Assembly (NCBI GenBank): GCA_016182795.1 | Contig: JACPFW010000026.1 | Location: 11,905 to 75,904 of the forward strand | Length of the DNA: 64,000 nt | Direction of reading: 5' to 3' | Source of the DNA: Gemmatimonadota bacterium | GTDB lineage: Bacteria > Gemmatimonadota > Gemmatimonadetes > Gemmatimonadales > Gemmatimonadaceae | Part shown: piece by piece, positions 1 through 64,000 of the stretch | Layout: every line of letters begins with the position of its first letter | Numbering within the stretch: position 1 is the first letter of the stretch | Notes under the pieces: generated by a model | What the model was told of the DNA's origin: nothing | The model's database searches: none | The model's input: only the letters and a program-made list of their open reading frames with translations | Made by a program: the position numbers and the translations under genes

Positions 1-263
1 TGGCTCGGTTTGAAGACGTTCTCGGCTTCTCACGTCTGGGGCTCCTGCACCTCAATGACTCCAAGGCGCCGCTCGGCTCGCGCAAGGACCGACATGAACT
101 CATCGGCGCCGGCGCCATTGGCGACGGCGCATTTCGGCGCATCATGACCGACCCCCGTCTCGCAGCCGTGCCCAAGGTTCTCGAGACACCGAAGGGCGAC
201 GACATGATCAGCAATGACCGCGCGATGCTGCGCAAACTCCGCGCCTTCGCTGCCAACCGATGA
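1..263 (+). CDS. nfo: Endonuclease IV (AP endonuclease 2 family), C-terminal fragment; the 5' end lies outside the window
   Basis: Reading from position 3 gives ...LGLLHLNDSKAPLGSRKDRHELIGAGAIGDGAFRRIMTDPRLAAVPKVLETPKGDD...RAFAANR, then TGA at 261-263. HLNDSK, DRH and ETP are conserved Nfo motifs. It is absent from the ORF track because there is no in-window start codon. Confidence 0.85.
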   Translation, partial: ARFEDVLGFSRLGLLHLNDSKAPLGSRKDRHELIGAGAIGDGAFRRIMTDPRLAAVPKVLETPKGDDMISNDRAMLRKLRAFAANR

Positions 264-292
264 GCGCGCCAACATACCGGGCGTGGGCGATG

Positions 293-328
293 ACGGGTCG
301 GGTGGGACGGGTGGGACGGGTGGGCCTA
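293..328. repeat. Short tandem 9-mer array (GTGGGACGG x2 plus degenerate flanking units)
   Basis: acgggtcgg gtgggacgg gtgggacgg gtgggccta read directly. It is G-rich on the + strand and lies 30 nt after the nfo stop. Confidence 0.7.
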
Positions 329-378
329 GGAGCGCTGGAACTGGCGTTTTGCGCTCCGGGTACATAACCTCCCTCGTG

Positions 379-738
379 ATGCGTCGCCTCCTGCCCCCTC
401 GCCGCACCTCGGTCGTGCGCGCCCGTGCGATTGCGTTCCTGTTGCTGGTCATACAGGGACTCATTGCCGTGTCGCCGCTTGGCGAGCCGCGAGGCGGCGG
501 CAACGCGCTCCAGGTCCACGTCGAAGCGCAGGGCAGTTCGCACGCCGACCTCCACAGCGACGACACCTGCGCGCTGTGTGCCGCCCGCAATGCGTTCGCC
601 GCGCCGCAGGTGCCGGTCGCCGCGCTCACTGAGGTCGGCCGGTTGGCGACGGTGCCGGTGGCCCGTGAAATCACCTCGCCGTCGGCCGACGGCACGAGCG
701 CCCACTTATCGCGCGCACCACCTGCCCCGCTGAGCTGA
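379..738 (+). CDS. Hypothetical small membrane-anchored protein with a His/Cys motif (HADLHSDDTCALC), possibly metal-related
   Basis: Internal ATG at 379 of track ORF 214-738 gives MRRLLPPRRTSVVRARAIAFLLLVIQGLIAV (basic N-terminus plus one TM segment). Third-codon positions are strongly G/C, as in the confirmed genes. It sits directly upstream of the porin/ZnuA/ZnuB genes. Its resemblance to DUF2946-type proteins comes from memory only. Confidence 0.45.
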   Translation: MRRLLPPRRTSVVRARAIAFLLLVIQGLIAVSPLGEPRGGGNALQVHVEAQGSSHADLHSDDTCALCAARNAFAAPQVPVAALTEVGRLATVPVAREITSPSADGTSAHLSRAPPAPLS

Positions 739-792
739 CGACGCCGAGCGGCACATCGCCGCCGGACGGACACTTCTGCGAGGCGGTAGTTA

Positions 793-2118
793 ATGAGACT
801 GTGTTTTCGGATCGCGACGATGGTCGCGACGTCAGTCGCGACATTCGCGCTGGGCGGTTCGCCGCTCGGCGCCCAGCAAACCCCAGACAGCACGGCGCGC
901 GCGCAGCAGCGAACGCTCGATTCGCTCACGGCATCGATGCGCGCCCTCGAGGCGCGTCTCGACAGCGCCGAACGCCTGCCGGCCCCCGCGCCGACCCGCA
1001 CGTCGGGCGCGTACATGAATGTCAGTTTCGTGGGCCTCTCCGATTTTCTCTGGTCGTCCACGCCCGACGTGGCCGGGCTGCAGCGAGGCGGGCATGAGCC
1101 CAAGGTGCGCGGCTTTTCCATTCCCAACGCCGAACTGGCGCTCGACGGCACCGTCGACCCCTACCTGAAGGCCTTCGTCAACATCGTGCACCTGCTCGAT
1201 GAGAAGGGCGAGACAAGCGTGGAACTGGAGGAGATGTACTTCCTCACGACGGGTCTGCCCAAGAACCTGCAACTCAAGGTTGGGCAGTTCTTCACCGAGT
1301 TCGGCCGGCAGAACCCGCAGCATCCGCATGCGTGGGCGTTCGGCGACCAGCCGCTGGTCCTCAATCGCATGTTCGGCGCCGACGGCCTGCGTAGTCAGGG
1401 CGCGCGCATCTCGTGGCTGCTGCCGACGTCGTTCTACGCCGAGGCGATGCTGTCGGTGATGAATAGCGCCGGCCCCACGACCTACAGCTTCCGCGCCGAT
1501 GATTCCGGCGAGATTCACGGCGGTGTGCCGATGGAGCGCGGCGTGCGCGGCGGCGGCGACATGCTCTACGTCCCGCGGATCACCGCATCATTCGATCCAA
1601 CCAGCACGCAGACGCTGCTGCTCGGCGCATCGGGCGCGTTCGGCCCAAACAACACCGGCCCCGACGCGCGCACCGCCATTTACGGCGCGGACGTGTACTG
1701 GAAGTGGAAGTCGCCGCGCGCCGCCGCGGGGTTCCCATTCGTCGCGTTCCAGAGCGAGTATCTCGCCCGCCGCTATGACGCGGCCTCGCGGCCGAGCCAG
1801 TATCCGCAGGTGGTCACCGTCAACATGCCGAGCGCCATGCTGCGCGATGACGGCGCCTACGCGCAACTCCAGTGGGGCATCAAGCCGCGCATCGTCGCCG
1901 CGCTGCGCGGCGAGTATGTGAACGGCGACCACGCGTCCCTCGAACCGCTGCGGGAGCGTCGTACGCGCGTCTCGCCCGGGCTGACGTGGTTCCCCACCGA
2001 GTACTCGAAGTTCCGCATCCAGTACAACTACGACCAGCGTCGCAGCTGGGGCGCCGACCACACGCTCCTCGTGCAGTTCGAGTTCCTGCTCGGCGCCCAC
2101 GCCGCCCACAAATTCTAG
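793..2118 (+). CDS. Outer-membrane beta-barrel/porin-like protein
   Basis: 441-aa track ORF with a signal-like N-terminus ending LGAQQ. It has alternating beta-strand-like segments and a terminal ...AHAAHKF with C-terminal Phe, typical of OM barrels. An alternative start lies at ATG 820. It is 18 nt upstream of the ZnuA-like gene. Confidence 0.6.
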   Translation: MRLCFRIATMVATSVATFALGGSPLGAQQTPDSTARAQQRTLDSLTASMRALEARLDSAERLPAPAPTRTSGAYMNVSFVGLSDFLWSSTPDVAGLQRGGHEPKVRGFSIPNAELALDGTVDPYLKAFVNIVHLLDEKGETSVELEEMYFLTTGLPKNLQLKVGQFFTEFGRQNPQHPHAWAFGDQPLVLNRMFGADGLRSQGARISWLLPTSFYAEAMLSVMNSAGPTTYSFRADDSGEIHGGVPMERGVRGGGDMLYVPRITASFDPTSTQTLLLGASGAFGPNNTGPDARTAIYGADVYWKWKSPRAAAGFPFVAFQSEYLARRYDAASRPSQYPQVVTVNMPSAMLRDDGAYAQLQWGIKPRIVAALRGEYVNGDHASLEPLRERRTRVSPGLTWFPTEYSKFRIQYNYDQRRSWGADHTLLVQFEFLLGAHAAHKF

Positions 2119-2136
2119 CCCCCGACGGATACCCAG

Positions 2137-3063
2137 ATGAACATTCTCCCGCTCCTTCAATACGCCGTCGTGGCCGCGCTCGCCGTACCGCACGACGCGC
2201 CGCCGCGCGCCGGCAAGCTCACCGTCGTGGCCACCACGCCCGACCTCGCCGCCATCGCCCGTGAAATCGGCGGCGACGCCGTGGACGTCAAGGCGCTCGC
2301 CAAGCCCACCGAAGATCCGCATTTCGTGGACGCCAAGCCCAGCCACGTCGTGACGCTCAACCGCGCCGACGTGCTCATCGAGGGCGGCGCCGAGCTCGAA
2401 CTCGGCTGGCTCCCGCCGCTGCTCGAGAGCGCGCGCAACGCCAAGATCGCCGCCGGGGCGCCCGGACGCATTGTCGCGTCGCAGGGCATCCGCATGCTCG
2501 AGATCCCCACCAGCTTCGACCGCGCCAAGGGCGACGTGCACTCGCTCGGCAACCCGCATTTCCTCGTTGACCCGTTGAACGCCAAGATTGTCGCCACGCA
2601 GATCGCCCAGCGCTTTGCGCAGCTCGCGCCGGCCTCCGCCTCGGCCATCAACGCCAACCTCGCGCGCTTCAACGCGACGGTGGACGCCAAAATGGGCGAG
2701 TGGCAGAAGCTGCTGGCCCCGTACAAGGGCGCCAAGATTGTCACGTATCACAAGGACTTCCCGTACCTCGCCGCGCGTTTCGGCCTCGACATCGTCGAGA
2801 ACCTGGAGCCCAAGCCCGGCATCGCGCCGTCGCCCGCGCACATCGCGGCCGTCATCATGCTCATGAAGACGCAGAAGGTGCGCGTGCTGGTCGTCCAGCC
2901 GTATCAGAACCGAAAGACGGCAGAGACCGTCGCCCGCCAGACGAACGGCGTGGTGCTGGACCTCTCCCAGCAGCCCGGCGCGATCAAGGGCACCGACACG
3001 TACATCGCCATGATGGATGCCATGATCAAGTCGCTCGCCACCGCGCTCGGGGAGGCCAAGTGA
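2137..3063 (+). CDS. Periplasmic metal-binding protein, ZnuA/TroA (cluster 9) family
   Basis: 308-aa ORF containing DPHFVDAKPSH, GNPHFLVDP and TYHKDFPYLA, the characteristic His-containing motifs of Zn/Mn solute-binding proteins. Confidence 0.8.
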   Translation: MNILPLLQYAVVAALAVPHDAPPRAGKLTVVATTPDLAAIAREIGGDAVDVKALAKPTEDPHFVDAKPSHVVTLNRADVLIEGGAELELGWLPPLLESARNAKIAAGAPGRIVASQGIRMLEIPTSFDRAKGDVHSLGNPHFLVDPLNAKIVATQIAQRFAQLAPASASAINANLARFNATVDAKMGEWQKLLAPYKGAKIVTYHKDFPYLAARFGLDIVENLEPKPGIAPSPAHIAAVIMLMKTQKVRVLVVQPYQNRKTAETVARQTNGVVLDLSQQPGAIKGTDTYIAMMDAMIKSLATALGEAK

Positions 3064-3905
3064 ACCCCGCCGATCTCGCCACCGTCTGGGCGGTGATGAA
3101 GTGGCCGCTCGCCGCCTGCCTCGTCTTTCCGCCGCTCCTGCTCTACATGGGCCTGCACGTCATCAAGCGCGAGGTGATCTTCGTCGACCTCGCGCTCGCG
3201 CAGGTTGCCACGCTCGGCACGTGCGTCGCCCTGCTCATGGGCTACCACTTCAACGATCAGATCACCTTTTGGATCTCGCTTGGTATCACATTCCTCGGCG
3301 CCGCGCTCTTTAGCTGGTCGCGCAGCAGCCGACAGCACCAGGTGCCGCAAGAGGCCATCATCGGCATCACGTTCGTGGTCGCGGCCGCCGGCGTCATTCT
3401 CCTGCTCAGCCGCGTGTCGGGGGGCAAGGAGGAGCTTGAGTACCTGCTCACCGGCGACATTCTGAACGTGTCGGCCGACGACGTCGGCCACCGGTCGGTG
3501 CTCTTTATGGGCCTCGCCGCGTTCTACGGCACCTTCCATTCGCGCTTCGCGCAGATCTCCAGCAGCCCCGACGAGGCCGTCGCCCAGGGCCTGCACGTGC
3601 GCGTCTGGGACTTCCTGTTTTATGCGGCGTTCGCGCTGGTAGTGGTCAGCTTTGTCCGCATTGCGGGCGTTCTGCTCACATTCGCCTACCTCATTGTGCC
3701 GGCCGTCTGCGCGGTGATGCTGGCCGCGTCGTGGAAGTCGCGGCTGATCGTCGGCGGCGTCATCTCAGCCATCGCCAGCTTTACGGGCCTCTACGCGTCG
3801 TACCGCCTCGACCTGCCGACCGGCGCCTCGATCGTCGTGGCCTGCGGGCTGCTGCTGATCCTGACCAACGTCTTCGTGGCCGTGCGCGGGGGCAGATCGG
3901 CCTGA
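3060..3905 (+). CDS. Metal ABC transporter permease, ZnuB/ABC-3 family
   Basis: An in-frame GTG at 3060 overlaps the upstream stop (GTGA). The product is a polytopic membrane protein (VNPADLATVWAVMKWPLAACLVF...IVPAVCAVMLA...). The part of the track ORF upstream of 3060 overlaps the ZnuA-like gene and is rejected. Confidence 0.75.
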   Translation: MNPADLATVWAVMKWPLAACLVFPPLLLYMGLHVIKREVIFVDLALAQVATLGTCVALLMGYHFNDQITFWISLGITFLGAALFSWSRSSRQHQVPQEAIIGITFVVAAAGVILLLSRVSGGKEELEYLLTGDILNVSADDVGHRSVLFMGLAAFYGTFHSRFAQISSSPDEAVAQGLHVRVWDFLFYAAFALVVVSFVRIAGVLLTFAYLIVPAVCAVMLAASWKSRLIVGGVISAIASFTGLYASYRLDLPTGASIVVACGLLLILTNVFVAVRGGRSA

Positions 3906-4073
3906 CGTGAGGGCCCCGCCGCCGTCGGTTCCGCCTCCCGCCGAACGCGACGCCCGGACCGTGCGTTGGGTAGTAGGGAAGGGCATCAGGATACGTCTGT
4001 AGGGGGAATTCGCAGAGATTTCGGCCCTTCCCCTGACCGTCGTGTACCTGTTGCCCTTATCTTTTTCATACCT

Positions 4074-6323
<2,250 letters not shown>

Positions 6324-6387
6324 ATTTCGCGTAGTGTCGACGGGCTCCCTCAAGGGGGCCCGTCGTATGCCCCCCCGAGGACGACGT

Positions 6388-8007
<1,620 letters not shown>

Positions 8008-8031
8008 CGAACAGGCAGCACCAACGCACGG

Positions 8032-8059
8032 AGAGGGCCGGCACCTATGCCGGCCCTCT
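8032..8059. terminator. Bidirectional intrinsic-terminator-like hairpin between the convergent pckA and lipoprotein genes
   Basis: agagggccggc-acctat-gccggccctct (11-bp perfect stem), followed by ttcat. Confidence 0.6.
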
Positions 8060-8089
8060 TTCATGGGCACCCTGCCCCTTCCCCTGCAC

Positions 8090-8626
8090 CTAGAGTCCTG
8101 TCCTCCGGCACCCTCCCACCCGCTCATCCACCAGCAGTTCGTTCCATCCCGTTCCCGATGGAATCGCGAAGGCAATATGCGCTGCCTCGTGCTCGACGCT
8201 GTGCACCACCTCGTCGAGTGACCGCCGCCCAACATTGAGCGCATCGACATCGCGCGCCACGTCGATCTCACCCGTCGATGTCGCCTGCGCCGACGCCAGC
8301 TGGGTGCCGACCCGCCACATGTACGGACGCACTACAATGCGTCGCGCCGCGAGCGAGCCCTCGAGCACCGAAGCGTACGCCTGGCAGTCGCCGCCGCGTG
8401 CCTTGAGGTCGGAGACGCGCTGCGCCAGCGCGCGGATCACCTCGTTGCTGGCCGCCTGCTCGGCGCAGGCGGCGCACGCGGCCGACGGTTCGCTCGCCAC
8501 GAGTTCCTTGCTGCGCGGCGCCTCCGGCACGGGGGCCGGCTTCGGCTTGGCCCGAACGCATCCAACGAACCCGACGCTCATCGCGGCGCACCAGATCAGC
8601 CGCACCGACCATCGCAAACCAGGCAT
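8090..8626 (-). CDS. Hypothetical lipoprotein with an HEAAH (HExxH-like) motif
   Basis: Internal ATG at 8626 is preceded by GGGAGAA. MPGLRWSVRLIWCAAMSVGFVGC is a lipobox-type signal. The C-terminal part contains VEHEAAHIAF. Confidence 0.55.
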   Translation of the reverse strand: MPGLRWSVRLIWCAAMSVGFVGCVRAKPKPAPVPEAPRSKELVASEPSAACAACAEQAASNEVIRALAQRVSDLKARGGDCQAYASVLEGSLAARRIVVRPYMWRVGTQLASAQATSTGEIDVARDVDALNVGRRSLDEVVHSVEHEAAHIAFAIPSGTGWNELLVDERVGGCRRTGL

Positions 8627-8744
8627 GAGCTTTCTCCCGAGACGGAGGGTCCGTACATACTGCCGCCGATCCGCCCGCCGACGCAACCGGCGGGTGCCCC
8701 ACCGCCAACCCTGCTGGCCCCTCTCGCCTCCCTCCCCCACCTTT

Positions 8745-8821
8745 CTACCTTCTACCTTCTACCTTCTACCATCTACCGTCTACCGTCTACCGTCTACCTT
8801 CTGCCGTCTACCTTCTGCCGT
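8745..8821. repeat. Tandem heptamer array, 11 x CT(A/G)CC(T/A/G)T
   Basis: ctacctt x3, ctaccat, ctaccgt x3, ctacctt, ctgccgt, ctacctt, ctgccgt, read contiguously. The array ends 3 nt before the ATG at 8825. Confidence 0.95.
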
Positions 8822-8824
8822 CCC

Positions 8825-10048
8825 ATGGCTTTCATCCGAGACCCCCTCTGGAACAACATCCGCATCGACGGGCCGTTCCTGCGGCTCGCCGACACTGCGG
8901 TCGTGCAGCGCTTGCGCTATGTCCGGCAGCTGGGCCTCGCGCATCTGGTGTACCCGGGGGCCACCCATTCGCGCTTCGAGCACGCCATGGGCGCCTTCCA
9001 CCTCGCCAACCGGACGCTCGCGCGGCTCGACGAAGCCGGCATGCTCGATCGCATTGCCCCCGACGAGCCCGAGGTGGTAGCCGCGGCGGCCCTGCTGCAT
9101 GACGTGGGGCACTACCCGTTCTCGCACGCCCTCGAAGAAATCGGCGCCATGCACCACGAAGCGGTCGCCGAGCCGATGATCACCGCCGGCGAGGTCGAGA
9201 AGATTCTGCGCGCCGAGATCGCCGAGGACGCCCCCGAGCGCGTCTTCGCGCTCATGCGCGGCGACAGCGTGTCGCCGCTGCAGGGGCTCATCAGTGGCTC
9301 CATTGACCTCGACAAGACCGACTACCCCAAGCGCGACGCCCTGATGTGCGGCGTCCCCTACGGCGAGATCGACGTCGACCGCCTGCTGCACGCCCTCGTC
9401 ATCGTCGACGATCCCCATCTCGGCCGCGCCGCCGTCGGCGTGCTCGAGAAGGCGCTGAGCGCCCTCGAATCGCTGCTCTTCGCCAAGTATCAGATGTACC
9501 GCAACGTGTACTGGCATCACGCCGTGCGCAGTCCGACGGCGATGTATAAGCGGCTGGTGGCCGACGCCCTGCGCGCCGGCGCCATCGAGAGCGGCGCCTT
9601 GGTGGCCCATACCGACGAGGGACTGCTGCACGCCCTGCGCGCGCGCACGCCCAGCGACCTGCTCGACGCCATCCTCTCACGGCGCCTGTACAAGCGGGCC
9701 ATGGAGTGCCCGGCCGCGGAACTCGACGGCATCGACCTCGAGTGGATCGCCGAGGATCACGATCGCGCCCGCCGCGCCGAGGATGCCATGGCCGACCGGC
9801 TGGGCCTCGCGCCGGGCGAACTGCTCATCGACTATCCGCAAAAGGAGCAGATGCTCGGCCTCGACCTCCCCGTGCTCACGCGCGACGGCCGCGTCGAACG
9901 GCTGACGAGCGAGGGGATGGCCGGCGCCATCAACCTGCCCGTGCTCGCCGACCAGCTCTACCGTTCCGCGCGGTGGCTGCGGGTCTTCACCAAGACGCGC
10001 CGGCGCATTGAGAAGCGCGACGTGCTGCGAATGCTCAGCGAGGCGTAA
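8825..10048 (+). CDS. HD-domain phosphohydrolase (COG1078, dNTP-triphosphohydrolase-like family)
   Basis: MAFIRDPLWNNIRIDGPFLRLADTAVVQRLRYVRQLG...SRFEHAMG...LLHDVGHYPFSHALEE contains the H...HD...D signature. The N-terminus matches the usual family start. Confidence 0.8.
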   Translation: MAFIRDPLWNNIRIDGPFLRLADTAVVQRLRYVRQLGLAHLVYPGATHSRFEHAMGAFHLANRTLARLDEAGMLDRIAPDEPEVVAAAALLHDVGHYPFSHALEEIGAMHHEAVAEPMITAGEVEKILRAEIAEDAPERVFALMRGDSVSPLQGLISGSIDLDKTDYPKRDALMCGVPYGEIDVDRLLHALVIVDDPHLGRAAVGVLEKALSALESLLFAKYQMYRNVYWHHAVRSPTAMYKRLVADALRAGAIESGALVAHTDEGLLHALRARTPSDLLDAILSRRLYKRAMECPAAELDGIDLEWIAEDHDRARRAEDAMADRLGLAPGELLIDYPQKEQMLGLDLPVLTRDGRVERLTSEGMAGAINLPVLADQLYRSARWLRVFTKTRRRIEKRDVLRMLSEA

Positions 10049-10883
10049 GCAGCAGCCACGACTGCGGCGTCCGGCGATGCTCCTGCATCAGCGCCTCGAG
10101 CGTCGCCGGCATGCGTGACCGCCACGGCTCGGCGATGCCCGGCGCGAGGTGGGCAAGTACGCGCGTTTCCGAGGGGAAGCGGCGGACGTCGTGAGTCCGC
10201 GCGAATCGCGCCGCCATCACCGGCTCCGTGGGCGGCTCGACGTGGCTGTGACACTCCACCAGGATCGTGACGCGGGCGAGGGCCGTCACCGCCGCTGGAT
10301 CGAGCAGGTAGAGTTCGCCGCCATCGACGTCGCATACCACCAGCGCGCGGGCCCCCGATCCCAGCGACGCGGCGAGCGCGGCGTGGTCGCACTCGCCCGC
10401 AATCGCCACGCGCCCCGCCGCTCCGTTCAGGGCAACGTTGGCGGCCAGCGCCGCCCGCGCCGAAGCGTCGGCTTCGAACGCGTGGACGCGCGCCGACGGC
10501 ATCACGCGCGCCAGTCCCACGGCGTAGTATCCGTGGCGGGCGCCAATATTGATGACGCGTTCAAACGGCGCCGCGGACAGCTCCTCAACGACGCCGGCGA
10601 GTTCGCACTCGTACGTGCCGAGCAGTTCCGGCGCCGCCGGCGAGCCGGCGAGCGGCATCCCCGCGAACGGACCACTCAGTACGCGATCATGCGCCAACGC
10701 GCGCAGTCGCCCATACAGGAAACGGCGCTTCGGTCGCAGCCCCCAGCGCACGGCGTCACGCCAGCCAGGCGGCAGGGCCTGAAACATCCGGAGCAGCGGC
10801 CCGCTCCCTTCAACCGTGCGCTGTCCGGTGAGCAGCTCCCAGAGCAGCCGCGGGACGCCAAGCTGTGGCGTCGCCGGCGTCAC
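10035..10883 (-). CDS. SAM-dependent methyltransferase, FkbM-like
   Basis: 282-aa ORF starting at GTG, with VINIGARHGYYAVGLAR...VHAFEADASA (a glycine-rich SAM loop followed by an acidic residue). The GTGA overlaps the stop of the upstream small ORF. Confidence 0.6.
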   Translation of the reverse strand: MTPATPQLGVPRLLWELLTGQRTVEGSGPLLRMFQALPPGWRDAVRWGLRPKRRFLYGRLRALAHDRVLSGPFAGMPLAGSPAAPELLGTYECELAGVVEELSAAPFERVINIGARHGYYAVGLARVMPSARVHAFEADASARAALAANVALNGAAGRVAIAGECDHAALAASLGSGARALVVCDVDGGELYLLDPAAVTALARVTILVECHSHVEPPTEPVMAARFARTHDVRRFPSETRVLAHLAPGIAEPWRSRMPATLEALMQEHRRTPQSWLLLTPR

Positions 10884-11062
10884 TCGCTCTTCGCGCGCCC
10901 GTACGCTTCAGCCAGACTGCGCGCGATGCCCCGGTAGAACGCGGCGTCCGCCGGCTTCCCCTGCCCCTCGAGCGTCAGCGCGCACGTCTCGAGCGCATAG
11001 AGGATGTTGCCCAGATACAGCTGGGCCAGCGACCCGACGCTTTCGTCCCGCTCGTCGCTCAT
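10880..11062 (-). CDS. Hypothetical 60-aa protein
   Basis: MSDERDESVGSLAQLYLGNILYALETCALTLEGQGKPADAAFYRGIARSLAEAYGRAKSE. It begins 13 nt after the PP2C stop, and its stop overlaps the methyltransferase GTG (GTGA), which suggests translational coupling. Confidence 0.4.
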   Translation of the reverse strand: MSDERDESVGSLAQLYLGNILYALETCALTLEGQGKPADAAFYRGIARSLAEAYGRAKSE

Positions 11063-11075
11063 CGGGAGTCCGTGC

Positions 11076-11831
11076 TCACTCGTCCGGAGGCGAATCGAAC
11101 CCGACCACCTGCACCACGATCGCCGTGATGTTGTCCAGGCCGCCGCGGCCGTTGGCCTCGGAGATAAGCGTGTCGACGATCCGTCCGGGTCCCGAGCGCG
11201 CAAGCAGGATTTGCTGCAGACGGCGGTCGTCCACCATGCCGGTCAGACCGTCGGACGCAACGAGGAAGACGTCGCCGATCCGTGCCTCGCCGGCATAGAG
11301 GTCGGGCTCCACCGACTCGCTCGCGCCCACGCACCGCGTGATGACATTGCTGTACGGGTGGTAGCGCGCCTGCTCCGGGGTCAGCAGTCCGGCGTCCACC
11401 TGCTCCTGCACGTACGAATGATCCTTGGTCAACTGCATCAGCGCGCCATCGCGCAGCATGTAGATGCGCGAGTCGCCAATCTGCCCCACCAGGTAGTGGC
11501 CGTCCGACAGCACGAGCACCGACGCGGTCGTTCCCATCCCCTGCTTGTCGTTCTCGGCGAGCATCCGGTCGTAGATCGCGCGGTTGGCGTCGCGCAGCGA
11601 CTGCGCGGTGCGCTCGGCGGCGTCGGGCTGCATGACGCTCTCGATCTGCAGCAGCGACCGCGCCACGATCTGCACCGCCATCTCGCTCGCGACCTCGCCC
11701 GCCGCATGGCCGCCCATGCCATCGGCGACCATGAAGACGCCACGGCGCGAATCAGCCTCGGCGAAAAACGAATCTTCGTTGCCCGATCGGACCATGCCGA
11801 CGTCGGATCGAGCGGCGACTGCGAGATGCAC
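11076..11831 (-). CDS. PP2C-family Ser/Thr protein phosphatase
   Basis: RSDVGMVRSGNEDSF...MVADGMGGHAAGEVAS...GDVFLVASDGL...GGLDNITAIVV are the PPM metal-binding motifs. The start is taken at GTG 11831, 2 nt after the FHA gene stop. The ATG at 11918 would overlap the FHA gene by 85 nt. Confidence 0.85.
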   Translation of the reverse strand: MHLAVAARSDVGMVRSGNEDSFFAEADSRRGVFMVADGMGGHAAGEVASEMAVQIVARSLLQIESVMQPDAAERTAQSLRDANRAIYDRMLAENDKQGMGTTASVLVLSDGHYLVGQIGDSRIYMLRDGALMQLTKDHSYVQEQVDAGLLTPEQARYHPYSNVITRCVGASESVEPDLYAGEARIGDVFLVASDGLTGMVDDRRLQQILLARSGPGRIVDTLISEANGRGGLDNITAIVVQVVGFDSPPDE

Positions 11832-11833
11832 GC

Positions 11834-13186
11834 CTAATGCCCCGTGGAGAGCAGGACCGCCAGCAGCGAGGCACCCGCTGCTGCAGCAGCCATGATGAAT
11901 GCGATCATTGCCCCGCACCCCTTCTTCTTCGTCTCGGCGACGACCGGAGCGGACGGCTTGTCAACGGTGGACTTGCGCGCCTGATCCACAGCCACGGCGG
12001 CGATGGCGCGCGTGCCGCCTCCCTCGTCGCCGGCCGTCGCTACCGGGCGGAAGGTCATCTTGATGCCGCCGAACCGCACGTCGGGCGCGCCCTCGACACG
12101 CTGCTCACCCTGCACGCGTCGGCCGCCAACGTACGTCCCGTCCGTCGACTCCTGGTCGACAATGTACCATCCATTGTCGCGTTTCTGGATCTTGGCGTGC
12201 GAATCGGACACGCTTTCGTCCGCCAGCACGACATCGTTATGCGCGCCGCGCCCAACATTGGTGAGCGCCGAGTGAATCTCGAACTTCGTGCCCTTGAGCG
12301 GGCCCTCATTGACGATCTCGAGCGTGGCCAGCGGCGTGCGACCGGCTGGAGCCGGCTTGGCAGCCGGGGCTGGCGTCGGGGGCGCTTGGGTCGGAGCCGG
12401 AGCTGGCGCCGGGCTCACCGCCGCCGACGCGATCGCCGACTCAAGGTGCAGCTTCACCTCAGGCTGCTTGGGCGGCGCGGCCGCTGCCGCGGGCGCCGCT
12501 GGAGCCATGGGCGCGGCCGGAGCCGCTTTCGCCTGGTCGGCGTAGAAGCGGAACTCCTCCGGACCAATCTTGATCACGTCGCCGCGACCGAGCACCTGCT
12601 TCTGCTCAACGCGCGTGCCATTCACAAACACGCCGTTGGTGCTCAGGTCGTTCAGGTGGTATCCACCGGGCATCGGCACAATTTCGGCGTGTTTGCGCGA
12701 CACTTCGGACGACGAGATCACCACGTCGTTGCCGACCTCGCGGCCAACCGACACGCCGTCATCCGGCACCACATACTCGCGCCCGTCTGTCAGCGACACC
12801 AGGCGCCCGCCGCGGGCCAGCGTCGGCTTGGCCGGCGTCGCCGCCGCCTTGGCGCGCGCCATCTCGGCCACCTGGGCCCCCGAGACGAACTGCGTGCTGC
12901 CACCCTGGTTCACATCGCCAAACCGCAGCTCCTCGCCGGCCATCTCCACCTTGTCGCCGTGCAGCAGAGGGCTCGGTTCGTCGCCCAGCTGGACGCCATT
13001 CACCAGCACCACGGCGTTGGGCGCGTCGCGCCGAATGATGGCGCTGCCATCGGCCGCCAGCGTCACGACGGCCCGCGCCGACGCATCGTCGCCCGACAGC
13101 CGCAGGGCGGCGCCGTCATAGCAGCCAACCGTCAGGCCCTCAGCGGGGACGGGATGCTGTTTTCCGTGGATCTGTAGGTACGCCAT
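11834..13186 (-). CDS. Membrane-anchored protein with three FHA domains
   Basis: Three separate FHA-like modules are visible: LTVGCYDG...LVNGVQL...LRFGD; VSVGREVGNDVVISSSEVSRKHAEI...NGVFVNG...FRFY; and TNVGRGAHNDVVLADESVSDSHAKI...DGTYVGG. There is a Pro/Ala-rich linker and a C-terminal TM segment, AMIAFIMAAAAAGASLLAVLL. Confidence 0.8.
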   Translation of the reverse strand: MAYLQIHGKQHPVPAEGLTVGCYDGAALRLSGDDASARAVVTLAADGSAIIRRDAPNAVVLVNGVQLGDEPSPLLHGDKVEMAGEELRFGDVNQGGSTQFVSGAQVAEMARAKAAATPAKPTLARGGRLVSLTDGREYVVPDDGVSVGREVGNDVVISSSEVSRKHAEIVPMPGGYHLNDLSTNGVFVNGTRVEQKQVLGRGDVIKIGPEEFRFYADQAKAAPAAPMAPAAPAAAAAPPKQPEVKLHLESAIASAAVSPAPAPAPTQAPPTPAPAAKPAPAGRTPLATLEIVNEGPLKGTKFEIHSALTNVGRGAHNDVVLADESVSDSHAKIQKRDNGWYIVDQESTDGTYVGGRRVQGEQRVEGAPDVRFGGIKMTFRPVATAGDEGGGTRAIAAVAVDQARKSTVDKPSAPVVAETKKKGCGAMIAFIMAAAAAGASLLAVLLSTGH

Positions 13187-13198
13187 AGCCCCGTGAAG

Positions 13199-15079
13199 CT
13201 ACCCCCCGCCAACAGGGGTGGCAACCCTTTTCGCCCCTCCCAAAGCCGCCCCTTCCAACCTATAGAGCCGCGAGTACAAGCCCCCCGCCTCAAGGAGCCT
13301 TTCGTGGGTGCCCCGTTCTCGCACCTCGCCATGGTGCATGACCAGGATTTCGGTGGCCGACACGATGGTGCTCAACCGGTGCGCAATGGCAAGTGTCGTG
13401 CGCCCGGCCATCAGTTCGCGCAGCGCGCGCTGGATGTCGGCCTCGATCCGGCTGTCCACGGCGCTGGTGGCTTCGTCGAGCACGAGGACGGCCGGGTCGG
13501 CCGCCACCGCCCGCGCGAACGACAGCAACTGGCGCTCGCCCACCGACACCGACGCGCCCCGTTCGGCCAGGCGATGCGCGTAGCGGCCCGGCAGTCGGGC
13601 AACGATGCGATCGGCTCCCACCCGCGCGGCGGCGGCCTCCACCGCCGCGTCCGACAGCGGCGCCGACAGCCGAATGTTGGTCGCAATGTCGTCGGCGAAC
13701 AGGAAGATGTCCTGCTGCACGTACCCGACCAGCGAGCGCAGTTCACCCACCGGCAGATCGCGGATATCCACCCCGTCCACCGTGATCCGCCCGCGCTGCG
13801 GGTCATAGAAGCGGAGCAGGAGGTTCACCACCGTGGTCTTGCCCGCCCCGGTGTGGCCAATGAGGGCGAGCGTCTCGCCCGGTCGCACCCGGAACGACAC
13901 GTCGCGCAGGACCCATCCCGTATCGCCGTCGTCCTTCGCTTGCGCCGCCTTCGCATCGGCGGGGGTCAGCCCTGCCGCCGCGGCGCGCGCGGGGTAGCGG
14001 AACCAGACGCCCTCAAATGCCACCGTCACCCCAACGCCCGCCGGCCGGCGCACCCGCACGCCGCCGGCGTCGGGGACGGTCGGTTTCGTGTCGAGCAGCG
14101 CAAAGATGCGCTCCGCCGACGCCATCGCCTGCTGCAGGATGTTGTACTTGTCCGAGAGGTCCTGCAGCGGCTGGAAGAACCGGCGCGCGAGCTGCAGGAA
14201 CGCGGCCACCGTGCCCACCGTCACCACGCCGCTGTGCACGCGGTCGACCGCGCTCACGATCAGCATCGCCAGCGCGACCGTGGTGAGAATCTCGATCACC
14301 GGAAAGTACAGGGCGTAGATCCGCACCGACGCAATCTGCGACTCCAGGTGATCGGCGTTGAGCGTGGCGAACGCCGCCGCCTCATCTCGCTCGCGCCCGA
14401 ACAACTGCACTACGCGAATGCCAGTCAGCCGTTCCTGAAGAAACGCGTTCAGCCGCGCCACCCGCGTGCGGATGTCGCGATACGCGGTGCGGACGCGCCG
14501 CTGAAACACGTGCGACACGAAGTAGATGGCCGGCACCACCGTGAAGGCCGCCAGCGTCAACCGCCAGTCGATGGTGAACATCACCACGCCAATCGCCAGC
14601 AGCGCGGCCAGATCGCCGACGGCCGCAATGACGCCCGCCGTGAACAGTTCGTTCAGCGACTCCACATCCGACGTGACGCGCGTAACCAGCCGCCCCACCG
14701 GCGTAGCATCAAAGAAGGCGATGGACAGCCGCTGCAGGTGATCGAACAGCTCGCGACGCAGGTCGTGCATCGCCCGTTGACCCAGCAGGCTCGTCAGCAC
14801 GGTCTGGCCGTAGCCGGTGGCAAACTGGGCCGCGAGCGCCGCGGCAAAGGCCACGGCGATGCGCGCCACTTCGGCGAAATCGCGGGCCGGGAGCGCAACA
14901 TCTATGACGCGGCGCGTCAGCAACGGACCCACAAGCTGCAGCAGCCCCTCGATGAGCAGCAGCGCCAGCGCCCCGACCGCCAGCGGCGCGTGCGGGCGCA
15001 CGTAGCCGGCCAGCCGCCGAGCTAATCGGCCGTCGAGGACCTTGGTGAGTCGCGGTTCTTCGAGCGCGGTGTCGGACAT
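13199..15079 (-). CDS. ABC exporter, fused permease-ATPase (MsbA/MdlB type)
   Basis: 626 aa with six N-terminal TM segments. Walker A is GHTGAGKTT, the signature is VSVGERQLLSFARA and Walker B is VLVLDEATSAVD. Confidence 0.9.
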   Translation of the reverse strand: MSDTALEEPRLTKVLDGRLARRLAGYVRPHAPLAVGALALLLIEGLLQLVGPLLTRRVIDVALPARDFAEVARIAVAFAAALAAQFATGYGQTVLTSLLGQRAMHDLRRELFDHLQRLSIAFFDATPVGRLVTRVTSDVESLNELFTAGVIAAVGDLAALLAIGVVMFTIDWRLTLAAFTVVPAIYFVSHVFQRRVRTAYRDIRTRVARLNAFLQERLTGIRVVQLFGRERDEAAAFATLNADHLESQIASVRIYALYFPVIEILTTVALAMLIVSAVDRVHSGVVTVGTVAAFLQLARRFFQPLQDLSDKYNILQQAMASAERIFALLDTKPTVPDAGGVRVRRPAGVGVTVAFEGVWFRYPARAAAAGLTPADAKAAQAKDDGDTGWVLRDVSFRVRPGETLALIGHTGAGKTTVVNLLLRFYDPQRGRITVDGVDIRDLPVGELRSLVGYVQQDIFLFADDIATNIRLSAPLSDAAVEAAAARVGADRIVARLPGRYAHRLAERGASVSVGERQLLSFARAVAADPAVLVLDEATSAVDSRIEADIQRALRELMAGRTTLAIAHRLSTIVSATEILVMHHGEVRERGTHERLLEAGGLYSRLYRLEGAALGGAKRVATPVGGG

Positions 15080-15195
15080 CTATGAGAAACTACACGCCGG
15101 TTGCGTCCTCGCCCACAGCGCGACACCGGCGTCGGTCACCGGCCGATATCATCCGACCCAATCACAATCGGCAGTCCAGATCCTAGATTGCAGAC

Positions 15196-18012
15196 GTGCC
15201 CGATTTCATCCGCGTCCGCAACGCCCGCCAGCACAACCTCAAGGGCATCAGCGTCGACCTGCCGCGTCGGGCCATCACGGTCATCACCGGCCCGTCGGGC
15301 TCCGGCAAGTCGTCCTTTGCGTTCGACACCGTCTACGCCGAGGGACAGCGCCGGTACGTCGAGTCGCTTTCGGCCTACGCGCGCCAGTTCCTCGAGCGCA
15401 TGCAGAAGCCGTTCGTCGATTCCATCGACGGCCTCTCTCCCGCCGTCGCCATCGAGCAGAAGAACCCCGTGCGCACATCGCGCTCCACGGTGGGCACGGC
15501 GACCGAGGTATACGACTACCTGCGCCTGCTCTGGGCGCGCATCGGCCGCACGGTCTGCTCCGTGTGCGGACGCGAACTTCGCCCCGACACCCCGCAGGGC
15601 GCCGCCGACCGCGTGCTCGAACTCCCGCACGGCACGCGCCTGATGGTCACTTTCCCGCTGCGCCTCTCCGATCTCGTCTCCCACGCCGTGGCGGTGGAGA
15701 ACCTGCGCGCCGAGGGCTTCGTGCGCGTCGTCGCCGACGGCGTCGCGTACCACGTGGACGACCTCGGAGGCAAGAAGCCCGATCTCACCAAGGGCAAGGA
15801 AGTTCTTGTCGTCACCGACCGCCTCTCGGTCGACGCCGCGCTGCGGACGCGCCTCACCGATGCGATCGAAACGGCGTTCCGAGAGGGCGACGGCGACTGC
15901 GTCGTCCTCGCCGATCCGCCATCCGACGTCCCCCATCCGCCATCAGCCAGCCCCACGCGCCTCAGCTTCACGACGCGATTTGAATGCCCCGAGCACCACA
16001 CCCGCGCCCCGCACCCCACCCCACAGCTCTTCTCGTTCAACAACCCGCGCGGCGCCTGCCCCACGTGCAACGGCTTCGGCGCCACACTGGAATACGACCT
16101 TGCGCTCATCGTCCCGCACCCCGAGCGCACGCTGCGCGACGGTGCCATCGATCCGTGGACCAAGCCGCGCTATGACAACAAGCGCCGCGCGCTCGCCGAG
16201 GCCTGCAAGCGAGAGGGCATCCCGATGGACCGCCCGTGGCGCGACCTCGCCGACAGCCAGCGCGAGTTTCTGCTCCGTGGCAAGGCCAAGGGATTCCAGG
16301 GCGTTGTCCGGCACCTGACGTCGCTGGAGGAGAAGAAATACAAGCAGTACATCCGCGTCTTCCTGCGGCAGTACCAGTCGGCGATGACGTGCCACGCCTG
16401 CCACGGCGCCAAGCTGCAGCCCGACGCGCTCAACGTGCGCATCGGCGGCAAGCACATCGCCGAGGTCGCGGCGATGCCGGTGGAACTGCTCAACGCGTGG
16501 CTCGACGCGCTGGTGCTCACTCCCGCCGAGCAAGCCATCGCCGCGCACATCTGGCGGGAGGCGCGCGAGCGGGTGCGCTTTCTCTGCGACGTCGGGCTCA
16601 CCTACCTCACGCTCGACCGCGCCACGCGCACGCTCTCCGGCGGCGAGGCGCAGCGCATCGGACTCGCCAACTCGCTGGGCTCGCGCCTCGTCGATGCGCT
16701 CTATGTGCTCGACGAGCCAAGCATCGGACTGCACGCCCGCGACATGGATCGCCTGCTCCAACTGCTCAAGCGCCTGCGCGACGGCGGCAACACCGTGCTG
16801 GTGGTGGAGCACGACCTCGAGGCCGCGCGCGCCGCCGACTGGATGCTCGAGTTGGGCCCCGAGAGCGGCGAACACGGAGGGCGCGTGGTGTACAGCGGGC
16901 CGGTGGCCGACGCCGGCGCCCACTCCCTGACCGGCCAGTATCTCACCGGCGCGCGCACGATTCCGCTGCCCGACAAGCGCCGCGCCCCGCGGCGCTGGAT
17001 CACGCTCGAGGGAGCGCGCGCCCACAACCTGCGCGACGTCGACTTCCAGCTGCCGCTCGGCGTGCTGACGGCGGTCACCGGCGTCTCCGGCTCGGGCAAG
17101 AGCACGCTCGTGCACGACGTCTTCTTCCACGCGCTCGAGGCGGCGCTCACCGGCGAGCACAGCGCCTCGCTGCACCTCGGCGAGACCGTCGGCGAGTTCC
17201 GCAAGTTGACCGGCACCGAGGCCGTCGAGGCGGTCGTGCTCATCGACCAGGAACCGATCGGGCGGTCGCCGCGGTCAAATCCGGTCACCTACGTGAAGGC
17301 GTACGACGAGATTCGCCGCATCTTCGCGGCCCTCCCCGAGTCGCGCGCGCGCCGCTACACGCCGGGCACCTTCTCGTTCAATGTGGCCGGCGGCCGGTGC
17401 GAGAAGTGCGAGGGGGCCGGCGCGATCGCGGTGGAGATGGTCTTTCTCGCCGACGTCTTCGTGCCGTGCGAAGAGTGCGACGGCAAGCGGTTCAAGCCCG
17501 ATGTGCTCGGCGTGAAGTATTTCGGCCGTTCCATCGTCGACGTGCTCGAGATGACGGTGGATGAGGCGATTCGGTTCTTCCCGTACGAAGAAAAGCTCGG
17601 GCAGGCGCTGTGGCATGTGCAGCAGGTTGGGCTCGGCTACCTGCGGCTCGGCCAGCCGGCCACCACGCTGTCGGGCGGTGAAGCACAGCGGCTCAAGATC
17701 GCGCGCGAACTCGCGATGTCGGCCAAGAAGTCAGGCCGCAAGCTGTACCTGCTCGACGAACCGACCACCGGCCTCCACCTCGAGGACATCCGCAAGCTCG
17801 CCGCGGTGCTCGACCGGCTCGTCGAGGCCGGCCACACGGTGGTGCTTATCGAGCACAACCTCGACGTCATCAAGCTTGCCGACTGGGTCGTCGACCTCGG
17901 CCCCGAAGGCGGCGACGGCGGCGGGCGCATCGTGGCCGCCGGCACGCCCGAGCAGGTCGCCAAGGTCGACGCCTCCCACACTGGGAGATGGCTGCGAACG
18001 GTTCTCCCCTGA
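15196..18012 (+). CDS. uvrA: Excinuclease ABC subunit A family protein (UvrA or UvrA paralogue)
   Basis: 938 aa containing NLKGISVDLPRRAITVITGPSGSGKSS, YAEGQRRYVESLSAYARQF, two LSGGEAQR signatures, CPTCNGFG, and a CEKCEGAG/CEECDG zinc module. The architecture is full length, including the region aligned with the UvrB-binding domain. Confidence 0.85.
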   Translation: MPDFIRVRNARQHNLKGISVDLPRRAITVITGPSGSGKSSFAFDTVYAEGQRRYVESLSAYARQFLERMQKPFVDSIDGLSPAVAIEQKNPVRTSRSTVGTATEVYDYLRLLWARIGRTVCSVCGRELRPDTPQGAADRVLELPHGTRLMVTFPLRLSDLVSHAVAVENLRAEGFVRVVADGVAYHVDDLGGKKPDLTKGKEVLVVTDRLSVDAALRTRLTDAIETAFREGDGDCVVLADPPSDVPHPPSASPTRLSFTTRFECPEHHTRAPHPTPQLFSFNNPRGACPTCNGFGATLEYDLALIVPHPERTLRDGAIDPWTKPRYDNKRRALAEACKREGIPMDRPWRDLADSQREFLLRGKAKGFQGVVRHLTSLEEKKYKQYIRVFLRQYQSAMTCHACHGAKLQPDALNVRIGGKHIAEVAAMPVELLNAWLDALVLTPAEQAIAAHIWREARERVRFLCDVGLTYLTLDRATRTLSGGEAQRIGLANSLGSRLVDALYVLDEPSIGLHARDMDRLLQLLKRLRDGGNTVLVVEHDLEAARAADWMLELGPESGEHGGRVVYSGPVADAGAHSLTGQYLTGARTIPLPDKRRAPRRWITLEGARAHNLRDVDFQLPLGVLTAVTGVSGSGKSTLVHDVFFHALEAALTGEHSASLHLGETVGEFRKLTGTEAVEAVVLIDQEPIGRSPRSNPVTYVKAYDEIRRIFAALPESRARRYTPGTFSFNVAGGRCEKCEGAGAIAVEMVFLADVFVPCEECDGKRFKPDVLGVKYFGRSIVDVLEMTVDEAIRFFPYEEKLGQALWHVQQVGLGYLRLGQPATTLSGGEAQRLKIARELAMSAKKSGRKLYLLDEPTTGLHLEDIRKLAAVLDRLVEAGHTVVLIEHNLDVIKLADWVVDLGPEGGDGGGRIVAAGTPEQVAKVDASHTGRWLRTVLP

Positions 18013-18023
18013 CTGCGGCACCA

Positions 18024-18042
18024 CGCGGGCGGTGAGCCCGCG
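18024..18042. terminator. Hairpin between the convergent uvrA and permease genes
   Basis: cgcgggc-ggtga-gcccgcg, 7-bp GC stem, 12 nt after the uvrA stop. Confidence 0.4.
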
Positions 18043-18065
18043 CGGCGGCTGTACACGGCCGTGCT

Positions 18066-19346
18066 CTACTCGTGCCGAATCGCGTCGATCGGACTCAGCC
18101 TCGCCGCGCGCAGCGCCGGATAAAGACCAAACCCGATCCCGACGCTCACGCTCGCGCACACCGCGAAGAGGATGGTCACTGGCGTGATCGCCGGATGCAC
18201 GGGCGCCTTCGTCTGCACCCGCATCACCCAGGCCGCGAACTCGGCCACACCGTAGCCCAGCGCGGTGCCGAACGCCGCGCCGGCGCTGGTGATCGCCACC
18301 GATTCGGCGAGGAATTGCGTGCGAATGTCGCGGTTGCGCGCGCCGAGTGCCTTGCGCACGCCGATCTCCCGGGTCCGCTCCGCCACCGACGCGAGCAGCA
18401 CGTTCATGATGCCCACGCCGCCGACCAGCAGCGACACGCCGGTGATGGCCGCCATCAGCAGCTTGAACACCGCCATCGCCTGCTGCATCTGTTGGCGCCG
18501 CTCGTCATTGGCGCGCACCTCCGCGCGCTCCTTCCACGCCGCGCCCAAGCGACCCTGCAACCAGCGTTCCGCCGAACGCTTGATGCCGGCGACGTCCTCG
18601 ATGACACGGGCGCGCACCAGCAGGCTCGCCGGATTTCGCGGCGGCGCGCCAGCCAGCGCCGGAATCGTGCCGATCGGCACATACGCCACCAGAGAGACGT
18701 CGGCGGTGTCCTGGGGCACGAGCGCGCCAATCACGGCGAAGGCCGCGCCGTTCAGCACCACGGAATCGCCAAGGGCAGGGTGTCCAAATGCCGCGTCGAG
18801 CGCACCGCCGAGCACGACGACTCGGCGACCGCCCTGCACGTCTTCAGCGCTCAGATACGCGCCGCGGGCAAGGCCGAATTGACGCGCCGCCGCGAAGCCA
18901 GCCATCGTGCCCATGAGCCGTACGTCGCGCGCCTTCCCCGAGGCGCCATGCTGGGCCAGCCCGGCCGCAACGTCCATCATGTCGACGCCCGCGACACCCG
19001 ACCATCGCGAGGCCGTCTCAACGTCGGCAATCGTGAACCGCACGGTGTCCGGCCGCGGCAGAAAGACGCCGTCTACGCGTCGCCCGGTGACCGGTTGCAC
19101 GCTGACCGCCAGCAAGTCGGTTGTGCGCTCCATCTGGTCGCGCGTGAACCGCTCCACGCCGTCGCCCATGGCCAGCACGGACACAAGCGCACCAACGCCC
19201 ATAATGACGCCGAGGGCCGAAAGGAGCGTCCGCAGCGGATTCACCCGGAGGGCCTGCAGCCCGATGACAATTGAGGTATGCACAGTTGGGTCTACGGAAT
19301 TCGCGGAATTCTGGTTTCGCCCCGCTTGAACTCGACTCAACAGCAC
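18066..19346 (-). CDS. ABC transporter permease, MacB/FtsX family
   Basis: The N-terminal TM segment (LRTLLSALGVIMGVGALVSVLAM) is followed by a large periplasmic domain and a C-terminal FtsX domain (RTREIGVRKALGARNRDIRTQFLAESV...RAARLSPIDAIRHE). No partner ATPase is adjacent. The exact start is uncertain. Confidence 0.8.
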   Translation of the reverse strand: MLLSRVQAGRNQNSANSVDPTVHTSIVIGLQALRVNPLRTLLSALGVIMGVGALVSVLAMGDGVERFTRDQMERTTDLLAVSVQPVTGRRVDGVFLPRPDTVRFTIADVETASRWSGVAGVDMMDVAAGLAQHGASGKARDVRLMGTMAGFAAARQFGLARGAYLSAEDVQGGRRVVVLGGALDAAFGHPALGDSVVLNGAAFAVIGALVPQDTADVSLVAYVPIGTIPALAGAPPRNPASLLVRARVIEDVAGIKRSAERWLQGRLGAAWKERAEVRANDERRQQMQQAMAVFKLLMAAITGVSLLVGGVGIMNVLLASVAERTREIGVRKALGARNRDIRTQFLAESVAITSAGAAFGTALGYGVAEFAAWVMRVQTKAPVHPAITPVTILFAVCASVSVGIGFGLYPALRAARLSPIDAIRHE

Positions 19347-19363
19347 GGTATTTTTATGGTTCT

Positions 19364-19435
19364 TCCCGAGTAGCTCAGGGGTAGAGCAGGCGACTGTTAA
19401 TCGCCGGGTCGGGGGTTCAAATCCCTCCTCGGGAG
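19364..19435 (+). tRNA. tRNA-Asn (anticodon GTT)
   Basis: Manual cloverleaf: acceptor TCCCGAG/CTCGGGA, D-arm GCTCAGGGGTAGAGC, anticodon stem GGCGA/TCGCC with loop CTGTTAA, and T-arm GGGGGTTCAAATCCCTC. No CCA is encoded. Confidence 0.9.
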
Positions 19436-19448
19436 CTCACACTGCAGC

Positions 19449-19474
19449 GGGGCGTCGGCCATGGCCGACGCCCC
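19449..19474 (+). terminator. Perfect 26-nt palindrome/hairpin downstream of tRNA-Asn
   Basis: ggggcgtcggccatggccgacgcccc, followed by gtttgcgtt. Confidence 0.65.
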
Positions 19475-19717
19475 GTTTGCGTTGCGCCCCGGTTCGGCCG
19501 CGGATTTTAATGAGGTATGTAATAGTCCTCTTTTATCCGACAGACCGTCCCCGAAGCCCCCGACTGCGGAGTCCGACCGGCCGCCGTACTGTCCGCTCGG
19601 TCCCGGCGCTGGGATTGCTCCTCGCGTCGCGTTCCCCACCTCGCGACGCAAAAGGCGGCCGAGGCGACCACCACGAGTCCCGTTTGGTTCCGCCACCCCA
19701 CGCCCGAGGTGTTCGCC

Positions 19718-20257
19718 ATGCGTTTGTCCCGCGCCGTCGTCCCCGCCCTGCTCGCCGTCTGCTCGCTCGCCGCCTGCGGCGGCAGCGAGTCCGTCCCCGC
19801 CGCCGACGCCGCACCCGCGGTCGGTCAGGCCAACGTGCAGGACGATGAGTCCGTCAAGGACGTCGTCAAGATCGCCGTCGGCTCCAAGGACCACACAACG
19901 CTCGTCGCCGCGCTGCAGGCGGGCGACCTCGTGAACTCGCTCGCCAACGCCGGGCCATTCACCGTCTTCGCCCCTACCAACTCCGCGTTCGATAAGCTGC
20001 CCAAGGGCACGGTAGACGACCTGCTGAAGCCCGAGAACAAGGAAAAGCTCCGCCTCGTCCTCCAGCACCACGTGACCACCTCGTCGCTCGACCTCGATCA
20101 GTTCAGCGACGGCCAGGTGATCTCAATGGCCGACGGCACCAACGCGACGATCCACAAGAAGGGCGCCGACACGTTCATCAACGACGCCAAGATCCTGGCC
20201 TCGGTGCGCGGGTCTAACGGCATGGTGCATGTCATCGATGGGGTGTTGGTGCCGTAA
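19718..20257 (+). CDS. Fasciclin (FAS1) domain lipoprotein
   Basis: MRLSRAVVPALLAVCSLAACGG is a lipobox. GPFTVFAPTNSAFDKLP...NGMVHVIDGVLVP are the FAS1 H1/H2 motifs. ATG 19718 is preceded by GAGG. The track start is GTG 19709. Confidence 0.88.
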   Translation: MRLSRAVVPALLAVCSLAACGGSESVPAADAAPAVGQANVQDDESVKDVVKIAVGSKDHTTLVAALQAGDLVNSLANAGPFTVFAPTNSAFDKLPKGTVDDLLKPENKEKLRLVLQHHVTTSSLDLDQFSDGQVISMADGTNATIHKKGADTFINDAKILASVRGSNGMVHVIDGVLVP

Positions 20258-20430
20258 CAGCAGAAGAGCACAGACAAACACGGAGTAGCACGGAGTACCA
20301 CACATCACGACGGTCGGCACCACGACCCGAGTGCTCTGTGGTACTCTGTTCTTTTCTGTGCCCTTCTGTGCCCTTCTGTGCCCTTCTGTGCCCTTCTGTG
20401 CCCTTCTGTGCCTTTCTGTGCTATTCTGTT
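20258..20430. repeat. Intergenic low-complexity palindrome whose 3' arm is a 10-mer tandem array (CCCTTCTGTG x5 perfect plus about 5 degenerate units)
   Basis: The 5' arm is cagcagaagagcacagacaaacacggagtagcacggagtaccacac. The 3' arm is gtgctctgtggtactctgttcttttctgtg followed by the 10-mer units at 20361-20410. The arms are partially complementary. The element fills the whole fasciclin-glycosyltransferase gap. Confidence 0.9.
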
Positions 20431-20438
20431 GTACATCC

Positions 20439-21497
20439 ATGCGCATCCTGCACCTCCTCAACCACGTCGACCGCATTGGCAACGGCATCGCCAATGTCGC
20501 CGTCGATCTGGCTTGTGTGCAGGCGCGCGAGGGGCACGACGTCTGGGTGGCGTCCAAGGGCGGGTCGTACGAGCCGCTCCTCGCGCGCCACGGCGTGCAT
20601 CACGTGCGCATCGACCAGACGCGGCGGCCCTTCTCCCTCGTCCGCGCGATCCTCGCGCTCCGCGCGCTGCTGCGCCGCGAACGCATCGACATCGTGCACG
20701 CGCATATGGTTACCGGCTTCGTGCTCGCGCGCTGCCTGCGCCCGCTCGCGCCGTGGCGCCTCGTGGCCAGCGTGCACAACGAGTGGCAGCGCAGCTCGAA
20801 CCTCATGCGTGGCGCCGATCGGGTGATCACGATGAGCGAAGACGCCGTCGACCGGCTCTCCGCGCGCGGCATGCGTCGCGACCGCCTGCGCGCCGTGCGC
20901 AACGGCACGGTGGGCAGTCCGCGGCTCGCCGACCTGCCGGACGAACCGGCCGCCCTGCAGCAGCCGTCCATCGTGACCGTCGCCGGGCTCTACGAGCGAA
21001 AAGGCATCGCCGATCTGATCGCGGCGTTCGATGCGCTCGCCCCTGCGCATCCCGACGCGCATCTCTACGTCGTCGGCGAAGGGCCGGACCGCGCGCGCTT
21101 CGAGGCACTGGCGCGCGCCTCAGCCGCCGGCGCGCGCATTCACTTTGAAGGTTTCCGTCCGGCGCCGCGCCCCTACCTGCGGGCCGCGACGGTCTTCGTG
21201 CTCGCCTCGCACGCGGAGCCCGGTGGACTCGTCCTTCCCGAAGCGCGCGACTGCGGCGCCGCGATCGTCTCCACGGCCGTCGACGGCTCGCCCGAACTGC
21301 TCGACCACGGCCGCGCCGGACTGCTCGTGCCGCCCGCCGACCCGCCGGCGCTGGCTGCCGCCATCAGTCGTCTGCTCGCTGACGACACCGAACGCGCCCG
21401 CTGGCGCGCCGCGGCGCGCGAGAACCTCGACTGGCTGCGCATCGATCGTCAGCACGAGGAGACGCTCGCCGTCTACCGCGACGCGCTCGCCCGCTAG
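20439..21497 (+). CDS. Glycosyltransferase family 4 (GT-B, GT1 superfamily)
   Basis: MRILHLLNHVDRIGNGIANVAVDLA...EPGGLVLPEARDCGAAIVSTAVDGSPELL carries the EX7E-type C-terminal motif. The track start at 20331 translates the 10-mer repeat and is rejected. Confidence 0.85.
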   Translation: MRILHLLNHVDRIGNGIANVAVDLACVQAREGHDVWVASKGGSYEPLLARHGVHHVRIDQTRRPFSLVRAILALRALLRRERIDIVHAHMVTGFVLARCLRPLAPWRLVASVHNEWQRSSNLMRGADRVITMSEDAVDRLSARGMRRDRLRAVRNGTVGSPRLADLPDEPAALQQPSIVTVAGLYERKGIADLIAAFDALAPAHPDAHLYVVGEGPDRARFEALARASAAGARIHFEGFRPAPRPYLRAATVFVLASHAEPGGLVLPEARDCGAAIVSTAVDGSPELLDHGRAGLLVPPADPPALAAAISRLLADDTERARWRAAARENLDWLRIDRQHEETLAVYRDALAR

Positions 21498-21500
21498 CCG

Positions 21501-22103
21501 CTACCCGCGCTTGAACTCGCCCGACGCGCGCAGCGGCGTGGTGAAGAACTCCGTGATCTCGTCGGCCGGCAGCAGTCCCCACAGCACGCGCCCGTCGGGG
21601 CGCACCAGCCGCGGCACGCCGCCGAGGCGCCGCGTCACCCACTCCATGTCCCACTCGTCGGCGAGGCGGTACCCCGCCGGTCCGTCGAGATCGACCCACC
21701 CGGGCACGCCCGACCACGCGGCCACCGAGTTGATCACCGTGCCGTCCGCAATGTCCTCGCCGCGCACCCAGAGCGCCGCGCCGAGCGCGCGGCGGAACGC
21801 CGTCGCCCGCGCCGGATGCTGACGGTGCACCGCGGCCACCGCCGCGATGGCGCGCCGCGTGTTCGGCTTGATGGGCGGCGGCGTCAGCGCCACGTCCGGC
21901 GCGAGGTGACGCACCGCGTCCACGTCGTCCTCCAGCGCGTGCATCACGCGACGATCGCCAAGCCGTGACGGCACCGGCAGACCGGGATCGTGCTGCACGC
22001 CGCGCCAGTCGCACCGGTGCAGCAGCCCCAGCACCTCGAGCCGCGCCGTCAGCGCGTAGCTGTACGGGCAGTTGAGGTCGGCGTAGAGCGTTGCGTTCAC
22101 CAT
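21501..22103 (-). CDS. DsbA-like thioredoxin-fold protein (CPYS monothiol motif)
   Basis: MVNATLYADLNCPYSYALTARLE... places the active-site-like motif at the start of helix 1, as in the DSBA / HCCA-isomerase-like family. Confidence 0.55.
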   Translation of the reverse strand: MVNATLYADLNCPYSYALTARLEVLGLLHRCDWRGVQHDPGLPVPSRLGDRRVMHALEDDVDAVRHLAPDVALTPPPIKPNTRRAIAAVAAVHRQHPARATAFRRALGAALWVRGEDIADGTVINSVAAWSGVPGWVDLDGPAGYRLADEWDMEWVTRRLGGVPRLVRPDGRVLWGLLPADEITEFFTTPLRASGEFKRG

Positions 22104-22289
22104 GCGCGCCTCACCGGCCCCGCAGACAGGCGGGCGCTGAAGGCACGACGGAAACGGCAAGCGGGTGGCGTGGCATATCAGGACGTGGGGGTCGCCTGAA
22201 AGCTACGACCAGCGCAGGCAGGCATCTACCTCGACCTCCGAGCTCGCGCCTCATTCCAAAATGACCGCCAGAGCGGCATAATTCCGCCC

Positions 22290-22778
22290 ATGTCCTCTAC
22301 ACCTCTGGTCGGCGTCATCATGGGGAGCGCCAGCGACAACGAGGCGCTCATCCCCGCCTGCGAAATGCTCGACAAGTTCGGCATTCCGTACGAGAAGGCC
22401 ATCATCTCCGCCCATCGCACGCCGGACTGGCTGTTCGAATGGGCGCAAGGCGCGGAGTCGCGCGGCCTGATGGTCATCATCGCGGCGGCGGGCGCGGCGG
22501 CGGCCTTGCCAGGAATGGTCGCGGCCCTCACGCTCGTCCCCGTGCTCGGCGTGCCCCTGCCGGCCACGGCGCTCAACGGCGTCGATGCCCTGCTCTCCAT
22601 CGTGCAGATGCCGGCCGGCGTCCCCGTCGGAACGCTCGCCATCGGCAAGCCGGGCGCCACGAACGCGGCGATCCTTGCCGCCGAGATCATTGGCGTGCGC
22701 CACCCCGAGGTGCGGGAGCGGATTCGCGACTGGCGCGCGCAGCGCGCGGCCGCGGCGCGCGACGTGAAGGTTCCGTAG
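22290..22778 (+). CDS. purE: N5-carboxyaminoimidazole ribonucleotide mutase
   Basis: VGVIMGSASDNE...SAHRTPD...IIAAAGAAAALPGMVAA...PVLGVP are canonical PurE motifs. Confidence 0.93.
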   Translation: MSSTPLVGVIMGSASDNEALIPACEMLDKFGIPYEKAIISAHRTPDWLFEWAQGAESRGLMVIIAAAGAAAALPGMVAALTLVPVLGVPLPATALNGVDALLSIVQMPAGVPVGTLAIGKPGATNAAILAAEIIGVRHPEVRERIRDWRAQRAAAARDVKVP

Positions 22779-22809
22779 CGCGCCCTCTCAGCCATCCGCT
22801 GGAACATTC

Positions 22810-23283
22810 TTGGGTCCCAGGAGCTTCATCGTGGACGTGTCGACGCCGACCTTCCGAATTCTCAGTCATGCCGAATGCATCGCCCTCTTGGCCGCGCATC
22901 ACGTAGGACGCATTGCGTTCGGCTACTTTGGGCGCGTGGACATCCAGCCCATCCACTACGTGTGGGACGACGGATTCGTCTACGGCCGCACGCGCGACGG
23001 CTCGAAGCTCCGCGCCATCTCCGCCGTGAAGCAGGTGGCCTTCGAAGTCGATGACGTCGCCGCCATGTATGACTGGCGCAGCGTGGTCGTGAAGGGGCCC
23101 CTTGAGCTGCTCACCATCGAGTCGGACGGCGCCGCCGAAGGCAACAGCGCCTGGTCGCACGGCGTCGCGCTGCTCAGGCGCATCGTACCCGACGCATTCA
23201 CGGCCCTCGACCCGACGCCGGAACGCACGACGCTGTTCCGCATCCGCGCCGAACAGCTCACCGGACGCGCGGCGTCCGTGTGA
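22810..23283 (+). CDS. Pyridoxamine 5'-phosphate oxidase-like (FMN-binding split-barrel) family protein
   Basis: FRILSHAECIALLAAHHVGRIAFGYFGRVDIQPIHYVWDDGFVYGRT...VAFEVDDV...WRSVVVKG matches the Pyridox_ox_2-type pattern. The start (TTG) is uncertain. Confidence 0.65.
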   Translation: MGPRSFIVDVSTPTFRILSHAECIALLAAHHVGRIAFGYFGRVDIQPIHYVWDDGFVYGRTRDGSKLRAISAVKQVAFEVDDVAAMYDWRSVVVKGPLELLTIESDGAAEGNSAWSHGVALLRRIVPDAFTALDPTPERTTLFRIRAEQLTGRAASV

Positions 23284-23295
23284 GCGCGGGCGCGG

Positions 23296-24420
23296 CTACT
23301 TCCCGCGCCCGTACCGCTTCAGGATCTCGCGCACCTTGTCGAGAGGAATGGCCTCCACCGTGCGTCCGTTTCCCGTGACGCTCGTCGCCTGAAACAGCGA
23401 GTTGTAGATCGCCTCTTCGGTCGCTTCGACAACCGCTTCAAAGATCCCGGAGACGTCCTCGTTGGCCAGCTCGACCGTTTCGAGCCGCCGCGCATTGAAC
23501 GCGCGACGCTGCTCCTTGGCGGTGGAGAACGCAATCACGTAGTCGCCGCTGCCGTTGGACGCCGACGACCCGGTGCGCCCCAGTCCCATCATTGCCCGTG
23601 ACGCCACGCGCTTGAGGTTGCGGTCGCTGAGCGGCGCGTCAGTGGCCACGACCATCATGATCGAGCCGTCGCCGCCGTCGCGCGAGGTCGCGTCCTTGAA
23701 CGAATACTGCCCCAGTTCGCGCCCCACGGGCGCGCCTTCCACCTGCAGGATGCCGCCAAAGTTGCTCTGCACCAGCACGCCCACCGTGTAGCCGCCCAGC
23801 GACGACGGCAGGACGCGCGACGACGTGCCGATGCCGCCCTTCCAACCGAACGCCACCGTCCCCTGCCCGGCGCCCACACTTCCCTCGGCTACCGCGCCGC
23901 TCGTGGCGCCGTCGAGCGCCGCACGCACCTGCGCCTCGGTCACCGGCCGCGCGCGGATGTCGTTGAGCACGCCGTCATTGGTCTCGCCGACCACCGGGTT
24001 GATGGAGCGCACGCGCTCCATCCCCGGCTTCTCCAGCATCCACGCCGTCATTGCGTCCGCCGCCTTCCACACACACAGCGTGCACGTGAGGAGGATGGGC
24101 GTCTCCAACTCGCCGAGTTCATTGGCCTGCGTGGAACCGATCAGCTTGCCAAAGCCGTTCCCCACCCAGATGGCTGCCGGTACGCGCTCGAGATACGCGT
24201 TGCCCTCGTGCGGCAGGATGGCCGTCACCCCCGTGCGCACACGATCGCCTTCGATGATGGTGGCATGCCCGACGCGCACCCCGGCGACGTCGGTGATGGC
24301 GTTGTTGGACCCGGGCGCAAAGACGCCGGGCGCCACGCCAAGGTCGCGCGCGCGGGCGCGCTGGGCAGCGAGCGGTGTGGTCATGGCGGCAAGCAGGAAA
24401 GCGGCGGTGAGCGCTCGCAT
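23296..24420 (-). CDS. DmpA/S58-family L-aminopeptidase
   Basis: The signal peptide is followed by NAITDVAGVRVGH...TGVTAILP...NDGVLND...GAGQGTVAFGWKGGIGTSS, which includes the self-cleavage GxS/T site typical of the peptidase S58 / P1 family. Confidence 0.8.
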   Translation of the reverse strand: MRALTAAFLLAAMTTPLAAQRARARDLGVAPGVFAPGSNNAITDVAGVRVGHATIIEGDRVRTGVTAILPHEGNAYLERVPAAIWVGNGFGKLIGSTQANELGELETPILLTCTLCVWKAADAMTAWMLEKPGMERVRSINPVVGETNDGVLNDIRARPVTEAQVRAALDGATSGAVAEGSVGAGQGTVAFGWKGGIGTSSRVLPSSLGGYTVGVLVQSNFGGILQVEGAPVGRELGQYSFKDATSRDGGDGSIMMVVATDAPLSDRNLKRVASRAMMGLGRTGSSASNGSGDYVIAFSTAKEQRRAFNARRLETVELANEDVSGIFEAVVEATEEAIYNSLFQATSVTGNGRTVEAIPLDKVREILKRYGRGK

Positions 24421-24533
24421 GGCGATTCAGTCGCGGAAGATCCGGCGAAGCGCGCCGGGCGCGGAACCGGCGCCGCCGGCTCGTGTTGAAACTGGTCAAA
24501 GTCCCTCCGACCGTCTATCGTCAGGGGGGCAAT

Positions 24534-24561
24534 CTGCCATCCGCCATCCGCCATCCGCCAT
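24534..24561. repeat. Tandem heptamer array, ctgccat + 3 x ccgccat
   Basis: Read directly. It ends 7 nt before the proposed holB TTG start. The C(Y)(R)CC(N)T word class is the same as at 8745-8821. Confidence 0.9.
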
Positions 24562-24568
24562 CACTCGC

Positions 24569-25627
24569 TTGCCTCTTCTGCCGCTCATCGGACACAGCGA
24601 TCTTCGCGCCCGCTTCGCCTCCCAATGGCGCGCCGGCCGGTTGCCCGCATCAATGCTTTTGCACGGCCCCGAAGGCGTGGGCAAGCAGCGGCTGGCGCTG
24701 TGGATCGGGCAGATGCTGCTCTGCACCGGAGATGCCGCGCCGTGCGGCGAGTGCCAGTCGTGCCGGTACGCCGTCGAGTTGCAGCATCCCGACCTCCACT
24801 GGATCTTCCCGCGTCCGAAGCTCAAGGACGATCCTGGCCCCGAGGACGTGCAGGAGGACCTCGAGCAGGCCGCGGCCGATCGCGTCAAGGCCGGCGGGCT
24901 CTACGCGCGCCCCGGCGGCGCCGAAGGGATCTACGCCTACGTCGGGCGGATGCTCGTGCAACAGGCGTCGCTCTCCCCCGCGCTCGGCCGTCGCAAGGTC
25001 TTCGTGATTGGCGACGCCGAGCGCATGGTGCCGCAGGTCTCCAGCCCCGAAGCGGCCAACGCCGTGCTCAAGCTGCTCGAGGAGCCGCCGGCCAGCGCGA
25101 CGTTCATCCTCACGTCCAGCGAACCCTCGTCGCTGCTCCCCACCATCCGGTCGCGGATGATTGCGTTTCGCGTGCCGAGACTCGGCGATGCCGACTTGCG
25201 CCGCTTCATCGCCGAACCGGCGGTCCGCGAAGCGTTGGGCGCCGGCGGCACCGACGAGGAGCGCGTGCGGATGTGCGACGGCGCGCCGGGCCGACTGCTC
25301 GGCCACGAGGAGCAGGCGGCGGTGTTCGCCCGCGCGCGCCTGTTTCTCGACGCGGCGCAGGGCGGGCGCGATCGCTGGCTGCGCGCCGCGTTCGGCCAGG
25401 GCGGCAAGGGCGCGCGCGGCGCCTTCTCCGATGTGCTCGACGCCGTGAGCGTGTTGTTGCACGAGCGGTCGCGCACCGCGGCCGCCGCCGGACACGACCA
25501 CGCGGCCCTCGCCGCCGCTCGCGCCATGCGCGCCGTCGAAGAGGCCAAGCTCGCCGCCCAGCAGAACGTCTCACCGCAGCTCCTCAGCGCGCGCCTGATG
25601 CGCGAGCTCTCGCACCTCGGATCATGA
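24569..25627 (+). CDS. holB: DNA polymerase III delta-prime subunit
   Basis: [38 protein letters not shown]...CGECQSCR carries the AAA+ clamp-loader P-loop and zinc module. The start at TTG 24569 was chosen from the usual short N-terminus. The only upstream in-frame alternative is ATG 24419, which would translate the heptamer array. Confidence 0.75.
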
Positions 25628-26118
25628 GCGAACTCTCCCACGTCAATCGCGCCGGCGAGGCGTCGATGGTCGATGTCTCCGCCAAGCCGGCCACCGCGCG
25701 CATGGCACGCGCTGAGGGGCGCATCCGCATGTCGGCCGACGCGCTGCGCGCCATTCGCGACAACACGCTCGCCAAGGGCGATGTGCTCGCCGTCGCGCGT
25801 GTCGCCGGCATTCAGGCCGCCAAGCGCACCGCCGACCTGATTCCCCTCTGCCATCCCCTCGCGCTCACCGACGTGCAGGTGCGTTTCACGCTCGACGAGG
25901 CGCTGCCCGGTGTGCGCTGCGAGGCCGACGCCCGCACGGTGGCCGGCACCGGCGTGGAGATGGAGGCCGTGACCGCCGTGTCGGTGGCGCTTCTCACCGT
26001 GTACGACATGGCGAAGAGTGTGGACAAAGCGATGCAGATTGACGGCGTGCGCCTGCTCGAGAAGAGCGGCGGCAAATCCGGACTCTGGCGCGTGGCGGGC
26101 GACGCGCGCGAACCCTAG
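25624..26118 (+). CDS. moaC: Cyclic pyranopterin monophosphate synthase
   Basis: [22 protein letters not shown]...[29 protein letters not shown]...TGVEMEA. The ATG overlaps the holB stop (ATGA). Confidence 0.92.
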
Positions 26119-27815
26119 CGAGCGGTCGGCTTCGCGCTGGTTTTGGGTTTCGGCTTCGCGCTGGACTTCGCGCTGGTCTTCGCGCCCGTCGTGGTGCTCT
26201 TCTTCGCACTGGTCGTCGCCTTCGGCTTCGTGCTCGGCTTCGCCACTGTCTTCGGCTTTGCCTTCGGCGTCGCGGCGCGCCCCGACACCACGAGCATCTG
26301 CCCCGCCAGCAGCTTGTCGCCCTTCATTCCATTCAGCCGCTTCAGCGTCGCCACGCTCGTGCCGTAGCGCTTGGCGATCGCGCCAAGCGTCTGGCCGCTG
26401 GTCACCTTGTGACGACGCACGCCGCTCGACCGTGACGGGTAGCGCTCGACCGACGGATTCGGCACGTCGCGCGCCAACGTCACCACATCGCGTCGCGGCA
26501 CGAGAATCGTCTGCCCCGCACGCAGCGCGCCGCTCTTGAGCCTGGCCGCCTTGGGGTTGTACCACGCGAGCTGCTTGGACGTCAGTCCGTGCTTCTTGGC
26601 GATCGACGCCATGGTCTGTCCCTTCTTCGTCACCACGCGCTCCACCGCGCGCCGCTCCGACTCGTCGAGCGCCGAAAACCGATCAGCGAAGTCGCCGGCG
26701 AGTCCCGTCGGCACGCGCACCCACATCGAATCGCCGAGTGGCGTCATCCCCCGCAGGAGGTGCGGATTGAGTTCCGACACCACGTCGCCGCCAATCGTGA
26801 GTGCATTGGCCACCGCCACTAGCGGCGTGCCGCCCGGCGCGCGCACGGAGTCGTACGCATACGGCGGCAGCGAATCGACGCGCACGTTGTAGCGCGCCGG
26901 CTCCTCGCCCACCAACGCGGCGCCAATGATCTTCGGCACATAGTCGCGCGTCTCGGGGCGCAGATAGCTCTTCTCGGCGAGCGCGAAGAACCGATCGTCG
27001 CCTTCCACGCCGTCGAGATCACTGGCGTAACGCGCCAGGCCGCGCGAGACACGCCCCGAGCCGCCGTTGTACGCCGCGGCCGCCAGATACAGCGAGCCAA
27101 ACTGATCGCGGAGCCCCAGCAGCAGGCGCGCCGCCGCCTCGGTGGATCGCACCGGGTCGCGGCGCTCGTCGACCCACCAGTCCACGCGCAGTCCCATCCC
27201 GCGCGCCGTCCCCGCCATGAACTGCCAGATGCCAACCGCCGCCGCCCGCGAATAGGCGTGCGGGTTGAACCAGCTCTCCACCAGCGCGAGGTAGGTGAGG
27301 TCCTCCGGCAGTCCGGTGCGCCGCAGCCGCTCGCGAATCATCGGGCCGTAGCGTGTCTGCCGCTGCAGCGCCACTTCAAAGATGTTCTTCGCGCGACCGC
27401 TGAAGATCTCCACGTACTCGCCCACGCGTTTGCGCGTCTCGTACGAGCGCACGTCGATGTCCCACACCGGGGCGCCCGGCGCTTCCATGGTATCGGTGGC
27501 CGGCGGCGGTGCCTCGCCGGCGAACATCCGCGTCGTTTCTCGCGTGACATCGGCGGCCGACACGCTGTCGGGCGCGCTCGCCGTGCCCGCGGCGCGCGTC
27601 ACGCTTGCCGTACCGTTGCCGTTGCCGTTTGCCGGTTTTGACGTCGATGCTGGTGCCGACGCACTCGAGGGCGCGCCCGTCGCCGGCGGCGTTTGCGTCG
27701 ACGCGACTGGCGCTGCCGCGCTTGGCACCGCAGACGGCGCCGGCGTCACTCGAGAGTGCACACACCCCGCGACGAGCACGGTGGAGATAGTCAGCAGGAA
27801 GGCAGCGCGGCGCAT
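26115..27815 (-). CDS. Membrane-bound lytic murein transglycosylase D-like lipoprotein with LysM domains
   Basis: Lipobox LVAGC, SLT core [21 protein letters not shown]...[12 protein letters not shown], and three LysM-like repeats (for example [28 protein letters not shown]). The C-terminal tail is Lys/Ala/Thr-rich. Confidence 0.85.
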
Positions 27816-27860
27816 CCGTGTAACCTATCCAGCGATCCCCGACAGGGATATACTCGCGGC

Positions 27861-28835
27861 ATGTCTCCGCACCGATCGCGACACCAGCTCATCTCGCCCA
27901 GCGCGCGCCTCGCGCTCGTCCTGTTTCTCCTCGTCGCCGCCAGTCTTGCGTCATGCGGACGCATCGGGCGCGCCACGACCGCTGCCCCGTCGCCAGCAGC
28001 AGCGCGCACGGACTACTCGACCCTCCGTCGCGCCATCGATCAGCGCATCGCGGGCGTTGCCGGCGCGCAGGTGGCCGTCTGGCTGCAGGATCTCGGCACC
28101 GGCGACACGCTCGCCCTCAACGCCACGACCTCGTTTCACGCGGCGTCCACCATGAAGGTGCCGGTGATGATCGAGCTGTTCCGGCGCGCCGACGCCGGGC
28201 GCCTGCGACTCGACAGCGCCATCATCCTGCAGAATCGTTTCGCCTCCATCGTCGACGGTTCGCCGTTCACGCTCGACGCCGGCGACGACTCGGACTCGTC
28301 GCTCTACGCCAAGATCGGCCAGCCGGTCACCCTGCGCGAACTCAACACGCGCATGATCATGCGGTCGAGCAACCTGGCCACCAACGCCGTCATCGAGCTG
28401 CTCGACGCGCGCACCGCCAACGCCACCGCGCACGCGCTCGGCGCCACCACCATCCAGGTGCGGCGCGGCGTCGAGGACACCAAGGCGTTCAACGCCGGTC
28501 TCAACAACACCACGTCGGCCCGCGACCTCGGCGTGCTCATGGCGGCCATCGCGCAGAACCGCGCGGCGTCCACGGCCTCCTGCGCGGCGATGCGCGACAT
28601 CCTCCTGCGGCAGGAGTTCAACACCGAAATCCCGGCCGGGGTGCCGCCCGGCACGCCAGTGGCGCACAAGACGGGATGGATTACCGGCACCACGCACGAC
28701 GCCGCCATCGTCTACCCGCCGCGTCGCGCGCCGTATGTGCTGGTCATCCACACGCGCGCCATTCCCCAGCGCGATGTCGCCGAGCGCCTGATGGCCGACA
28801 TCTCGCGCGAAGTGTGGACGGCGGTGGTGCGCTAG
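27861..28835 (+). CDS. Class A beta-lactamase-family serine hydrolase (lipoprotein)
   Basis: ATG 27861; lipobox LASCG; SxxK (STMK), S-S-N in place of SDN, and KTG (HKTGW) all occur in the expected order. Confidence 0.75.
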   Translation: MSPHRSRHQLISPSARLALVLFLLVAASLASCGRIGRATTAAPSPAAARTDYSTLRRAIDQRIAGVAGAQVAVWLQDLGTGDTLALNATTSFHAASTMKVPVMIELFRRADAGRLRLDSAIILQNRFASIVDGSPFTLDAGDDSDSSLYAKIGQPVTLRELNTRMIMRSSNLATNAVIELLDARTANATAHALGATTIQVRRGVEDTKAFNAGLNNTTSARDLGVLMAAIAQNRAASTASCAAMRDILLRQEFNTEIPAGVPPGTPVAHKTGWITGTTHDAAIVYPPRRAPYVLVIHTRAIPQRDVAERLMADISREVWTAVVR

Positions 28836-28883
28836 GCCGCGCGCCGCTCGATCGTCGCGCGCGCCCTCTGGCGCGCCGCGGCG

Positions 28884-30494
28884 CTACCTGGCGGCCGGCA
28901 GGGCGACGAAGAACGAACTGCCTTCGCCGAGCACGCTCTCCACCCAGATGCGCCCGCCGTGCGCCTCGACGATGCCGCGCGCGATCGACAGCCCCAGCCC
29001 CGATCCGCTCTTGTTGGCGCCGCGCTTGCGCGTGTAATACCGCTCGAAAATGCGCGGCAGCTGCTCGGCGGGAATGCCGCTCCCCGTGTCGCGCACGGTC
29101 AGCAGCACCTCGTCGCCGTTCGACGAGGCCGACACGGTCACCGTGCCGCCGCGCTCCGTGTACTTGAGGCTGTTGCCGAGCAGGTTGGTGAGCACCTGAA
29201 TGAGGCGCGCCGCATCGCCGTGCACCGCCGGCACCGCGGATCCGGTGTTCGCCGTCAGCGTGACGCCGCGCTGCTGGGCCTGCGGCCCCACCATTGCGAC
29301 CGCCTGCCGGATGATCGGCTCCACCTGCTCGGTGCGCCGCTCCACCGACAGCTTGCCCACTTCGATGGTCGAGACGTCGAGCAGATCCTGAATCAGCTTG
29401 GACATCCAGTCGGCGGAGTTGCCGATCGCCTGCAGCAGGTGCCTCTGCTCCTTGACGTCCGACGGCGGTGCCTCGAGCAGGGCCGCCGCGCACAGGCGAA
29501 TCGCGGCCAGCGGATTGCCAAGGTCGTGCGACACGACGCTCAGCACATCCTCGCGCGCCCGCGTCGCGCGCTGCGCAATGGTGTACAGTCGCGAATTGTC
29601 CATCGCGTACGCCGCGCGCGTCCCCAGCGCCTGCGCCAGCTTCACCTGCTCCGCCGTGAACGGCGCGCTGTTCAGCCGCACGAGCGTCAGGGCGCCAAGC
29701 ACGTGGTCGCGCGCGATCAGCGGCAGGAAGAGCGCCGACCTCGCCCTCAGCGCCTTCCAGCGCGCCAGTTCCGCCGTTGACTCCGTGTGCCCCTCGAGCC
29801 AGTCGTCGGTGATGGCGCCAATCACCTCGGCCTTCTGCGAACGCATTGCGTCGATCGCGCGCCACGGGCTGTCCCAGCTCAGCGTGTACTGCCCGACGGT
29901 CAGCAGCGCGGCGTTCAGCTCGGGCACGTCACTGCGGCTCACCTGCCGCTGCCAGGCGCCGTCGGCGCCCACGACGTCCACAATGCACGCCTCGGCGAGA
30001 TACGGCACCGGCACGCTCGCCAGCGCCTGCAGCGTGCGTCCCACGTCCAGCGACGTGCCCAGCAGTCCGCCGACTTCAGAGAGGAACCGCTCGTTGCGCT
30101 CGCGCAGCGTGCGCTCCGTGATGTCGCGCAGCACCACCGTGTAGATGGGCCCGTGGCGCGTCTCGAGCCGCGAGATCGACGCTTCCGCCGGGAACTCGGT
30201 GCCGTCCTTGCGCACGCCGTAGATCTCGCGGCGCTCGGCCATCCGCCGCGCCCGCTCCGGGCTCTTGCGGAACTGTTCGACGTGCGCGCTATGCGCGCCG
30301 CGGTAGCGGTCGGGCATCAGGAGCGCCAGCGGCCGCCCCACCACTTCCTCGGGGAGATACCCAAAGACCTGCGCCGCCCCCTGATTGAAGTGCAGCACGT
30401 GCTGCGACGACGATACGACGATGATCGCATCCGCGGCGATGTCGAGCATGCTCGCGAACAATGCGTCGGGCGCCGCGATCGTCGCGACGCTCAC
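28884..30494 (-). CDS. PAS/GAF sensor histidine kinase
   Basis: An N-terminal PAS (ADAIIVVSSSQHVLHFNQGAAQVFGY...) is followed by a GAF-like segment, HisKA (VVSHDLGNPLAAI) and HATPase_c (DTGSGIP...GSGLGLSIARGIVEAHGG). Confidence 0.85.
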   Translation of the reverse strand: MSVATIAAPDALFASMLDIAADAIIVVSSSQHVLHFNQGAAQVFGYLPEEVVGRPLALLMPDRYRGAHSAHVEQFRKSPERARRMAERREIYGVRKDGTEFPAEASISRLETRHGPIYTVVLRDITERTLRERNERFLSEVGGLLGTSLDVGRTLQALASVPVPYLAEACIVDVVGADGAWQRQVSRSDVPELNAALLTVGQYTLSWDSPWRAIDAMRSQKAEVIGAITDDWLEGHTESTAELARWKALRARSALFLPLIARDHVLGALTLVRLNSAPFTAEQVKLAQALGTRAAYAMDNSRLYTIAQRATRAREDVLSVVSHDLGNPLAAIRLCAAALLEAPPSDVKEQRHLLQAIGNSADWMSKLIQDLLDVSTIEVGKLSVERRTEQVEPIIRQAVAMVGPQAQQRGVTLTANTGSAVPAVHGDAARLIQVLTNLLGNSLKYTERGGTVTVSASSNGDEVLLTVRDTGSGIPAEQLPRIFERYYTRKRGANKSGSGLGLSIARGIVEAHGGRIWVESVLGEGSSFFVALPAAR

Positions 30495-30617
30495 ATCGTC
30501 AGAAAGTTCGTCTCGGCGCAGGCGATAGGGGGGCTGGGGTCCATGTCGGGTGCTGGTGCCTCACTCTGAAAATGCATCGCGAGCGCTCCAACGCAAGGCA
30601 TTCACGGGGGCGAAGTC

Positions 30618-30631
30618 GGGGGAATTCCCCC
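30618..30631. promoter_or_regulatory. Perfect 14-bp palindrome GGGGGAATTCCCCC in a divergent promoter region
   Basis: Read directly. It lies between the sensor kinase start (30494, minus strand) and the Usp start (30710, plus strand). It is only a candidate operator. Confidence 0.3.
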
Positions 30632-30709
30632 ACGTCGTTTGGGAACGATGCCCGACTGTCTCGCGTGGCGTGGTCCCCTAGCCTGATAATGAAAGCTCCT
30701 GGAGCCGCA

Positions 30710-31663
30710 ATGTCTGTCATTGCTGACGCGCACGACGCCACGACTATCACCGTGAGACAGCCGCAGCCCGAACACCTCCTCCGCGGACACCTCCTTCTTG
30801 CCACCGATGGCACCGCCAGCGCCGACGGCGCGGCGGGGCTCGTGGCGGAGTCGTGTCGGCGCGGCGCGGCGCAGGTCAGCGTGTTGGCGGTCTTTGAACC
30901 GGCGCCGATGCCCGTTCCCAGCGCCGATCCGTCGCTCGCCGCCATGACGACGATGAGCGGCGACACCGCGCTGCGCGACGAGTTCTTCGCGCGCGTGGAG
31001 CGGCAGGCGGAACGCTGCTTCGCGGGCTGTCCGCGCGTGGAGATCGAGCGGGTCGAGGGGTCGCCTGTGCGCGCCATCGTCGAAGCGGCGGCCACGATGG
31101 ACGCCGACCTGATCGTGACCGGCCTTCGCGTACACTCGCTGATGGACCGCCTCGTCGGCGACGAGACGGCGCTGCGCGTCACCCGGGCCACCGATCGCCC
31201 GGTCTTTGCCGTGGCGCCAAGTCTCACGCAGCTGCCGCGGCGGGCCGTGGTCGGCATCGACTTCTCCAAGGCGTCAATGCGCGCCGCGGCGGTCGCCGCC
31301 GGCCTGCTCGCCACCGGCGGCACGCTCACGCTGCTGCATGCCCTGCCGCGCTTCGACGCCACAGCGGTCAGTGAGGACGGCACCGACCTGCCGTTCGCGC
31401 GCGGCGTCACGGCGGCGCTCGACAGCCTGCGCGCGTCACTGGCCGCGTCCCATCCGGACATCACGGTTGCCATCGAGCGCCGCGACGGTGAGGCCGCCGA
31501 GGCCGTGATGAACTATGCCATCGCCGCCAAGGCCGACTTCGTCGCCGTCGGCCGCCACCGCCGCAGCGCCATCGCCCACGCCGTCCTCGGCAGTGTCGCC
31601 ACCACGCTGCTGCGCAAGGCGAAGTTGTCGGTGTTGGTGATGCCGCCGGTGGACAGCGATTGA
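30710..31663 (+). CDS. Tandem universal stress protein (two UspA domains)
   Basis: ATG 30710 is preceded by GGAG. Two repeats of the Usp pattern are present (...ADLIVTGLRVHS...; ...ADFVAVGRHRRSAIAHAVLGSVATTLLRKAKLSVLVMP). Confidence 0.8.
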   Translation: MSVIADAHDATTITVRQPQPEHLLRGHLLLATDGTASADGAAGLVAESCRRGAAQVSVLAVFEPAPMPVPSADPSLAAMTTMSGDTALRDEFFARVERQAERCFAGCPRVEIERVEGSPVRAIVEAAATMDADLIVTGLRVHSLMDRLVGDETALRVTRATDRPVFAVAPSLTQLPRRAVVGIDFSKASMRAAAVAAGLLATGGTLTLLHALPRFDATAVSEDGTDLPFARGVTAALDSLRASLAASHPDITVAIERRDGEAAEAVMNYAIAAKADFVAVGRHRRSAIAHAVLGSVATTLLRKAKLSVLVMPPVDSD

Positions 31664-31810
31664 GGATATGGACCTTGGATTGCGATTGCGGATCGCGATT
31701 CGTGATATCGATTAGCGATGAGGGGCGGCCGAATTGGCCGCCCCTCAATCGTTCATCGCAATCCTATATCGCAATCCCAAATCGCAATCCTGAGTCCAAA
31801 TCCCAAATCA
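31664..31810. repeat. About 147-bp imperfect palindrome of 13-nt words (ATCGCAATCCnnn) with a central perfect GC hairpin
   Basis: The left arm is ggatatggaccttggattgcgattgcggatcgcgattcgtgatatcgattagcgat. The centre is gaggggcggcc-gaatt-ggccgcccctc (31720-31746). The right arm is aatcgttcatcgcaatcctatatcgcaatcccaaatcgcaatcctgagtccaaatcccaaatc. The element fills the entire gap between the convergent genes. Confidence 0.9.
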
Positions 31811-32473
31811 CGCTTCAGGAGTCAGCAGCCCCAACCGCAGCGCCAGCTGCACGTACTCGTGCCGGTGCGACAGCCCCAGCTTGTCCTGTATCCGCTGCTT
31901 GTACGTGTCCACCGTCTTCGGGCTGATGAACAGCTTCTCGCCAATCTCCGGGGCGCTGAAGCCCTGCGCGGTGAGGCGCAGCACGTCGCGCTCGCGCTCG
32001 GTGAGCTTCTCGAAGCGCGTGCGCTCCTCGTGCAGCGGATCCTTGCGCGTGTACCCCTTGGCCAGGATGCGGGCCGCGTCGGGGCGCACATAGACCTCGC
32101 CGCGCGCCACCGTGCGCACCGCGTCGAGCAGCTCGCGATCGGCGGCCGTCTTCAGCACGTAGCCGGCGGCCCCCGCCTCGAGCATCGGCACCAGGTAGTC
32201 TTCCTCGGCGTGCATCGTCAGCGTCAGCACGCGCGACGGCAGCCCCTTGGCCACCATCTGGCGGGTCACCGCCATGCCGTCGGTGTCGCCCAGCGAGATG
32301 TCCATCACCATCACATCCGGCTTCAGGCGCTCGGCCATCGCGAGGGCTTCCGCCCCCGATCCCGCCTCACCCACGACGTGCACGTCCTTGGCGGCGCCGA
32401 GCACCGCCTTGACGCCCGCGCGAACGACTGCATGGTCATCCACCAGCAGCACGCGAATCAGGTCTCCGGTCAT
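31808..32473 (-). CDS. NarL/FixJ (LuxR-type HTH) response regulator
   Basis: IRVLLVDDHAVVRAGV...DVMVMDISLGDTDG is the receiver domain. LTERERDVLRLTAQGFSAPEIGEKLFISPKTVDTYKQRI is the GerE HTH. Confidence 0.9.
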   Translation of the reverse strand: MTGDLIRVLLVDDHAVVRAGVKAVLGAAKDVHVVGEAGSGAEALAMAERLKPDVMVMDISLGDTDGMAVTRQMVAKGLPSRVLTLTMHAEEDYLVPMLEAGAAGYVLKTAADRELLDAVRTVARGEVYVRPDAARILAKGYTRKDPLHEERTRFEKLTERERDVLRLTAQGFSAPEIGEKLFISPKTVDTYKQRIQDKLGLSHRHEYVQLALRLGLLTPEA

Positions 32474-33561
32474 CGTCCGTCCTCGTCATCGAGAGCCACC
32501 GTGGCGACGACACGCGTGCCGTCCCCCGGCTTGCTCTCCAGTTCAAAAGTCCCATTGACCAACGCCACGCGCTCGCGCATGGAGAACAGCCCAAAGCCGC
32601 CGCGTTCGGCCTCGCCGACGTCCATCCCGTGCCCGTCGTCACGCACGTCCAGTCGGGCCCTACCCTGCTCCGTGGTGAGATGCACCTCCACGTGAGCCGG
32701 CGCCGCGTGCCGCGCGGCATTCGCCACGGCCTCGCGCGCCACATCGTATAGCACACTCGCCACATGCGCCGGAATCGGCGCGTCGGCGCCCGCCGTATCA
32801 GCCGTTGTCGCCACGCCGCGCTCGGTGGTCTTCCGCGCCAGATGCTGCAGCGCCGGCGCCAGGCCGAGGTCGTCGAGGACGCGCGGATGCAGCGTCTCCG
32901 ACAGCGTGCGCACTTGTTCCATCACCTGCTGGGCCATCTGCTGCATGCGCTGCAGCTGGGCCCGAGATTCGTCGTCCTTGGCGTCGCGCGCCACCGCCGA
33001 CAGCTCGAGCGTGAGGCCCGCCAAATACTGCGCCGATGACTCGTGCAGCTCGCGCCCCACACGCGCCCGCTCGCGGTCGCCCACTGTGATGGCATGCAGC
33101 GCCAGCCGGCGCATGCGCGCCCGGTCGTGGTGCATGCCGTCGAGCAGCAGGTTGATGGCCGACCGCACGCGCCCCAGATCGGGATCTTCTGTTTCCGTGG
33201 GGCGCGCGCGCACCGTCAGATCGCCGGCCCACACGCGCTGCGCCGTCCGCTCCAGTTCACGCAACGGACGCAGGGCAACGGTCACCAATGCGATGTTCGC
33301 GGCAATCGAGAACACGACCGCCGCCACCGACACCACCAGACTGCTCGTCAGCGTCTCTTCCAGCGGACGCGCAATGAACAGCGAGGCCACCGCGATGAGC
33401 GCGACCAGCAAGTTCGCCCCGAGGAGCTTCCCCGACAGCGGAACCCTGAACACGCGATCGGTCCAGCGCGTATGTCGAACGCGCAACGGCACGCGCTGCT
33501 CATCCCCCGTCGTACTCTGTTGAGTGGACGCGGTGTCCGTGATATCCCGAATGGCTGGCAT
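32470..33561 (-). CDS. Sensor histidine kinase (HAMP + HisKA_3 + HATPase)
   Basis: One TM pair, a HAMP-like linker, ELHESSAQYLAGL (the HisKA_3 His box) and DDGHGM...GGFGLFSMRERVALVNG. It overlaps the regulator start by 4 nt. Confidence 0.85.
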   Translation of the reverse strand: MPAIRDITDTASTQQSTTGDEQRVPLRVRHTRWTDRVFRVPLSGKLLGANLLVALIAVASLFIARPLEETLTSSLVVSVAAVVFSIAANIALVTVALRPLRELERTAQRVWAGDLTVRARPTETEDPDLGRVRSAINLLLDGMHHDRARMRRLALHAITVGDRERARVGRELHESSAQYLAGLTLELSAVARDAKDDESRAQLQRMQQMAQQVMEQVRTLSETLHPRVLDDLGLAPALQHLARKTTERGVATTADTAGADAPIPAHVASVLYDVAREAVANAARHAAPAHVEVHLTTEQGRARLDVRDDGHGMDVGEAERGGFGLFSMRERVALVNGTFELESKPGDGTRVVATVALDDEDGR

Positions 33562-33721
33562 AGCACATCTAGGTTATCGGGAAACGCCCCGCACCATCCA
33601 TCAGGTTGTGTCGGATTTTCCCTGAGGGATTACCCGACCACCCTTACTCTTTTCCCTTACAGAACAATTAAGAGACTTTAGTGCCCAGAGTCAACGAAGG
33701 CGAGCCCCTGTCGGCCCGCCT

Positions 33722-33776
33722 CTGTTGTCTTTCTGTTGTCTCTCTGTTGTCTGTCTGTTGTTTCTCTGTCGTTCCA
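33722..33776. repeat. Tandem 11-mer array x5 (CTGTTGTnTnT; on the minus strand AnAnACAACAG) abutting the tRNA-Lys 3' end
   Basis: ctgttgtcttt ctgttgtctct ctgttgtctgt ctgttgtttct ctgtcgttcca. The array ends at 33776 and the tRNA discriminator base is at 33777. Confidence 0.92.
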
Positions 33777-33849
33777 TGACCCGGGTGGGAATCGAACCCA
33801 CGACCTGGCGGTTAAAAGCCGCATGCTCTACCGACTGAGCTACCGGGTC
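33777..33849 (-). tRNA. tRNA-Lys (anticodon TTT)
   Basis: The reverse complement folds manually: acceptor GACCCGG/CCGGGTC, D-arm GCTCAGTCGGTAGAGC, anticodon stem TGCGG/CCGCC with loop CTTTTAA, and T-arm GTGGGTTCGATTCCCAC. No CCA is encoded. Confidence 0.9.
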
Positions 33850-33874
33850 GCCGTGCGCGAACTGTACTAAGATA

Positions 33875-35386
33875 ATGCGTCGCGGCATCAACAGAGGTTA
33901 CCCGCACGTGCCCACCCGCTCCGCCCTGCACGAACTCAATCGACGGCTCGGATGGGCGTTTCCCGCCTTGGCCGCGCTCGCGTTCGGCATCTTCCGCCTC
34001 CCGGAACTCACGCGGAGCCCGCTCTGGTACGACGAGCTCTTCTCGCTCGGTGTCGCCGACCTCCCCATCGGTGACTCCCTGCGGCGCATCATTGCCGACC
34101 ACACGAATCCGCCGTTGTTCTACCTGTTGCTCAAGGGTTGGATGGCCGTGGGCGGCGAGAGCGATCACTGGGTGCGCCTGCTCCCCTGCCTCTTCGCAAT
34201 GCTGTTCGGCGCCGCGCTCGTCTGGCTCGCGCGCGAGGCGCGCGCTGGCGGACAGGCCGGCTTGCTCGGCGTCGCGCTCGCCGCGGCGAGTCCGCTGTCG
34301 GTCGACCTCTCCAACGAGGTGCGCGGCTACTCGCTGCTCGCGCTGCTCGCCTGTCTGTCGCTGGCAGCCACCCTGCACGACCGCACGCACCGGACACGCG
34401 GCACCTTTGCCCTGCTCACCGGCATCAACATCGCGCTGGTGCACACGCACTACTTCGGCTGGCTCACGGTCGCCGCGGCCTGCCTCACGGCGCTCCTCGC
34501 CTGGCCGCGCGACGACGCGCGCCGCGTCTTACGCAGCGCGCTGTACACGCTGCTCGCGTTTGTCCCCTGGGCGGCCGCCGTACTCGCCCACGCCGTGCAG
34601 AATCCCGCCCCCCTGCGCAACGTGGCGTGGATCACGCCCCCCGACATTGCCGACCCGCTCTGGCTGGTGCGCGACCTCACCGGGCGGAGCGGCAGCGCGG
34701 CGGTCGACCTCGCCTGGCTCGCCCTGCTGGGCGTGGCGCTCGTCTCGTTGGCCGTGACGGCCGTGCGCCGGCTTCAGGCGCCTGGCACCGCACCCAAGGC
34801 GCCGTTGGCCCGTCCGCTGGCCGCAGGGCCCACACCAGGGTCGGTAGCCCTGCTGGCGGTGGCGGGTTTCGCGATGCCGGCCGCCGTGTGGGCAGTCTCG
34901 CTCGCCACTGGCCACTCGGTGTGGGTGCAGCGCTACCTGATCGGCGCGGCGGCGCCCGTGGCGCTTCTCGCCGGCATCGCCGTCTCCGCCATGCCCCCGC
35001 GGCGCTGGAGGTTCTCGGCGGTCGTCGGCTTTGTGTGGGTGGCGGTGGCCTGCGCGGCGCTGCCGCAGCGCGCGCCCGTCAAGTTCGACTGGCGCCGGTT
35101 CGCGCGCCGCATCGATCTCGCCGCCGGCAGTCCGCGCGACGTCTTTGCGCTCGAGGCGTTCACCGCGGCGCCGTTGCAGCGATACGCGCTTACCGGAATG
35201 CGTGTGCAAATGGTGCACGCCCTCGCCGAACTCCCCTCGGGAGACATCTGGCTTGTCTATCGGCGCCAGTCGTTCAGCTCCGGCTCGCCGGCCGAGGCGC
35301 TTCGCGATCTCGGCTTCACCACGGTGTCATCACTCGCGGCGGAGACGGCCGGGCAACAGTTCGTTGCCACGCGCATCAGGCGCTAG
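33875..35386 (+). CDS. Membrane glycosyltransferase, ArnT/PMT (GT39/GT83-like) family
   Basis: 503 aa and polytopic. The N-terminal loop SPLWYDELFSLGVA...HTNPPLFYLLLKGW is typical of dolichyl/undecaprenyl-phosphate sugar transferases. Confidence 0.7.
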   Translation: MRRGINRGYPHVPTRSALHELNRRLGWAFPALAALAFGIFRLPELTRSPLWYDELFSLGVADLPIGDSLRRIIADHTNPPLFYLLLKGWMAVGGESDHWVRLLPCLFAMLFGAALVWLAREARAGGQAGLLGVALAAASPLSVDLSNEVRGYSLLALLACLSLAATLHDRTHRTRGTFALLTGINIALVHTHYFGWLTVAAACLTALLAWPRDDARRVLRSALYTLLAFVPWAAAVLAHAVQNPAPLRNVAWITPPDIADPLWLVRDLTGRSGSAAVDLAWLALLGVALVSLAVTAVRRLQAPGTAPKAPLARPLAAGPTPGSVALLAVAGFAMPAAVWAVSLATGHSVWVQRYLIGAAAPVALLAGIAVSAMPPRRWRFSAVVGFVWVAVACAALPQRAPVKFDWRRFARRIDLAAGSPRDVFALEAFTAAPLQRYALTGMRVQMVHALAELPSGDIWLVYRRQSFSSGSPAEALRDLGFTTVSSLAAETAGQQFVATRIRR

Positions 35387-35583
35387 GCGGCAGACAGGCC
35401 TCTCTCGATCTGGCAGAAGTGCTGGCTGAGCACGGCACTGATCTCGCCGCGAAGTACTAATGCAGCAGGTTGTTGGACCACATGGCTTGGCTCGCCCGTC
35501 CATTCTTTGACTCACTCGGCGCGGCGCGGGGTACCAGACCGCTCTTCATGCGGAGCGCGAGCGCTGGTGCCGCGAAAGACAAA

Positions 35584-35607
35584 GGGCCCGGGCTTGCGCC
35601 CGGACCC
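35584..35607. terminator. Bidirectional terminator-like hairpin between convergent genes
   Basis: gggcccgggc-ttgc-gcccggaccc (9 of 10 bp paired), flanked by aaagacaaa upstream and tcgtcttt downstream. Confidence 0.55.
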
Positions 35608-35644
35608 TCGTCTTTAGCCTTCAAGCTAGCTCGATCTTCTGAGA

Positions 35645-38452
35645 CTACTTGATGATGTTCAGCGTGTAGGCCAAGGCGTTGACGTAGCCGATCGTGCCCG
35701 CGGCGTTGTAGCCAACCGCAATCACGTTCGTCGTATTCGTCGCCGTGAAGCCGAGCTGCGAGTACAGCGTGGCGCCGCTGATCGCGGCCGACCACGTGAA
35801 CGTACGCACCGCACCGTTGTCCGTCAGCACCGGCGTCGTCGCCGTGCCGATGAGGCGCATTTCGGTGCCCGCAGCGCCGCCGTTGTTGGCAGCCCAGAAC
35901 TCAACACGCGAGAACGGGTTGTTGTACGTGGCCGTCGGGCCCGTCGAAACAACACTGAGCGTCCCCGAAGCCGGGTTGGCCGTCGTCGCGGCAGTGGTGA
36001 CGCCGGACGAAATGTTGTTCGACGCGATGCTGTTGGTAACCGCCGGGAAGGTCGCCAGACCCGTCGGGGCGAACACGGCGAGCGCCGGCGAAACGGCCGG
36101 AGCGGCAGCCGCGGCACCCGTCACCAGCATGAGACCCTGGTTGGTCGCATTCGCTTCCACGGTGGCCAGCGGATAGAGCGTACCACCGAACTGCAGCGCA
36201 AGCGGCAGGTTGAACACCGCCGACACGGCGTAGTTCGTGTTGACGAAGGTCGCGGCATTGAAGCCGTTGACCGTCGTCGGGGTCGTGTTCGCAAAGCGGA
36301 CCGGCTGCGCCGACGGACCAACCACGAAGGTGCTAACACCACCGATCGCAGCGTAGTCGCCGGAGAACCAGTAGTTCGCGATATCGAGCGCGTCGTTCAG
36401 GAAGGCACTGCCGGTCCAGCCGATCGTCGAAACCGTGATCGGAGTGGAAACATTGCCGACCGTCAGCGCGCCGTTGTCGAGGACAATGGTACGCGCCGAA
36501 ACCGAGGCCGAGTTGCCGGCCGCGTCGAACGCCGTCGCGTTGAACGAGTAGTACGCGTCCGTCGTGAGAGCCGTAACCGCCGTCGAATACAGCGGGGCAG
36601 CCGCAACGACACCCGTCGCCGACAACACGCCAGCGGTGGTCGCAGCCGTGCCGTTCGCGTTGAGCGGGTTGTTCGTGCCCGCGCTGTTCGCCGTGCCAGC
36701 CACGCGCTGCGTGATCTGCATCGTAACCGGGGCCGTCGGGGCCATACCAGAGTTGCCGACCAGACCCGTGTCGTTCACCGTCACCACGAACTCACCAGCG
36801 ATCGTGGCCGTGCTCTTCTGCGCGTTCGCAGCAAGCGACGTCGCATCGTAGGCGATGGTCGGAGCCGCGCGGTCAACGCCGAACGGAACCGAGGCGGAGC
36901 CAGCAACCGGCAGGGCATAACCAGCCACCGCGGTCGGAGCGGCGCACGTGCCACCCGGGTTCGCCGTCTGCGTGTTACCAAGCACGTCGGCCGTGTAGAC
37001 GATACCGCAATAGCTCGCGTTCGTCGCCGAAGCGGCAAGCGTCGTCGGGTCGGCGATCGCCGCAGCCGTCTTCGCCGCAGTGTAGGTCGCACCAACGCGA
37101 ACGTTGTAGGTGATTGCGCCACCGATGCCAGCGTCAACGACCGTCGCGGCGATCGCGCCGTTCGGGTTGCCCGCCGCCGTCACGGTGTTGAGGCTCACCG
37201 CATCATTGATCCAGTTGCCGGTACGACCGTTGACCGCGAGGGCGGCGATGAGGCCGGCCGTCGGCGGAGCAACGTTGTCCCAGCGCAGGCCGGTCTGCGT
37301 GCCGATGATGCCGGCAGGCGTCGTGGCCGTGCCGGCCAGCGTCAGGTTGTCGCCGGCCGAGTTGGTCGCGGTAACGGTGACCACGTTCGGGAACGTGGTG
37401 ACGCAGCCAGCAGGCGACTGAAGGCCAGCCAGCGTGCCCGTGATCACGTAGACGTTGTCCGTCTTGGTCGTCGCGGTGCCGATAGCGCCAACTGCGCCGA
37501 CGCAGGTCGAGCCAGTCGCGGGATTGGCCGAAAGCGCGGCAGCAACCGTACCGATCGACGAGCCAGAGTACAGCACCGGAAGCGCGTTAACCGTGAGCGA
37601 GCCGTTGCCCGTCCAACGATAGCCGGTGCCGTCAACCGCCGACGTGCCACCGCTCGTCGTAATGGCAAAGCCGTCAACGTTAGCGAGCGTCAGGGTCTGC
37701 GTGACCGAGGCGCTGGCCGCCTGCGACGAACCGCTGGCGACGGTGTAAACCTTCGCCTGCAGCGTCGTGGCGCCGTTCAGCCAGGTCGGGACGCCCGTGG
37801 TGGCGTTGAACGCCGCCGTGTTGATCATGGCAACGATCTGCGGGAACGTCGTCTGCGCCGCAGCGGCCTCGTCGGCCGCATAACGGAGCGCGGCAGCCTG
37901 GGCCGCCGTGAACGTCTGCGAGTAGGCGACAACGCTTCCGAACAGCACTTCAACCTTGCTGATCGTCTGGTTGCCCGGGTTGACGTTGACCGTCACGTCG
38001 ATCGGGCCGGCGACGGCAGCCGGGTTGACCGTGCCGTTCAGGTTGCCCGAAGCGGTGATCGAGTTGATCGACACCGTCGCCGGGATCGTGGCGACCGGCG
38101 GCGACACGACGACTGTAGCGCAGCCCTTCTTGCCCGTATCAACCGTGGACGTCGCGCAAACGGCGATGCCCGGGTTGCCCGTGGCCGGAGCCGTGAAGAC
38201 ACCAGCGGACGTGATCGTGCCGGCCGAGGCCGTCCACGTCACCGTCGTCGCCAGGCCCGCGTCCGCGTTGACCGCGGCCGTGAACGTGATCGACTGACCA
38301 GTCGAGACCGTAGCCGTCGCCGGCGACACTTCGACCGAGTTGACCTTTGACTGCGTCGGCGGCGGCGTGTACTCCTGCACCGTCACCTTGTCGCCGCACG
38401 CTGCGAGCAACGCAGCGCCAACGACGAGAATCGTCTTACGAGAGAAGTTCAT
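35645..38452 (-). CDS. Large Thr/Ala/Gly/Val/Asn-rich surface lipoprotein with an N-terminal bacterial Ig-like (Big_2-type) domain; possible S-layer or adhesin protein
   Basis: ATG 38452 gives MNFSRKTILVVGAALLAACGD (lipobox). VNSVEVSPATATVSTGQSITFTAAVNADAGLATTVTWTASAGTITSAGVFTAPATG matches the Big_2 pattern. The remaining roughly 800 aa are low-complexity and beta-rich. The track start at 38647 is rejected. Confidence 0.7.
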   Translation of the reverse strand: MNFSRKTILVVGAALLAACGDKVTVQEYTPPPTQSKVNSVEVSPATATVSTGQSITFTAAVNADAGLATTVTWTASAGTITSAGVFTAPATGNPGIAVCATSTVDTGKKGCATVVVSPPVATIPATVSINSITASGNLNGTVNPAAVAGPIDVTVNVNPGNQTISKVEVLFGSVVAYSQTFTAAQAAALRYAADEAAAAQTTFPQIVAMINTAAFNATTGVPTWLNGATTLQAKVYTVASGSSQAASASVTQTLTLANVDGFAITTSGGTSAVDGTGYRWTGNGSLTVNALPVLYSGSSIGTVAAALSANPATGSTCVGAVGAIGTATTKTDNVYVITGTLAGLQSPAGCVTTFPNVVTVTATNSAGDNLTLAGTATTPAGIIGTQTGLRWDNVAPPTAGLIAALAVNGRTGNWINDAVSLNTVTAAGNPNGAIAATVVDAGIGGAITYNVRVGATYTAAKTAAAIADPTTLAASATNASYCGIVYTADVLGNTQTANPGGTCAAPTAVAGYALPVAGSASVPFGVDRAAPTIAYDATSLAANAQKSTATIAGEFVVTVNDTGLVGNSGMAPTAPVTMQITQRVAGTANSAGTNNPLNANGTAATTAGVLSATGVVAAAPLYSTAVTALTTDAYYSFNATAFDAAGNSASVSARTIVLDNGALTVGNVSTPITVSTIGWTGSAFLNDALDIANYWFSGDYAAIGGVSTFVVGPSAQPVRFANTTPTTVNGFNAATFVNTNYAVSAVFNLPLALQFGGTLYPLATVEANATNQGLMLVTGAAAAAPAVSPALAVFAPTGLATFPAVTNSIASNNISSGVTTAATTANPASGTLSVVSTGPTATYNNPFSRVEFWAANNGGAAGTEMRLIGTATTPVLTDNGAVRTFTWSAAISGATLYSQLGFTATNTTNVIAVGYNAAGTIGYVNALAYTLNIIK

Positions 38453-38792
38453 GGAACCCCCAGTGGAGTAAACTGCAAAAAACCATCGCGAAAACCTGCC
38501 CTTGCTCACGTGCAACGTCTCCATCCACGGTAAGACGTCCTGGCAAGGTAAAAACACACTGCTGGCCAATCTCGTGGAATATGACGACGGTGCGGACAAC
38601 TCGCAACCCCAATTGGGGTCGCGGCTTGGCCCGCTCCACCGACACATTTCCGTCGCCCAGACCGGCCAGCCACCCTTATAGTGGTGATCGGACCGGGAGC
38701 CAAAACCTACGACTCCCGAAAACTCCCGTCAAGCAAGTTGGCGGTAGACAGGCACAACGTAGGGACGAACAGCCTAGGCCTGGGTAACTGCT

Positions 38793-38909
38793 CGGAACGG
38801 GGAGGGGGCCGGGACTCAGGGACGGGTGAAGTGAGGGGGGACGGGCGAGGCGTTTCTCGGTCCCCCTCACGTCCCCCCTCGCCTAGTCTCGGCCCCCCTC
38901 CTCGTTCCG
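38793..38909. repeat. Copy 1 of a 117-127-bp G-tract/C-tract palindromic element (termini CGGAACGrGGAGGGGGGCCGGGACT ... AGTCyCGGCCCCCCTCCyCGTTCCG)
   Basis: cggaacggggagggggccgggact...agtctcggcccccctcctcgttccg read directly. The right arm overlaps the last 9 codons (including the stop) of rnhB. Confidence 0.9.
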
Positions 38910-39533
38910 AGCGCCGTTCGTCTCGGCGTTCCGCAGAATCCCCTCACAGAACTTGGGCCGATGATGCGCTGTCATCCCCCTCGCTCTCAGCGCACTCATA
39001 TGCACCGGCGTTCCGTACCCGGCGTTCTGCTCCCACCCGTACCCAGGGTGCCGCGCGGCGAGCGAACGCATCAGGCAATCGCGCGCCACCTTGGCCACAA
39101 TGCTCGCGCACGCAATTGAATAGATGCGCGAGTCGCCCCCCACGAAGGCACGGTGTGTCACCCCCAGCGTCTTGATGGGCTTGCCGTCCACCAGCACTTC
39201 ATCGGGATGTTCACGCAGGCGGCGCAGCGCACGGCGCATGGCGAGTGCCGTCGCCTGATAGATGTTGAGCGCCTCGATCTCGCGGACGCTTGCCGCCCCG
39301 AGCGCCACACACAACGCCGCACCGCGGATCTTCGCCGCGAGCCGTTCGCGCTGGGCGGCGCTCAGCTGCTTGGAGTCGGCGACGCCAGCGATGGCGCGGG
39401 CCTCGGGCGGCATGATGACGGCGCAAGCAAAGACGGGGCCCGCAAGCGGGCCCCGTCCGACTTCATCTACTCCGGCAATAAGCCGGGCGCCATCGGCGCG
39501 CAGCGAGCGCTCCACCGCGCTCCAGCGCGCCAT
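38883..39533 (-). CDS. rnhB: Ribonuclease HII
   Basis: IAGVDEVGRGPLAGPV...ADSKQLS...IVAKVARD...GYGT are the RNase HII catalytic motifs. The C-terminal ...ARNEEGGRD and the stop are encoded by the repeat element. Confidence 0.9.
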   Translation of the reverse strand: MARWSAVERSLRADGARLIAGVDEVGRGPLAGPVFACAVIMPPEARAIAGVADSKQLSAAQRERLAAKIRGAALCVALGAASVREIEALNIYQATALAMRRALRRLREHPDEVLVDGKPIKTLGVTHRAFVGGDSRIYSIACASIVAKVARDCLMRSLAARHPGYGWEQNAGYGTPVHMSALRARGMTAHHRPKFCEGILRNAETNGARNEEGGRD

Positions 39534-39539
39534 GCGCGA

Positions 39540-39920
39540 TTACGCCTGTTCCGCCGAGCCGGTGACCGGCACCGCGACACGCACCTTCTTTTCCTTGATG
39601 CGCGTGGCCTTGCCGGTGAGTTCGCGGAGATAGAACAGCTTGGCGCGGCGGACACGGCCGCGGCGCACGACGCTGATCGACTCGAGCATCGGCGAATGCA
39701 GCGGGAAGATGCGCTCGACGCCGACGCCGTTGCTGATCTTCCGCACGGTGAACGTGGCGCTGACGCCCGCTCCCTTGCGCGCGATCACGACGCCTTCGAA
39801 CGCCTGCACGCGCTCCTTGTCGCCTTCCTTCACCTTGACGTTCACGCGCACCGTGTCGCCGGCGCGGAACGGAGGAACTTCCTTGAGCCACTCTTTCTGC
39901 GTTTCCATGAAGACATGCAT
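39540..39920 (-). CDS. rplS: 50S ribosomal protein L19
   Basis: ...[35 protein letters not shown]...[22 protein letters not shown]...RRAKLFYLR. The start is ATG 39920 or ATG 39908. The track ORF start at 40178 translates the repeat element and is rejected. Confidence 0.9.
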
Positions 39921-40024
39921 ATGACGATTCCAGCGTGAGGAGGCGTTAGTCGAGCCTTGAAAGCTATTCGGAGCCTGGCCTATCGTCAAGCGCTGCAATT
40001 GCTTGGGGTTAGACAAAACGGCTA

Positions 40025-40141
40025 CGGAACGGGGAGGGGGGCCGGGACTAAGCGAGGGGGGACGGGAGGGGGAACGAGGTACGCCTCGCCCGTCCCACCT
40101 CACTTCACCCGTTCCTGAGTCCCGGCCCCCTCCTCGTTCCG
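40025..40141. repeat. Copy 2 of the G-tract/C-tract palindromic element, with an extra C-rich tail to about 40173
   Basis: cggaacggggaggggggccgggactaag...gagtcccggccccctcctcgttccg. It lies between the protease 3' end (40175) and the rplS start. Confidence 0.9.
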
Positions 40142-40174
40142 AGGCCTCCTCGCTCCCCGCCCGTCCCTCCTCGC

Positions 40175-41350
40175 TCAATACGCCGTGAACAGCAAGTGAT
40201 TATTCGCCGTCTTCGCGCTCGTCACTATCCCCTTGGTCGTCTCCGCGTACAGCGCGTCGCGCACCTGCTGCGCCGTCGCCGTCGGATTGCCCTGCAGATA
40301 GAGGGCGGCCACTCCGGCCACGTGCGGCGTCGCCATCGACGTGCCGCTGATGGTGTTGGTGGCCACGTCGCTCGTGTACCACGACGACGTGATACCCAGC
40401 CCCGGCGCGAACCAGTCGACGCAGTTGCCGTAGTTGGACCACGACGTCTTCCGGTCGCTGCTGTCCGTGGCACCGATGGTCATCGCCGTGCTCACGCGCG
40501 CCGGCGAGTACCGGCACGCGTCCTGCGCGACGCCCGCCTTGTTGCCGTTGCCGGCGGCGACGGCATACGCCACGCCGCTCGCGATCGAGTTGGACACGGC
40601 CTGGTCAAGCGCCGTCGACGCGCCGCCGCCAAGGCTCATGTTGGCCACCGCGGGCTTGGCGGCGTTGGCCGTCACCCAGTCGATGCCGGCGATCACCCCA
40701 GAGGTCGTGCCGCTCCCTGAGCAGTTGAGCACGCGCACGGCAACGAGGCTCACCGCCTTGGCCACGCCGTACGTCGCACCGCCCACCGTGCCGGCCACGT
40801 GCGTGCCGTGCCCGTTGCAGTCGATGCCGTTCTTGCCGTCGCCGATGGCGTCGTAGCCCACCGCCGCGCGCCCGCCGAACTCGCTGTGTGAGGTGCGAAT
40901 TCCGGTGTCGACGATGTACGCGTGCACTCCGCTGCCCGTCGCCGTGTACGTGTAGGAGCCGTCGAGCGGACGCGCGCGCTGGTCGATGCGATCGAGTCCC
41001 CACGTCGCGCCGGTCTGCGTCGTGAAGGCCGTCATCTCCTGGTCGCGCTCGACGTACGCCACCGACGGATCGCGCGCGAGGTCGGCGATCGCCGTCCCGC
41101 TGAACTCGCCGGAGAACCCCTTGAGCGCCGCGCCGTACGTGTGCGTCACACTGCCACCAAACCGCTGCGCGAGACCGACCGCCCTGCCGCGCGGATCGGC
41201 GACATCATCGGTGAAGACGACGATGTAATCAGCGCGGTCGGCAACGGACGCGACGCGAGTCCGGGCGACTGCCGATTCGGTCGGTGAGGATGCGTCGTTG
41301 GCGCAGGCGGCCGCCGCGAGCACGGCGACGGAAAGCACGATTCTCCGCAT
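40175..41350 (-). CDS. Secreted subtilisin-like serine protease (peptidase S8, proteinase K-like) with an I9 propeptide
   Basis: Lipobox/signal LAAAAC. The propeptide is YIVVF...[10 protein letters not shown]...VAYVERD. The catalytic triad contexts are YIVDTGI (Asp), GHGTHVAGT (His) and [12 protein letters not shown] (Ser). Confidence 0.9.
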
Positions 41351-41435
41351 TGGGGGGCTCCAGTGAGGGGAAATGGGAGGGGCGCGAGGGCCCTATTTTG
41401 GACACAATAGGAGACGACTGTGCGATGCACAAGAC

Positions 41436-41562
41436 CGGAACGAGGAGGGGGGCCGGGACTTGGGAACGGGCGAAGAGAGGCGGAACGGGGAGGGCGGTTA
41501 TCGCGTCCCCCTCCATCTCTCTCGGTCGTCGTTCCTTAGTCCCGGCCCCCCTCCCCGTTCCG
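41436..41562. repeat. Copy 3 of the G-tract/C-tract palindromic element
   Basis: cggaacgaggaggggggccgggact...agtcccggcccccctccccgttccg. The right arm overlaps the last 9 codons (including the stop) of trmD. Confidence 0.9.
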
Positions 41563-42204
41563 TTTCTTTGTGAGTCGTACGCCTTCACTCTTCCTCCACT
41601 TCTCAATCTCCGCATGGTGCCCACTCAGCAGCACATCCGGGACCATATGCCCGCGGAAATCGGGAGGGCGCGTGTAACTCGGCGCCGAGAGGCCGCGCCC
41701 GTAGAACGAGTCGCCACGCGCGCTGTCGTGGTCGTTCATCGCGCCGGGGAGTAGCCGCACCACGGCGTCCACAATGCACAGCGCCGCCGGCTCGCCGCCG
41801 GAGAGCACAAAGTCGCCGACGGACATTTCCTCGGTGGCCAGGTGATCGGCGACGCGCTGGTCGACATCCTTGTAATGGCCGCACAGCAGCGTGAGTTCAT
41901 CACCCGCCGCAAAACGCTCGGCGTCGGCATGCGAAAAGACCTTGCCGCGCGGCGAGAGGAGTACGATGGGCGCTTTGGCGCCAAGCGACTCGACGCACTC
42001 GAAGAACGGCCCGGGCTTCATCACCATGCCGGCGCCGCCGCCGTACGGATAGTCGTCGACGGTGCGGTGCTTGTCGTGCGTGTAGTCGCGCAGATCCACA
42101 ACATTGTACGTGACGCTGCCCGCTTCGCGCGCCTTGTCGGGAATGCTCAGCGACAGCGGCCCGGCGAAGAACTCGGGGAAGATCGTGACGATGTTGATCT
42201 TCAT
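41536..42204 (-). CDS. trmD: tRNA (guanine37-N1)-methyltransferase
   Basis: MKINIVTIFPEFF...DDYPYGGGAGMVM...LLCGHYKDVDQRV...SVGDFVLSGGE. The C-terminal ...KRNGEGGRD and the stop are encoded by the repeat element. Confidence 0.92.
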   Translation of the reverse strand: MKINIVTIFPEFFAGPLSLSIPDKAREAGSVTYNVVDLRDYTHDKHRTVDDYPYGGGAGMVMKPGPFFECVESLGAKAPIVLLSPRGKVFSHADAERFAAGDELTLLCGHYKDVDQRVADHLATEEMSVGDFVLSGGEPAALCIVDAVVRLLPGAMNDHDSARGDSFYGRGLSAPSYTRPPDFRGHMVPDVLLSGHHAEIEKWRKSEGVRLTKKRNGEGGRD

Positions 42205-42746
42205 TGGAGCAGTCCGTCGGGAACATCGAGCGTGATGACGCGCGCGTCGCGGTCGAACGCGACGACGAACGCATCGTTGAACGGCACGTCGCGCAGGCCG
42301 CGCGCGGTCTCGATCTCGAGCACGAGCCCCTGCGGCAGCTCGTACGAACCGCGCACCTCGCCGAGCGGCGCGCCCTGCGGATCGACGGCGCGCATGCCGG
42401 GGAGTTCGTGCACCCACACCTCATCATCGGCGGGCGGCTCGAGTTCATCCATCGGGACGAGCAGCGTGATGCCGCGCCACCGCTCGGCGGTGGTGCGGTC
42501 GACGACGCCTTCGAAGCGCACGAGGAGGCCGTCCTGAAAGTCGCGCGCGGTAGCGACAATCAGCTCGCGCGGAGTGCCGGACGCCGGGTCGGGGGCGAGA
42601 TCGCCAGCGGGCGTGCCCACCAAGACACGCGCGCCGGGCGCGAAGATCGCGTCCGGCGCGTCAGTCTGGAGCGCCACCACCACTTCGCCCTTGATGCCGT
42701 GGGCGCGACGAACGCGCCCGACGACGGCGGAGGAACCGCTGGTCAC
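42201..42746 (-). CDS. rimM: 16S rRNA processing protein RimM
   Basis: VGRVRRAHGIKGEVVV... is the N-terminal RimM motif, followed by a PRC-barrel-like C-terminus. It overlaps the trmD start by 4 nt. Confidence 0.85.
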   Translation of the reverse strand: MTSGSSAVVGRVRRAHGIKGEVVVALQTDAPDAIFAPGARVLVGTPAGDLAPDPASGTPRELIVATARDFQDGLLVRFEGVVDRTTAERWRGITLLVPMDELEPPADDEVWVHELPGMRAVDPQGAPLGEVRGSYELPQGLVLEIETARGLRDVPFNDAFVVAFDRDARVITLDVPDGLLQ

Positions 42747-42747
42747 G

Positions 42748-43062
42748 CTACGCGTTGGTCTCCGAGACGGGGACCGCGGAGGCGGCGAGCTTGGCGGCCA
42801 GGCGCTGCTCGTGGCGGGCCTTGAGCACGCCCGCCTTGCGTAGCAGCGAGCGGACCGTGTCGGACGGCTGGGCGCCGTTGTTGAGCCAGTAGTTGGCGCG
42901 ATCGGTGTTCAGCGTCACCGCCTTCTCGCCCGTGCGGGGCGCGTACTGGCCGATGACTTCAATGAACTTGCCGTCCCGCGGCATGCGCGAGTCGGCGACG
43001 ACGATGCGGTACATCGGGGCCTTCTTGCGGCCCGCGCGGCGGAGACGAATGCAAACGGCCAT
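42748..43062 (-). CDS. rpsP: 30S ribosomal protein S16
   Basis: [45 protein letters not shown] 43062 is preceded by GGAG. Confidence 0.92.
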
Positions 43063-43366
43063 CGGAGGTACTCCAGAAATGCGGTAAGACGCTGCCACCT
43101 GGCTCATCGCGCCACCGGAATGTCCGGAGCGCACCTGGGGCCGACCCTAAAGGGGCGGCTAGCGCAGCGAGCCAAGAAAGTTATGCGAGGCCGGCGCGGG
43201 ACTCAAGTGATAGCGAACAAAGAATTTGCTGGCCGAAGTGTTCACGAAAAGACGAGCCGATATGGGTGCCGTCGCAGATAGCGGCGTGCTCGCCCTTGCG
43301 GTGCGGTTCTTTTGGGGCAATCTTGGTGGTCCCGAATAAATACCGAAGCACACCTAGGAGGCTGGT

Positions 43367-43837
43367 ATGTCGAGCACGACGTTCATGTCCCCGGAAGCCG
43401 CGCTGGAACACTGGCAGGGTCATCGCCGCCTCACGCGGCGCGTGATCGAGGCATTTCCCGAGGACCAGCTGTTCTCGTTCTCCGTGGGCGGGATGCGCAG
43501 CTTTGGAGAGATGTGCAATGAGCTGCTCGCCATGGCGGTGCCGATGACGGAGGGCACGGTGTCTGAGGCATGGGGATCGTACACGCCCGGCAAGGCCACG
43601 TCGAAGTCAGCGCTACTCGCGGCGTGGGACGCTGACACGGCAAAACTCAGCGCGCTGTGGCCCAAGATTCCCGCCGCGCGGTTCGCCGACACGGTGACGG
43701 CGTTCGACGCGTACACGGGGAAGCTGCACGATCTCTTCCTTTACGTGATCGACAACGAGATCCACCATCGCGGGCAGGGGTACGTGTACCTGCGCGCGCT
43801 GGGCGTTGAACCGCCGCCGTTCTATGAGCGCGGCTAA
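43367..43837 (+). CDS. DinB-family (four-helix-bundle, metal-dependent) protein
   Basis: ALEHWQGHRRLT...NEIHHRGQGYVYLRALGVEPPPFY is the DinB_2-type His triad pattern. There is a strong AGGAGG upstream of the ATG. Confidence 0.7.
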   Translation: MSSTTFMSPEAALEHWQGHRRLTRRVIEAFPEDQLFSFSVGGMRSFGEMCNELLAMAVPMTEGTVSEAWGSYTPGKATSKSALLAAWDADTAKLSALWPKIPAARFADTVTAFDAYTGKLHDLFLYVIDNEIHHRGQGYVYLRALGVEPPPFYERG

Positions 43838-43867
43838 GGCGCGCTGCGCCGTGCCGGCCGCGGCGCG

Positions 43868-44503
43868 TTAGCGCCGCCGCATCGCACCCGGGTGCGCCTT
43901 CACGTACGCCGCGAAGGCGTAGCCGGTGGTCGTGCCGGGCTGAGGTTGCAGGTCGGTGAGCCCGTTGTGCATCACAACGGCAAGCTGCACCCAGTCCTTG
44001 CTGCGAAAATGCGCCTCGACGCCGAGTCCGGCGACCAGCGACAGCTCGAACGGACGGATGGCGTCGTACTCGGTGCCGCGCCCGCCATTGGTGCTCAGGC
44101 GTACACCGGCACTGGCGCCGCCGATCAGGACGGGGCGCACCCACGTGCCGACGCGGCGCGGCGCGAGCGGCGTGTACTGCAGTAGCAGCGGCACCTGCAG
44201 AAAGCCGATGGCGTAGCGCGCACCATCGTCGCCCTTCAGGTCGAAGACGGTCTGCACTTCGGCGTGAAGCGAGCGCGTGAGGGAGCGACGCGCGAACAGC
44301 CCGACGTAGGGCGACGTGCCGTTGCCGCTGGCCGACGTGAAGCCCTCAGGTTGCCCGGGGAACGACTGGGTCAGCCCGCTGGCGGCGATGCCGAGGATGG
44401 GGCCGAACTGAAGGCGCGAGGCGAAGGGAGTGGACTGCGGTGCTTGGGCGTGCAGCGCGACGGAGGAGCACAGGATGAACCCGAGTGTGATCAACCGTCG
44501 CAT
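43868..44503 (-). CDS. Outer-membrane beta-barrel protein (small porin-family barrel)
   Basis: MRRLITLGFILCSSVALHAQ is the signal. Alternating beta segments are present. ATG 44503 is preceded by GGAG and lies 11 nt after the ffh stop. Confidence 0.6.
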   Translation of the reverse strand: MRRLITLGFILCSSVALHAQAPQSTPFASRLQFGPILGIAASGLTQSFPGQPEGFTSASGNGTSPYVGLFARRSLTRSLHAEVQTVFDLKGDDGARYAIGFLQVPLLLQYTPLAPRRVGTWVRPVLIGGASAGVRLSTNGGRGTEYDAIRPFELSLVAGLGVEAHFRSKDWVQLAVVMHNGLTDLQPQPGTTTGYAFAAYVKAHPGAMRRR

Positions 44504-44514
44504 GCGCTGACTCC

Positions 44515-45834
44515 TCACCTCATTCCAGGAAACTGCGGTCGTCCCCCGCCCTTCATCGACTTCATCATCTTCTGCATGCCGCGGAACTGCTCGAGCAGCT
44601 TGTTGACTTCGCTGATCGGGCGGCCGCTGCCCTTGGCGATGCGCGCGCGGCGCGAGCCGTTGAGCAGGTCGGGCTGCTTGCGCTCTTCGAGGGTCATGCT
44701 GAGCACGATGGCCTCGAGATGCTTCATCCGCTTGGGATCGGTGTTCACCTGCTTCAGCATCTTGGCGTTGACGCCGGGGAGGAGCTTGAGGATCCCCTCC
44801 ATGGGCCCAAGGCGCTGAATCTGCTTCATGGCGGCGAGGAAATCGCCGAGGTCCATCCCTTCCTTGCGGACCTTCTTGTCGAGGCGCTTGGCCTCTTCGG
44901 CGTCGATGGCGCCCTGCGCCTTCTCCACGAGGGTGAGGACGTCGCCCTGCTGGAGAATGCGCCCGGCCATACGGTCGGGGTGGAACTCCTCGAGCGCGTC
45001 GCTCTTTTCGCCGACACCGATGTACTTGATGGGCTTCTTGGTGACGCCGTAGATGCTGAGCGCGGCGCCGCCGCGGGCGTCGCCATCCATCTTGGTGAGG
45101 ATCACGCCAGTGACGCCGAGCGCGCTGTCGAAGCCCTGCGCGATCTTCACGGCGTCCTGGCCGGTCATGCCGTCGGCGACGAGAAGGATTTCGTCGGGGC
45201 GCACGGCCTCCTTGAGGCGCGCGAGTTCGCCCATCATCTCGTCGTCGATCTGCAGTCGGCCGGCGGTATCGATGAGAACCACGCGGTCGCGCTCGCGGCG
45301 CGACTGGTCGAGTCCGGCGCGCGCGATCTTCACCACGTCCGTCGTCGAGCGGTCGGCGTAGACGGGGATGTCGAGATCCTTGCCGAGCGTCTCGAGCTGA
45401 TCGATGGCGGCGGGGCGATAGACGTCGGCGGCGATGAGGCGCACCTGGCGCCCTTCGCCCTTGAGCCTGCGCGCGAGCTTGGCGGCGGTGGTCGTCTTGC
45501 CGGAGCCCTGGAGGCCGACCATCAGCACCACGGTGGGCGGCACGGACGACAGCTTGAGCCCTTCCTTGCGCTCGCCGAGCATGGCGGTGAGTTCGTCATA
45601 GACGATCTTGACGAGCTGCTGCGCGGGCGAGACGGTGCGAATCTGTGAGACACCAACGGCCTTCTTCTCGACGCGCTCGAGGAACTCGCGCGTGAGCTGG
45701 AAGTTGACGTCGGCCTCGAGGAGGACGCGGCGGACTTCGCGGAGGCCGTCCTTGATGTCGGCTTCGGTGAGAACGCCGCGGCCGCGAAGCTTCGCGAAGG
45801 TGTTTTCGAGTTTGTCGGAGAGTTCCTGGAACAT
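44515..45834 (-). CDS. ffh: Signal recognition particle protein
   Basis: MFQELSDKLENTFAKLRGRG...GLQGSGKTTTAAKLA...DTAGRL..., followed by a Met-rich M domain (GMQKMMKSMKGG). Confidence 0.95.
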   Translation of the reverse strand: MFQELSDKLENTFAKLRGRGVLTEADIKDGLREVRRVLLEADVNFQLTREFLERVEKKAVGVSQIRTVSPAQQLVKIVYDELTAMLGERKEGLKLSSVPPTVVLMVGLQGSGKTTTAAKLARRLKGEGRQVRLIAADVYRPAAIDQLETLGKDLDIPVYADRSTTDVVKIARAGLDQSRRERDRVVLIDTAGRLQIDDEMMGELARLKEAVRPDEILLVADGMTGQDAVKIAQGFDSALGVTGVILTKMDGDARGGAALSIYGVTKKPIKYIGVGEKSDALEEFHPDRMAGRILQQGDVLTLVEKAQGAIDAEEAKRLDKKVRKEGMDLGDFLAAMKQIQRLGPMEGILKLLPGVNAKMLKQVNTDPKRMKHLEAIVLSMTLEERKQPDLLNGSRRARIAKGSGRPISEVNKLLEQFRGMQKMMKSMKGGGRPQFPGMR

Positions 45835-45888
45835 CGTTCAAAGATAAGCGGTCGGGGCCGGGTTTTGGGCCGGCGTCCGAGCTATTCA

Positions 45889-46052
45889 GGACACTGAATT
45901 CACGGAGGGCACGGAGGACACGGAGATCACGGAGGACGGCAACTTCTTGGGGGAACAACGAACACCACGCGGGGCATTGCGCGGCGCGCGCAGTTCCTCC
46001 AAGAAGTTGTAGTCCTCCGTGTCCTCCGTGTCCTCCGTGAATTCTGTGTCCT
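45889..46052. repeat. 164-bp imperfect palindrome with arms made of 9-mer tandem units (CACGGAGGA x4 / TCCTCCGTG x3)
   Basis: ggacactgaattc CACGGAGGG CACGGAGGA CACGGAGAT CACGGAGGA cggcaacttcttgg ... ccaagaagttgtag TCCTCCGTG x3 aattctgtgtcc. It lies in the divergent ffh/lon intergenic region. Confidence 0.92.
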
Positions 46053-46112
46053 TGAGCCCCGCACCAGACCCCCAGCCTTTCGCGAAATTGCGCAATTGCT
46101 ACCTTAGTACGC

Positions 46113-48638
46113 GTGACCGTGCCCGGGGCCTCCTCACCCACTGACTCCGCCCGACTCGAGCGACCGCTCTTGGTGCTGCGGTCGACGGCGGTCTTCCCGC
46201 GCGGCACGGTGGCGGTGCAGATGGGCGCGCCGGAGAACGTCGCGCTGCTCACCGCGCGCCCGGAGCCCGACCTCGAGGTGATTGTCGCGGTGGCGCCGGT
46301 GCGCGACGCGGCCGGCGAACCGGCGGGTCTGGAGGGGCGCATTGGCGTGCTGGCGCGCGTGGTGTCGCGCGCAGCGGTGCCCGGCGACACGCTGCAGATC
46401 ACGCTCGAAGGACTGGCCCGTGTGCGCATCACGACCGTCGCGCGTCGCGGCGCGCTGACCTTTGCGAGCGCCGAGTCGGTGAGCGAGAGCGCGGCTGATG
46501 TCCCGGGTCTGCGCATGCTGCTGGTGCAGTTGGCCGACGCCGCGGACCGGCTGGTGGAGACCAACGAGACCACGCCGCCGGAACTGTCGGCGCTGGTGCG
46601 GCTCAATGCGGCCAACCCGGGCTACGCGGCCGACGTTGTTGCCGCGCGCGGGCCGTTCCGCGCCGCCGACAAGGACGAAGTGTTGCAGCGGCTCGACGTC
46701 TCCGACCGCGTGACGTACGTGCTGGCGCGCCTCGAAAAGGAGCTCACCCGCTCGGCGGTGCTCGAGGACGTACGCACGCAGACCGACGCGAACATCGAGC
46801 GGCATCATCGCGAGTTCTACCTGCGGCAGCAGCTGCGCGCGATCCAGGCGGAACTGGGCGAGGGCGACCCGCAGGACGGCGAGGTGGGCGAGCTGCTGCG
46901 GCAAATCGAGGAAGCGCCGCTGCCGCCGACCGTCGCCGCCGAGGCACGGCGCGAAGTGGCGCGCCTGCGCGGGCTGTCGAGCGCGTCGAGCGAGTATCAG
47001 GTGCTGCGCAATTATCTCGAGTGGGTGCTGGCGCTCCCGTGGGGGCGCAGCGGCGACGTCACCGACATTGCGCTCGACCGCGTGGAGGCGGCACTCGATG
47101 ACCGGCACTGGGGGCTGCGCGAGGCGAAGGACCGCATTCTCGAGCATCTGGCGGTGCACAAGCTGCGCGGCGGTCACGCGCCGGGGCCGATCCTCTGCTT
47201 CGTGGGACCGCCGGGCACAGGCAAGACGTCGCTGGGCGAGGCGATTGCGGCGGCGATCGGCCGCAAGTTCTACCGCATCTCGGTGGGCGGCGTGCGCGAC
47301 GAAGCCGAGATCCGCGGACATCGCCGCACGTACGTGGGCTCGCTCCCCGGCCTGCTGGTGCAGGCGTTGCGCCGCGTCGGCGTGAGCGACCCGGTGTTCC
47401 TGATTGACGAGATCGACAAGATGGCCGCCGGCGGCCCGGTGGGCGATCCGGCGGCGGCGATGCTCGAAGTGCTCGATCCGTCGCAGAACGCGTCGTTCGT
47501 GGATCACTTCCTGAATCTGCCGGTCGATCTGTCGTCGGTGCTGTTCATCGCGACGGCCAACAACCTGTTCGACATTCCCGTTGCGCTGCGCGATCGCCTC
47601 GAAGTGATCCGCATTGCGGGCTACACGATCGAGGAAAAGGTCGAGATCGCCTGGCGCTACCTGCTGCCGCGGCTGCTCGACGAGCACGGCATCTCCGACC
47701 TCGACCTGCAGTTCACCGACGAGGCGCTGGGCTTTTTGGCGAGCGGCTACTCGCGCGAGGCGGGGCTGCGCAACTTCGAGCGCAATCTGGCCGCGCTCAT
47801 GCGCAAGCGCGCCCGTCGCAAAGCCGATGGCGAGCTAGGGGCGTGGGTGGTGGACCAGGCGCGCATCGAAGAAGTGCTCGGCCCGCCGCGCTACGCGGAC
47901 GAGGCCGCCGAGCAGCGGCCCGAGATTGGGGCCGTGACCGGGCTCGCGTGGACGGCGGCCGGCGGTGAACTGATGACCATCGAAGTGCTGCAGATGGACG
48001 GCCGCGGACGCCTGACGGTGACGGGTCAGCTGGGCGACGTCATGCGTGAATCTGTGGACGCCGCGTGCTCGTATGTACGGTCACGCGCGCGCACGCTGCG
48101 TCTGCGCGACCCCGAGTTCGTGAGCACTGACTTGCACATCCACTTCCCCGCCGCATCGGTACCGAAGGACGGCCCCAGCGCCGGCGTCGCCGTGACCTTG
48201 GCGATCGCCAGCGCGATGAGCCGACGCAAGGTACGCCGCGACGTGGCCGTCACGGGGGAGATTTCGCTGCGCGGCAAGGTGCGCGAAGTGGGCGGCGTAA
48301 AGGAGAAGGTGCTCGCCGCCTACCGCAGCGGTCTGCGCGAAGTGATGCTCCCGGCGGCGAACGAAAAGGACCTGCGCGAACTGCCCGACGAAGTGCGCGC
48401 GCAGGTGCGGTTCACGTTCGTGCACACGCTGGACGAGGCGATCGAACGCGTGCTGCTTCCCGCGCAGCCGCTCGGCTTTGCGGACGATTTACCGCTCTTC
48501 GAAGGGGGCGATGGCGGACGTCAGATGGCGGATGGCGGATGGCGGCCGGCGGATGGCGGACCTCGCGTCGAGGAGCGGCCATTACCGCCTGCCGCGAGGC
48601 CCGCAGACGGGCCCGACGCGGCTGACGGTCCGCGCTGA
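46113..48638 (+). CDS. lon: ATP-dependent Lon protease (LonA) with an unusual C-terminal extension of about 60 aa
   Basis: The LON N-domain is followed by AAA+ (GPPGTGKTSLGEAIA, FLIDEIDK) and the protease domain (PKDGPSAGVAVTLAIASA ... K). The tail GGDGGRQMADGGWRPADGG... is translated from the heptamer array. Confidence 0.92.
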   Translation: MTVPGASSPTDSARLERPLLVLRSTAVFPRGTVAVQMGAPENVALLTARPEPDLEVIVAVAPVRDAAGEPAGLEGRIGVLARVVSRAAVPGDTLQITLEGLARVRITTVARRGALTFASAESVSESAADVPGLRMLLVQLADAADRLVETNETTPPELSALVRLNAANPGYAADVVAARGPFRAADKDEVLQRLDVSDRVTYVLARLEKELTRSAVLEDVRTQTDANIERHHREFYLRQQLRAIQAELGEGDPQDGEVGELLRQIEEAPLPPTVAAEARREVARLRGLSSASSEYQVLRNYLEWVLALPWGRSGDVTDIALDRVEAALDDRHWGLREAKDRILEHLAVHKLRGGHAPGPILCFVGPPGTGKTSLGEAIAAAIGRKFYRISVGGVRDEAEIRGHRRTYVGSLPGLLVQALRRVGVSDPVFLIDEIDKMAAGGPVGDPAAAMLEVLDPSQNASFVDHFLNLPVDLSSVLFIATANNLFDIPVALRDRLEVIRIAGYTIEEKVEIAWRYLLPRLLDEHGISDLDLQFTDEALGFLASGYSREAGLRNFERNLAALMRKRARRKADGELGAWVVDQARIEEVLGPPRYADEAAEQRPEIGAVTGLAWTAAGGELMTIEVLQMDGRGRLTVTGQLGDVMRESVDAACSYVRSRARTLRLRDPEFVSTDLHIHFPAASVPKDGPSAGVAVTLAIASAMSRRKVRRDVAVTGEISLRGKVREVGGVKEKVLAAYRSGLREVMLPAANEKDLRELPDEVRAQVRFTFVHTLDEAIERVLLPAQPLGFADDLPLFEGGDGGRQMADGGWRPADGGPRVEERPLPPAARPADGPDAADGPR
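48510..48565. repeat. Tandem heptamer array (GATGGCG x5 plus 3 degenerate units), the reverse-complement word of the array at 24534-24561
   Basis: gatggcg gacgtca gatggcg gatggcg gatggcg gccggcg gatggcg gacctcg. It lies inside the 3' extension of the lon ORF. Confidence 0.92.
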
Positions 48639-48645
48639 CGCGCTC

Positions 48646-49200
48646 ATGCCGCGCCGCCCGCACAAGACACGCGTTTCCGCGCTTCCGCTCGCCGCACCGG
48701 CGCAGTTTCGGCGGCGGGCGTCAACGCGCCACGGGCTGGGCGTCTTCGCGGTGAAGCCGATCGCCGCCGGCACGCGCATTATCGAGTACACGGGCGAGCT
48801 GATCTCGCACGCAGAGGGCGAGCGGCGGTACCCGACGGCGCCCGACGGCCACGAGGAGCCGGAGCACACGTATCTGCTGCAGCTCGACGAGGACCGCGTG
48901 ATTGACGCCAACGTCGGCGGCAACGACGCGCGCTACATCAACCATTCGTGCGCGCCAAACTGCGAGCCGCTGCCGGCCGGTGATCACATGTGGATCGTGA
49001 GCGTGCGCGCGATTCGCCCGGGCGAAGAGCTGGGCTACGACTACGCGATCGAACTCGATGAGCCGCACACGCCGGCGCGCAAGAAGCGCTTTCCGTGCCG
49101 GTGCGGCGCGCGCAGCTGCCGCGGGTCAATGCTCAAGCCGAAGCACGCGCCGCACCATCCGCTCATTCGCGCCGCGCGGCGGCGGTGGGACTTGTCGTGA
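48646..49200 (+). CDS. SET-domain protein (putative protein-lysine methyltransferase)
   Basis: HGLGVFAVKPIAAGTRIIEYTGELIS...ARYINHSCAPNCE...GEELGYDY...CRCGARSCRG covers the SET core (NHSC, ELxYDY) and a post-SET Cys cluster. Confidence 0.85.
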   Translation: MPRRPHKTRVSALPLAAPAQFRRRASTRHGLGVFAVKPIAAGTRIIEYTGELISHAEGERRYPTAPDGHEEPEHTYLLQLDEDRVIDANVGGNDARYINHSCAPNCEPLPAGDHMWIVSVRAIRPGEELGYDYAIELDEPHTPARKKRFPCRCGARSCRGSMLKPKHAPHHPLIRAARRRWDLS

Positions 49201-49213
49201 GGCGCGGCCGTCG

Positions 49214-50473
49214 ATGACCCCCGAACTGCTCCCGGCCCCCGACGACGCCGCGCGGCAGGCGCGGCTGAACAAGATGCGCTCGCGCGCCACCGGACTACTG
49301 GTGGCCGCGGCCCTCATCTTCCTGGTGTCGCGGCATTACACACCGGTGTATCCGTGGCTCGACTGGGTGCGGGCCGCGACCGAGGCGGCGATGGTGGGCG
49401 GCCTCGCCGACTGGTTCGCCGTGACGGCGCTTTTCCGGCGTCCGCTTGGCCTGCCGATCCCGCACACCGCGATCATCATGACTCAGCGCGACCGCATCGG
49501 TCGCGTCCTCGGCAACTTCGTGCAGCGGCACTTTCTCACGCGCGACGTGGTGGAGGCCGAGCTGCGGCGGCTCCATCCGTCGGAACGGCTGGCGCGGTGG
49601 CTGGCGACACCGGACAACAGCGCCCGCGTCGCGGGGCTGCTGCAGAGCGGGTTTGCGCGCACCGTGCAGGCCGTGCCCGACGAGGAGTTCCGCGCGCTCA
49701 TTCGGCGCGCCGCCGTGGACCGCGTGGAGCGGACCCTCGTTGCGCCGATTCTTGGCGATGTGCTCGAGCTGGTGACGAGCGACGACCGGCACCACGAGTT
49801 CCTCGATCAGGCGCTCCAACTCGTGCTAACGGCGCTCAACGAACATCGCGAGACGATCCGGGCGCAGATCCGCAAAGAGAGTCCGTGGTATGTGCCGGGC
49901 GTGGTGGACAACGCGATCTACAAGCAGCTGCTGCGCGCCACGGAGAAGACGCTCGCCGACGTGCGGGGCGACGCGGCGCACCCGTTGCGCGTGAAGCTCG
50001 ACGCGGAACTGCGCGCCTTCGCCGAGAAGCTCCGGCATTCGCCCGACGTGGGTGCCAAGGCTGAACAGATCAAGAGCCAGTTGCTGCGCGCCGAGGTTGT
50101 GGAGGGGATTGTGGACGGCGTCTGGGACTCGGTGCGCGCCTCGGCGCTGAAATACGGCACGGACGGCGAGGCCCCTGCGGCCGGGCTCGTGCGCGGGCTC
50201 TCGGCTGCGGGCACGGCGCTGCTGGCCAACGAGGCGGTGCTGGCCGAACTCGACGAGACGCTCATTGACGCCGTGGCCGACGCGGCCGAACGGAATCGCG
50301 ATCATGTGGGCGCGCTCATCGCCCGCACTGTGCAGGCGTGGGATCCATCCGTCGCCGCCGCGCGCCTCGAACTCGCGGTGGGTCCGGATCTGCAGTACAT
50401 CCGGATCAACGGCACTCTCGTGGGCGCGCTGGCGGGGTTGGGGCTGCATGCGCTGGCTAAGGTGCTGCCTTAG
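49214..50473 (+). CDS. DUF445-family membrane protein
   Basis: ATG 49214. EAAMVGGLADWFAVTALFRRPLGLPIPHTAII is the signature stretch of the YjiN/DUF445 family. The C-terminus INGTLVGALAGLGLHAL is also typical. Confidence 0.7.
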   Translation: MTPELLPAPDDAARQARLNKMRSRATGLLVAAALIFLVSRHYTPVYPWLDWVRAATEAAMVGGLADWFAVTALFRRPLGLPIPHTAIIMTQRDRIGRVLGNFVQRHFLTRDVVEAELRRLHPSERLARWLATPDNSARVAGLLQSGFARTVQAVPDEEFRALIRRAAVDRVERTLVAPILGDVLELVTSDDRHHEFLDQALQLVLTALNEHRETIRAQIRKESPWYVPGVVDNAIYKQLLRATEKTLADVRGDAAHPLRVKLDAELRAFAEKLRHSPDVGAKAEQIKSQLLRAEVVEGIVDGVWDSVRASALKYGTDGEAPAAGLVRGLSAAGTALLANEAVLAELDETLIDAVADAAERNRDHVGALIARTVQAWDPSVAAARLELAVGPDLQYIRINGTLVGALAGLGLHALAKVLP

Positions 50474-50531
50474 AAGAGAAACAACAGAGAAACAACAGAG
50501 AAACAACAGAAAAACAACAGAGAGACAACAG
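50474..50531. repeat. Tandem 11-mer array x5 (ACAACAGAGAA type), the same word family as 33722-33776
   Basis: ACAACAG recurs at 50481, 50492, 50503, 50514 and 50525, an exact 11-nt period. The array begins 1 nt after the stop (TAG 50471-50473) of the DUF445 gene. Confidence 0.92.
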
Positions 50532-50619
50532 TGCGCGCGGATTGGGCGCTGAGTTTGCGGCTTCAGCGCTCAGCGCAGGCGTGAGCGGGCGCGCAACGAC
50601 ACGCTGAGGAGTTGACGCC

Positions 50620-51903
50620 TCAGGGCGTGCCCGCCGCATCCGCCAACTTCAGCTTGGCGGCATCAATGAGCCGCGTACCATTCCCCGCCGGCACGTCGGT
50701 CCAGATAATCGCGGCCTTGCCCTGCACCGTGGCGGTGGCGATCTGCACCACGCGCCCCTTGCCCTCAAATCGCCTCACCTCTGCCGTGCCGCTCCCCGCG
50801 CCTCCCATCCGCCGCTGGGCCGCGCGCTGGGCCGCCTCGCGGAACTCGCCGGCATCGATTGGCGTGTCCCACACCGACACCCAGACAATGCCCGCGCCGC
50901 CCGGCAAGTTGGCGACGACGTACCGGTCGCCCGCCCATCCGTCGGCCGACCGCGCCGACGTTCCGAGGTCTTGCAGCGCCTGAAACAGGAAGAGGCGCGT
51001 CTCGAACTCGCCGAGGTTGTTCTCGTATACCTTCGCGCCAGTAAGCAGCGGCGGCATTTCCACGCGCACCGGCTGTTCCCCGGCCGCGTACTTCTCAAAA
51101 TGCAGCACCTGCTCCGTGCTGGCCGGCAGCGGCTGCCACGGCGGCGTGCCGCGCTTGGCCTTCTTGTATCGATTGATGAACTCGGCGCCGCTCAGGTACG
51201 GAAAGAGCAGCGTCTCCTGCAGCAGCATTGGCGCGCTGGCGAAGACAGGCATCGCGGTCTGATTCTCGCGAATCATCTCGCGCACCCGGTCCCACCCGCC
51301 GGGCATGCGCACGCCGAGGTCGCCGCCGAGCATTGTCGACAGCTGTTCGTACGTCGCCTGCCCTTCCATCACGGCCTGCGCGGCCGTCAGCCGATCGTTG
51401 TCATCCCGCTGTTTCTGCAGCGAGTCGAGATTGAAGTACTGGTCCTGCAAGGCATGCACCAGCTCGTGCGCGACCGTCACTTCGACCAACGACGCGCGCG
51501 CGGCGGAGGTGTCGTTCACCACATACAGGACCTTCGTGGCCGGATCGTAGTACCCGATCACCTGCTCGCCCAACAGGCGCAGCATGAAGCGCCGCAGGTC
51601 CATGGTGTCGGGGAGGAAGCCCAGCAGCTTGTACGCGCGCGACGCTCCCTCCAACTCGAGGGCCGGGAGGTTGTCGTTGAACTCCTTCTCGAGGAAGGCC
51701 CGCACCTCCTCGGTGCTGCGCTGCTCGACCTTGGGCGGCGTCTTGAACGTGAGTCCCGTGGCCTTTTCGACCTGCGGGACGTACTTGGCCATCAGCTTGG
51801 CGTACGGTCCGGAGTACTTGCCGGCATCGGCGCCACGGCAGGCCGGCAGGACAGTCAGCGCCGCGGCGATCAGGATGGCCGCGCGACGAGTGATGAAACG
51901 CAT
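50620..51903 (-). CDS. Putative zinc metallopeptidase lipoprotein (HExxH)
   Basis: MRFITRRAAILIAAALTVLPAC is a lipobox. VTVAHELVHALQDQ is an HExxH motif. Family assignment is uncertain. Confidence 0.55.
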   Translation of the reverse strand: MRFITRRAAILIAAALTVLPACRGADAGKYSGPYAKLMAKYVPQVEKATGLTFKTPPKVEQRSTEEVRAFLEKEFNDNLPALELEGASRAYKLLGFLPDTMDLRRFMLRLLGEQVIGYYDPATKVLYVVNDTSAARASLVEVTVAHELVHALQDQYFNLDSLQKQRDDNDRLTAAQAVMEGQATYEQLSTMLGGDLGVRMPGGWDRVREMIRENQTAMPVFASAPMLLQETLLFPYLSGAEFINRYKKAKRGTPPWQPLPASTEQVLHFEKYAAGEQPVRVEMPPLLTGAKVYENNLGEFETRLFLFQALQDLGTSARSADGWAGDRYVVANLPGGAGIVWVSVWDTPIDAGEFREAAQRAAQRRMGGAGSGTAEVRRFEGKGRVVQIATATVQGKAAIIWTDVPAGNGTRLIDAAKLKLADAAGTP

Positions 51904-51940
51904 TTCGCCTCTCAAGGTTGGCGCGGCAGCGGGCCGCAAC

Positions 51941-52777
51941 TCAGCCGAACACCCGACTCAGATACCAGTTGAGCAGGGCATTGCCGAAAAGCAACGTGAC
52001 GATCGCGGCCGGCGCAAGGAAGACGCCAAACGGGACCAGCGGCGGCGTGAATTCCGCGCCGGCGCGACGGGCGCGGATCCACCCGATCGGGTAGACGATC
52101 GCCACGAACAGCACCGCGGCAAGCGCGGCGCCGACGAACACCGTCAACAGCGCCCGTACCGGTCCGACGAGCGCGCCAACGAACGCCATCAGGGTGGCGT
52201 CGCCGTACCCCATCGCCTCCTTTTTGAGCGCCACCTCGCCGAGCCAGCCCATGATCGTGATCGCGCCGGCGCCCACGCATGCGCCAAGCACCGCGTCCCA
52301 CGGGCCGACGAACGGCAGCTGCTCACCGAGCACGGCACCGACCAGCGCGCCGATGAGGGCGATCGCCAGTCCACTCACCGTGAAGCCGTCGGGAATCAGG
52401 TAGCTCTGCGCATCGGTGACCGCGACGCCGAGCAGAATCGTCGCCACCAACGCCAGCCGCACCGCCACCACGCTCGGCCCGAGCAGCCAGAGCGCCGACA
52501 CCCAGATGAGCGCCGTGATCGCCTCCACCAGCGGGTACTGCCAGCTGATGGGCTGGCCGCAGGTGCGGCATTTGGCCCGCAGCACGAGCCAGCTGATGAC
52601 GGGCACGTTGTCGTACCAGGCAATCGCGCCGCCGCAGCCCGGACAGCGCGATCGCGGACGCACCACCGACTCGTCCTTGGGCCACCGAGCGATGCAGACG
52701 TTCAGAAAGGACCCGAAGATCGCGCCGAGCACGGCGAACAGCGGCGCATAGGCGGCAAACCAGGCGGCGGAGCTCAC
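51941..52777 (-). CDS. pilD: Type IV prepilin peptidase (A24 family)
   Basis: GSFLNVCIARWP...CPGCGGAIAWYDNVPVISWLVLRAKCRTCG is the zinc-finger-like N-domain. The protein is polytopic, with GYGDATLM (the catalytic Asp context). Confidence 0.85.
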   Translation of the reverse strand: MSSAAWFAAYAPLFAVLGAIFGSFLNVCIARWPKDESVVRPRSRCPGCGGAIAWYDNVPVISWLVLRAKCRTCGQPISWQYPLVEAITALIWVSALWLLGPSVVAVRLALVATILLGVAVTDAQSYLIPDGFTVSGLAIALIGALVGAVLGEQLPFVGPWDAVLGACVGAGAITIMGWLGEVALKKEAMGYGDATLMAFVGALVGPVRALLTVFVGAALAAVLFVAIVYPIGWIRARRAGAEFTPPLVPFGVFLAPAAIVTLLFGNALLNWYLSRVFG

Positions 52778-53556
52778 GGGCGGAGGGCGTAGAGGGTGAT
52801 GCCGGCGGCCACCGCGACGTTGAATGATTCCACGTCCGGTGACATCGGCAACGAGACGACGGCCGAGCAGCGCGCGCGCAACGCGTCAGAGAGGCCGGCG
52901 CCTTCATTGCCGACCGCCACGGCCAGCCGGGCCGGGGGGCGCGCGGAGTCGATGGGCGTGCCATCGGCCGCGGTCCCCCAGAGCGCCACATCGTGGCGAT
53001 CGAGATACTCAAAGAGTTCCGCGACCGACGCGTCGATCGCCGGAAAACGGAACTGCGTGCCGGCCGCGCTGCGCACCACCTTGGCGTTCCACAGATCCAC
53101 CGTGCCCGGGAGCGCGACGACCGCGGTGGCCCCCAACGCGGCGGCGGTGCGCACGAGCACGCCGACATTGCCGGGATCCTGAATGGCGTCGAGCACGAGC
53201 ACCCGCGCGTGTGCGCCGGGATCGAGCGACGCGAGCAGGCGCTTGGGCTGCCGCGCGATGGCCAGCACGCCCTGCGGATGCTCGGTGTCGGCCGCGGAGT
53301 CGAACTCGGCGTCGGTCACCTGCAGCGCGGGAACGCCGCGCGCGGCGAGTCCGGCGACCACCGCACCGGCGCGCGTGTCCGCGGCGGCGCGCCCGGTGTA
53401 CAACACCGCGTCAACCGTCAGCGGCGAGCGCGCGAGCTCCTCAACCGTTCGCACGCCCTCGGCGACGAACCGCTCGTTCCGTTCGCGGGCCTTGCGGCGC
53501 CGCAGGTCCCTTGCCGTGGTCAGCCAATTCACTGATAGATTGTCTCCATGGGCCAT
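52774..53556 (-). CDS. TrmH/SpoU-family RNA 2'-O-methyltransferase (RlmB-like)
   Basis: LDAIQDPGNVGVLVRTAAALGA...GNEGAGLS...ESFNVAVAAGITLY are SPOUT motifs 1-3. An alternative GTG start at 53532 would remove the 9-nt divergent overlap with the next gene. Confidence 0.85.
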   Translation of the reverse strand: MAHGDNLSVNWLTTARDLRRRKARERNERFVAEGVRTVEELARSPLTVDAVLYTGRAAADTRAGAVVAGLAARGVPALQVTDAEFDSAADTEHPQGVLAIARQPKRLLASLDPGAHARVLVLDAIQDPGNVGVLVRTAAALGATAVVALPGTVDLWNAKVVRSAAGTQFRFPAIDASVAELFEYLDRHDVALWGTAADGTPIDSARPPARLAVAVGNEGAGLSDALRARCSAVVSLPMSPDVESFNVAVAAGITLYALRP

Positions 53557-54366
53557 TCCGTCATCCGACTTGCGCGCAGTGTCGTTCCCTGCCTCTTGCT
53601 CTGCACTTCAGCTTGTGCTGTCTCGACGCAGCAGGAAGTCGAGATCGGCACCAACTACGCCTCGCAGATTGCCAAGGAACTGCCCCTCATTCAGGACGCC
53701 GAGGTCAACCGGTACATCACGACGCTCGGCCTGTCGCTGGCCCGTGTCGCCGACCAGCGAAATCTCGACTGGCACTTCCACGTTGTCGATAGCAAAGAGG
53801 TAAATGCTTTCGCCGTCCCCGGGGGCTACATCTACGTCAATCGCGGACTGATCGAACGCGCCACCAATATGTCGCAGGTCGCCGGGGTGCTCGGCCACGA
53901 AATAGGCCACGTCACCCGCCGGCACAGCGTCAAGCAGATGCAGAAGGCCCAGGGGACGAACATCGGCGCCACCCTGCTCTGCACACTGACGGCGGCGTGC
54001 AACTCGGGGCTCGCGCAAACCGCCGCGCAGATTGGCGCCAGCGCCGCGTTTGCGAAGTTCAGTCGGACCGACGAGGCCGAGGCTGACGACGAAGGACTGC
54101 GCTACGTGGTGAAGGCCGGGATCGACCCCAACGGCATCCCCGAGATGTTCGAGATCCTGGAGAAAGAGCGGAAGGAGAAGCCGACGTCGATGGACCTGTG
54201 GTTCGCGTCGCACCCAATGGAGGAATCACGCATCGCCGACACGCGGGCCGCGATCGCCAAGCTGCCGCCTGACCAGCTGAAGGGACTGGTGAAGGACACG
54301 AAGGAGTTTCAGGCGTTCAAGAAGCGGGTGATGGCACTGCCGGCGCCGCCCCCGACGAAGAAGTGA
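53548..54366 (+). CDS. M48-family zinc metalloprotease lipoprotein
   Basis: Lipobox LLCTSAC. NAFAVPGGYIYVNRGL...GVLGHEIGHVTRRH (HExxH)...EAEADDEG. Confidence 0.88.
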   Translation: MGHSVIRLARSVVPCLLLCTSACAVSTQQEVEIGTNYASQIAKELPLIQDAEVNRYITTLGLSLARVADQRNLDWHFHVVDSKEVNAFAVPGGYIYVNRGLIERATNMSQVAGVLGHEIGHVTRRHSVKQMQKAQGTNIGATLLCTLTAACNSGLAQTAAQIGASAAFAKFSRTDEAEADDEGLRYVVKAGIDPNGIPEMFEILEKERKEKPTSMDLWFASHPMEESRIADTRAAIAKLPPDQLKGLVKDTKEFQAFKKRVMALPAPPPTKK

Positions 54367-54456
54367 GGGTAGAAGCTAGAAGGTAGAGGGTGGATGGTTG
54401 AAGGTAGAGACTTCCTACCATCTGCCATCCACCTTCTACCATCGGCCTTCCGCCAC
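54366..54456. repeat. Palindromic pair of heptamer arrays (6 x AAGGTAG type, 7-nt spacer, 6 x CTACCAT type)
   Basis: agggtag aagctag aaggtag agggtgg atggttg aaggtag / ctaccat ctgccat ccacctt ctaccat cggcctt ccgccac. The pair fills the whole gap between convergent genes (stops at 54364-54366 and 54459-54461). Confidence 0.92.
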
Positions 54457-54458
54457 CA

Positions 54459-55295
54459 CTAAAGTCCCGCCACGAATTCCGTCACCAACGCCACGAACTT
54501 CTCACCGGCGGCCTCGGCGGCGCGCATCACGTCGGCGTGGCTGAGCTTCTCGGGTGACAGGCCGGCCGCGGGGTTGGAGATGAGCGAAACGCCGACGACC
54601 TCGAGCCCCATCGCGTTGGCGAGAATCACCTCGGGCACGGTGCTCATGCCGGTGGCGTCGGCTCCCATCCGCTCGAGCATGCGCACTTCCGCGAGCGTCT
54701 CGTAGGTCGGCCCGAGCAGGCCGACGTACACGCCCGCCTGCAGCGGCAGATGCAGCCGCTGCGCTGCCTCGCGAAGCAACGCCTTGAGCCGCGGAGAGTA
54801 CGGCGCGCTCATGTCGGGGAATCGCTCGTCCGTCGACTCCACCGGCCCGGCGAGCGGGTTCACGAACTGCAGGTTGATGTGGTCCTCGATGACCATCAGG
54901 TCGCCGGCGCTGAACGTGCGGCGGATGCCGCCGGCGGCGTTGGACACAAAGAGGCACTTGGCGCCGAGGGCATGCACAACACGAACGGGGAACGCGCTGA
55001 CCTGCGGAGAATGCCCTTCGTACATGTGGAACCGGCCGGCGAGCGCCACGACTTCGCGGCCGCCGAGCGTCCCGGCAATGAATTGCCCTTTGTGCCCCAC
55101 GACATTGGTCGTGTGGAAGCCGGGGATCTCCGCGTACGGCAGGCGCTTGGCATTCTCGATGCGATCGGCGAGTCCGCCCAGACCGGAGCCGAGGATGATG
55201 GCGCAGGCCGGCGCGTTGACGCCGAGCCGTTCGCGAATGACGGCAGCCGCCTCGCGTGCGGCCACGACGCCGTGGGTCCCCTGGGCAGCACTCAC
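54459..55295 (-). CDS. Purine nucleoside phosphorylase (trimeric PNP/MTAP family)
   Basis: ILGSGLG...GHKGQFIAG...GRFHMYEGH...NAAGG...GPTYET.AE...GADATGMSTVPE are typical PNP-I family motifs. Confidence 0.9.
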   Translation of the reverse strand: MSAAQGTHGVVAAREAAAVIRERLGVNAPACAIILGSGLGGLADRIENAKRLPYAEIPGFHTTNVVGHKGQFIAGTLGGREVVALAGRFHMYEGHSPQVSAFPVRVVHALGAKCLFVSNAAGGIRRTFSAGDLMVIEDHINLQFVNPLAGPVESTDERFPDMSAPYSPRLKALLREAAQRLHLPLQAGVYVGLLGPTYETLAEVRMLERMGADATGMSTVPEVILANAMGLEVVGVSLISNPAAGLSPEKLSHADVMRAAEAAGEKFVALVTEFVAGL

Positions 55296-56338
55296 TTGCG
55301 CACCTCCGCCATCAATGTGGCAATGTCGCGGTCAACCGTCTCGAGTAGGGCGCGACGTTCGTTCTCGTGCAGAAATGCGCTGCGGAAGCCGTTGCGCGCA
55401 ACGTGCGCCAGCTCCTCGAAGCTGAAACCGAGGTGCCGCGCCGCCTTCTGGTACTCGTCCACCAGCGTCACGCCGCTCATCAACCGGTTGTCCGTGCTGA
55501 GCGCGACGTTGAGTCCGCGGTCATAGTACGCGCGCAGCGGATGCGCGTCGTACGACGATGCCGCGTGCGTCTGCACGTTGCTCGTGAGGCAGCACTCCAC
55601 CGTGATTTGCCGGTCGGCGATGTACTGCGTGAGCGATTCGTCTTCAATGAGGCGGGTGCCGTGGCCAATGCGGCAGGCGCAAAGGCCGTGCACGGCGTCG
55701 CGCACCGAAGATGGACCGTCGCCCTCACCGGCGTGGCACGTGCACGGCAAATCGTGCTCGCGCGCGTAGTCGAAGGCCGCCTTGTGCCGCGACGCCGGGT
55801 TGCCTGCCTCGCCGCCGGCGAGATCGAAGCCGACGACGCCACGGTGCTTGAAGCCGACGGCCAGCTTGGCCAGCTCGAGCGAGACTTCGGGAGCCATGTT
55901 GCGGATGGCGCAGATGATGACGCGGCCGACAATGCCGTACTCCTGCTGAGCCCGCGCCAGTCCGCGCAGCGGCGCCTCGACGGATTCCTCGAGCGACAGG
56001 CCGCCGCGCACGTTGAGCACGGGGGCGTAGCGCGTCTCGAGATAGCGCACGCCCTCGCGGGCCGCGTCTTCCGCCAGCTCGTACGTGATGCGCTCGAGGG
56101 CTTCGCTGGTCTGCATCACGGAGAGCGTCACCGAGAAGCGTTCGAGGTAGTCCTCGAGATTCTCGGCGTCATCCACCAGCATGTAGCGGGCGAGCTGCTC
56201 CTCGTCATCCGCGGGCATCGGCTTGTCGTATTCGGCCGCCAGTTCGAGCAAGGTGGCCGGACGCACACAGCCATCGAGGTGGCAGTGCAGCTCCGTTTTC
56301 GGCAGCCGTCGCAGCAGATCAGACGTCGCGACGGTCAC
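55292..56338 (-). CDS. add: Adenosine deaminase
   Basis: LPKTELHCHLDGC...FDLAGGE...CHAGE...ALSTDNRLMS are the metal and catalytic motifs. It overlaps both neighbours by 4 nt. Confidence 0.92.
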   Translation of the reverse strand: MTVATSDLLRRLPKTELHCHLDGCVRPATLLELAAEYDKPMPADDEEQLARYMLVDDAENLEDYLERFSVTLSVMQTSEALERITYELAEDAAREGVRYLETRYAPVLNVRGGLSLEESVEAPLRGLARAQQEYGIVGRVIICAIRNMAPEVSLELAKLAVGFKHRGVVGFDLAGGEAGNPASRHKAAFDYAREHDLPCTCHAGEGDGPSSVRDAVHGLCACRIGHGTRLIEDESLTQYIADRQITVECCLTSNVQTHAASSYDAHPLRAYYDRGLNVALSTDNRLMSGVTLVDEYQKAARHLGFSFEELAHVARNGFRSAFLHENERRALLETVDRDIATLMAEVRK

Positions 56339-56571
56339 TCGGACCCCTCGGCGCGGGCGGCGCGAGCGGAGACGAGTCGGAAGATCGCGCCGCCGTGCAC
56401 GGGTGCGGTGGGGGCGACGGGCAGTCCGCGGCTATCGGTCACGCCGCGCGTACCGGCGGCGAACGCGTCGCCCTCGGCGGCATCGAACGCGCGGACGGCG
56501 TCGAGCACGGTCGCGCCGGCCGCGACCTGCACGGTGCGCGCGTTCACAAAGACGGTCAGGGGGTCAGTCAT
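56335..56571 (-). CDS. Hypothetical 78-aa protein, translationally coupled on both sides
   Basis: MTDPLTVFVNARTVQVAAGATVLDAVRAFDAAEGDAFAAGTRGVTDSRGLPVAPTAPVHGGAIFRLV... has ATGA-type 4-nt overlaps with the nucleotidase stop and the add start. The pattern is vaguely beta-grasp-like, with no cysteines. Confidence 0.5.
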   Translation of the reverse strand: MTDPLTVFVNARTVQVAAGATVLDAVRAFDAAEGDAFAAGTRGVTDSRGLPVAPTAPVHGGAIFRLVSARAARAEGSE

Positions 56572-59500
56572 GGGCGGGGGTAGATGAGGCGCGGCGTGTC
56601 GTCGGCGACAATAACGCCGCCGGGAAGGGCGCGCACGTACGAGATGAGCGCGTCGAGGTCCTGCACGTTCAACGGCTCCACACGCTTGGCGGCGTCACCC
56701 AAGCCAAGGCCGTCGCCGCCAGTGAGCATGAAGTCGCTGAGCACGAGCGTGTAGTCACGCGCGTCGTCGAGCGGCTGGCCGTTGGGCAGGCGCGCATCGG
56801 TGAGGCGCTGTCCGGCCGGCTTGGTGTTGTCCCAGGTCAGCGTGATGCCACTCACGTGCACGCGCGGCGCGCGCTGACCGTTGTACATCCTCTCGAAGTA
56901 CGCGCGCAGGGCGCCGCCGCCGGCCGTCACGCGATACAGCACATTGCCGAACGGCTGCACTTCGAACAAGGCGCTGTACGTCACGGTGCCCGCCTGCAGG
57001 TTGGCGCGAATGCCGCCGTTGTTCATCACGGCGAAATCGGCGCGCCCCGCGGCGCGCTGCGCATCGGCGATCAGGTGGCCCAGCGCATATTCCTCGCCGC
57101 GGCGAAGCAATGGCGCCGGCAGCTCGGCGACATGCTGGTTGACGCGCGCCGCGACCGAAGCCGTGGCGTCGCGCACGAGCGCGGCAACCTCTGGATCAGC
57201 CGCCAGGGTGTCGCTGCCCACGTCGCGCACCGTCCCGTGGGCACGACCCGAGACCGTACCGTCGGCGCCGAGGGGAAGGTCGAGCACGGCGATGGCGCGT
57301 CCGCTCGACCGCGCCTGCACCACCGGAATGCCGTTCACCTCGGTGTTGAGCATCGAGTGCGTGTGGCCGCTGACGAGCGCATCCACCTTCTCGGTAACGC
57401 CCTGCGCCATCGAAAACACTTCGCCGTTGCAGGCGGGAGCCGCGCCGCGGGTGTCGCAGAATCCGCCGTCGTGCGCCGTGACGATAATCACCGTCGCGCC
57501 GCGGGCGCGAAGAGCGCGGGCACGCGCGTTGATGACGGGCGCCGGCGGCGCGAACCGGAGGTTGGCGACGTTCGACGCCATCGTCACGCGCGGCGTCAGC
57601 GGCGACGCAACACCGATGATGCCAATGCGCACCCCGCCGCGTTCGACGATCGTGTCGGCGCGCACCCACGGCACCGGGCGGCCGTTCACGTCGGTGACGT
57701 TGGCGCCAAGCACCGCGTGATGCAGATCCTTCATCCGGGCGCGCAGGGTGTCCTGCCACCAGTCAAAATCGTGGTTGCCGAGGGCGCCGGCGGCAAAGTC
57801 GAGCGCGTTGTAGAACCTCGTCACCGGCCGACCGAAGGCGAGGTTCGACGCGGCCGTGCCCTGGAACATGTCGCCGCCGTCGATGAGCACAGTCACGCAG
57901 CTCACGCCGCATTCCGCCTGCGCGCGGCGAATGGCGGTGGCCACAAACGCGGCGCCGCCGCGGTTGCCCTGATTGCCGTCGGGACGCGGCTCGAGCGCAC
58001 CGTGGAAGTCGTTGATGCTGATGATGCGCAGGGTGGTCGGGTGTGCCGACGTTGGGGCGGCATTCCGCGGCGCCGGCGCCGCGGCCGGTCCACGACCGCC
58101 CGTGCTGTGCAGCACGCGATAGGCGGCCGCCGCGTAGGCGGCCGGCTCGATGCGCCAGTGACGGTCCGTGAAGTCGTGCGAGGTAATTGACTTTCGCCGC
58201 TCGACGTCGGCGATCAGCAGGTCGCGGATCTCCACCTGCGTGTCGCGCAGAACGCGCGCGCCGCGGAGCATCGGGTACCCGCCGCCACCGGCCGCCCGGT
58301 AGTTGTTCACGGCGAGCGTGAAGGAGTCGGTGGGCGATACCGCGCGCCCCTTCACGCGCAGGGTAGTGATGCGATCGCCCATCGGCCGCGACAGGTCGAT
58401 CACGTACTCCGCGCCGCCAATGATGTCGAAGTTGTAGCCGGGGATGTTGGGATCGGTGGTCACCACCGGCTCCGCCCCGGGCCGCACCACGAAATAGCGG
58501 GCGCTCTGCTCGAGGTAGGCGCGCAGTGCGGCGCCGCTGAGCTTCACCATCTGCAGCGTGTTCTCGTACGGATACAGCCGCGCGAGCTGCGCGACGGTGA
58601 TCTTGTCGGGGCCGAGCGTGGCGCCGAGGTCGAAGGCGGCCGTGGACGCGAGATCGGCGCCGACAGCGCGGCGCTCGACATCGAGGATCCAGTCGACGAT
58701 TGGCGTGTCGTGCGTGCGCGCCGAGTCGGAGCGCCACCGCGCATTCGTGGTGCCGATCGCGCGGCTGGTCTCGCGCCGCGCGGCGTCGTGTGCCGCGGCA
58801 ACCGTTTGTTCAACGGCCGGCGACTCTGCGTGGCTGCGGGCGCGAATCAGCTGGCCGCGCTTCTCGATGACGCTCCAGTTCGCGCCGCGATTCTGCAGCC
58901 GGATGGTCGCCACGCCCAGACTGCCGGCCCACTGCCGCGGCTGCATCAGCATCACGCCGTTGATCGTCGTGTCCGCGACTTCGCGATGCGAGTGGCCGAA
59001 GATGATGAGATCGATGCCTGGCACCTGCCGCGCGACATCGGCCGCCACGTTCTCGCCGCCGGCGCCGGTGGTGTCGTAGCTGCTGGCGCCGTCGAGCCCG
59101 GCGTGCACGATGGCGACGACGAGTTCAGCTCCCGCGGCGCGCGCCGAATCGACAGCGACGCGCATGGCTGGGATGATGTCGGAAACGACGAGTCGCCCGC
59201 GCAGATTCGCGCGGTCCCAGGTGTTGGCGCCCGGATTGGTGACGCCGACAATGCCGACCTTTACGCCCGCGCGCTCGAGCAGCGTGAACGCCGGGAAGGC
59301 GCGTGATCCGTCGGGGCGCCGGGCGTTGGCAGCCAGGAACGGAAAGTGGGCCTGCGCGACCGAGCGCTCGAGAAACGGCAGACCGTAGTTGAACTCGTGG
59401 TTGCCGACGGCGGCCGCGTCGTACTGCATCGCGTTCATGGCGGCCATCACCGGATGCGGCGACGCCGGATTGCGCGACGCCACAAAGGTCATTGGATTGC

Positions 59501-59762
59501 CCTGCAGCAGGTCGCCGCCGTCGAGCAGGATGACGCGGCCCGGATTGGCGCGGCGCAGGGAGTCGACGGCGGTGGCGAGGCGCGCCAGACCGCGCGTGGT
59601 CTCCGCCGTGTCGGCGAAGTAGTCCCACCCGCGCAGGCGGCCGTGCACATCGGTGGTCGCCGCGACGACGAGATCCACCGGGATACCCTGCGCCCGGACG
59701 GGCGACGGGGCGGCGATGAGGACGGCGCCCGCAAGGAGCGCCGTGCGAAGCGATGGCAACAT
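56568..59762 (-). CDS. Secreted tandem (duplicated) metallophosphatase/5'-nucleotidase, UshA/CpdB family
   Basis: A signal peptide is followed by two complete modules. Module 1 has TTDVHG...DGGDLLQGNP...GNHEFNYG. Module 2 has INDFHG...DGGDMFQG...GNHDFD. Each module is followed by a 5'-nucleotidase C-terminal-like domain. Total length is 1064 aa. Confidence 0.85.
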   Translation of the reverse strand: MLPSLRTALLAGAVLIAAPSPVRAQGIPVDLVVAATTDVHGRLRGWDYFADTAETTRGLARLATAVDSLRRANPGRVILLDGGDLLQGNPMTFVASRNPASPHPVMAAMNAMQYDAAAVGNHEFNYGLPFLERSVAQAHFPFLAANARRPDGSRAFPAFTLLERAGVKVGIVGVTNPGANTWDRANLRGRLVVSDIIPAMRVAVDSARAAGAELVVAIVHAGLDGASSYDTTGAGGENVAADVARQVPGIDLIIFGHSHREVADTTINGVMLMQPRQWAGSLGVATIRLQNRGANWSVIEKRGQLIRARSHAESPAVEQTVAAAHDAARRETSRAIGTTNARWRSDSARTHDTPIVDWILDVERRAVGADLASTAAFDLGATLGPDKITVAQLARLYPYENTLQMVKLSGAALRAYLEQSARYFVVRPGAEPVVTTDPNIPGYNFDIIGGAEYVIDLSRPMGDRITTLRVKGRAVSPTDSFTLAVNNYRAAGGGGYPMLRGARVLRDTQVEIRDLLIADVERRKSITSHDFTDRHWRIEPAAYAAAAYRVLHSTGGRGPAAAPAPRNAAPTSAHPTTLRIISINDFHGALEPRPDGNQGNRGGAAFVATAIRRAQAECGVSCVTVLIDGGDMFQGTAASNLAFGRPVTRFYNALDFAAGALGNHDFDWWQDTLRARMKDLHHAVLGANVTDVNGRPVPWVRADTIVERGGVRIGIIGVASPLTPRVTMASNVANLRFAPPAPVINARARALRARGATVIIVTAHDGGFCDTRGAAPACNGEVFSMAQGVTEKVDALVSGHTHSMLNTEVNGIPVVQARSSGRAIAVLDLPLGADGTVSGRAHGTVRDVGSDTLAADPEVAALVRDATASVAARVNQHVAELPAPLLRRGEEYALGHLIADAQRAAGRADFAVMNNGGIRANLQAGTVTYSALFEVQPFGNVLYRVTAGGGALRAYFERMYNGQRAPRVHVSGITLTWDNTKPAGQRLTDARLPNGQPLDDARDYTLVLSDFMLTGGDGLGLGDAAKRVEPLNVQDLDALISYVRALPGGVIVADDTPRLIYPRP

Positions 59763-59913
59763 GGAAGAAAACTATAGAGTCGGCGCCACCGTGGGGAGCT
59801 ATGCCGGTTGGCCGGCCCCTGCGGTTTCCGATACAATTCTGTGACTGACCCGCCACTTACGGTCTGGCGGCCACGCGGACATCCTGCACCCATCGCCCCG
59901 ACATCTCTCCTTT

Positions 59914-60537
59914 ATGAAGCCTCTCATCATCGGCATCGCGGGTGGCACTGGCTCGGGCAAGTCCACCGTCGCCCGGCGCATCGCCGAGGCCATGCCGTCG
60001 TCCGTGGCGTTCATCGACATGGACGCCTATTACCGGAACTTCACGAACCTCACGATCGACGAGCGCCGCAAGGTCAACTGGGACCATCCGGACGCCTTTG
60101 ACCTGGATCTGCTCGTCACGCATCTCGATCAGCTCGGGGCGCGCGTGCCCATCGAGAAGCCGACGTACGACTTCGTGCGCCACCTGCGCTCGGAGGAGAG
60201 CACGCAGATCGCCCCCACCGACGTCATCGTGGTGGACGGCATCTTGCTGTTCGTGGATGAGCGCGTGCGCGAACGCTGCGACGTCAAGGTGTTCGTCGAC
60301 ACCGACGCCGACGAGCGGCTCATCCGCCGCATCCGGCGCGACATGAAGGTGCGCGGCCGGCCGCTGGAGGAGATATTGAACCAGTATCTCACCACCGTGC
60401 AGCCCATGCACCTGCAGTTTGTGGAACCGAGCAAACGGTATGCCGACCTCGTGATTCCGCGCGGCGGCCACAACACCGTCGCCATCGACCTGATCATCGC
60501 AACGATTCTTCGCCGCCTGCAGGAGCAGCCGACGTGA
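59914..60537 (+). CDS. udk: Uridine kinase
   Basis: IGIAGGTGSGKST...NWDHPDAFD...VDGIL...VFVDTDADERLIRRIRRD...GR....QY...V.P. Confidence 0.92.
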   Translation: MKPLIIGIAGGTGSGKSTVARRIAEAMPSSVAFIDMDAYYRNFTNLTIDERRKVNWDHPDAFDLDLLVTHLDQLGARVPIEKPTYDFVRHLRSEESTQIAPTDVIVVDGILLFVDERVRERCDVKVFVDTDADERLIRRIRRDMKVRGRPLEEILNQYLTTVQPMHLQFVEPSKRYADLVIPRGGHNTVAIDLIIATILRRLQEQPT

Positions 60538-61241
60538 CCGAGGCCAAGCCGAGAGAGCGCATCCTGGTGGTGGACGACGAGCCCGATATCGTGGCGCTCG
60601 TCGTGTACCATCTGGCCAAGGAAGGGTACCGCGTCTCCTCGGCGTCCAATGGCAGCGAGGCACTGGCCACCGCTCGGCGCGACCGCCCGGCGCTCATCGT
60701 GCTCGACCTGATGCTGCCGGGGCTTTCGGGGTTTGAAGTGCTCGAGCAGCTCCGCGCGGACGACTCCACGGCCGGCATCGCCGTGCTGATGCTGACCGCG
60801 CGCAAGGAAGAGCACGACCGCATCGAGGGGCTCTCGCTGGGGGCCGACGACTACCTGACCAAGCCGTTCAGTCCGCAGGAGCTGGTGCTGCGCGTGCGCG
60901 CGATCCTGCGCCGCAGCGCGGCGGCCCCGACGGCGGGTGAGCTGCTGACCATCGGCGCGCTGTCGATTGACCGCGCCGCGCATCAGGTGCGGGTGCAGGG
61001 ACACGACATCGACCTGACCCCGACAGAGTTCAAACTGCTGCTTCTGCTTGCCGAACGGCGCGGGCGGGTGCAGGGGCGCGCGCAGCTACTGGAAAGCGTG
61101 TGGGACGCGGCGCCCGACATTCAGACGCGCACGGTGGACATGCACGTGCAGCGCCTGCGCACCAAGCTCGAGGCGGCGGGCGATCTCATTGAGACGGTGC
61201 GCGGGTTCGGCTACCGGCTCAAGGCGCCGCGCGACAAATGA
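60534..61241 (+). CDS. phoB: OmpR/PhoB-family response regulator (PhoB-like)
   Basis: ILVVDDEPDIV...LDLMLPGLSGFEV...ADDYLTKPFSPQEL, followed by a winged-helix domain (TPTEFKLLLLLAE...VDMHVQRLRTKLE). The PhoR-like kinase and pstS lie directly downstream. Confidence 0.7.
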   Translation: MTEAKPRERILVVDDEPDIVALVVYHLAKEGYRVSSASNGSEALATARRDRPALIVLDLMLPGLSGFEVLEQLRADDSTAGIAVLMLTARKEEHDRIEGLSLGADDYLTKPFSPQELVLRVRAILRRSAAAPTAGELLTIGALSIDRAAHQVRVQGHDIDLTPTEFKLLLLLAERRGRVQGRAQLLESVWDAAPDIQTRTVDMHVQRLRTKLEAAGDLIETVRGFGYRLKAPRDK

Positions 61242-62950
61242 AGCTCGCACACCGACTCCTGCTCGGCGCGCTGGGCGTCGTCGGCGTGCTCGTCGTGCTG
61301 ATGACGATTTCGGTCGACCGCAAACTCGCCCAGCGGTTGACCGCGGAGACGACCGCGCGCCTGACGACTGAGGCGCGACTGGTCGCCGGGCAGTGGACGC
61401 CGGTGGTGGACCCCGACGCGCTGGCGAACCGGCTGGGCCGCGAGTCGGAGCACCGCATCACGCTCATCGATTCAACTGGGCGGGTGATCGGCGATTCGGA
61501 GTTCGACCGCCCCGAACTGGATCAACTGGAGAACCACGCCACCCGGCCCGAGGTGGTCGCCGCGCGCACGGATGGCGTCGGATCGTCGCGCCGGCGCAGC
61601 CCGTCGGCCGGCAACGAGGAACTCTACGTCGCGGTGCGGGCGCCGCTGGGTTTTGCGCGCGTCTCACTCGTGACCACCTCGCTCGATGAGATTGTGAGCG
61701 CCGCACGGCGTGACGTGGCGTTCTCAGGGCTGGTGGCCCTGCTGGCGGCGCTGGCGCTGGCGTGGCTCTTTGCCCGAGGCGTCTCGCAGCCGGTCGTGGA
61801 GCTCAGCGCGGTGGCGCGCGCCCTCGCGGCCGGCGATTTCACGCAGCGCCCGGCGCGCGCGGGTGCCGGCGAAGTGGGCGACCTGGCGGTGGCCGTGAGC
61901 CGGCTCGCCGAGCAGCTGAGCGCGCGCGTCGATGCCCTGCGCGCCGAAGAGACGCTGGTGCGCGAACTCACCGAGGCGCTCAACGAGGGCGTGCTGGCGC
62001 TCGACGCGCGGCAGCAGGTGGTGCGCGTCAACGAGACCGCGCGCACGCTGCTGGCGATTCGCGCCGCGGTGCCGTTCGGCGCGGAGCTGCTGCCGCGCGA
62101 CCGCGGCTTCCGCGATGCCATGGCCGCCGCCCTCGCCGGAGGGACGGTACACGACCTCGCAGTGACGCTTGGAGGCCGCATCCTGAACGTGACGGCGCGC
62201 CCGCTCGATCACGGCGGCGCGGTGCTCGCGTTGCTCGACCTCACCCGACTGCGGCGACTGGAGACGGTGCGCCGTGACTTCGTAGCCAACGTGTCGCACG
62301 AACTCAAGACACCGCTGACCGTCGTCCGCGGTTTCGCCGAAACGCTGGCCGACGACGATCCGCCGGTGGACACGCGCCGTCAGTTTGCCCACAGCATCGC
62401 GACGCACACGCGGCGCATGCAGCGGCTGGTGGACGATCTGCTCGACCTGTCGCGCATCGAATCGGGCGGCTGGGTGCCGGAGCCGCAGGAGGTCGACCTC
62501 GCCGCGGTGGTCGGCGACGACATCAGCGCCGCGCGCGCGACCGCCGACCGCAAGGGGATCCGGCTCGATGTCGTCGTCGCCGCCGATGCCACGACTGTCT
62601 TTGCTGACGCGACCGCCCTGCGCCAGGTGATCGGCAACCTGGTGGAGAACGCCATTCGGCACACCGTCACCGGCGCGGTGACGCTGCGGGCCGCGCGCGA
62701 GGGGCACGGCGTGACCGTCAGCGTCAGCGACACTGGCTGCGGCATCGCCTCGGAGCACCTGCCGCGCATCTTTGAGCGCTTCTATCGCGCCGATCCCGCG
62801 CGCTCGCGCGAGGAAGGCGGCACCGGGCTCGGGCTGTCGATCGTGAAGCATCTGGTGGACGCCCATGGCGGACGCGTCCACGCCGACAGCGCGCTCGGCG
62901 CCGGAACGACCGTCACCGCCTGGTTCCCCGACCGAGCGCCCACCGCATAG
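61238..62950 (+). CDS. phoR: PhoR-like sensor histidine kinase
   Basis: TM/HAMP and PAS-like segments are followed by DFVANVSHELKTPLTVVRGFAETL (the PhoR-type H box) and HATPase (DTGCGIA...GGTGLGLSIVKHLVDAHGG). Confidence 0.7.
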   Translation: MKLAHRLLLGALGVVGVLVVLMTISVDRKLAQRLTAETTARLTTEARLVAGQWTPVVDPDALANRLGRESEHRITLIDSTGRVIGDSEFDRPELDQLENHATRPEVVAARTDGVGSSRRRSPSAGNEELYVAVRAPLGFARVSLVTTSLDEIVSAARRDVAFSGLVALLAALALAWLFARGVSQPVVELSAVARALAAGDFTQRPARAGAGEVGDLAVAVSRLAEQLSARVDALRAEETLVRELTEALNEGVLALDARQQVVRVNETARTLLAIRAAVPFGAELLPRDRGFRDAMAAALAGGTVHDLAVTLGGRILNVTARPLDHGGAVLALLDLTRLRRLETVRRDFVANVSHELKTPLTVVRGFAETLADDDPPVDTRRQFAHSIATHTRRMQRLVDDLLDLSRIESGGWVPEPQEVDLAAVVGDDISAARATADRKGIRLDVVVAADATTVFADATALRQVIGNLVENAIRHTVTGAVTLRAAREGHGVTVSVSDTGCGIASEHLPRIFERFYRADPARSREEGGTGLGLSIVKHLVDAHGGRVHADSALGAGTTVTAWFPDRAPTA

Positions 62951-62963
62951 CGCGGCGCGCGTA

Positions 62964-62987
62964 ATGGGCGGCCCTCAGGCCGCCCAT
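62964..62987 (+). terminator. Hairpin after phoR
   Basis: atgggcggcc-ctca-ggccgcccat, a 10-bp perfect stem 14 nt after the phoR stop. Confidence 0.55.
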
Positions 62988-62989
62988 CG

Positions 62990-63011
62990 TTGTAACACGA
63001 TCGTTACACGG
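62990..63011 (+). promoter_or_regulatory. Candidate Pho box (two 7-nt direct repeats with 11-nt periodicity) upstream of pstS
   Basis: TTGTAAC-acga-TCGTTAC-acgg. GTAACAC and GTTACAC start 11 nt apart. The site is about 100 nt upstream of the pstS GTG. Confidence 0.4.
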
Positions 63012-63107
63012 CCGAGACATGCGCGTGGCCTGCGCGTGGGATTGTTCGTTCGTCGGACGGCCGCACAAGGCGTCCGCTCACCCGACGACACCATCCCGGA
63101 GCTACCT

Positions 63108-64000
63108 GTGCGTCTTCGCACTCTCGCTGCGTTCATTGCCCCCCTGGCCATCGCCACGGCTGCCGACGCCCAGTCGGTGGACCTCACGGGCGCCGGCGCG
63201 ACGTTCCCGTATCCCATCTACTCCAAGTGGTTCTCCGATTATGCCGCGAAGGCCGGCGTTCGGATCAACTATCAGTCGATTGGCTCCGGCGGCGGCATCC
63301 GCCAGCTCTCGGAGCAGACCGTCGACTTTGGCGCGTCGGACGCGCCAATGAGCGACGCGGAACTGGCCAAGGCGAAGGGCGGCAAGGTGCTGCACTTCCC
63401 GATGGTGCTCGGCGCCGTGGTCGTGACCTACAACCTCCCCGGGGTGCCCAAGGCGCTGAAGCTCTCGGGCGTGGTGCTCGGCGACATCTTCCTGGGCAAG
63501 ATCACCAAGTGGAATGACCCGCGCATCGCGGCGCTCAACGCCGGCGTAAAGCTCCCGGCCAAGGACATCCTCGTCGTGCATCGTTCCGACGGCAGCGGCA
63601 CGACGTTCATTTTCACTGACTACCTGACGGCCGCGAGCCCCGCTTGGGCAGCTGGCCCGGGAACCGGCAAGGAAGTGCGCTGGCCGGTTGGGCTCGGCGG
63701 CAAGGGCAACGAGGGCGTTGCCGGCCAGGTGCGGCAGATCGTCGGCTCCATCGGTTACGTGGAACTCGCCTATGCGCGCCAGAACAAGCTCGCGTACGCG
63801 GAGGTGCAGAACTCCACCGGCGCGTTTGTCGCGCCGACGATCGAAGCCATCACCGAGGCCGCGGCCTCGGCGGCCAAGAAGCTGGGCAAGGACACCGATT
63901 ATCGCGTGTCGATCGTGAACGCCGCCGGCAAGAAGGCGTATCCGATCTCGTCGTTCACCTGGCTGCTCGTCTACCAGCGGATGACCGACGCCGCGAAGGC
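63108..64000 (+). CDS. pstS: Phosphate ABC transporter substrate-binding protein, N-terminal about 297 aa; the 3' end lies outside the window
   Basis: GTG 63108 is preceded by GGAG. A signal peptide is followed by LTGAGATFPYPIYSKWF...INYQSIGSGGGI...FGASDAPM...VVHRSDGSGTTFIFT. It is absent from the ORF track because there is no in-window stop. Confidence 0.9.
   Translation, partial: MRLRTLAAFIAPLAIATAADAQSVDLTGAGATFPYPIYSKWFSDYAAKAGVRINYQSIGSGGGIRQLSEQTVDFGASDAPMSDAELAKAKGGKVLHFPMVLGAVVVTYNLPGVPKALKLSGVVLGDIFLGKITKWNDPRIAALNAGVKLPAKDILVVHRSDGSGTTFIFTDYLTAASPAWAAGPGTGKEVRWPVGLGGKGNEGVAGQVRQIVGSIGYVELAYARQNKLAYAEVQNSTGAFVAPTIEAITEAAASAAKKLGKDTDYRVSIVNAAGKKAYPISSFTWLLVYQRMTDAAK

Follow-up and report, generated by a model that had tools for sequence, protein, structure and literature searches.

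How do two unrelated housekeeping genes come to specify the same short protein tail? The question arises in a 64,000-nucleotide stretch of DNA (called the window) from a member of the Gemmatimonadaceae, in a poorly studied phylum known chiefly through metagenomes. The host of these genes is an uncultured soil bacterium. The 3′ ends of trmD and rnhB enter a hairpin repeat of about 120 bases, and the two proteins share a C-terminus as a result: TrmD ends ...K-R-N-G-E-G-G-R-D and RnhB ends ...A-R-N-E-E-G-G-R-D.

A hairpin repeat at the ends of trmD and rnhB

The initial annotation had proposed that the same repeat arm, read in the same register, supplies the last codons and stop of both genes. 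Coordinates, open reading frames (ORFs) and a comparison of a 24-nt arm pattern with shuffled sequence bear this out. The relevant features are as follows.

38793-38909, no strand assigned: copy c1, 117 nt, overlapping the rnhB 3′ end; the palindrome reaches 38790-38912
38883-39533, minus strand: rnhB, 216 amino acids; codons 209-216 (RNEEGGRD, 38886-38909) and stop TAG (38883-38885) in the c1 arm
38910-38933, minus strand: CGGAACGCCGAGACGAACGGCGCT in rnhB, encoding RNAETNGA, perhaps left over from an older arm
39540-39920, minus strand: rplS, 126 amino acids, Pfam Ribosomal_L19; opens the rplS-rnhB unit, whose end lies in c1
40025-40141, no strand assigned: 117-nt copy c2, with the S8 peptidase gene stop on one side and the rplS promoter-like region on the other
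40142-40174, no strand assigned: G/C-rich spacer separating c2 from the S8 stop and holding an extra partial arm
40175-41350, minus strand: S8 peptidase gene, lying between c3 and c2; own stop TGA (40175-40177), 33 nt before c2
41436-41562, no strand assigned: copy c3, 127 nt, directly after and overlapping the trmD 3′ end
41536-42204, minus strand: trmD, 222 amino acids; codons 215-222 (RNGEGGRD, 41539-41562) and stop TAA (41536-41538) in the c3 arm

The palindrome is present in three copies of 117-127 nt, one after each of trmD, the S8 peptidase gene and rnhB, and all three fall inside 2.8 kb of the 64 kb. Each consists of two inverted arms, with termini CGGAACGRGGAGGGGG...CCCCTCCYCGTTCCG and a G-rich to C-rich layout such that the 5′ side is G-rich on either strand. 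The terminal 16-25 nt are inverted copies of each other, and lengths in the wider family range from 117 to 141 nt. The inverted arms of the window copies show 78-91% complementarity. Copies c1 and c2 are oppositely oriented, with 92% identity when aligned in inverted orientation and 72% in direct orientation. Because the 24-nt arm pattern has four matches in the window at no more than three mismatches and none in 100 shuffles, the repeat is real and far beyond chance; looser criteria recover all six arms. Predicted RNA folds are very stable: -104.8 kcal/mol (z = -11.2) for c3 in the mRNA sense, -91.4 kcal/mol (z = -6.4) for c2 and -91.9 kcal/mol (z = -6.2) for c1. In the spacer beside c2, nucleotides 40155-40175 are 90% complementary to 40051-40071 and share one base with the S8 stop codon. 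Two unrelated long hairpins elsewhere in the window (31651-31809 and 54362-54460) each reach from the stop of one gene to that of its convergent neighbour.

The final eight codons and the stop of each gene lie wholly within an arm, as had been claimed, and constitute its outermost 27 nt (41536-41562 in trmD, 38883-38909 in rnhB). Both genes read the arm in one frame relative to the terminus CGGAAC. At its other end, trmD begins with MKINIV, its true start, which overlaps the rimM stop.

Alignment with orthologues, the check suggested at the outset, places the end of the conserved domains before the tails, at about residue 215 of 222 in TrmD and 195 of 216 in RnhB. Specifically, Pfam tRNA_m1G_MT spans TrmD residues 23-215, and alignments with TrmD structures in the PDB mostly stop at residue 215 (range 209-218); Pfam RNase_HII spans RnhB residues 20-196, and PDB alignments stop at 195. 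The suggestion that native termini were replaced is not borne out, as nothing conserved is lost and the tail is an extension of 7-16 residues past the last conserved codon. Furthermore, an exactly identical RnhB occurs in an independent assembly (Logan SRR12113422) and the TrmD sequence belongs to a seven-member protein cluster, which argues against assembly error in the G-runs.

Tails and reading frames in related genomes

We surveyed the tails of 120 TrmD and 120 RnhB relatives and read the DNA of seven related loci (given L numbers below where needed). Among orthologues at 82-96% identity, some end at the junction itself (TrmD ...RRTRERE*, RnhB ...GVL*) and others bear different tails, such as RNGEGVEA, GDGTGRR or DGGGVRGLGTE. 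In all seven loci read, the tail matches a local hairpin variant in the DNA of that genome or is absent. For example, CGGAACGRGGAGGGGGTAGAGGCGTAG in L006, L007 and L011 yields RNGEGVEA or GTGRR, an unrelated G-rich arm in L005 yields DGGGVRGLG(T/A)E on both genes, and TrmD of L008 ends just before the hairpin. The element of L007 is collapsed (CGGAACGG joined to CCGTTCCG) and rnhB there reads 13 codons further, indicating that the stop is ordinarily supplied by the arm.

A third gene, encoding a PAP2 phosphatase in other Gemmatimonadota, ends ...RNGEGVEA or RNGEGVGA within an arm in L015 and L132, and most of its homologues lack the tail. The exact GGRD ending of the window RnhB recurs only in the window TrmD and in one PAP2 protein (ERGGGRD), which would put the window’s own variant in a third gene context. 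No element-free orthologue with an RNxEGGRD end, the case named beforehand as contrary to a repeat origin, was found among the relatives surveyed. With homology to Pfam and PDB entries ending earlier and orthologue tails varying with the local hairpin variant, these sequence comparisons show the tails of TrmD and RnhB to be repeat-encoded rather than a case of protein-level conservation. Annotated C-termini of core proteins (TrmD, RNase HII and PAP2 phosphatase) can thus be encoded by a repeat and differ among near-identical species, which is relevant to annotation, to orthologue alignment and to the interpretation of ‘variable C-termini’.

The identical frame of the two window genes did not hold up as a property of the system. 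The trmD gene of L011 uses another register, in which GA-CGG-AAC begins the reading D-G-T-G-R-R-stop, and among relatives frame 0 is represented by 22 protein clusters and frame 1 by nine. Frames 0 and 1 are the two arm frames with an early stop. The relatives’ variant GGGGGTAGAGGCGTAG carries GTAG twice, 15 and 23 nt inside the arm, and both of these TAGs act as stops. Because only two genes are involved and two of the three frames are stopped early, the shared register is not striking by itself, with chance agreement of 1/3 to 1/2.

These observations suggest a route to the tails. At trmD and rnhB the element starts right behind the last conserved codon with no preceding stop, and therefore the ribosome would read into the 5′ arm. 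The junctions themselves may stem from element insertion into the final codons or from loss of a native stop beside an adjoining hairpin. The arm consensus has stops at fixed positions, namely TAR at offset 24 in frame 0 and, in the GTAG-containing variant of relatives, an additional TAG at offset 16 in frame 1, so that any ORF entering in either frame would end after five to eight repeat-encoded codons. Reading of the same arm in frame 0 gives RN(G/E)EGGRD on both proteins. The tail would then be a tolerated by-product on unconstrained C-termini and presumably neutral, with no role as a functional module. Re-copying or gene conversion could keep copies alike within a genome, leaving other variants at the same sites in sister genomes. 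We conclude that the three window elements probably belong to a dispersed hairpin repeat that is present in few copies in the Gemmatimonadaceae, and that read-in by the ribosome yields the tails.

The nucleotides adjoining c1 in rnhB may record an earlier event of this kind. RnhB in L010, L006 and L011 ends (I/L)L-RNGEG... directly, and L011 likewise has a tandem partial arm beside a full copy. From the sequence at 38910-38933 we tentatively suggest a relic of an older arm that keeps the ancestral ...IL-RN junction and is followed by the complete copy c1.

Location and possible turnover of the element

Copy identity is 0.79-0.91 among the three window copies and among the three copies of L006, and the mean of all within-genome pairs is 0.73. 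Between genomes the mean is 0.61 for copies at the same site and 0.62 for copies at different sites. This greater likeness within genomes than between orthologous sites points to turnover or gene conversion. Element type also departs from gene relatedness: L007, L011, L009 and L005, with TrmD identities of 94-95% to the window, have other variants, yet L010, a 91% relative, carries the window’s type. The comparison offers a clean example of hairpin repeats whose sites are stable although the sequence at them is exchanged from one lineage to the next, a pattern that bears on the persistence of REPIN-like populations.

The position at gene ends is consistent. Among the copies examined, wherever a flanking gene is callable a gene stop lies in the copy or at most 35 nt from it, and at most 15 nt from it if the S8 site is left out; L058 has no callable gene end and is outside this tally. 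Flanking genes of the copies examined are convergent or run in the same direction, none of these copies lying between divergent starts. Dispersed further copies on metagenome contigs overlap a stop or lie within 15 nt of one in at least five other gene contexts, and the same variant family is found in such unlinked settings as PAP2/S9 peptidase genes and a rodA-like gene. Behind each copy, at about 5-40 nt, lies a conserved TTGNNN-N17-TANNNT motif that would serve the next gene; the one preceding rplS just past c2, TTGACG-N17-TAGCTT, is conserved in all loci read, as judged by direct reading of the sequence.

Apparent copy number is low. The 12-20 kb loci of relatives hold no additional copies, and the window-specific arm has three matches in 185,579 representative genomes, two of which are within coding sequence and apparently due to chance. 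The third is a possible distant relative. No transposase, integrase or RAYT was found among 19 window ORFs scanned with Pfam or in the Pfam tables of related loci. An ORF beside the S8 gene in L009 and L011, orf408, was considered as a transposase and has only weak AAA-ATPase matches. Target-site duplications are absent from the flanks of 20 Gemmatimonadaceae-type copies (40 arm sides). Some of these flanks merely extend the palindrome. An Rfam search of the window from 36 to 44 kb and of six loci returned no curated family, only sub-threshold matches to generic miRNA-precursor hairpins. A ZMP/ZTP riboswitch in L013 is a true Rfam match that lies outside the element and is unrelated to it.

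Rather than a dispersed repeat, the hairpins could be old, immobile terminator-type structures that evolve quickly through G-run slippage and palindrome self-correction and are homogenized by gene conversion between neighbouring copies, the tails being conversion tracts that cover the last codons. In its favour, the same sites carry a hairpin in every genome read, even where the sequences are unalignable, and the clustering of the three window copies, the unrelated stop-to-stop hairpins elsewhere in the window and the high within-genome similarity all agree with it. We nevertheless consider it rather unlikely, since one variant family occurs in unlinked contexts, element family is discordant with TrmD relatedness and the partial tandem arms beside full copies (38910-38933 and L011) resemble repeated arrival.

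Alternatively, a dispersed repeat might reach the last codons by active targeting in a defined register, in which case in-frame capture would be built into site-specific insertion. Frame 0 is indeed dominant and is used by three independent genes (trmD, rnhB and PAP2), and the junctions always comprise an Arg, Lys or Leu codon followed directly by CGG-AAC. Agreement of three sites in one frame has p ~0.1, however, before allowing for selection against the stop-free frame. Frame 1 is found in nine protein clusters, including L011 TrmD, among the copies examined there are many whose neighbouring gene stops by itself, 0-35 nt clear of the element (the S8 gene, a rodA-like gene, L087 and L101), and the flanks have no common target sequence or duplication, all of which make site-specific targeting improbable. 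Of the earlier idea that the element targets gene ends, the gene-end position stands in every context seen, but the register is not fixed and a common target sequence is lacking. In-frame capture, which the annotation had proposed to look for at other copies, is seen in PAP2, which ends in frame 0; the S8 and rodA-like genes keep their own stops. In the window, the S8 gene has its own stop 33 nt before c2 and is therefore not captured.

It is highly improbable that the copies are attC-like sites and that the S8 gene, together with the AAA-like orf408 in some genomes, forms an integron-type cassette between trmD and rplS. The resemblance lies in size (117-141 nt), imperfect palindromy with AAC...GTT triplets near the termini, placement after ORFs, and likeness within but not between genomes. 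The S8 gene and orf408 also vary in presence between trmD and rplS, the S8 gene being found there in L006, L007 and L009-L011 but missing from L005 and L008. This reading is disfavoured by the opposite orientation of c1 and c2, by termini that fit RYYYAAC/GTTRRRY only at the AAC and GTT triplets, and by the lack of an integrase in any annotated locus; moreover, copies lie between convergent, conserved chromosomal genes and a conserved promoter-like region of its own precedes the S8 gene. Finally, although tails starting RN(G/E)(E/D)G recur in many TrmD and RnhB relatives, the notion of a native, selected C-terminal motif or of frame-shifting assembly errors in G-runs is effectively refuted by tails that switch with the local element variant and match its hairpin DNA, by tail-less orthologues, by similarity that runs past the stop through about 100 nt of non-coding palindrome, and by independent assemblies that give identical proteins.

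Known repeat systems and possible function

In its behaviour, the dispersed hairpin repeat favoured here resembles hairpins of the REP/REPIN or MITE type, placed where transcription units probably end. REP and REPIN sequences are typically present in more than 100 copies dispersed over a genome, together with a cognate single-copy gene for a RAYT (Y1 transposase) that the repeats flank. REPINs, according to what Bertels and Rainey reportedly described in 2011, consist of two inverted repeats that form a hairpin of about 100 nt, are mobilized by RAYT without target duplication, are extragenic and make up genome-specific sequence populations that differ between related strains. The present element is similar in its inverted-unit palindrome and stable hairpin, in its extragenic placement after convergent or same-direction genes, in the lack of target duplication and in its genome-specific variants, but the scanned ORFs and Pfam tables hold no RAYT and there is no sign of hundreds of copies. 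To our knowledge, REPINs are not noted for overlapping the ends of coding sequences.

Among described elements, GTAG-tagged REPs are palindromes of 20-40 nt that carry GTAG at their extreme 5′ end and usually exceed 100 copies per genome, and they lie next to or overlap the 3′ ends of convergent or same-direction ORFs (Di Nocera et al. 2013; PMC3733652). The position at ORF 3′ ends and the double GTAG of the relatives’ variant recall these REPs. However, the unit here is 117-141 nt, is of low apparent copy number and has the conserved terminus CGGAAC, with which the window copies begin in place of a GTAG or CGTC head; the window copies contain no GTAG at all.

Terminal inverted repeats and a size within about 100-400 nt are as in TIR-type MITEs, which differ in having target-site duplications. 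A close parallel to the tails is provided by QMITE1 and QMITE2 of Coxiella burnetii, hairpin MITEs that overlap the 3′ ends of functional genes such as pntAA, mutT, nagZ, ruvB and enhC, supply C-terminal amino acids and/or the stop with little change in protein size, have terminal direct repeats of 2-11 nt and number about 50 per genome (PMC5896051). In both cases a hairpin at the gene 3′ end supplies tail and stop, although no direct repeats were found at the copies described here and the organisms and sequences are unrelated. Donation of stop codons by REP termini and of C-terminal residues by MITEs is therefore already documented, and the feature in trmD and rnhB, although real, reveals no new mechanism.

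Given its predicted stability, the mRNA hairpin probably sets or shields the 3′ end of the transcript upstream of it, or else insulates that transcript from the promoter-like motif behind each copy. Position and hairpin stability are what would suggest a terminator role; a consensus scan for intrinsic terminators from 38300 to 42000 gave no terminator-like sites, and the tails following the stems are not T-rich and have no U-tract. Translation termination within the stem may additionally affect expression. In Escherichia coli, REPs lying no more than 15 nt from a stop codon are described as stalling terminating ribosomes and lowering expression (Liang, Rudd and Deutscher 2015, as cited in PMC12306157). 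Both systems place a stable hairpin at or near the stop, but in that second-hand account the REP is downstream of the stop, whereas here the hairpin (about -100 kcal/mol) contains the stop, 24 nt in from its edge. By analogy with that account, lowered expression is plausible here because the stop is inside the stem.

A high-copy palindrome of Sphingomonas, for which a limited literature search found no description, has the same terminal 16-19 nt (CGGAACGGGGAGGGGG...CCCCCTCCCCGTTCCG), is similar in length (116-145 nt) and likewise runs from G-rich to C-rich. It differs in its outer repeat TCCTCCC/GGGAGGA, a conserved inner box (GGTGGAGGGG) and two hypervariable side hairpins, and it occurs at up to 32 places per replicon, in a different phylum, with genes almost never reading in. 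Because the shared termini were themselves the search pattern, homology of the two elements is not established. It is conceivable, if quite unlikely, that CGGAACGRGGAGGG-terminated hairpins form one system, with low-copy, 3′-end-fixed, lineage-replaced variants in the Gemmatimonadaceae and hundreds of copies in Sphingomonas. Common machinery would then move or convert them, and their arms would be selected for two-frame stops, making them portable ‘ORF-capping’ 3′-end modules in which termination within the stem tunes terminator or stabilizer activity. If so, the two-frame stops would allow hairpins to abut the ends of essential genes directly or to lie within them. The long read-through ‘ORFs’ that an automatic frame filter reports across Sphingomonas-type copies are probably spurious open frames of high-GC DNA.

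Gene ends formed by the arm of a palindromic element

The window (68% G+C) belongs, judged by its proteins, to an uncultured member of Gemmatimonadaceae. Its minus strand carries, in order, rpsP, rimM, trmD, an S8 peptidase gene, rplS and rnhB. Copies of an imperfect G-rich/C-rich palindrome (the element) lie among these genes as follows.

38793–38909, element copy c1, after rnhB
38883–39533, minus strand, rnhB, ending ARNEEGGRD-TAG, with RNEEGGRD and the stop within the c1 arm
40025–40141, element copy c2, after the S8 gene
41436–41562, element copy c3, after trmD
41536–42204, minus strand, trmD, ending RNGEGGRD-TAA within the c3 arm

The initial annotation described trmD and rnhB as ending inside an arm, or inverted half, of this element, and re-reading of the open reading frames and arms showed that description to be exact to the base. 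In both genes the outermost 27 nt of the arm provide the eight C-terminal codons plus the stop codon, and both are translated in one and the same frame, beginning CGG-AAC at the terminus. A 24-nt arm pattern has four matches in the window at three or fewer mismatches and none in 100 shuffles. The tails are unlikely to result from frameshift errors in the G-runs, because the identical RnhB is encoded in an independent assembly and the window's TrmD sequence represents a seven-member cluster.

We carried out the proposed check of whether the conserved domains stop before the tails. They do, at about residue 215 of 222 in TrmD and 195–196 of 216 in RnhB: the Pfam domains span residues 23–215 and 20–196 (RNase HII), and alignments to solved structures end at residues 209–218 and 195, respectively. 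Among the 120 closest TrmD relatives (82–96% identity), conservation reaches ...GER(L/R)T+x+R and the sequences diverge beyond it. Tail-less relatives end ...RRTRERE-stop at 216 amino acids, and others carry RNGEGVEA, RNEDGVEA, GDGTGRR, DGGGVRGLGTE or EGGGGVQRRGKE. Among RnhB relatives, some stop at ...G(V/I)L and others bear LRNGEGVEA, LRNGEGVGA or GDGGGVRGLGAE, and the same tail types occur on both proteins.

DNA from seven related trmD–rnhB loci (L005–L011) was fetched and read directly. Every genome has a long G-rich-to-C-rich hairpin 3′ of trmD, of the S8 gene (where present) and of rnhB, the sequence of which differs genome by genome across these loci and the window.

Arm type CGGAACGGGGAGGGGG(G)C...GGGACT: window, L010
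Arm type CGGAACGRGGAGGGGGTAGAGGCGTAG: L006, L007, L011
Three further G-rich arm families: L005, L009, L008

In each genome read, any tail on the protein corresponds to what the local arm encodes; in L005, for example, trmD and rnhB both end DGGGVRGLG(T/A)E and the arm is unrelated to that of the window. At the rnhB site of L007 (13334–13349), the element is down to two 8-nt termini placed head to head, CGGAACGG and CCGTTCCG; the interior of the palindrome has been cleanly deleted. The rnhB frame there continues for 13 codons to the next stop and RnhB gains 13 unrelated residues, so the stop is contributed by the arm and does not belong to the gene itself. The contrary case named at the outset, an element-free genome with this tail, was not found among the relatives compared. 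Judged from these sequences, the TrmD and RnhB tails are repeat-encoded and the feature is real, and the core idea of the initial annotation holds, as the tails track each genome's arm and the domains end before them.

Reading frame and turnover

The frame shared by trmD and rnhB is also real, but the special meaning attached to it falls away, since relatives use frames 0 and 1 (counted from CGGAAC). Frame 0 of the arm has a stop at offset 24, which is TAA or TAG in half of all arms and one mutation away in the others; frame 1 has TAG at offset 16 in the GTAG-containing variant; and frame 2 runs over 100 nt with no stop. TrmD of L011 uses frame 1 (GA-CGG-AAC-GGG, giving DGTGRR-stop), and the protein clusters among relatives divide into 22 in frame 0, 9 in frame 1 and none in the open frame. 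The shared register has an ordinary explanation. The junctions ...R-RN (TrmD) and ...(I/L)L-RN (RnhB) are common to the window and related genomes, so the window's captures are two old events, and not evidence for a register-specific mechanism.

Identity is 0.79–0.91 among the window's three copies and also among the three in L006. Mean identity is 0.73 for all within-genome pairs, 0.61 between genomes at the same site and 0.62 at different sites. Because copies are much more alike within a genome than at the same site across genomes, and variant type does not track TrmD relatedness, turnover of the element by re-copying or gene conversion is indicated. Partial tandem arms beside full copies (window 38910–38933; L011) are consistent with the element having reached one site more than once.

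The trmD–rplS spacer is variable (window 40175–41435 compared with L005, L007, L008, L009 and L011).

No gene: L005, L008
S8 peptidase gene: window, L006, L010
AAA-like orf408 and S8 gene: L009, L011
orf408 reduced to its two ends: L007

Most inserted spacer genes have their own hairpin copy 3′, one exception being the orf408–S8 spacer of L011. An attC/integron reading, considered because the S8 gene and orf408 come and go between trmD and rplS, was rejected on the orientation of copies, the genomic context and the lack of an integrase among the window ORFs scanned and the annotated loci.

Other contexts and relation to known repeats

Other copies were checked for in-frame capture, as had been suggested, and an unlinked PAP2 phosphatase gene ends ...RNGEGVEA or RNGEGVGA inside the arm at two loci (L015 and L132), where a convergent peptidase gene stops 0–15 nt past the other arm. 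The tail is absent in most PAP2 homologues. A metagenome scan requiring both termini at the right spacing returned at least 120 loci. Among the matches listed, the Gemmatimonadaceae-type element occupies at least five further gene contexts; wherever a flanking gene is callable, it stops within the element or at most 15 nt from it, and the copies adjoin convergent or same-direction genes on both sides.

Roughly 110 of these loci, among the matches listed, carry a different, high-copy palindromic element of Sphingomonas (within L012–L131, such as L053:2664–2792), which plasmid BLAST places only in Sphingomonadaceae, at up to 32 places per replicon. Its layout is (A)AWTCCTCCC-CGGAACGGGGAGGGGGACC-hairpin-GGTGGAGGGG...CCCCTCCACC-hairpin-GGTCCCCCTCCCCGTTCCG-GGGAGGATT. 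Its pair of side hairpins varies extremely, with 121 distinct sequences in a set of 197, yet 110 of the 121 still fold into hairpins that are nearly complete, most of them closed by a G(A/C/T)A loop. The two elements have their terminal 16–19 nt in common, these termini being the search pattern itself, but the inner boxes and the variable side hairpins are particular to the Sphingomonas element. What is left as most interesting is that the hairpins are stable in site and unstable in sequence, together with these common termini. A Sphingomonas-type contig also holds a ZMP/ZTP riboswitch unrelated to the element (L013:1144–1224; 61.8 bits against a gathering score of 39).

Repeat-supplied tails and stops are a phenomenon of known kind, and REP termini that donate stop codons are published. 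In Coxiella, functional genes overlap QMITEs at their 3′ ends and take C-terminal residues and stops from them (PMC5896051). By analogy, the Gemmatimonadaceae element would work like REP, REPIN or MITE hairpins but does not demonstrably belong to any single one of these families. REPINs are reportedly hairpin doublets with genome-specific populations. Unlike REPs, the element has no GTAG head at its terminus. REPs occur in high copy number, and the 64-kb window holds three copies of the element. Unlike MITEs, it shows no target duplication in the flanks of Gemmatimonadaceae-type copies. No transposase was found among the window ORFs scanned or in annotated related loci, and no Rfam family matched the element in window 36–44 kb or six loci.

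Likely function and neighbouring structures

Predicted mRNA-sense folds of c3, c2 and c1 reach −104.8, −91.4 and −91.9 kcal/mol (z of −11, −6 and −6). The hairpins lack the U-tract of an intrinsic terminator, and a consensus scan of 38300–42000 found no terminators. In the window and the related loci read, each copy has close behind it a conserved promoter-like motif, TTGNNN-N17-TANNNT, that belongs to the following gene, and this arrangement argues that the hairpins mark the ends of transcription units. We infer a role in forming, stabilizing or insulating the 3′ end. Since the stop sits inside the stem, it may additionally affect translation termination, as reported, in work cited in PMC12306157, for REPs of E. 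coli that lie no more than 15 nt from a stop codon.

Two long hairpins unrelated to the element run from stop to stop of convergent gene pairs in the window, and hairpins abutting or overlapping stops are therefore a general habit of this genome.

31651–31809, 160-nt hairpin (about −102 kcal/mol) with GATTGCGAT-type motifs, filling the space from a Usp gene (plus strand, stop 31661–31663, last four codons within the arm) to a LuxR-type response regulator gene (minus strand, stop 31808–31810) and overlapping both stops
54362–54460, purine-rich-to-pyrimidine-rich hairpin (about −65 kcal/mol), spanning exactly from an M48 peptidase stop (54364–54366) to a convergent nucleoside phosphorylase stop (54459–54461)

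Another hairpin (20261–20400) begins 4 nt past the stop of a fasciclin-domain gene and is followed by at least four tandem copies of GTGCCCTTCT. The ffh and lon genes start divergently, and the space separating them holds a near-perfect 165-nt palindrome made of CACGGAGGA-type units (45888–46052; about −143 kcal/mol with flanks), which looks like an insertion specific to the window's lineage, as the ffh–lon spacer of the relative L006 is only 110 nt.

The leader that precedes a 935-amino-acid surface-protein gene (38455–38760, minus strand; about 280 nt) has no Rfam match and is a candidate cis-regulatory RNA. Its mean column identity is 82% across seven loci, whereas the adjoining hairpins are unalignable, and the structure predicted for it includes a long-range helix of 12 bp that does not vary, along with compensatory changes in eight pairs.

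Follow-up and report, generated by a model that had tools for sequence, protein, structure and literature searches.

An S8 protease gene between trmD and rplS in a Gemmatimonas-like genome: a probably old occupant of a variable slot, bordered by genome-specific giant hairpins

The genes rpsP, rimM, trmD and rplS, in this order, make up the trmD operon of Escherichia coli and most bacteria. REP/BIME and REPIN are palindromic repeats of enterobacteria and pseudomonads. The concept that intervals between conserved core genes can be chromosomal hotspots of gene gain and loss reportedly belongs to the work of Oliveira, Touchon and Rocha from 2017. The locus described in this study has features in common with each of them. 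It lies in a window of 64 kb, which is the whole stretch of DNA that was analysed, in a Gemmatimonas-like MAG that is 93% complete (G000, hereafter the source genome). The E. coli-type order rpsP-rimM-trmD…rplS and the shared strand have been kept, but what appears to be a complete transcription unit foreign to the operon parts trmD from rplS, and rplS in this family possesses a conserved promoter-like block of its own. As in the chromosomal hotspots, the same core genes bound the interval, in which at least eight unrelated gene families were counted over the related genomes and which is empty in others. Unlike in such hotspots, the interval was seen to contain no integrase, transposase, tRNA gene or prophage remnant. 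Its occupants are single genes of chromosomal type encoding mostly exported proteins, and one of them, an S8 protease gene, recurs across many genera. Literature searches found nothing on the trmD-S8-rplS arrangement and nothing on palindromic repeats in Gemmatimonadetes. We consider it probable that the protease gene is an old and vertically inherited gene with its own transcription unit in a permissive slot, and that the hairpins beside it belong to a genome-wide family at gene 3' ends and do not delimit a cassette.

The order on the minus strand is rpsP, rimM, trmD, palindrome A, the S8 ORF, palindrome B, rplS, rnhB, palindrome C and a large surface-protein gene, and the trmD-rplS adjacency of the canonical operon is broken by 1.6 kb. 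The minus-strand genes rpsP (ribosomal protein S16, 42748-43026), rimM (42201-42746), trmD (41536-42213) and rnhB (RNase HII, 38883-39533) were identified by Pfam matches to Ribosomal_S16 (2.3e-24), RimM and PRC_RimM (2e-18 and 1.7e-12), tRNA_m1G_MT (6.3e-53) and RNase_HII (8.8e-42), respectively. The identity of rplS (ribosomal protein L19, 39540-39920, minus strand) is based on orthology, with orthologues of 87-94% identity adjoining rnhB in all relatives, and rnhB follows rplS in 36 of 36 relatives with an rplS match. The preliminary description of this DNA had placed an S8 protease gene with an I9 propeptide at 40175-41350 on the minus strand, where it interrupts the usual trmD-rplS adjacency, with a palindromic copy on each side. 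The ORF, the Pfam matches and the gene order bear out the former, and the inverted repeats and RNA folds bear out the latter at 41436-41562 and 40025-40143. Element A (41436-41562, inverted repeat I5 with arm-word matches) lies where trmD ends, its G-rich arm being followed by a C-rich one, and the last trmD codons (tail …NGEGGRD) with the TAA stop fall within it. Element B (40025-40143, inverted repeats I1 and I4) begins 31 nt past the stop codon of the S8 gene. Element C (38791-38909, inverted repeats I1 and I7) is located at the 3' end of rnhB and includes the rnhB tail …NEEGGRD with its stop codon.

The protease itself is of a well-known type. The ORF of 391 aa matched Peptidase_S8 (PF00082, 8.4e-38) at residues 141-374 and Inhibitor_I9 (PF05922, 4.1e-08), the latter being the N-terminal propeptide, and the structures matched in PDB were the keratinase 5wsl (5e-117) and aqualysin 4dzt (1e-113). 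The catalytic triad is present in the order Asp, His, Ser as D148 (DTG), H181 (HGTH) and S338 (GTSMA) together with the oxyanion residue N268 (AAGN), and all four align with identical residues in 5wsl and 4dzt, to which the mature domain is about 70% identical over about 278 residues as counted on the alignments. The four Cys residues align with the positions of the two disulfides of aqualysin. Like aqualysin I of Thermus aquaticus, the Meiothermus keratinase rMtaKer and proteinase K, the protein belongs to the S8A proteinase-K subfamily, and the gene encodes a routine proteinase-K/aqualysin-type precursor that is predicted to be proteolytic. It differs from aqualysin by lacking the C-terminal pro-domain, as it ends about 2 residues beyond the catalytic domain. 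A further difference lies in the signal peptide: the N-terminus is hydrophobic and ends in an A-A-C lipobox-like motif whose Cys16 is kept in 6 of 6 genus orthologues. The conserved Cys16 suggests a lipoprotein instead of a freely secreted enzyme, and the product is probably exported and lipid-anchored. Such an enzyme is of some biotechnological interest but brings no new biology.

The occurrence of this gene was compared within the GTDB genus, which comprises 19 species genomes, all of them MAGs; 14 were scored and five were not scorable. An S8 orthologue of 85-90% identity is located between trmD and rplS in G000, G001, G006, G008, G017 and G014, the site in G014 spanning a contig break with an overlap of about 200 nt. 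In seven other genomes trmD stands directly before rplS with a spacer of about 110-260 nt, and in G010 a gene for a 412-aa AAA-type ATPase lies between them. A 3'-end remnant of this ATPase gene is found between trmD and S8 in G006 and G017. The tree of the four flanking genes alone had too little resolution to show the direction of gain and loss. The species tree was resolved by adding Lon1 and Lon2, which were concatenated with rimM, trmD, rplS and rnhB (2318 columns). On this tree all six S8 genomes fall into one 10-species clade, alongside the S8-less G016 and the S8-less pair G013 and G015. The presence and absence of S8 requires at least three state changes, and monophyly of the carriers was rejected (AU p = 0.00013). 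The S8 sequences of the genus themselves form one clade with support of 100, and their internal order, (G014,(G000,G001)) with G006, G008 and G017, agrees with the species tree. The simplest reading places S8 in the ancestor of the 10-species clade, followed by vertical descent and two or more losses; this polarity is what we infer from the tree.

Could the protease instead have been acquired recently from a foreign source, for example from Actinomycetota? In favour of this idea, the tree interleaves Gemmatimonadota sequences with homologues of 60-70% identity from Gaiellaceae, Streptomyces, Micromonospora and Chloroflexota, and an ancient transfer of the S8 family between phyla is possible. 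At the time-scale of the genus, however, recent acquisition is contradicted by the clade congruence described above, by divergence and by codon use. The divergence of S8 from the source genome (85-90% identity) is similar to that of trmD (89-94%), rnhB (82-85%) and Lon (82-88%). In GC3 (0.893) the gene ranks at the 84th percentile of the ORFs of the source genome and in codon-use likelihood at the 73rd, both of which are typical for this genome. The same arrangement is moreover common to many genera. We therefore regard recent acquisition as extremely unlikely.

The trmD/rplS junction was found to be a variable slot across the whole family, of which S8 is the commonest tenant. The coordinates of trmD and S8 were cross-referenced over 401 family genomes from 77 genera, and the regions were then fetched. 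Outside the genus, one or two S8 genes follow trmD in 17 genomes, which represent at least 11 Gemmatimonadaceae genera; these are g30, g41, g43, g46, g49, g55, g56, g64, g68 and g69, plus SMAG_U3634, a MAG from another genus of the family in which trmD and rplS enclose a tandem pair of S8 genes. The order trmD-S8-rplS-rnhB is found in G091 (g68) and G079 (g56), an additional gene separates S8 from rplS in G136 (g55) and G066 (g43), and two S8 genes precede rplS in G122 (g30). Two S8 genes are followed by other genes in G321 and G274 (g64) and by the contig end in G069 (g46), a single S8 gene lies at the contig end in G275 (g68), and S8 is inverted after trmD in G150 (g69). A further sample was composed of 32 genomes from 30 genera and leans slightly against S8, because a different genome was sampled in the genera already known for S8 at the junction. 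The gap was below 400 nt, that is empty, in 13 of them, carried S8 in two (G072 of g49 and G064 of g41) and carried another filler of 0.7-1.8 kb in 13, while rplS was missing within 4.6-5 kb in three and the gap was cut off by a contig end in one. The fillers include a CHRD-domain lipoprotein (G059), a separate cluster of lipoprotein-like proteins of about 200 aa without a Pfam match that is common to five genera, TPR proteins, a Na/H exchanger with a TrkA-C domain, isocitrate dehydrogenase and a SusC-like TonB-dependent receptor; an endonuclease III and a SWIM protein lie upstream of rplS in G021. Altogether, at least eight kinds of occupants were counted at trmD/rplS across about 60 Gemmatimonadaceae genomes, and there was no mobile-element gene among those fillers that were identified, several fillers having no Pfam match.

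The history of S8 across the family is less simple than that within the genus. In the S8 tree of the whole family, the copies next to trmD are distributed over five or more subclades, which are interleaved with homologues of Actinomycetota and Chloroflexota, and the tree thus does not establish that one ancient insertion was inherited purely vertically. The labels of adjacent and non-adjacent copies in this tree are imperfect, as short-flank duplicates of the same loci were labelled non-adjacent, and the number of label changes is only indicative. Repeated capture of S8 genes, or turnover of paralogues combined with horizontal transfer, is equally possible, and the deep history may have been either such capture or differential loss from one ancient tandem array.

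The variability of the junction may be explained by the way in which rplS is transcribed. Aligning 14 genomes of the genus, S8 carriers as well as others, revealed a conserved block upstream of rplS (39935-40011, minus strand). It reads TAACCCCAAGCAATT…, TTGACG (-35 box, 39989-39984), a spacer of 17 nt, TAGCTT (-10 box, 39966-39961) and then TCAAGGCTCGAC. The motif TTGAC-17-TAGCTT was matched in 13 of the 14 genus genomes, and the fourteenth aligns with one difference in the -10 box; the motif was found in 0.2% of shuffled controls. A related block, read by eye, stands upstream of rplS in most other Gemmatimonadaceae genera. In f3, a sister family within the order, trmD and rplS are about 40-50 nt apart in 4 of 6 genomes, and the block was not seen there, the sequence upstream of rplS being trmD coding sequence where the gap is short. 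The preliminary description had expected rplS to be served by a new promoter within 39921-40024 if not by transcription through the protease gene. A promoter in this interval is indeed very probable, as judged from the conserved motif, but it is not new, since the block is present in the genus genomes regardless of S8 and the putative promoter is thus ancestral. The S8 gene also has promoter-like boxes, TTGTGC (41432-41427) and TATTGT (41409-41404) with a spacer of 17 nt, which together span 41404-41432 on the minus strand and are followed by a GGAG ribosome-binding site (41361-41358, minus strand). The upstream alignment showed the boxes and GGAG in 6 of 6 S8-bearing genus genomes, suggesting a putative promoter. 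A simple sigma-70 scan called no minus-strand promoter for either S8 or rplS because the -10 boxes match at 3 of 6 positions only, so that it is conservation on which both promoter assignments are based.

According to the reading we prefer, S8 would be an ordinary chromosomal gene, vertically inherited and transcribed as its own unit from TTGTGC-17-TATTGT, with a large hairpin at its 3' end, and the slot would be the seam between two transcription units, rpsP-rimM-trmD and rplS-rnhB. Because rplS has its own promoter-like block, genes inserted after trmD would not cut it off from transcription, and the junction could in this way have become a variable spot in the whole family. S8 genes, single or two in tandem, would be its commonest occupants and would be replaced by other genes in other lineages; in the genus, S8 would have been present in the ancestor of the 10-species clade and lost at least twice. 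The locus is a modest comparative-genomics curiosity and a useful clarification, and it does not represent a new kind of system. It shows one of the highly conserved gene strings of bacteria apparently split into two transcription units across a whole family, with a seam that tolerates and accumulates unrelated genes. This may be of use for operon prediction in Gemmatimonadota and as a natural example of a 'safe-harbour' intergenic site, and in annotation the protease should not be labelled as an island.

A functional reason for the position of the gene has also been considered, namely that read-through from the strong promoter of the rpsP operon, modulated by hairpin A, ties the output of protease to ribosome synthesis and growth rate. 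In favour of such coupling, S8 genes are found at the junction again and again, on the operon strand in 22 of the 23 trmD-adjacent cases, the exception being G150, and the hairpins, which lack a T-run, may terminate only partially. On the other hand, the slot is used by many unrelated genes and is empty in 13 of the 32 sampled genomes, the S8 gene of G150 is inverted and the filler in G020, which is another gene, lies on the opposite strand, S8 bears conserved promoter-like boxes of its own, and close S8 homologues are also found elsewhere in at least nine family genomes. Coupling is thus distinctly improbable as an explanation of the arrangement.

The genome-specific giant hairpins are more unusual objects than the protease. 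With 0.21 occurrences expected, the window contains the arm word GGGGGCCGGGACT 6 times (0 of 100 shuffles). The RNA of element A folds at -102 kcal/mol (z -10.9), that of element B at -90.4 kcal/mol (z -6.3) and that of element C at -91.8 kcal/mol (z -7.1). These are the sole copies in the window, and the family consists of 13 full copies across the source genome, all of which are outside ORFs or at ORF ends. Eleven of the 13 abut the 3' end of a gene with a gap of -27 to +32 nt, and most lie between co-directional genes. The congeners carry hairpins at the matching positions after trmD, S8 and rnhB, but their sequences are genome-specific, and each genome bears tens of arms of its own variant; the spacers of other genera hold unrelated large hairpins or none. 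Rfam (E ≤ 1) returned no known RNA family for 38000-43500, with only sub-threshold look-alikes of miRNA precursors at the three hairpins, and a simple terminator scan found no canonical T-run terminators at the locus. The palindromes may be described as a genome-wide, genome-specific family of giant hairpins at gene 3' ends, probably acting as RNA 3'-end, terminator or stabiliser structures.

The bracketing of S8 by two palindromes had led the preliminary description to liken the layout to a repeat-delimited cassette. If such a cassette were mobile, the palindromes would have bordered a unit that carried the protease gene into the operon. Two copies do flank the gene, their outer ends share a perfect match of 29 nt (I6, 40024-40052 versus 41535-41563), and contigs of relatives break at the elements. 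However, the same S8 gene is found at the same site in five congeners with other-family or partial hairpins: those beside it in G008 and G014 belong to other families, G006 and G017 have the upstream copy only in part, and other genera show unrelated structures at its flanks or none. Each carrier genome of the genus has a single S8 orthologue, always at trmD/rplS. Elements of this kind equally follow rnhB and housekeeping genes and fill the 'empty' trmD-rplS spacers of four congeners. The PF01797 (Y1/RAYT) search of the source genome gave no match, while 6 of 14 control genomes matched; with the genome 93% complete, RAYT is probably, though not certainly, absent. No recombinase or transposase ORF is among the listed ORFs of 36-46 kb. 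The preliminary description had suggested comparing synteny, protease phylogeny and codon use, and had named as evidence against a cassette the same protease between trmD and rplS in relatives without the elements. Such an arrangement is essentially what was found in other genera, with G091 showing no strong hairpin between trmD and S8, and neither the congruent S8 tree nor the native composition of the gene supports the cassette. The proposal is largely refuted, and we regard it as very unlikely. S8 is bracketed by palindromes because trmD and S8 each end with one.

The hairpins may still have taken part in the loss of the gene. Recombination between near-identical palindromes could delete S8 or reload the slot and so explain its patchy distribution. 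In both independent loss lineages, G016 and the pair G013 and G015, the trmD-rplS spacer contains exactly one hairpin, and no element lies there in the outgroups G005, G007 and G009. The element of G013 resembles by eye the downstream element of G008 from just inside a shared left terminus onward, and a partial element is fused to what is left of the ATPase gene in G006 and G017. The single hairpin left in each loss lineage leaves room for the hairpins in the deletion, and deletion of S8 by recombination between flanking copies is plausible. But one would see this pattern also if a single element was ancestral and S8 brought or acquired the second, G004 of the basal clade has one element and no trace of S8, and no chimeric junction can be demonstrated because the element sequences are genome-specific. 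As an account of the whole patchiness, such recombination is rather doubtful. A broader version holds that the junction is a long-lived hotspot without an integrase, in which the hairpins of each genome load and unload genes for exported proteins and S8 is recaptured or retained, possibly through partial, growth-tied read-through out of the ribosomal-protein operon; this we consider unlikely. Vertical inheritance in a permissive slot, with hairpins as 3'-end structures, is still the reading that we favour.

As compared to REP/BIME and REPIN, the hairpins of this locus are likewise multi-copy, intergenic and palindromic, mostly lie just past gene 3' ends between co-directional genes, and occur as variants of each genome's own. 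Their length (117-165 nt) and stability (about -90 to -100 kcal/mol) are much greater, their copy number of 13 full copies is low, and the genome was found without a detected RAYT/Y1 transposase, unlike in the REP/REPIN systems. In contrast to those repeats, they also overlap the 3' ends of coding sequences and supply stops to trmD, rnhB and a gene for an MBL-fold hydrolase. The frames of trmD and rnhB run into an element arm and terminate on its TAA. The hydrolase gene lies on contig C36 of the source genome in the order exonuclease gene, element, MBL-fold hydrolase gene, element, and its product ends in …RNEEGGRD at the stop codon. Elements also bracket a serine-dehydratase-like gene in the same genome.

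The three palindromic hairpins in the window (38791-38909, 40025-40143 and 41436-41562) belong to one genome-wide family, and a hairpin lies at the orthologous position between trmD and rplS in G013 and G015, two very closely related sister species of the same genus, with unlike sequence in the two. The hairpin reads GTGCAGGGGTTTGG in G013 (contig C105, 40952-41080) and GGGCGGGGGTTTGG in G015 (contig C60, 12609-12723); both arms are altered alike, so that pairing is retained. Each genome carries tens of arms, among which its own variant or variants predominate. This arm difference, together with the variants proper to each genome, suggests that the genome-wide family undergoes concerted evolution or replacement. 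Two genes in the window end inside element arms, at 41536-41562 and 38883-38909, and beyond the window an MBL-fold hydrolase gene of the source genome (contig C36, 27691-28611) also ends within an arm, with the C-terminus …RNEEGGRD. As this hydrolase is the third such case, at least three unrelated genes owe their C-terminal codons and stop codon to the repeat.

The occupants of the trmD-rplS interval vary among the Gemmatimonadaceae. In the congener G010, the whole gap is filled by a gene for a 412-aa AAA ATPase (2118-3356 of locus region L043), and about 70 nt left over from the 3' end of that gene (…VPDFGLQLPATHIASPTSEYG, then stop) lie between trmD and the S8 protease gene in G006 (L005) and G017 (L006), direct evidence that a gene has decayed in this slot. 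Two tandem S8 paralogues follow trmD in several other genera, in locus regions L186 and L171 (G274), L185 (G321), L189 (G122) and L053, and the S8 tree assigns the two members of a pair to separate subclades. In the genus g64 the tandem pair is followed by a gene for a SusC-like TonB-dependent receptor, a hint of a small gene cluster for scavenging protein.

The stretch after the hairpin at 38791-38909 (38453-38790, minus strand) carries a promoter-like block, CTTGACGGGAG…17 nt…TAGGTT, then GGCTCCCGGTCCGATCACCACTAT and a leader of lower GC content, about 340 nt long, ahead of the surface-protein gene. The stretch is kept in most genomes of the genus as …GGTGGCTGGCCGG.CTGGGCA…CCCCAATTGGGGTTGC…, it had no Rfam match at E ≤ 1, and a structured 5' leader and a small RNA are both conceivable roles for it. 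Many Gemmatimonadaceae loci beyond the genus (e.g. L195, L196, L203, L215 and L220) have a different conserved block 5' of rplS, CTGGCGT…TTA(C/G)(C/G)TT…GTCT, and a 5'-UTR motif, CCGGGCC…GCCCCGAGCGTCATATG, that could pair; these are a possible L19 autoregulatory leader.

Additional genes also part ffh from rpsP (43063-44503), namely a small outer-membrane-barrel-like ORF (43868-44518) and a DinB-like ORF in the opposite orientation (43367-43837), and therefore more than one junction of the conserved cluster has been loosened.
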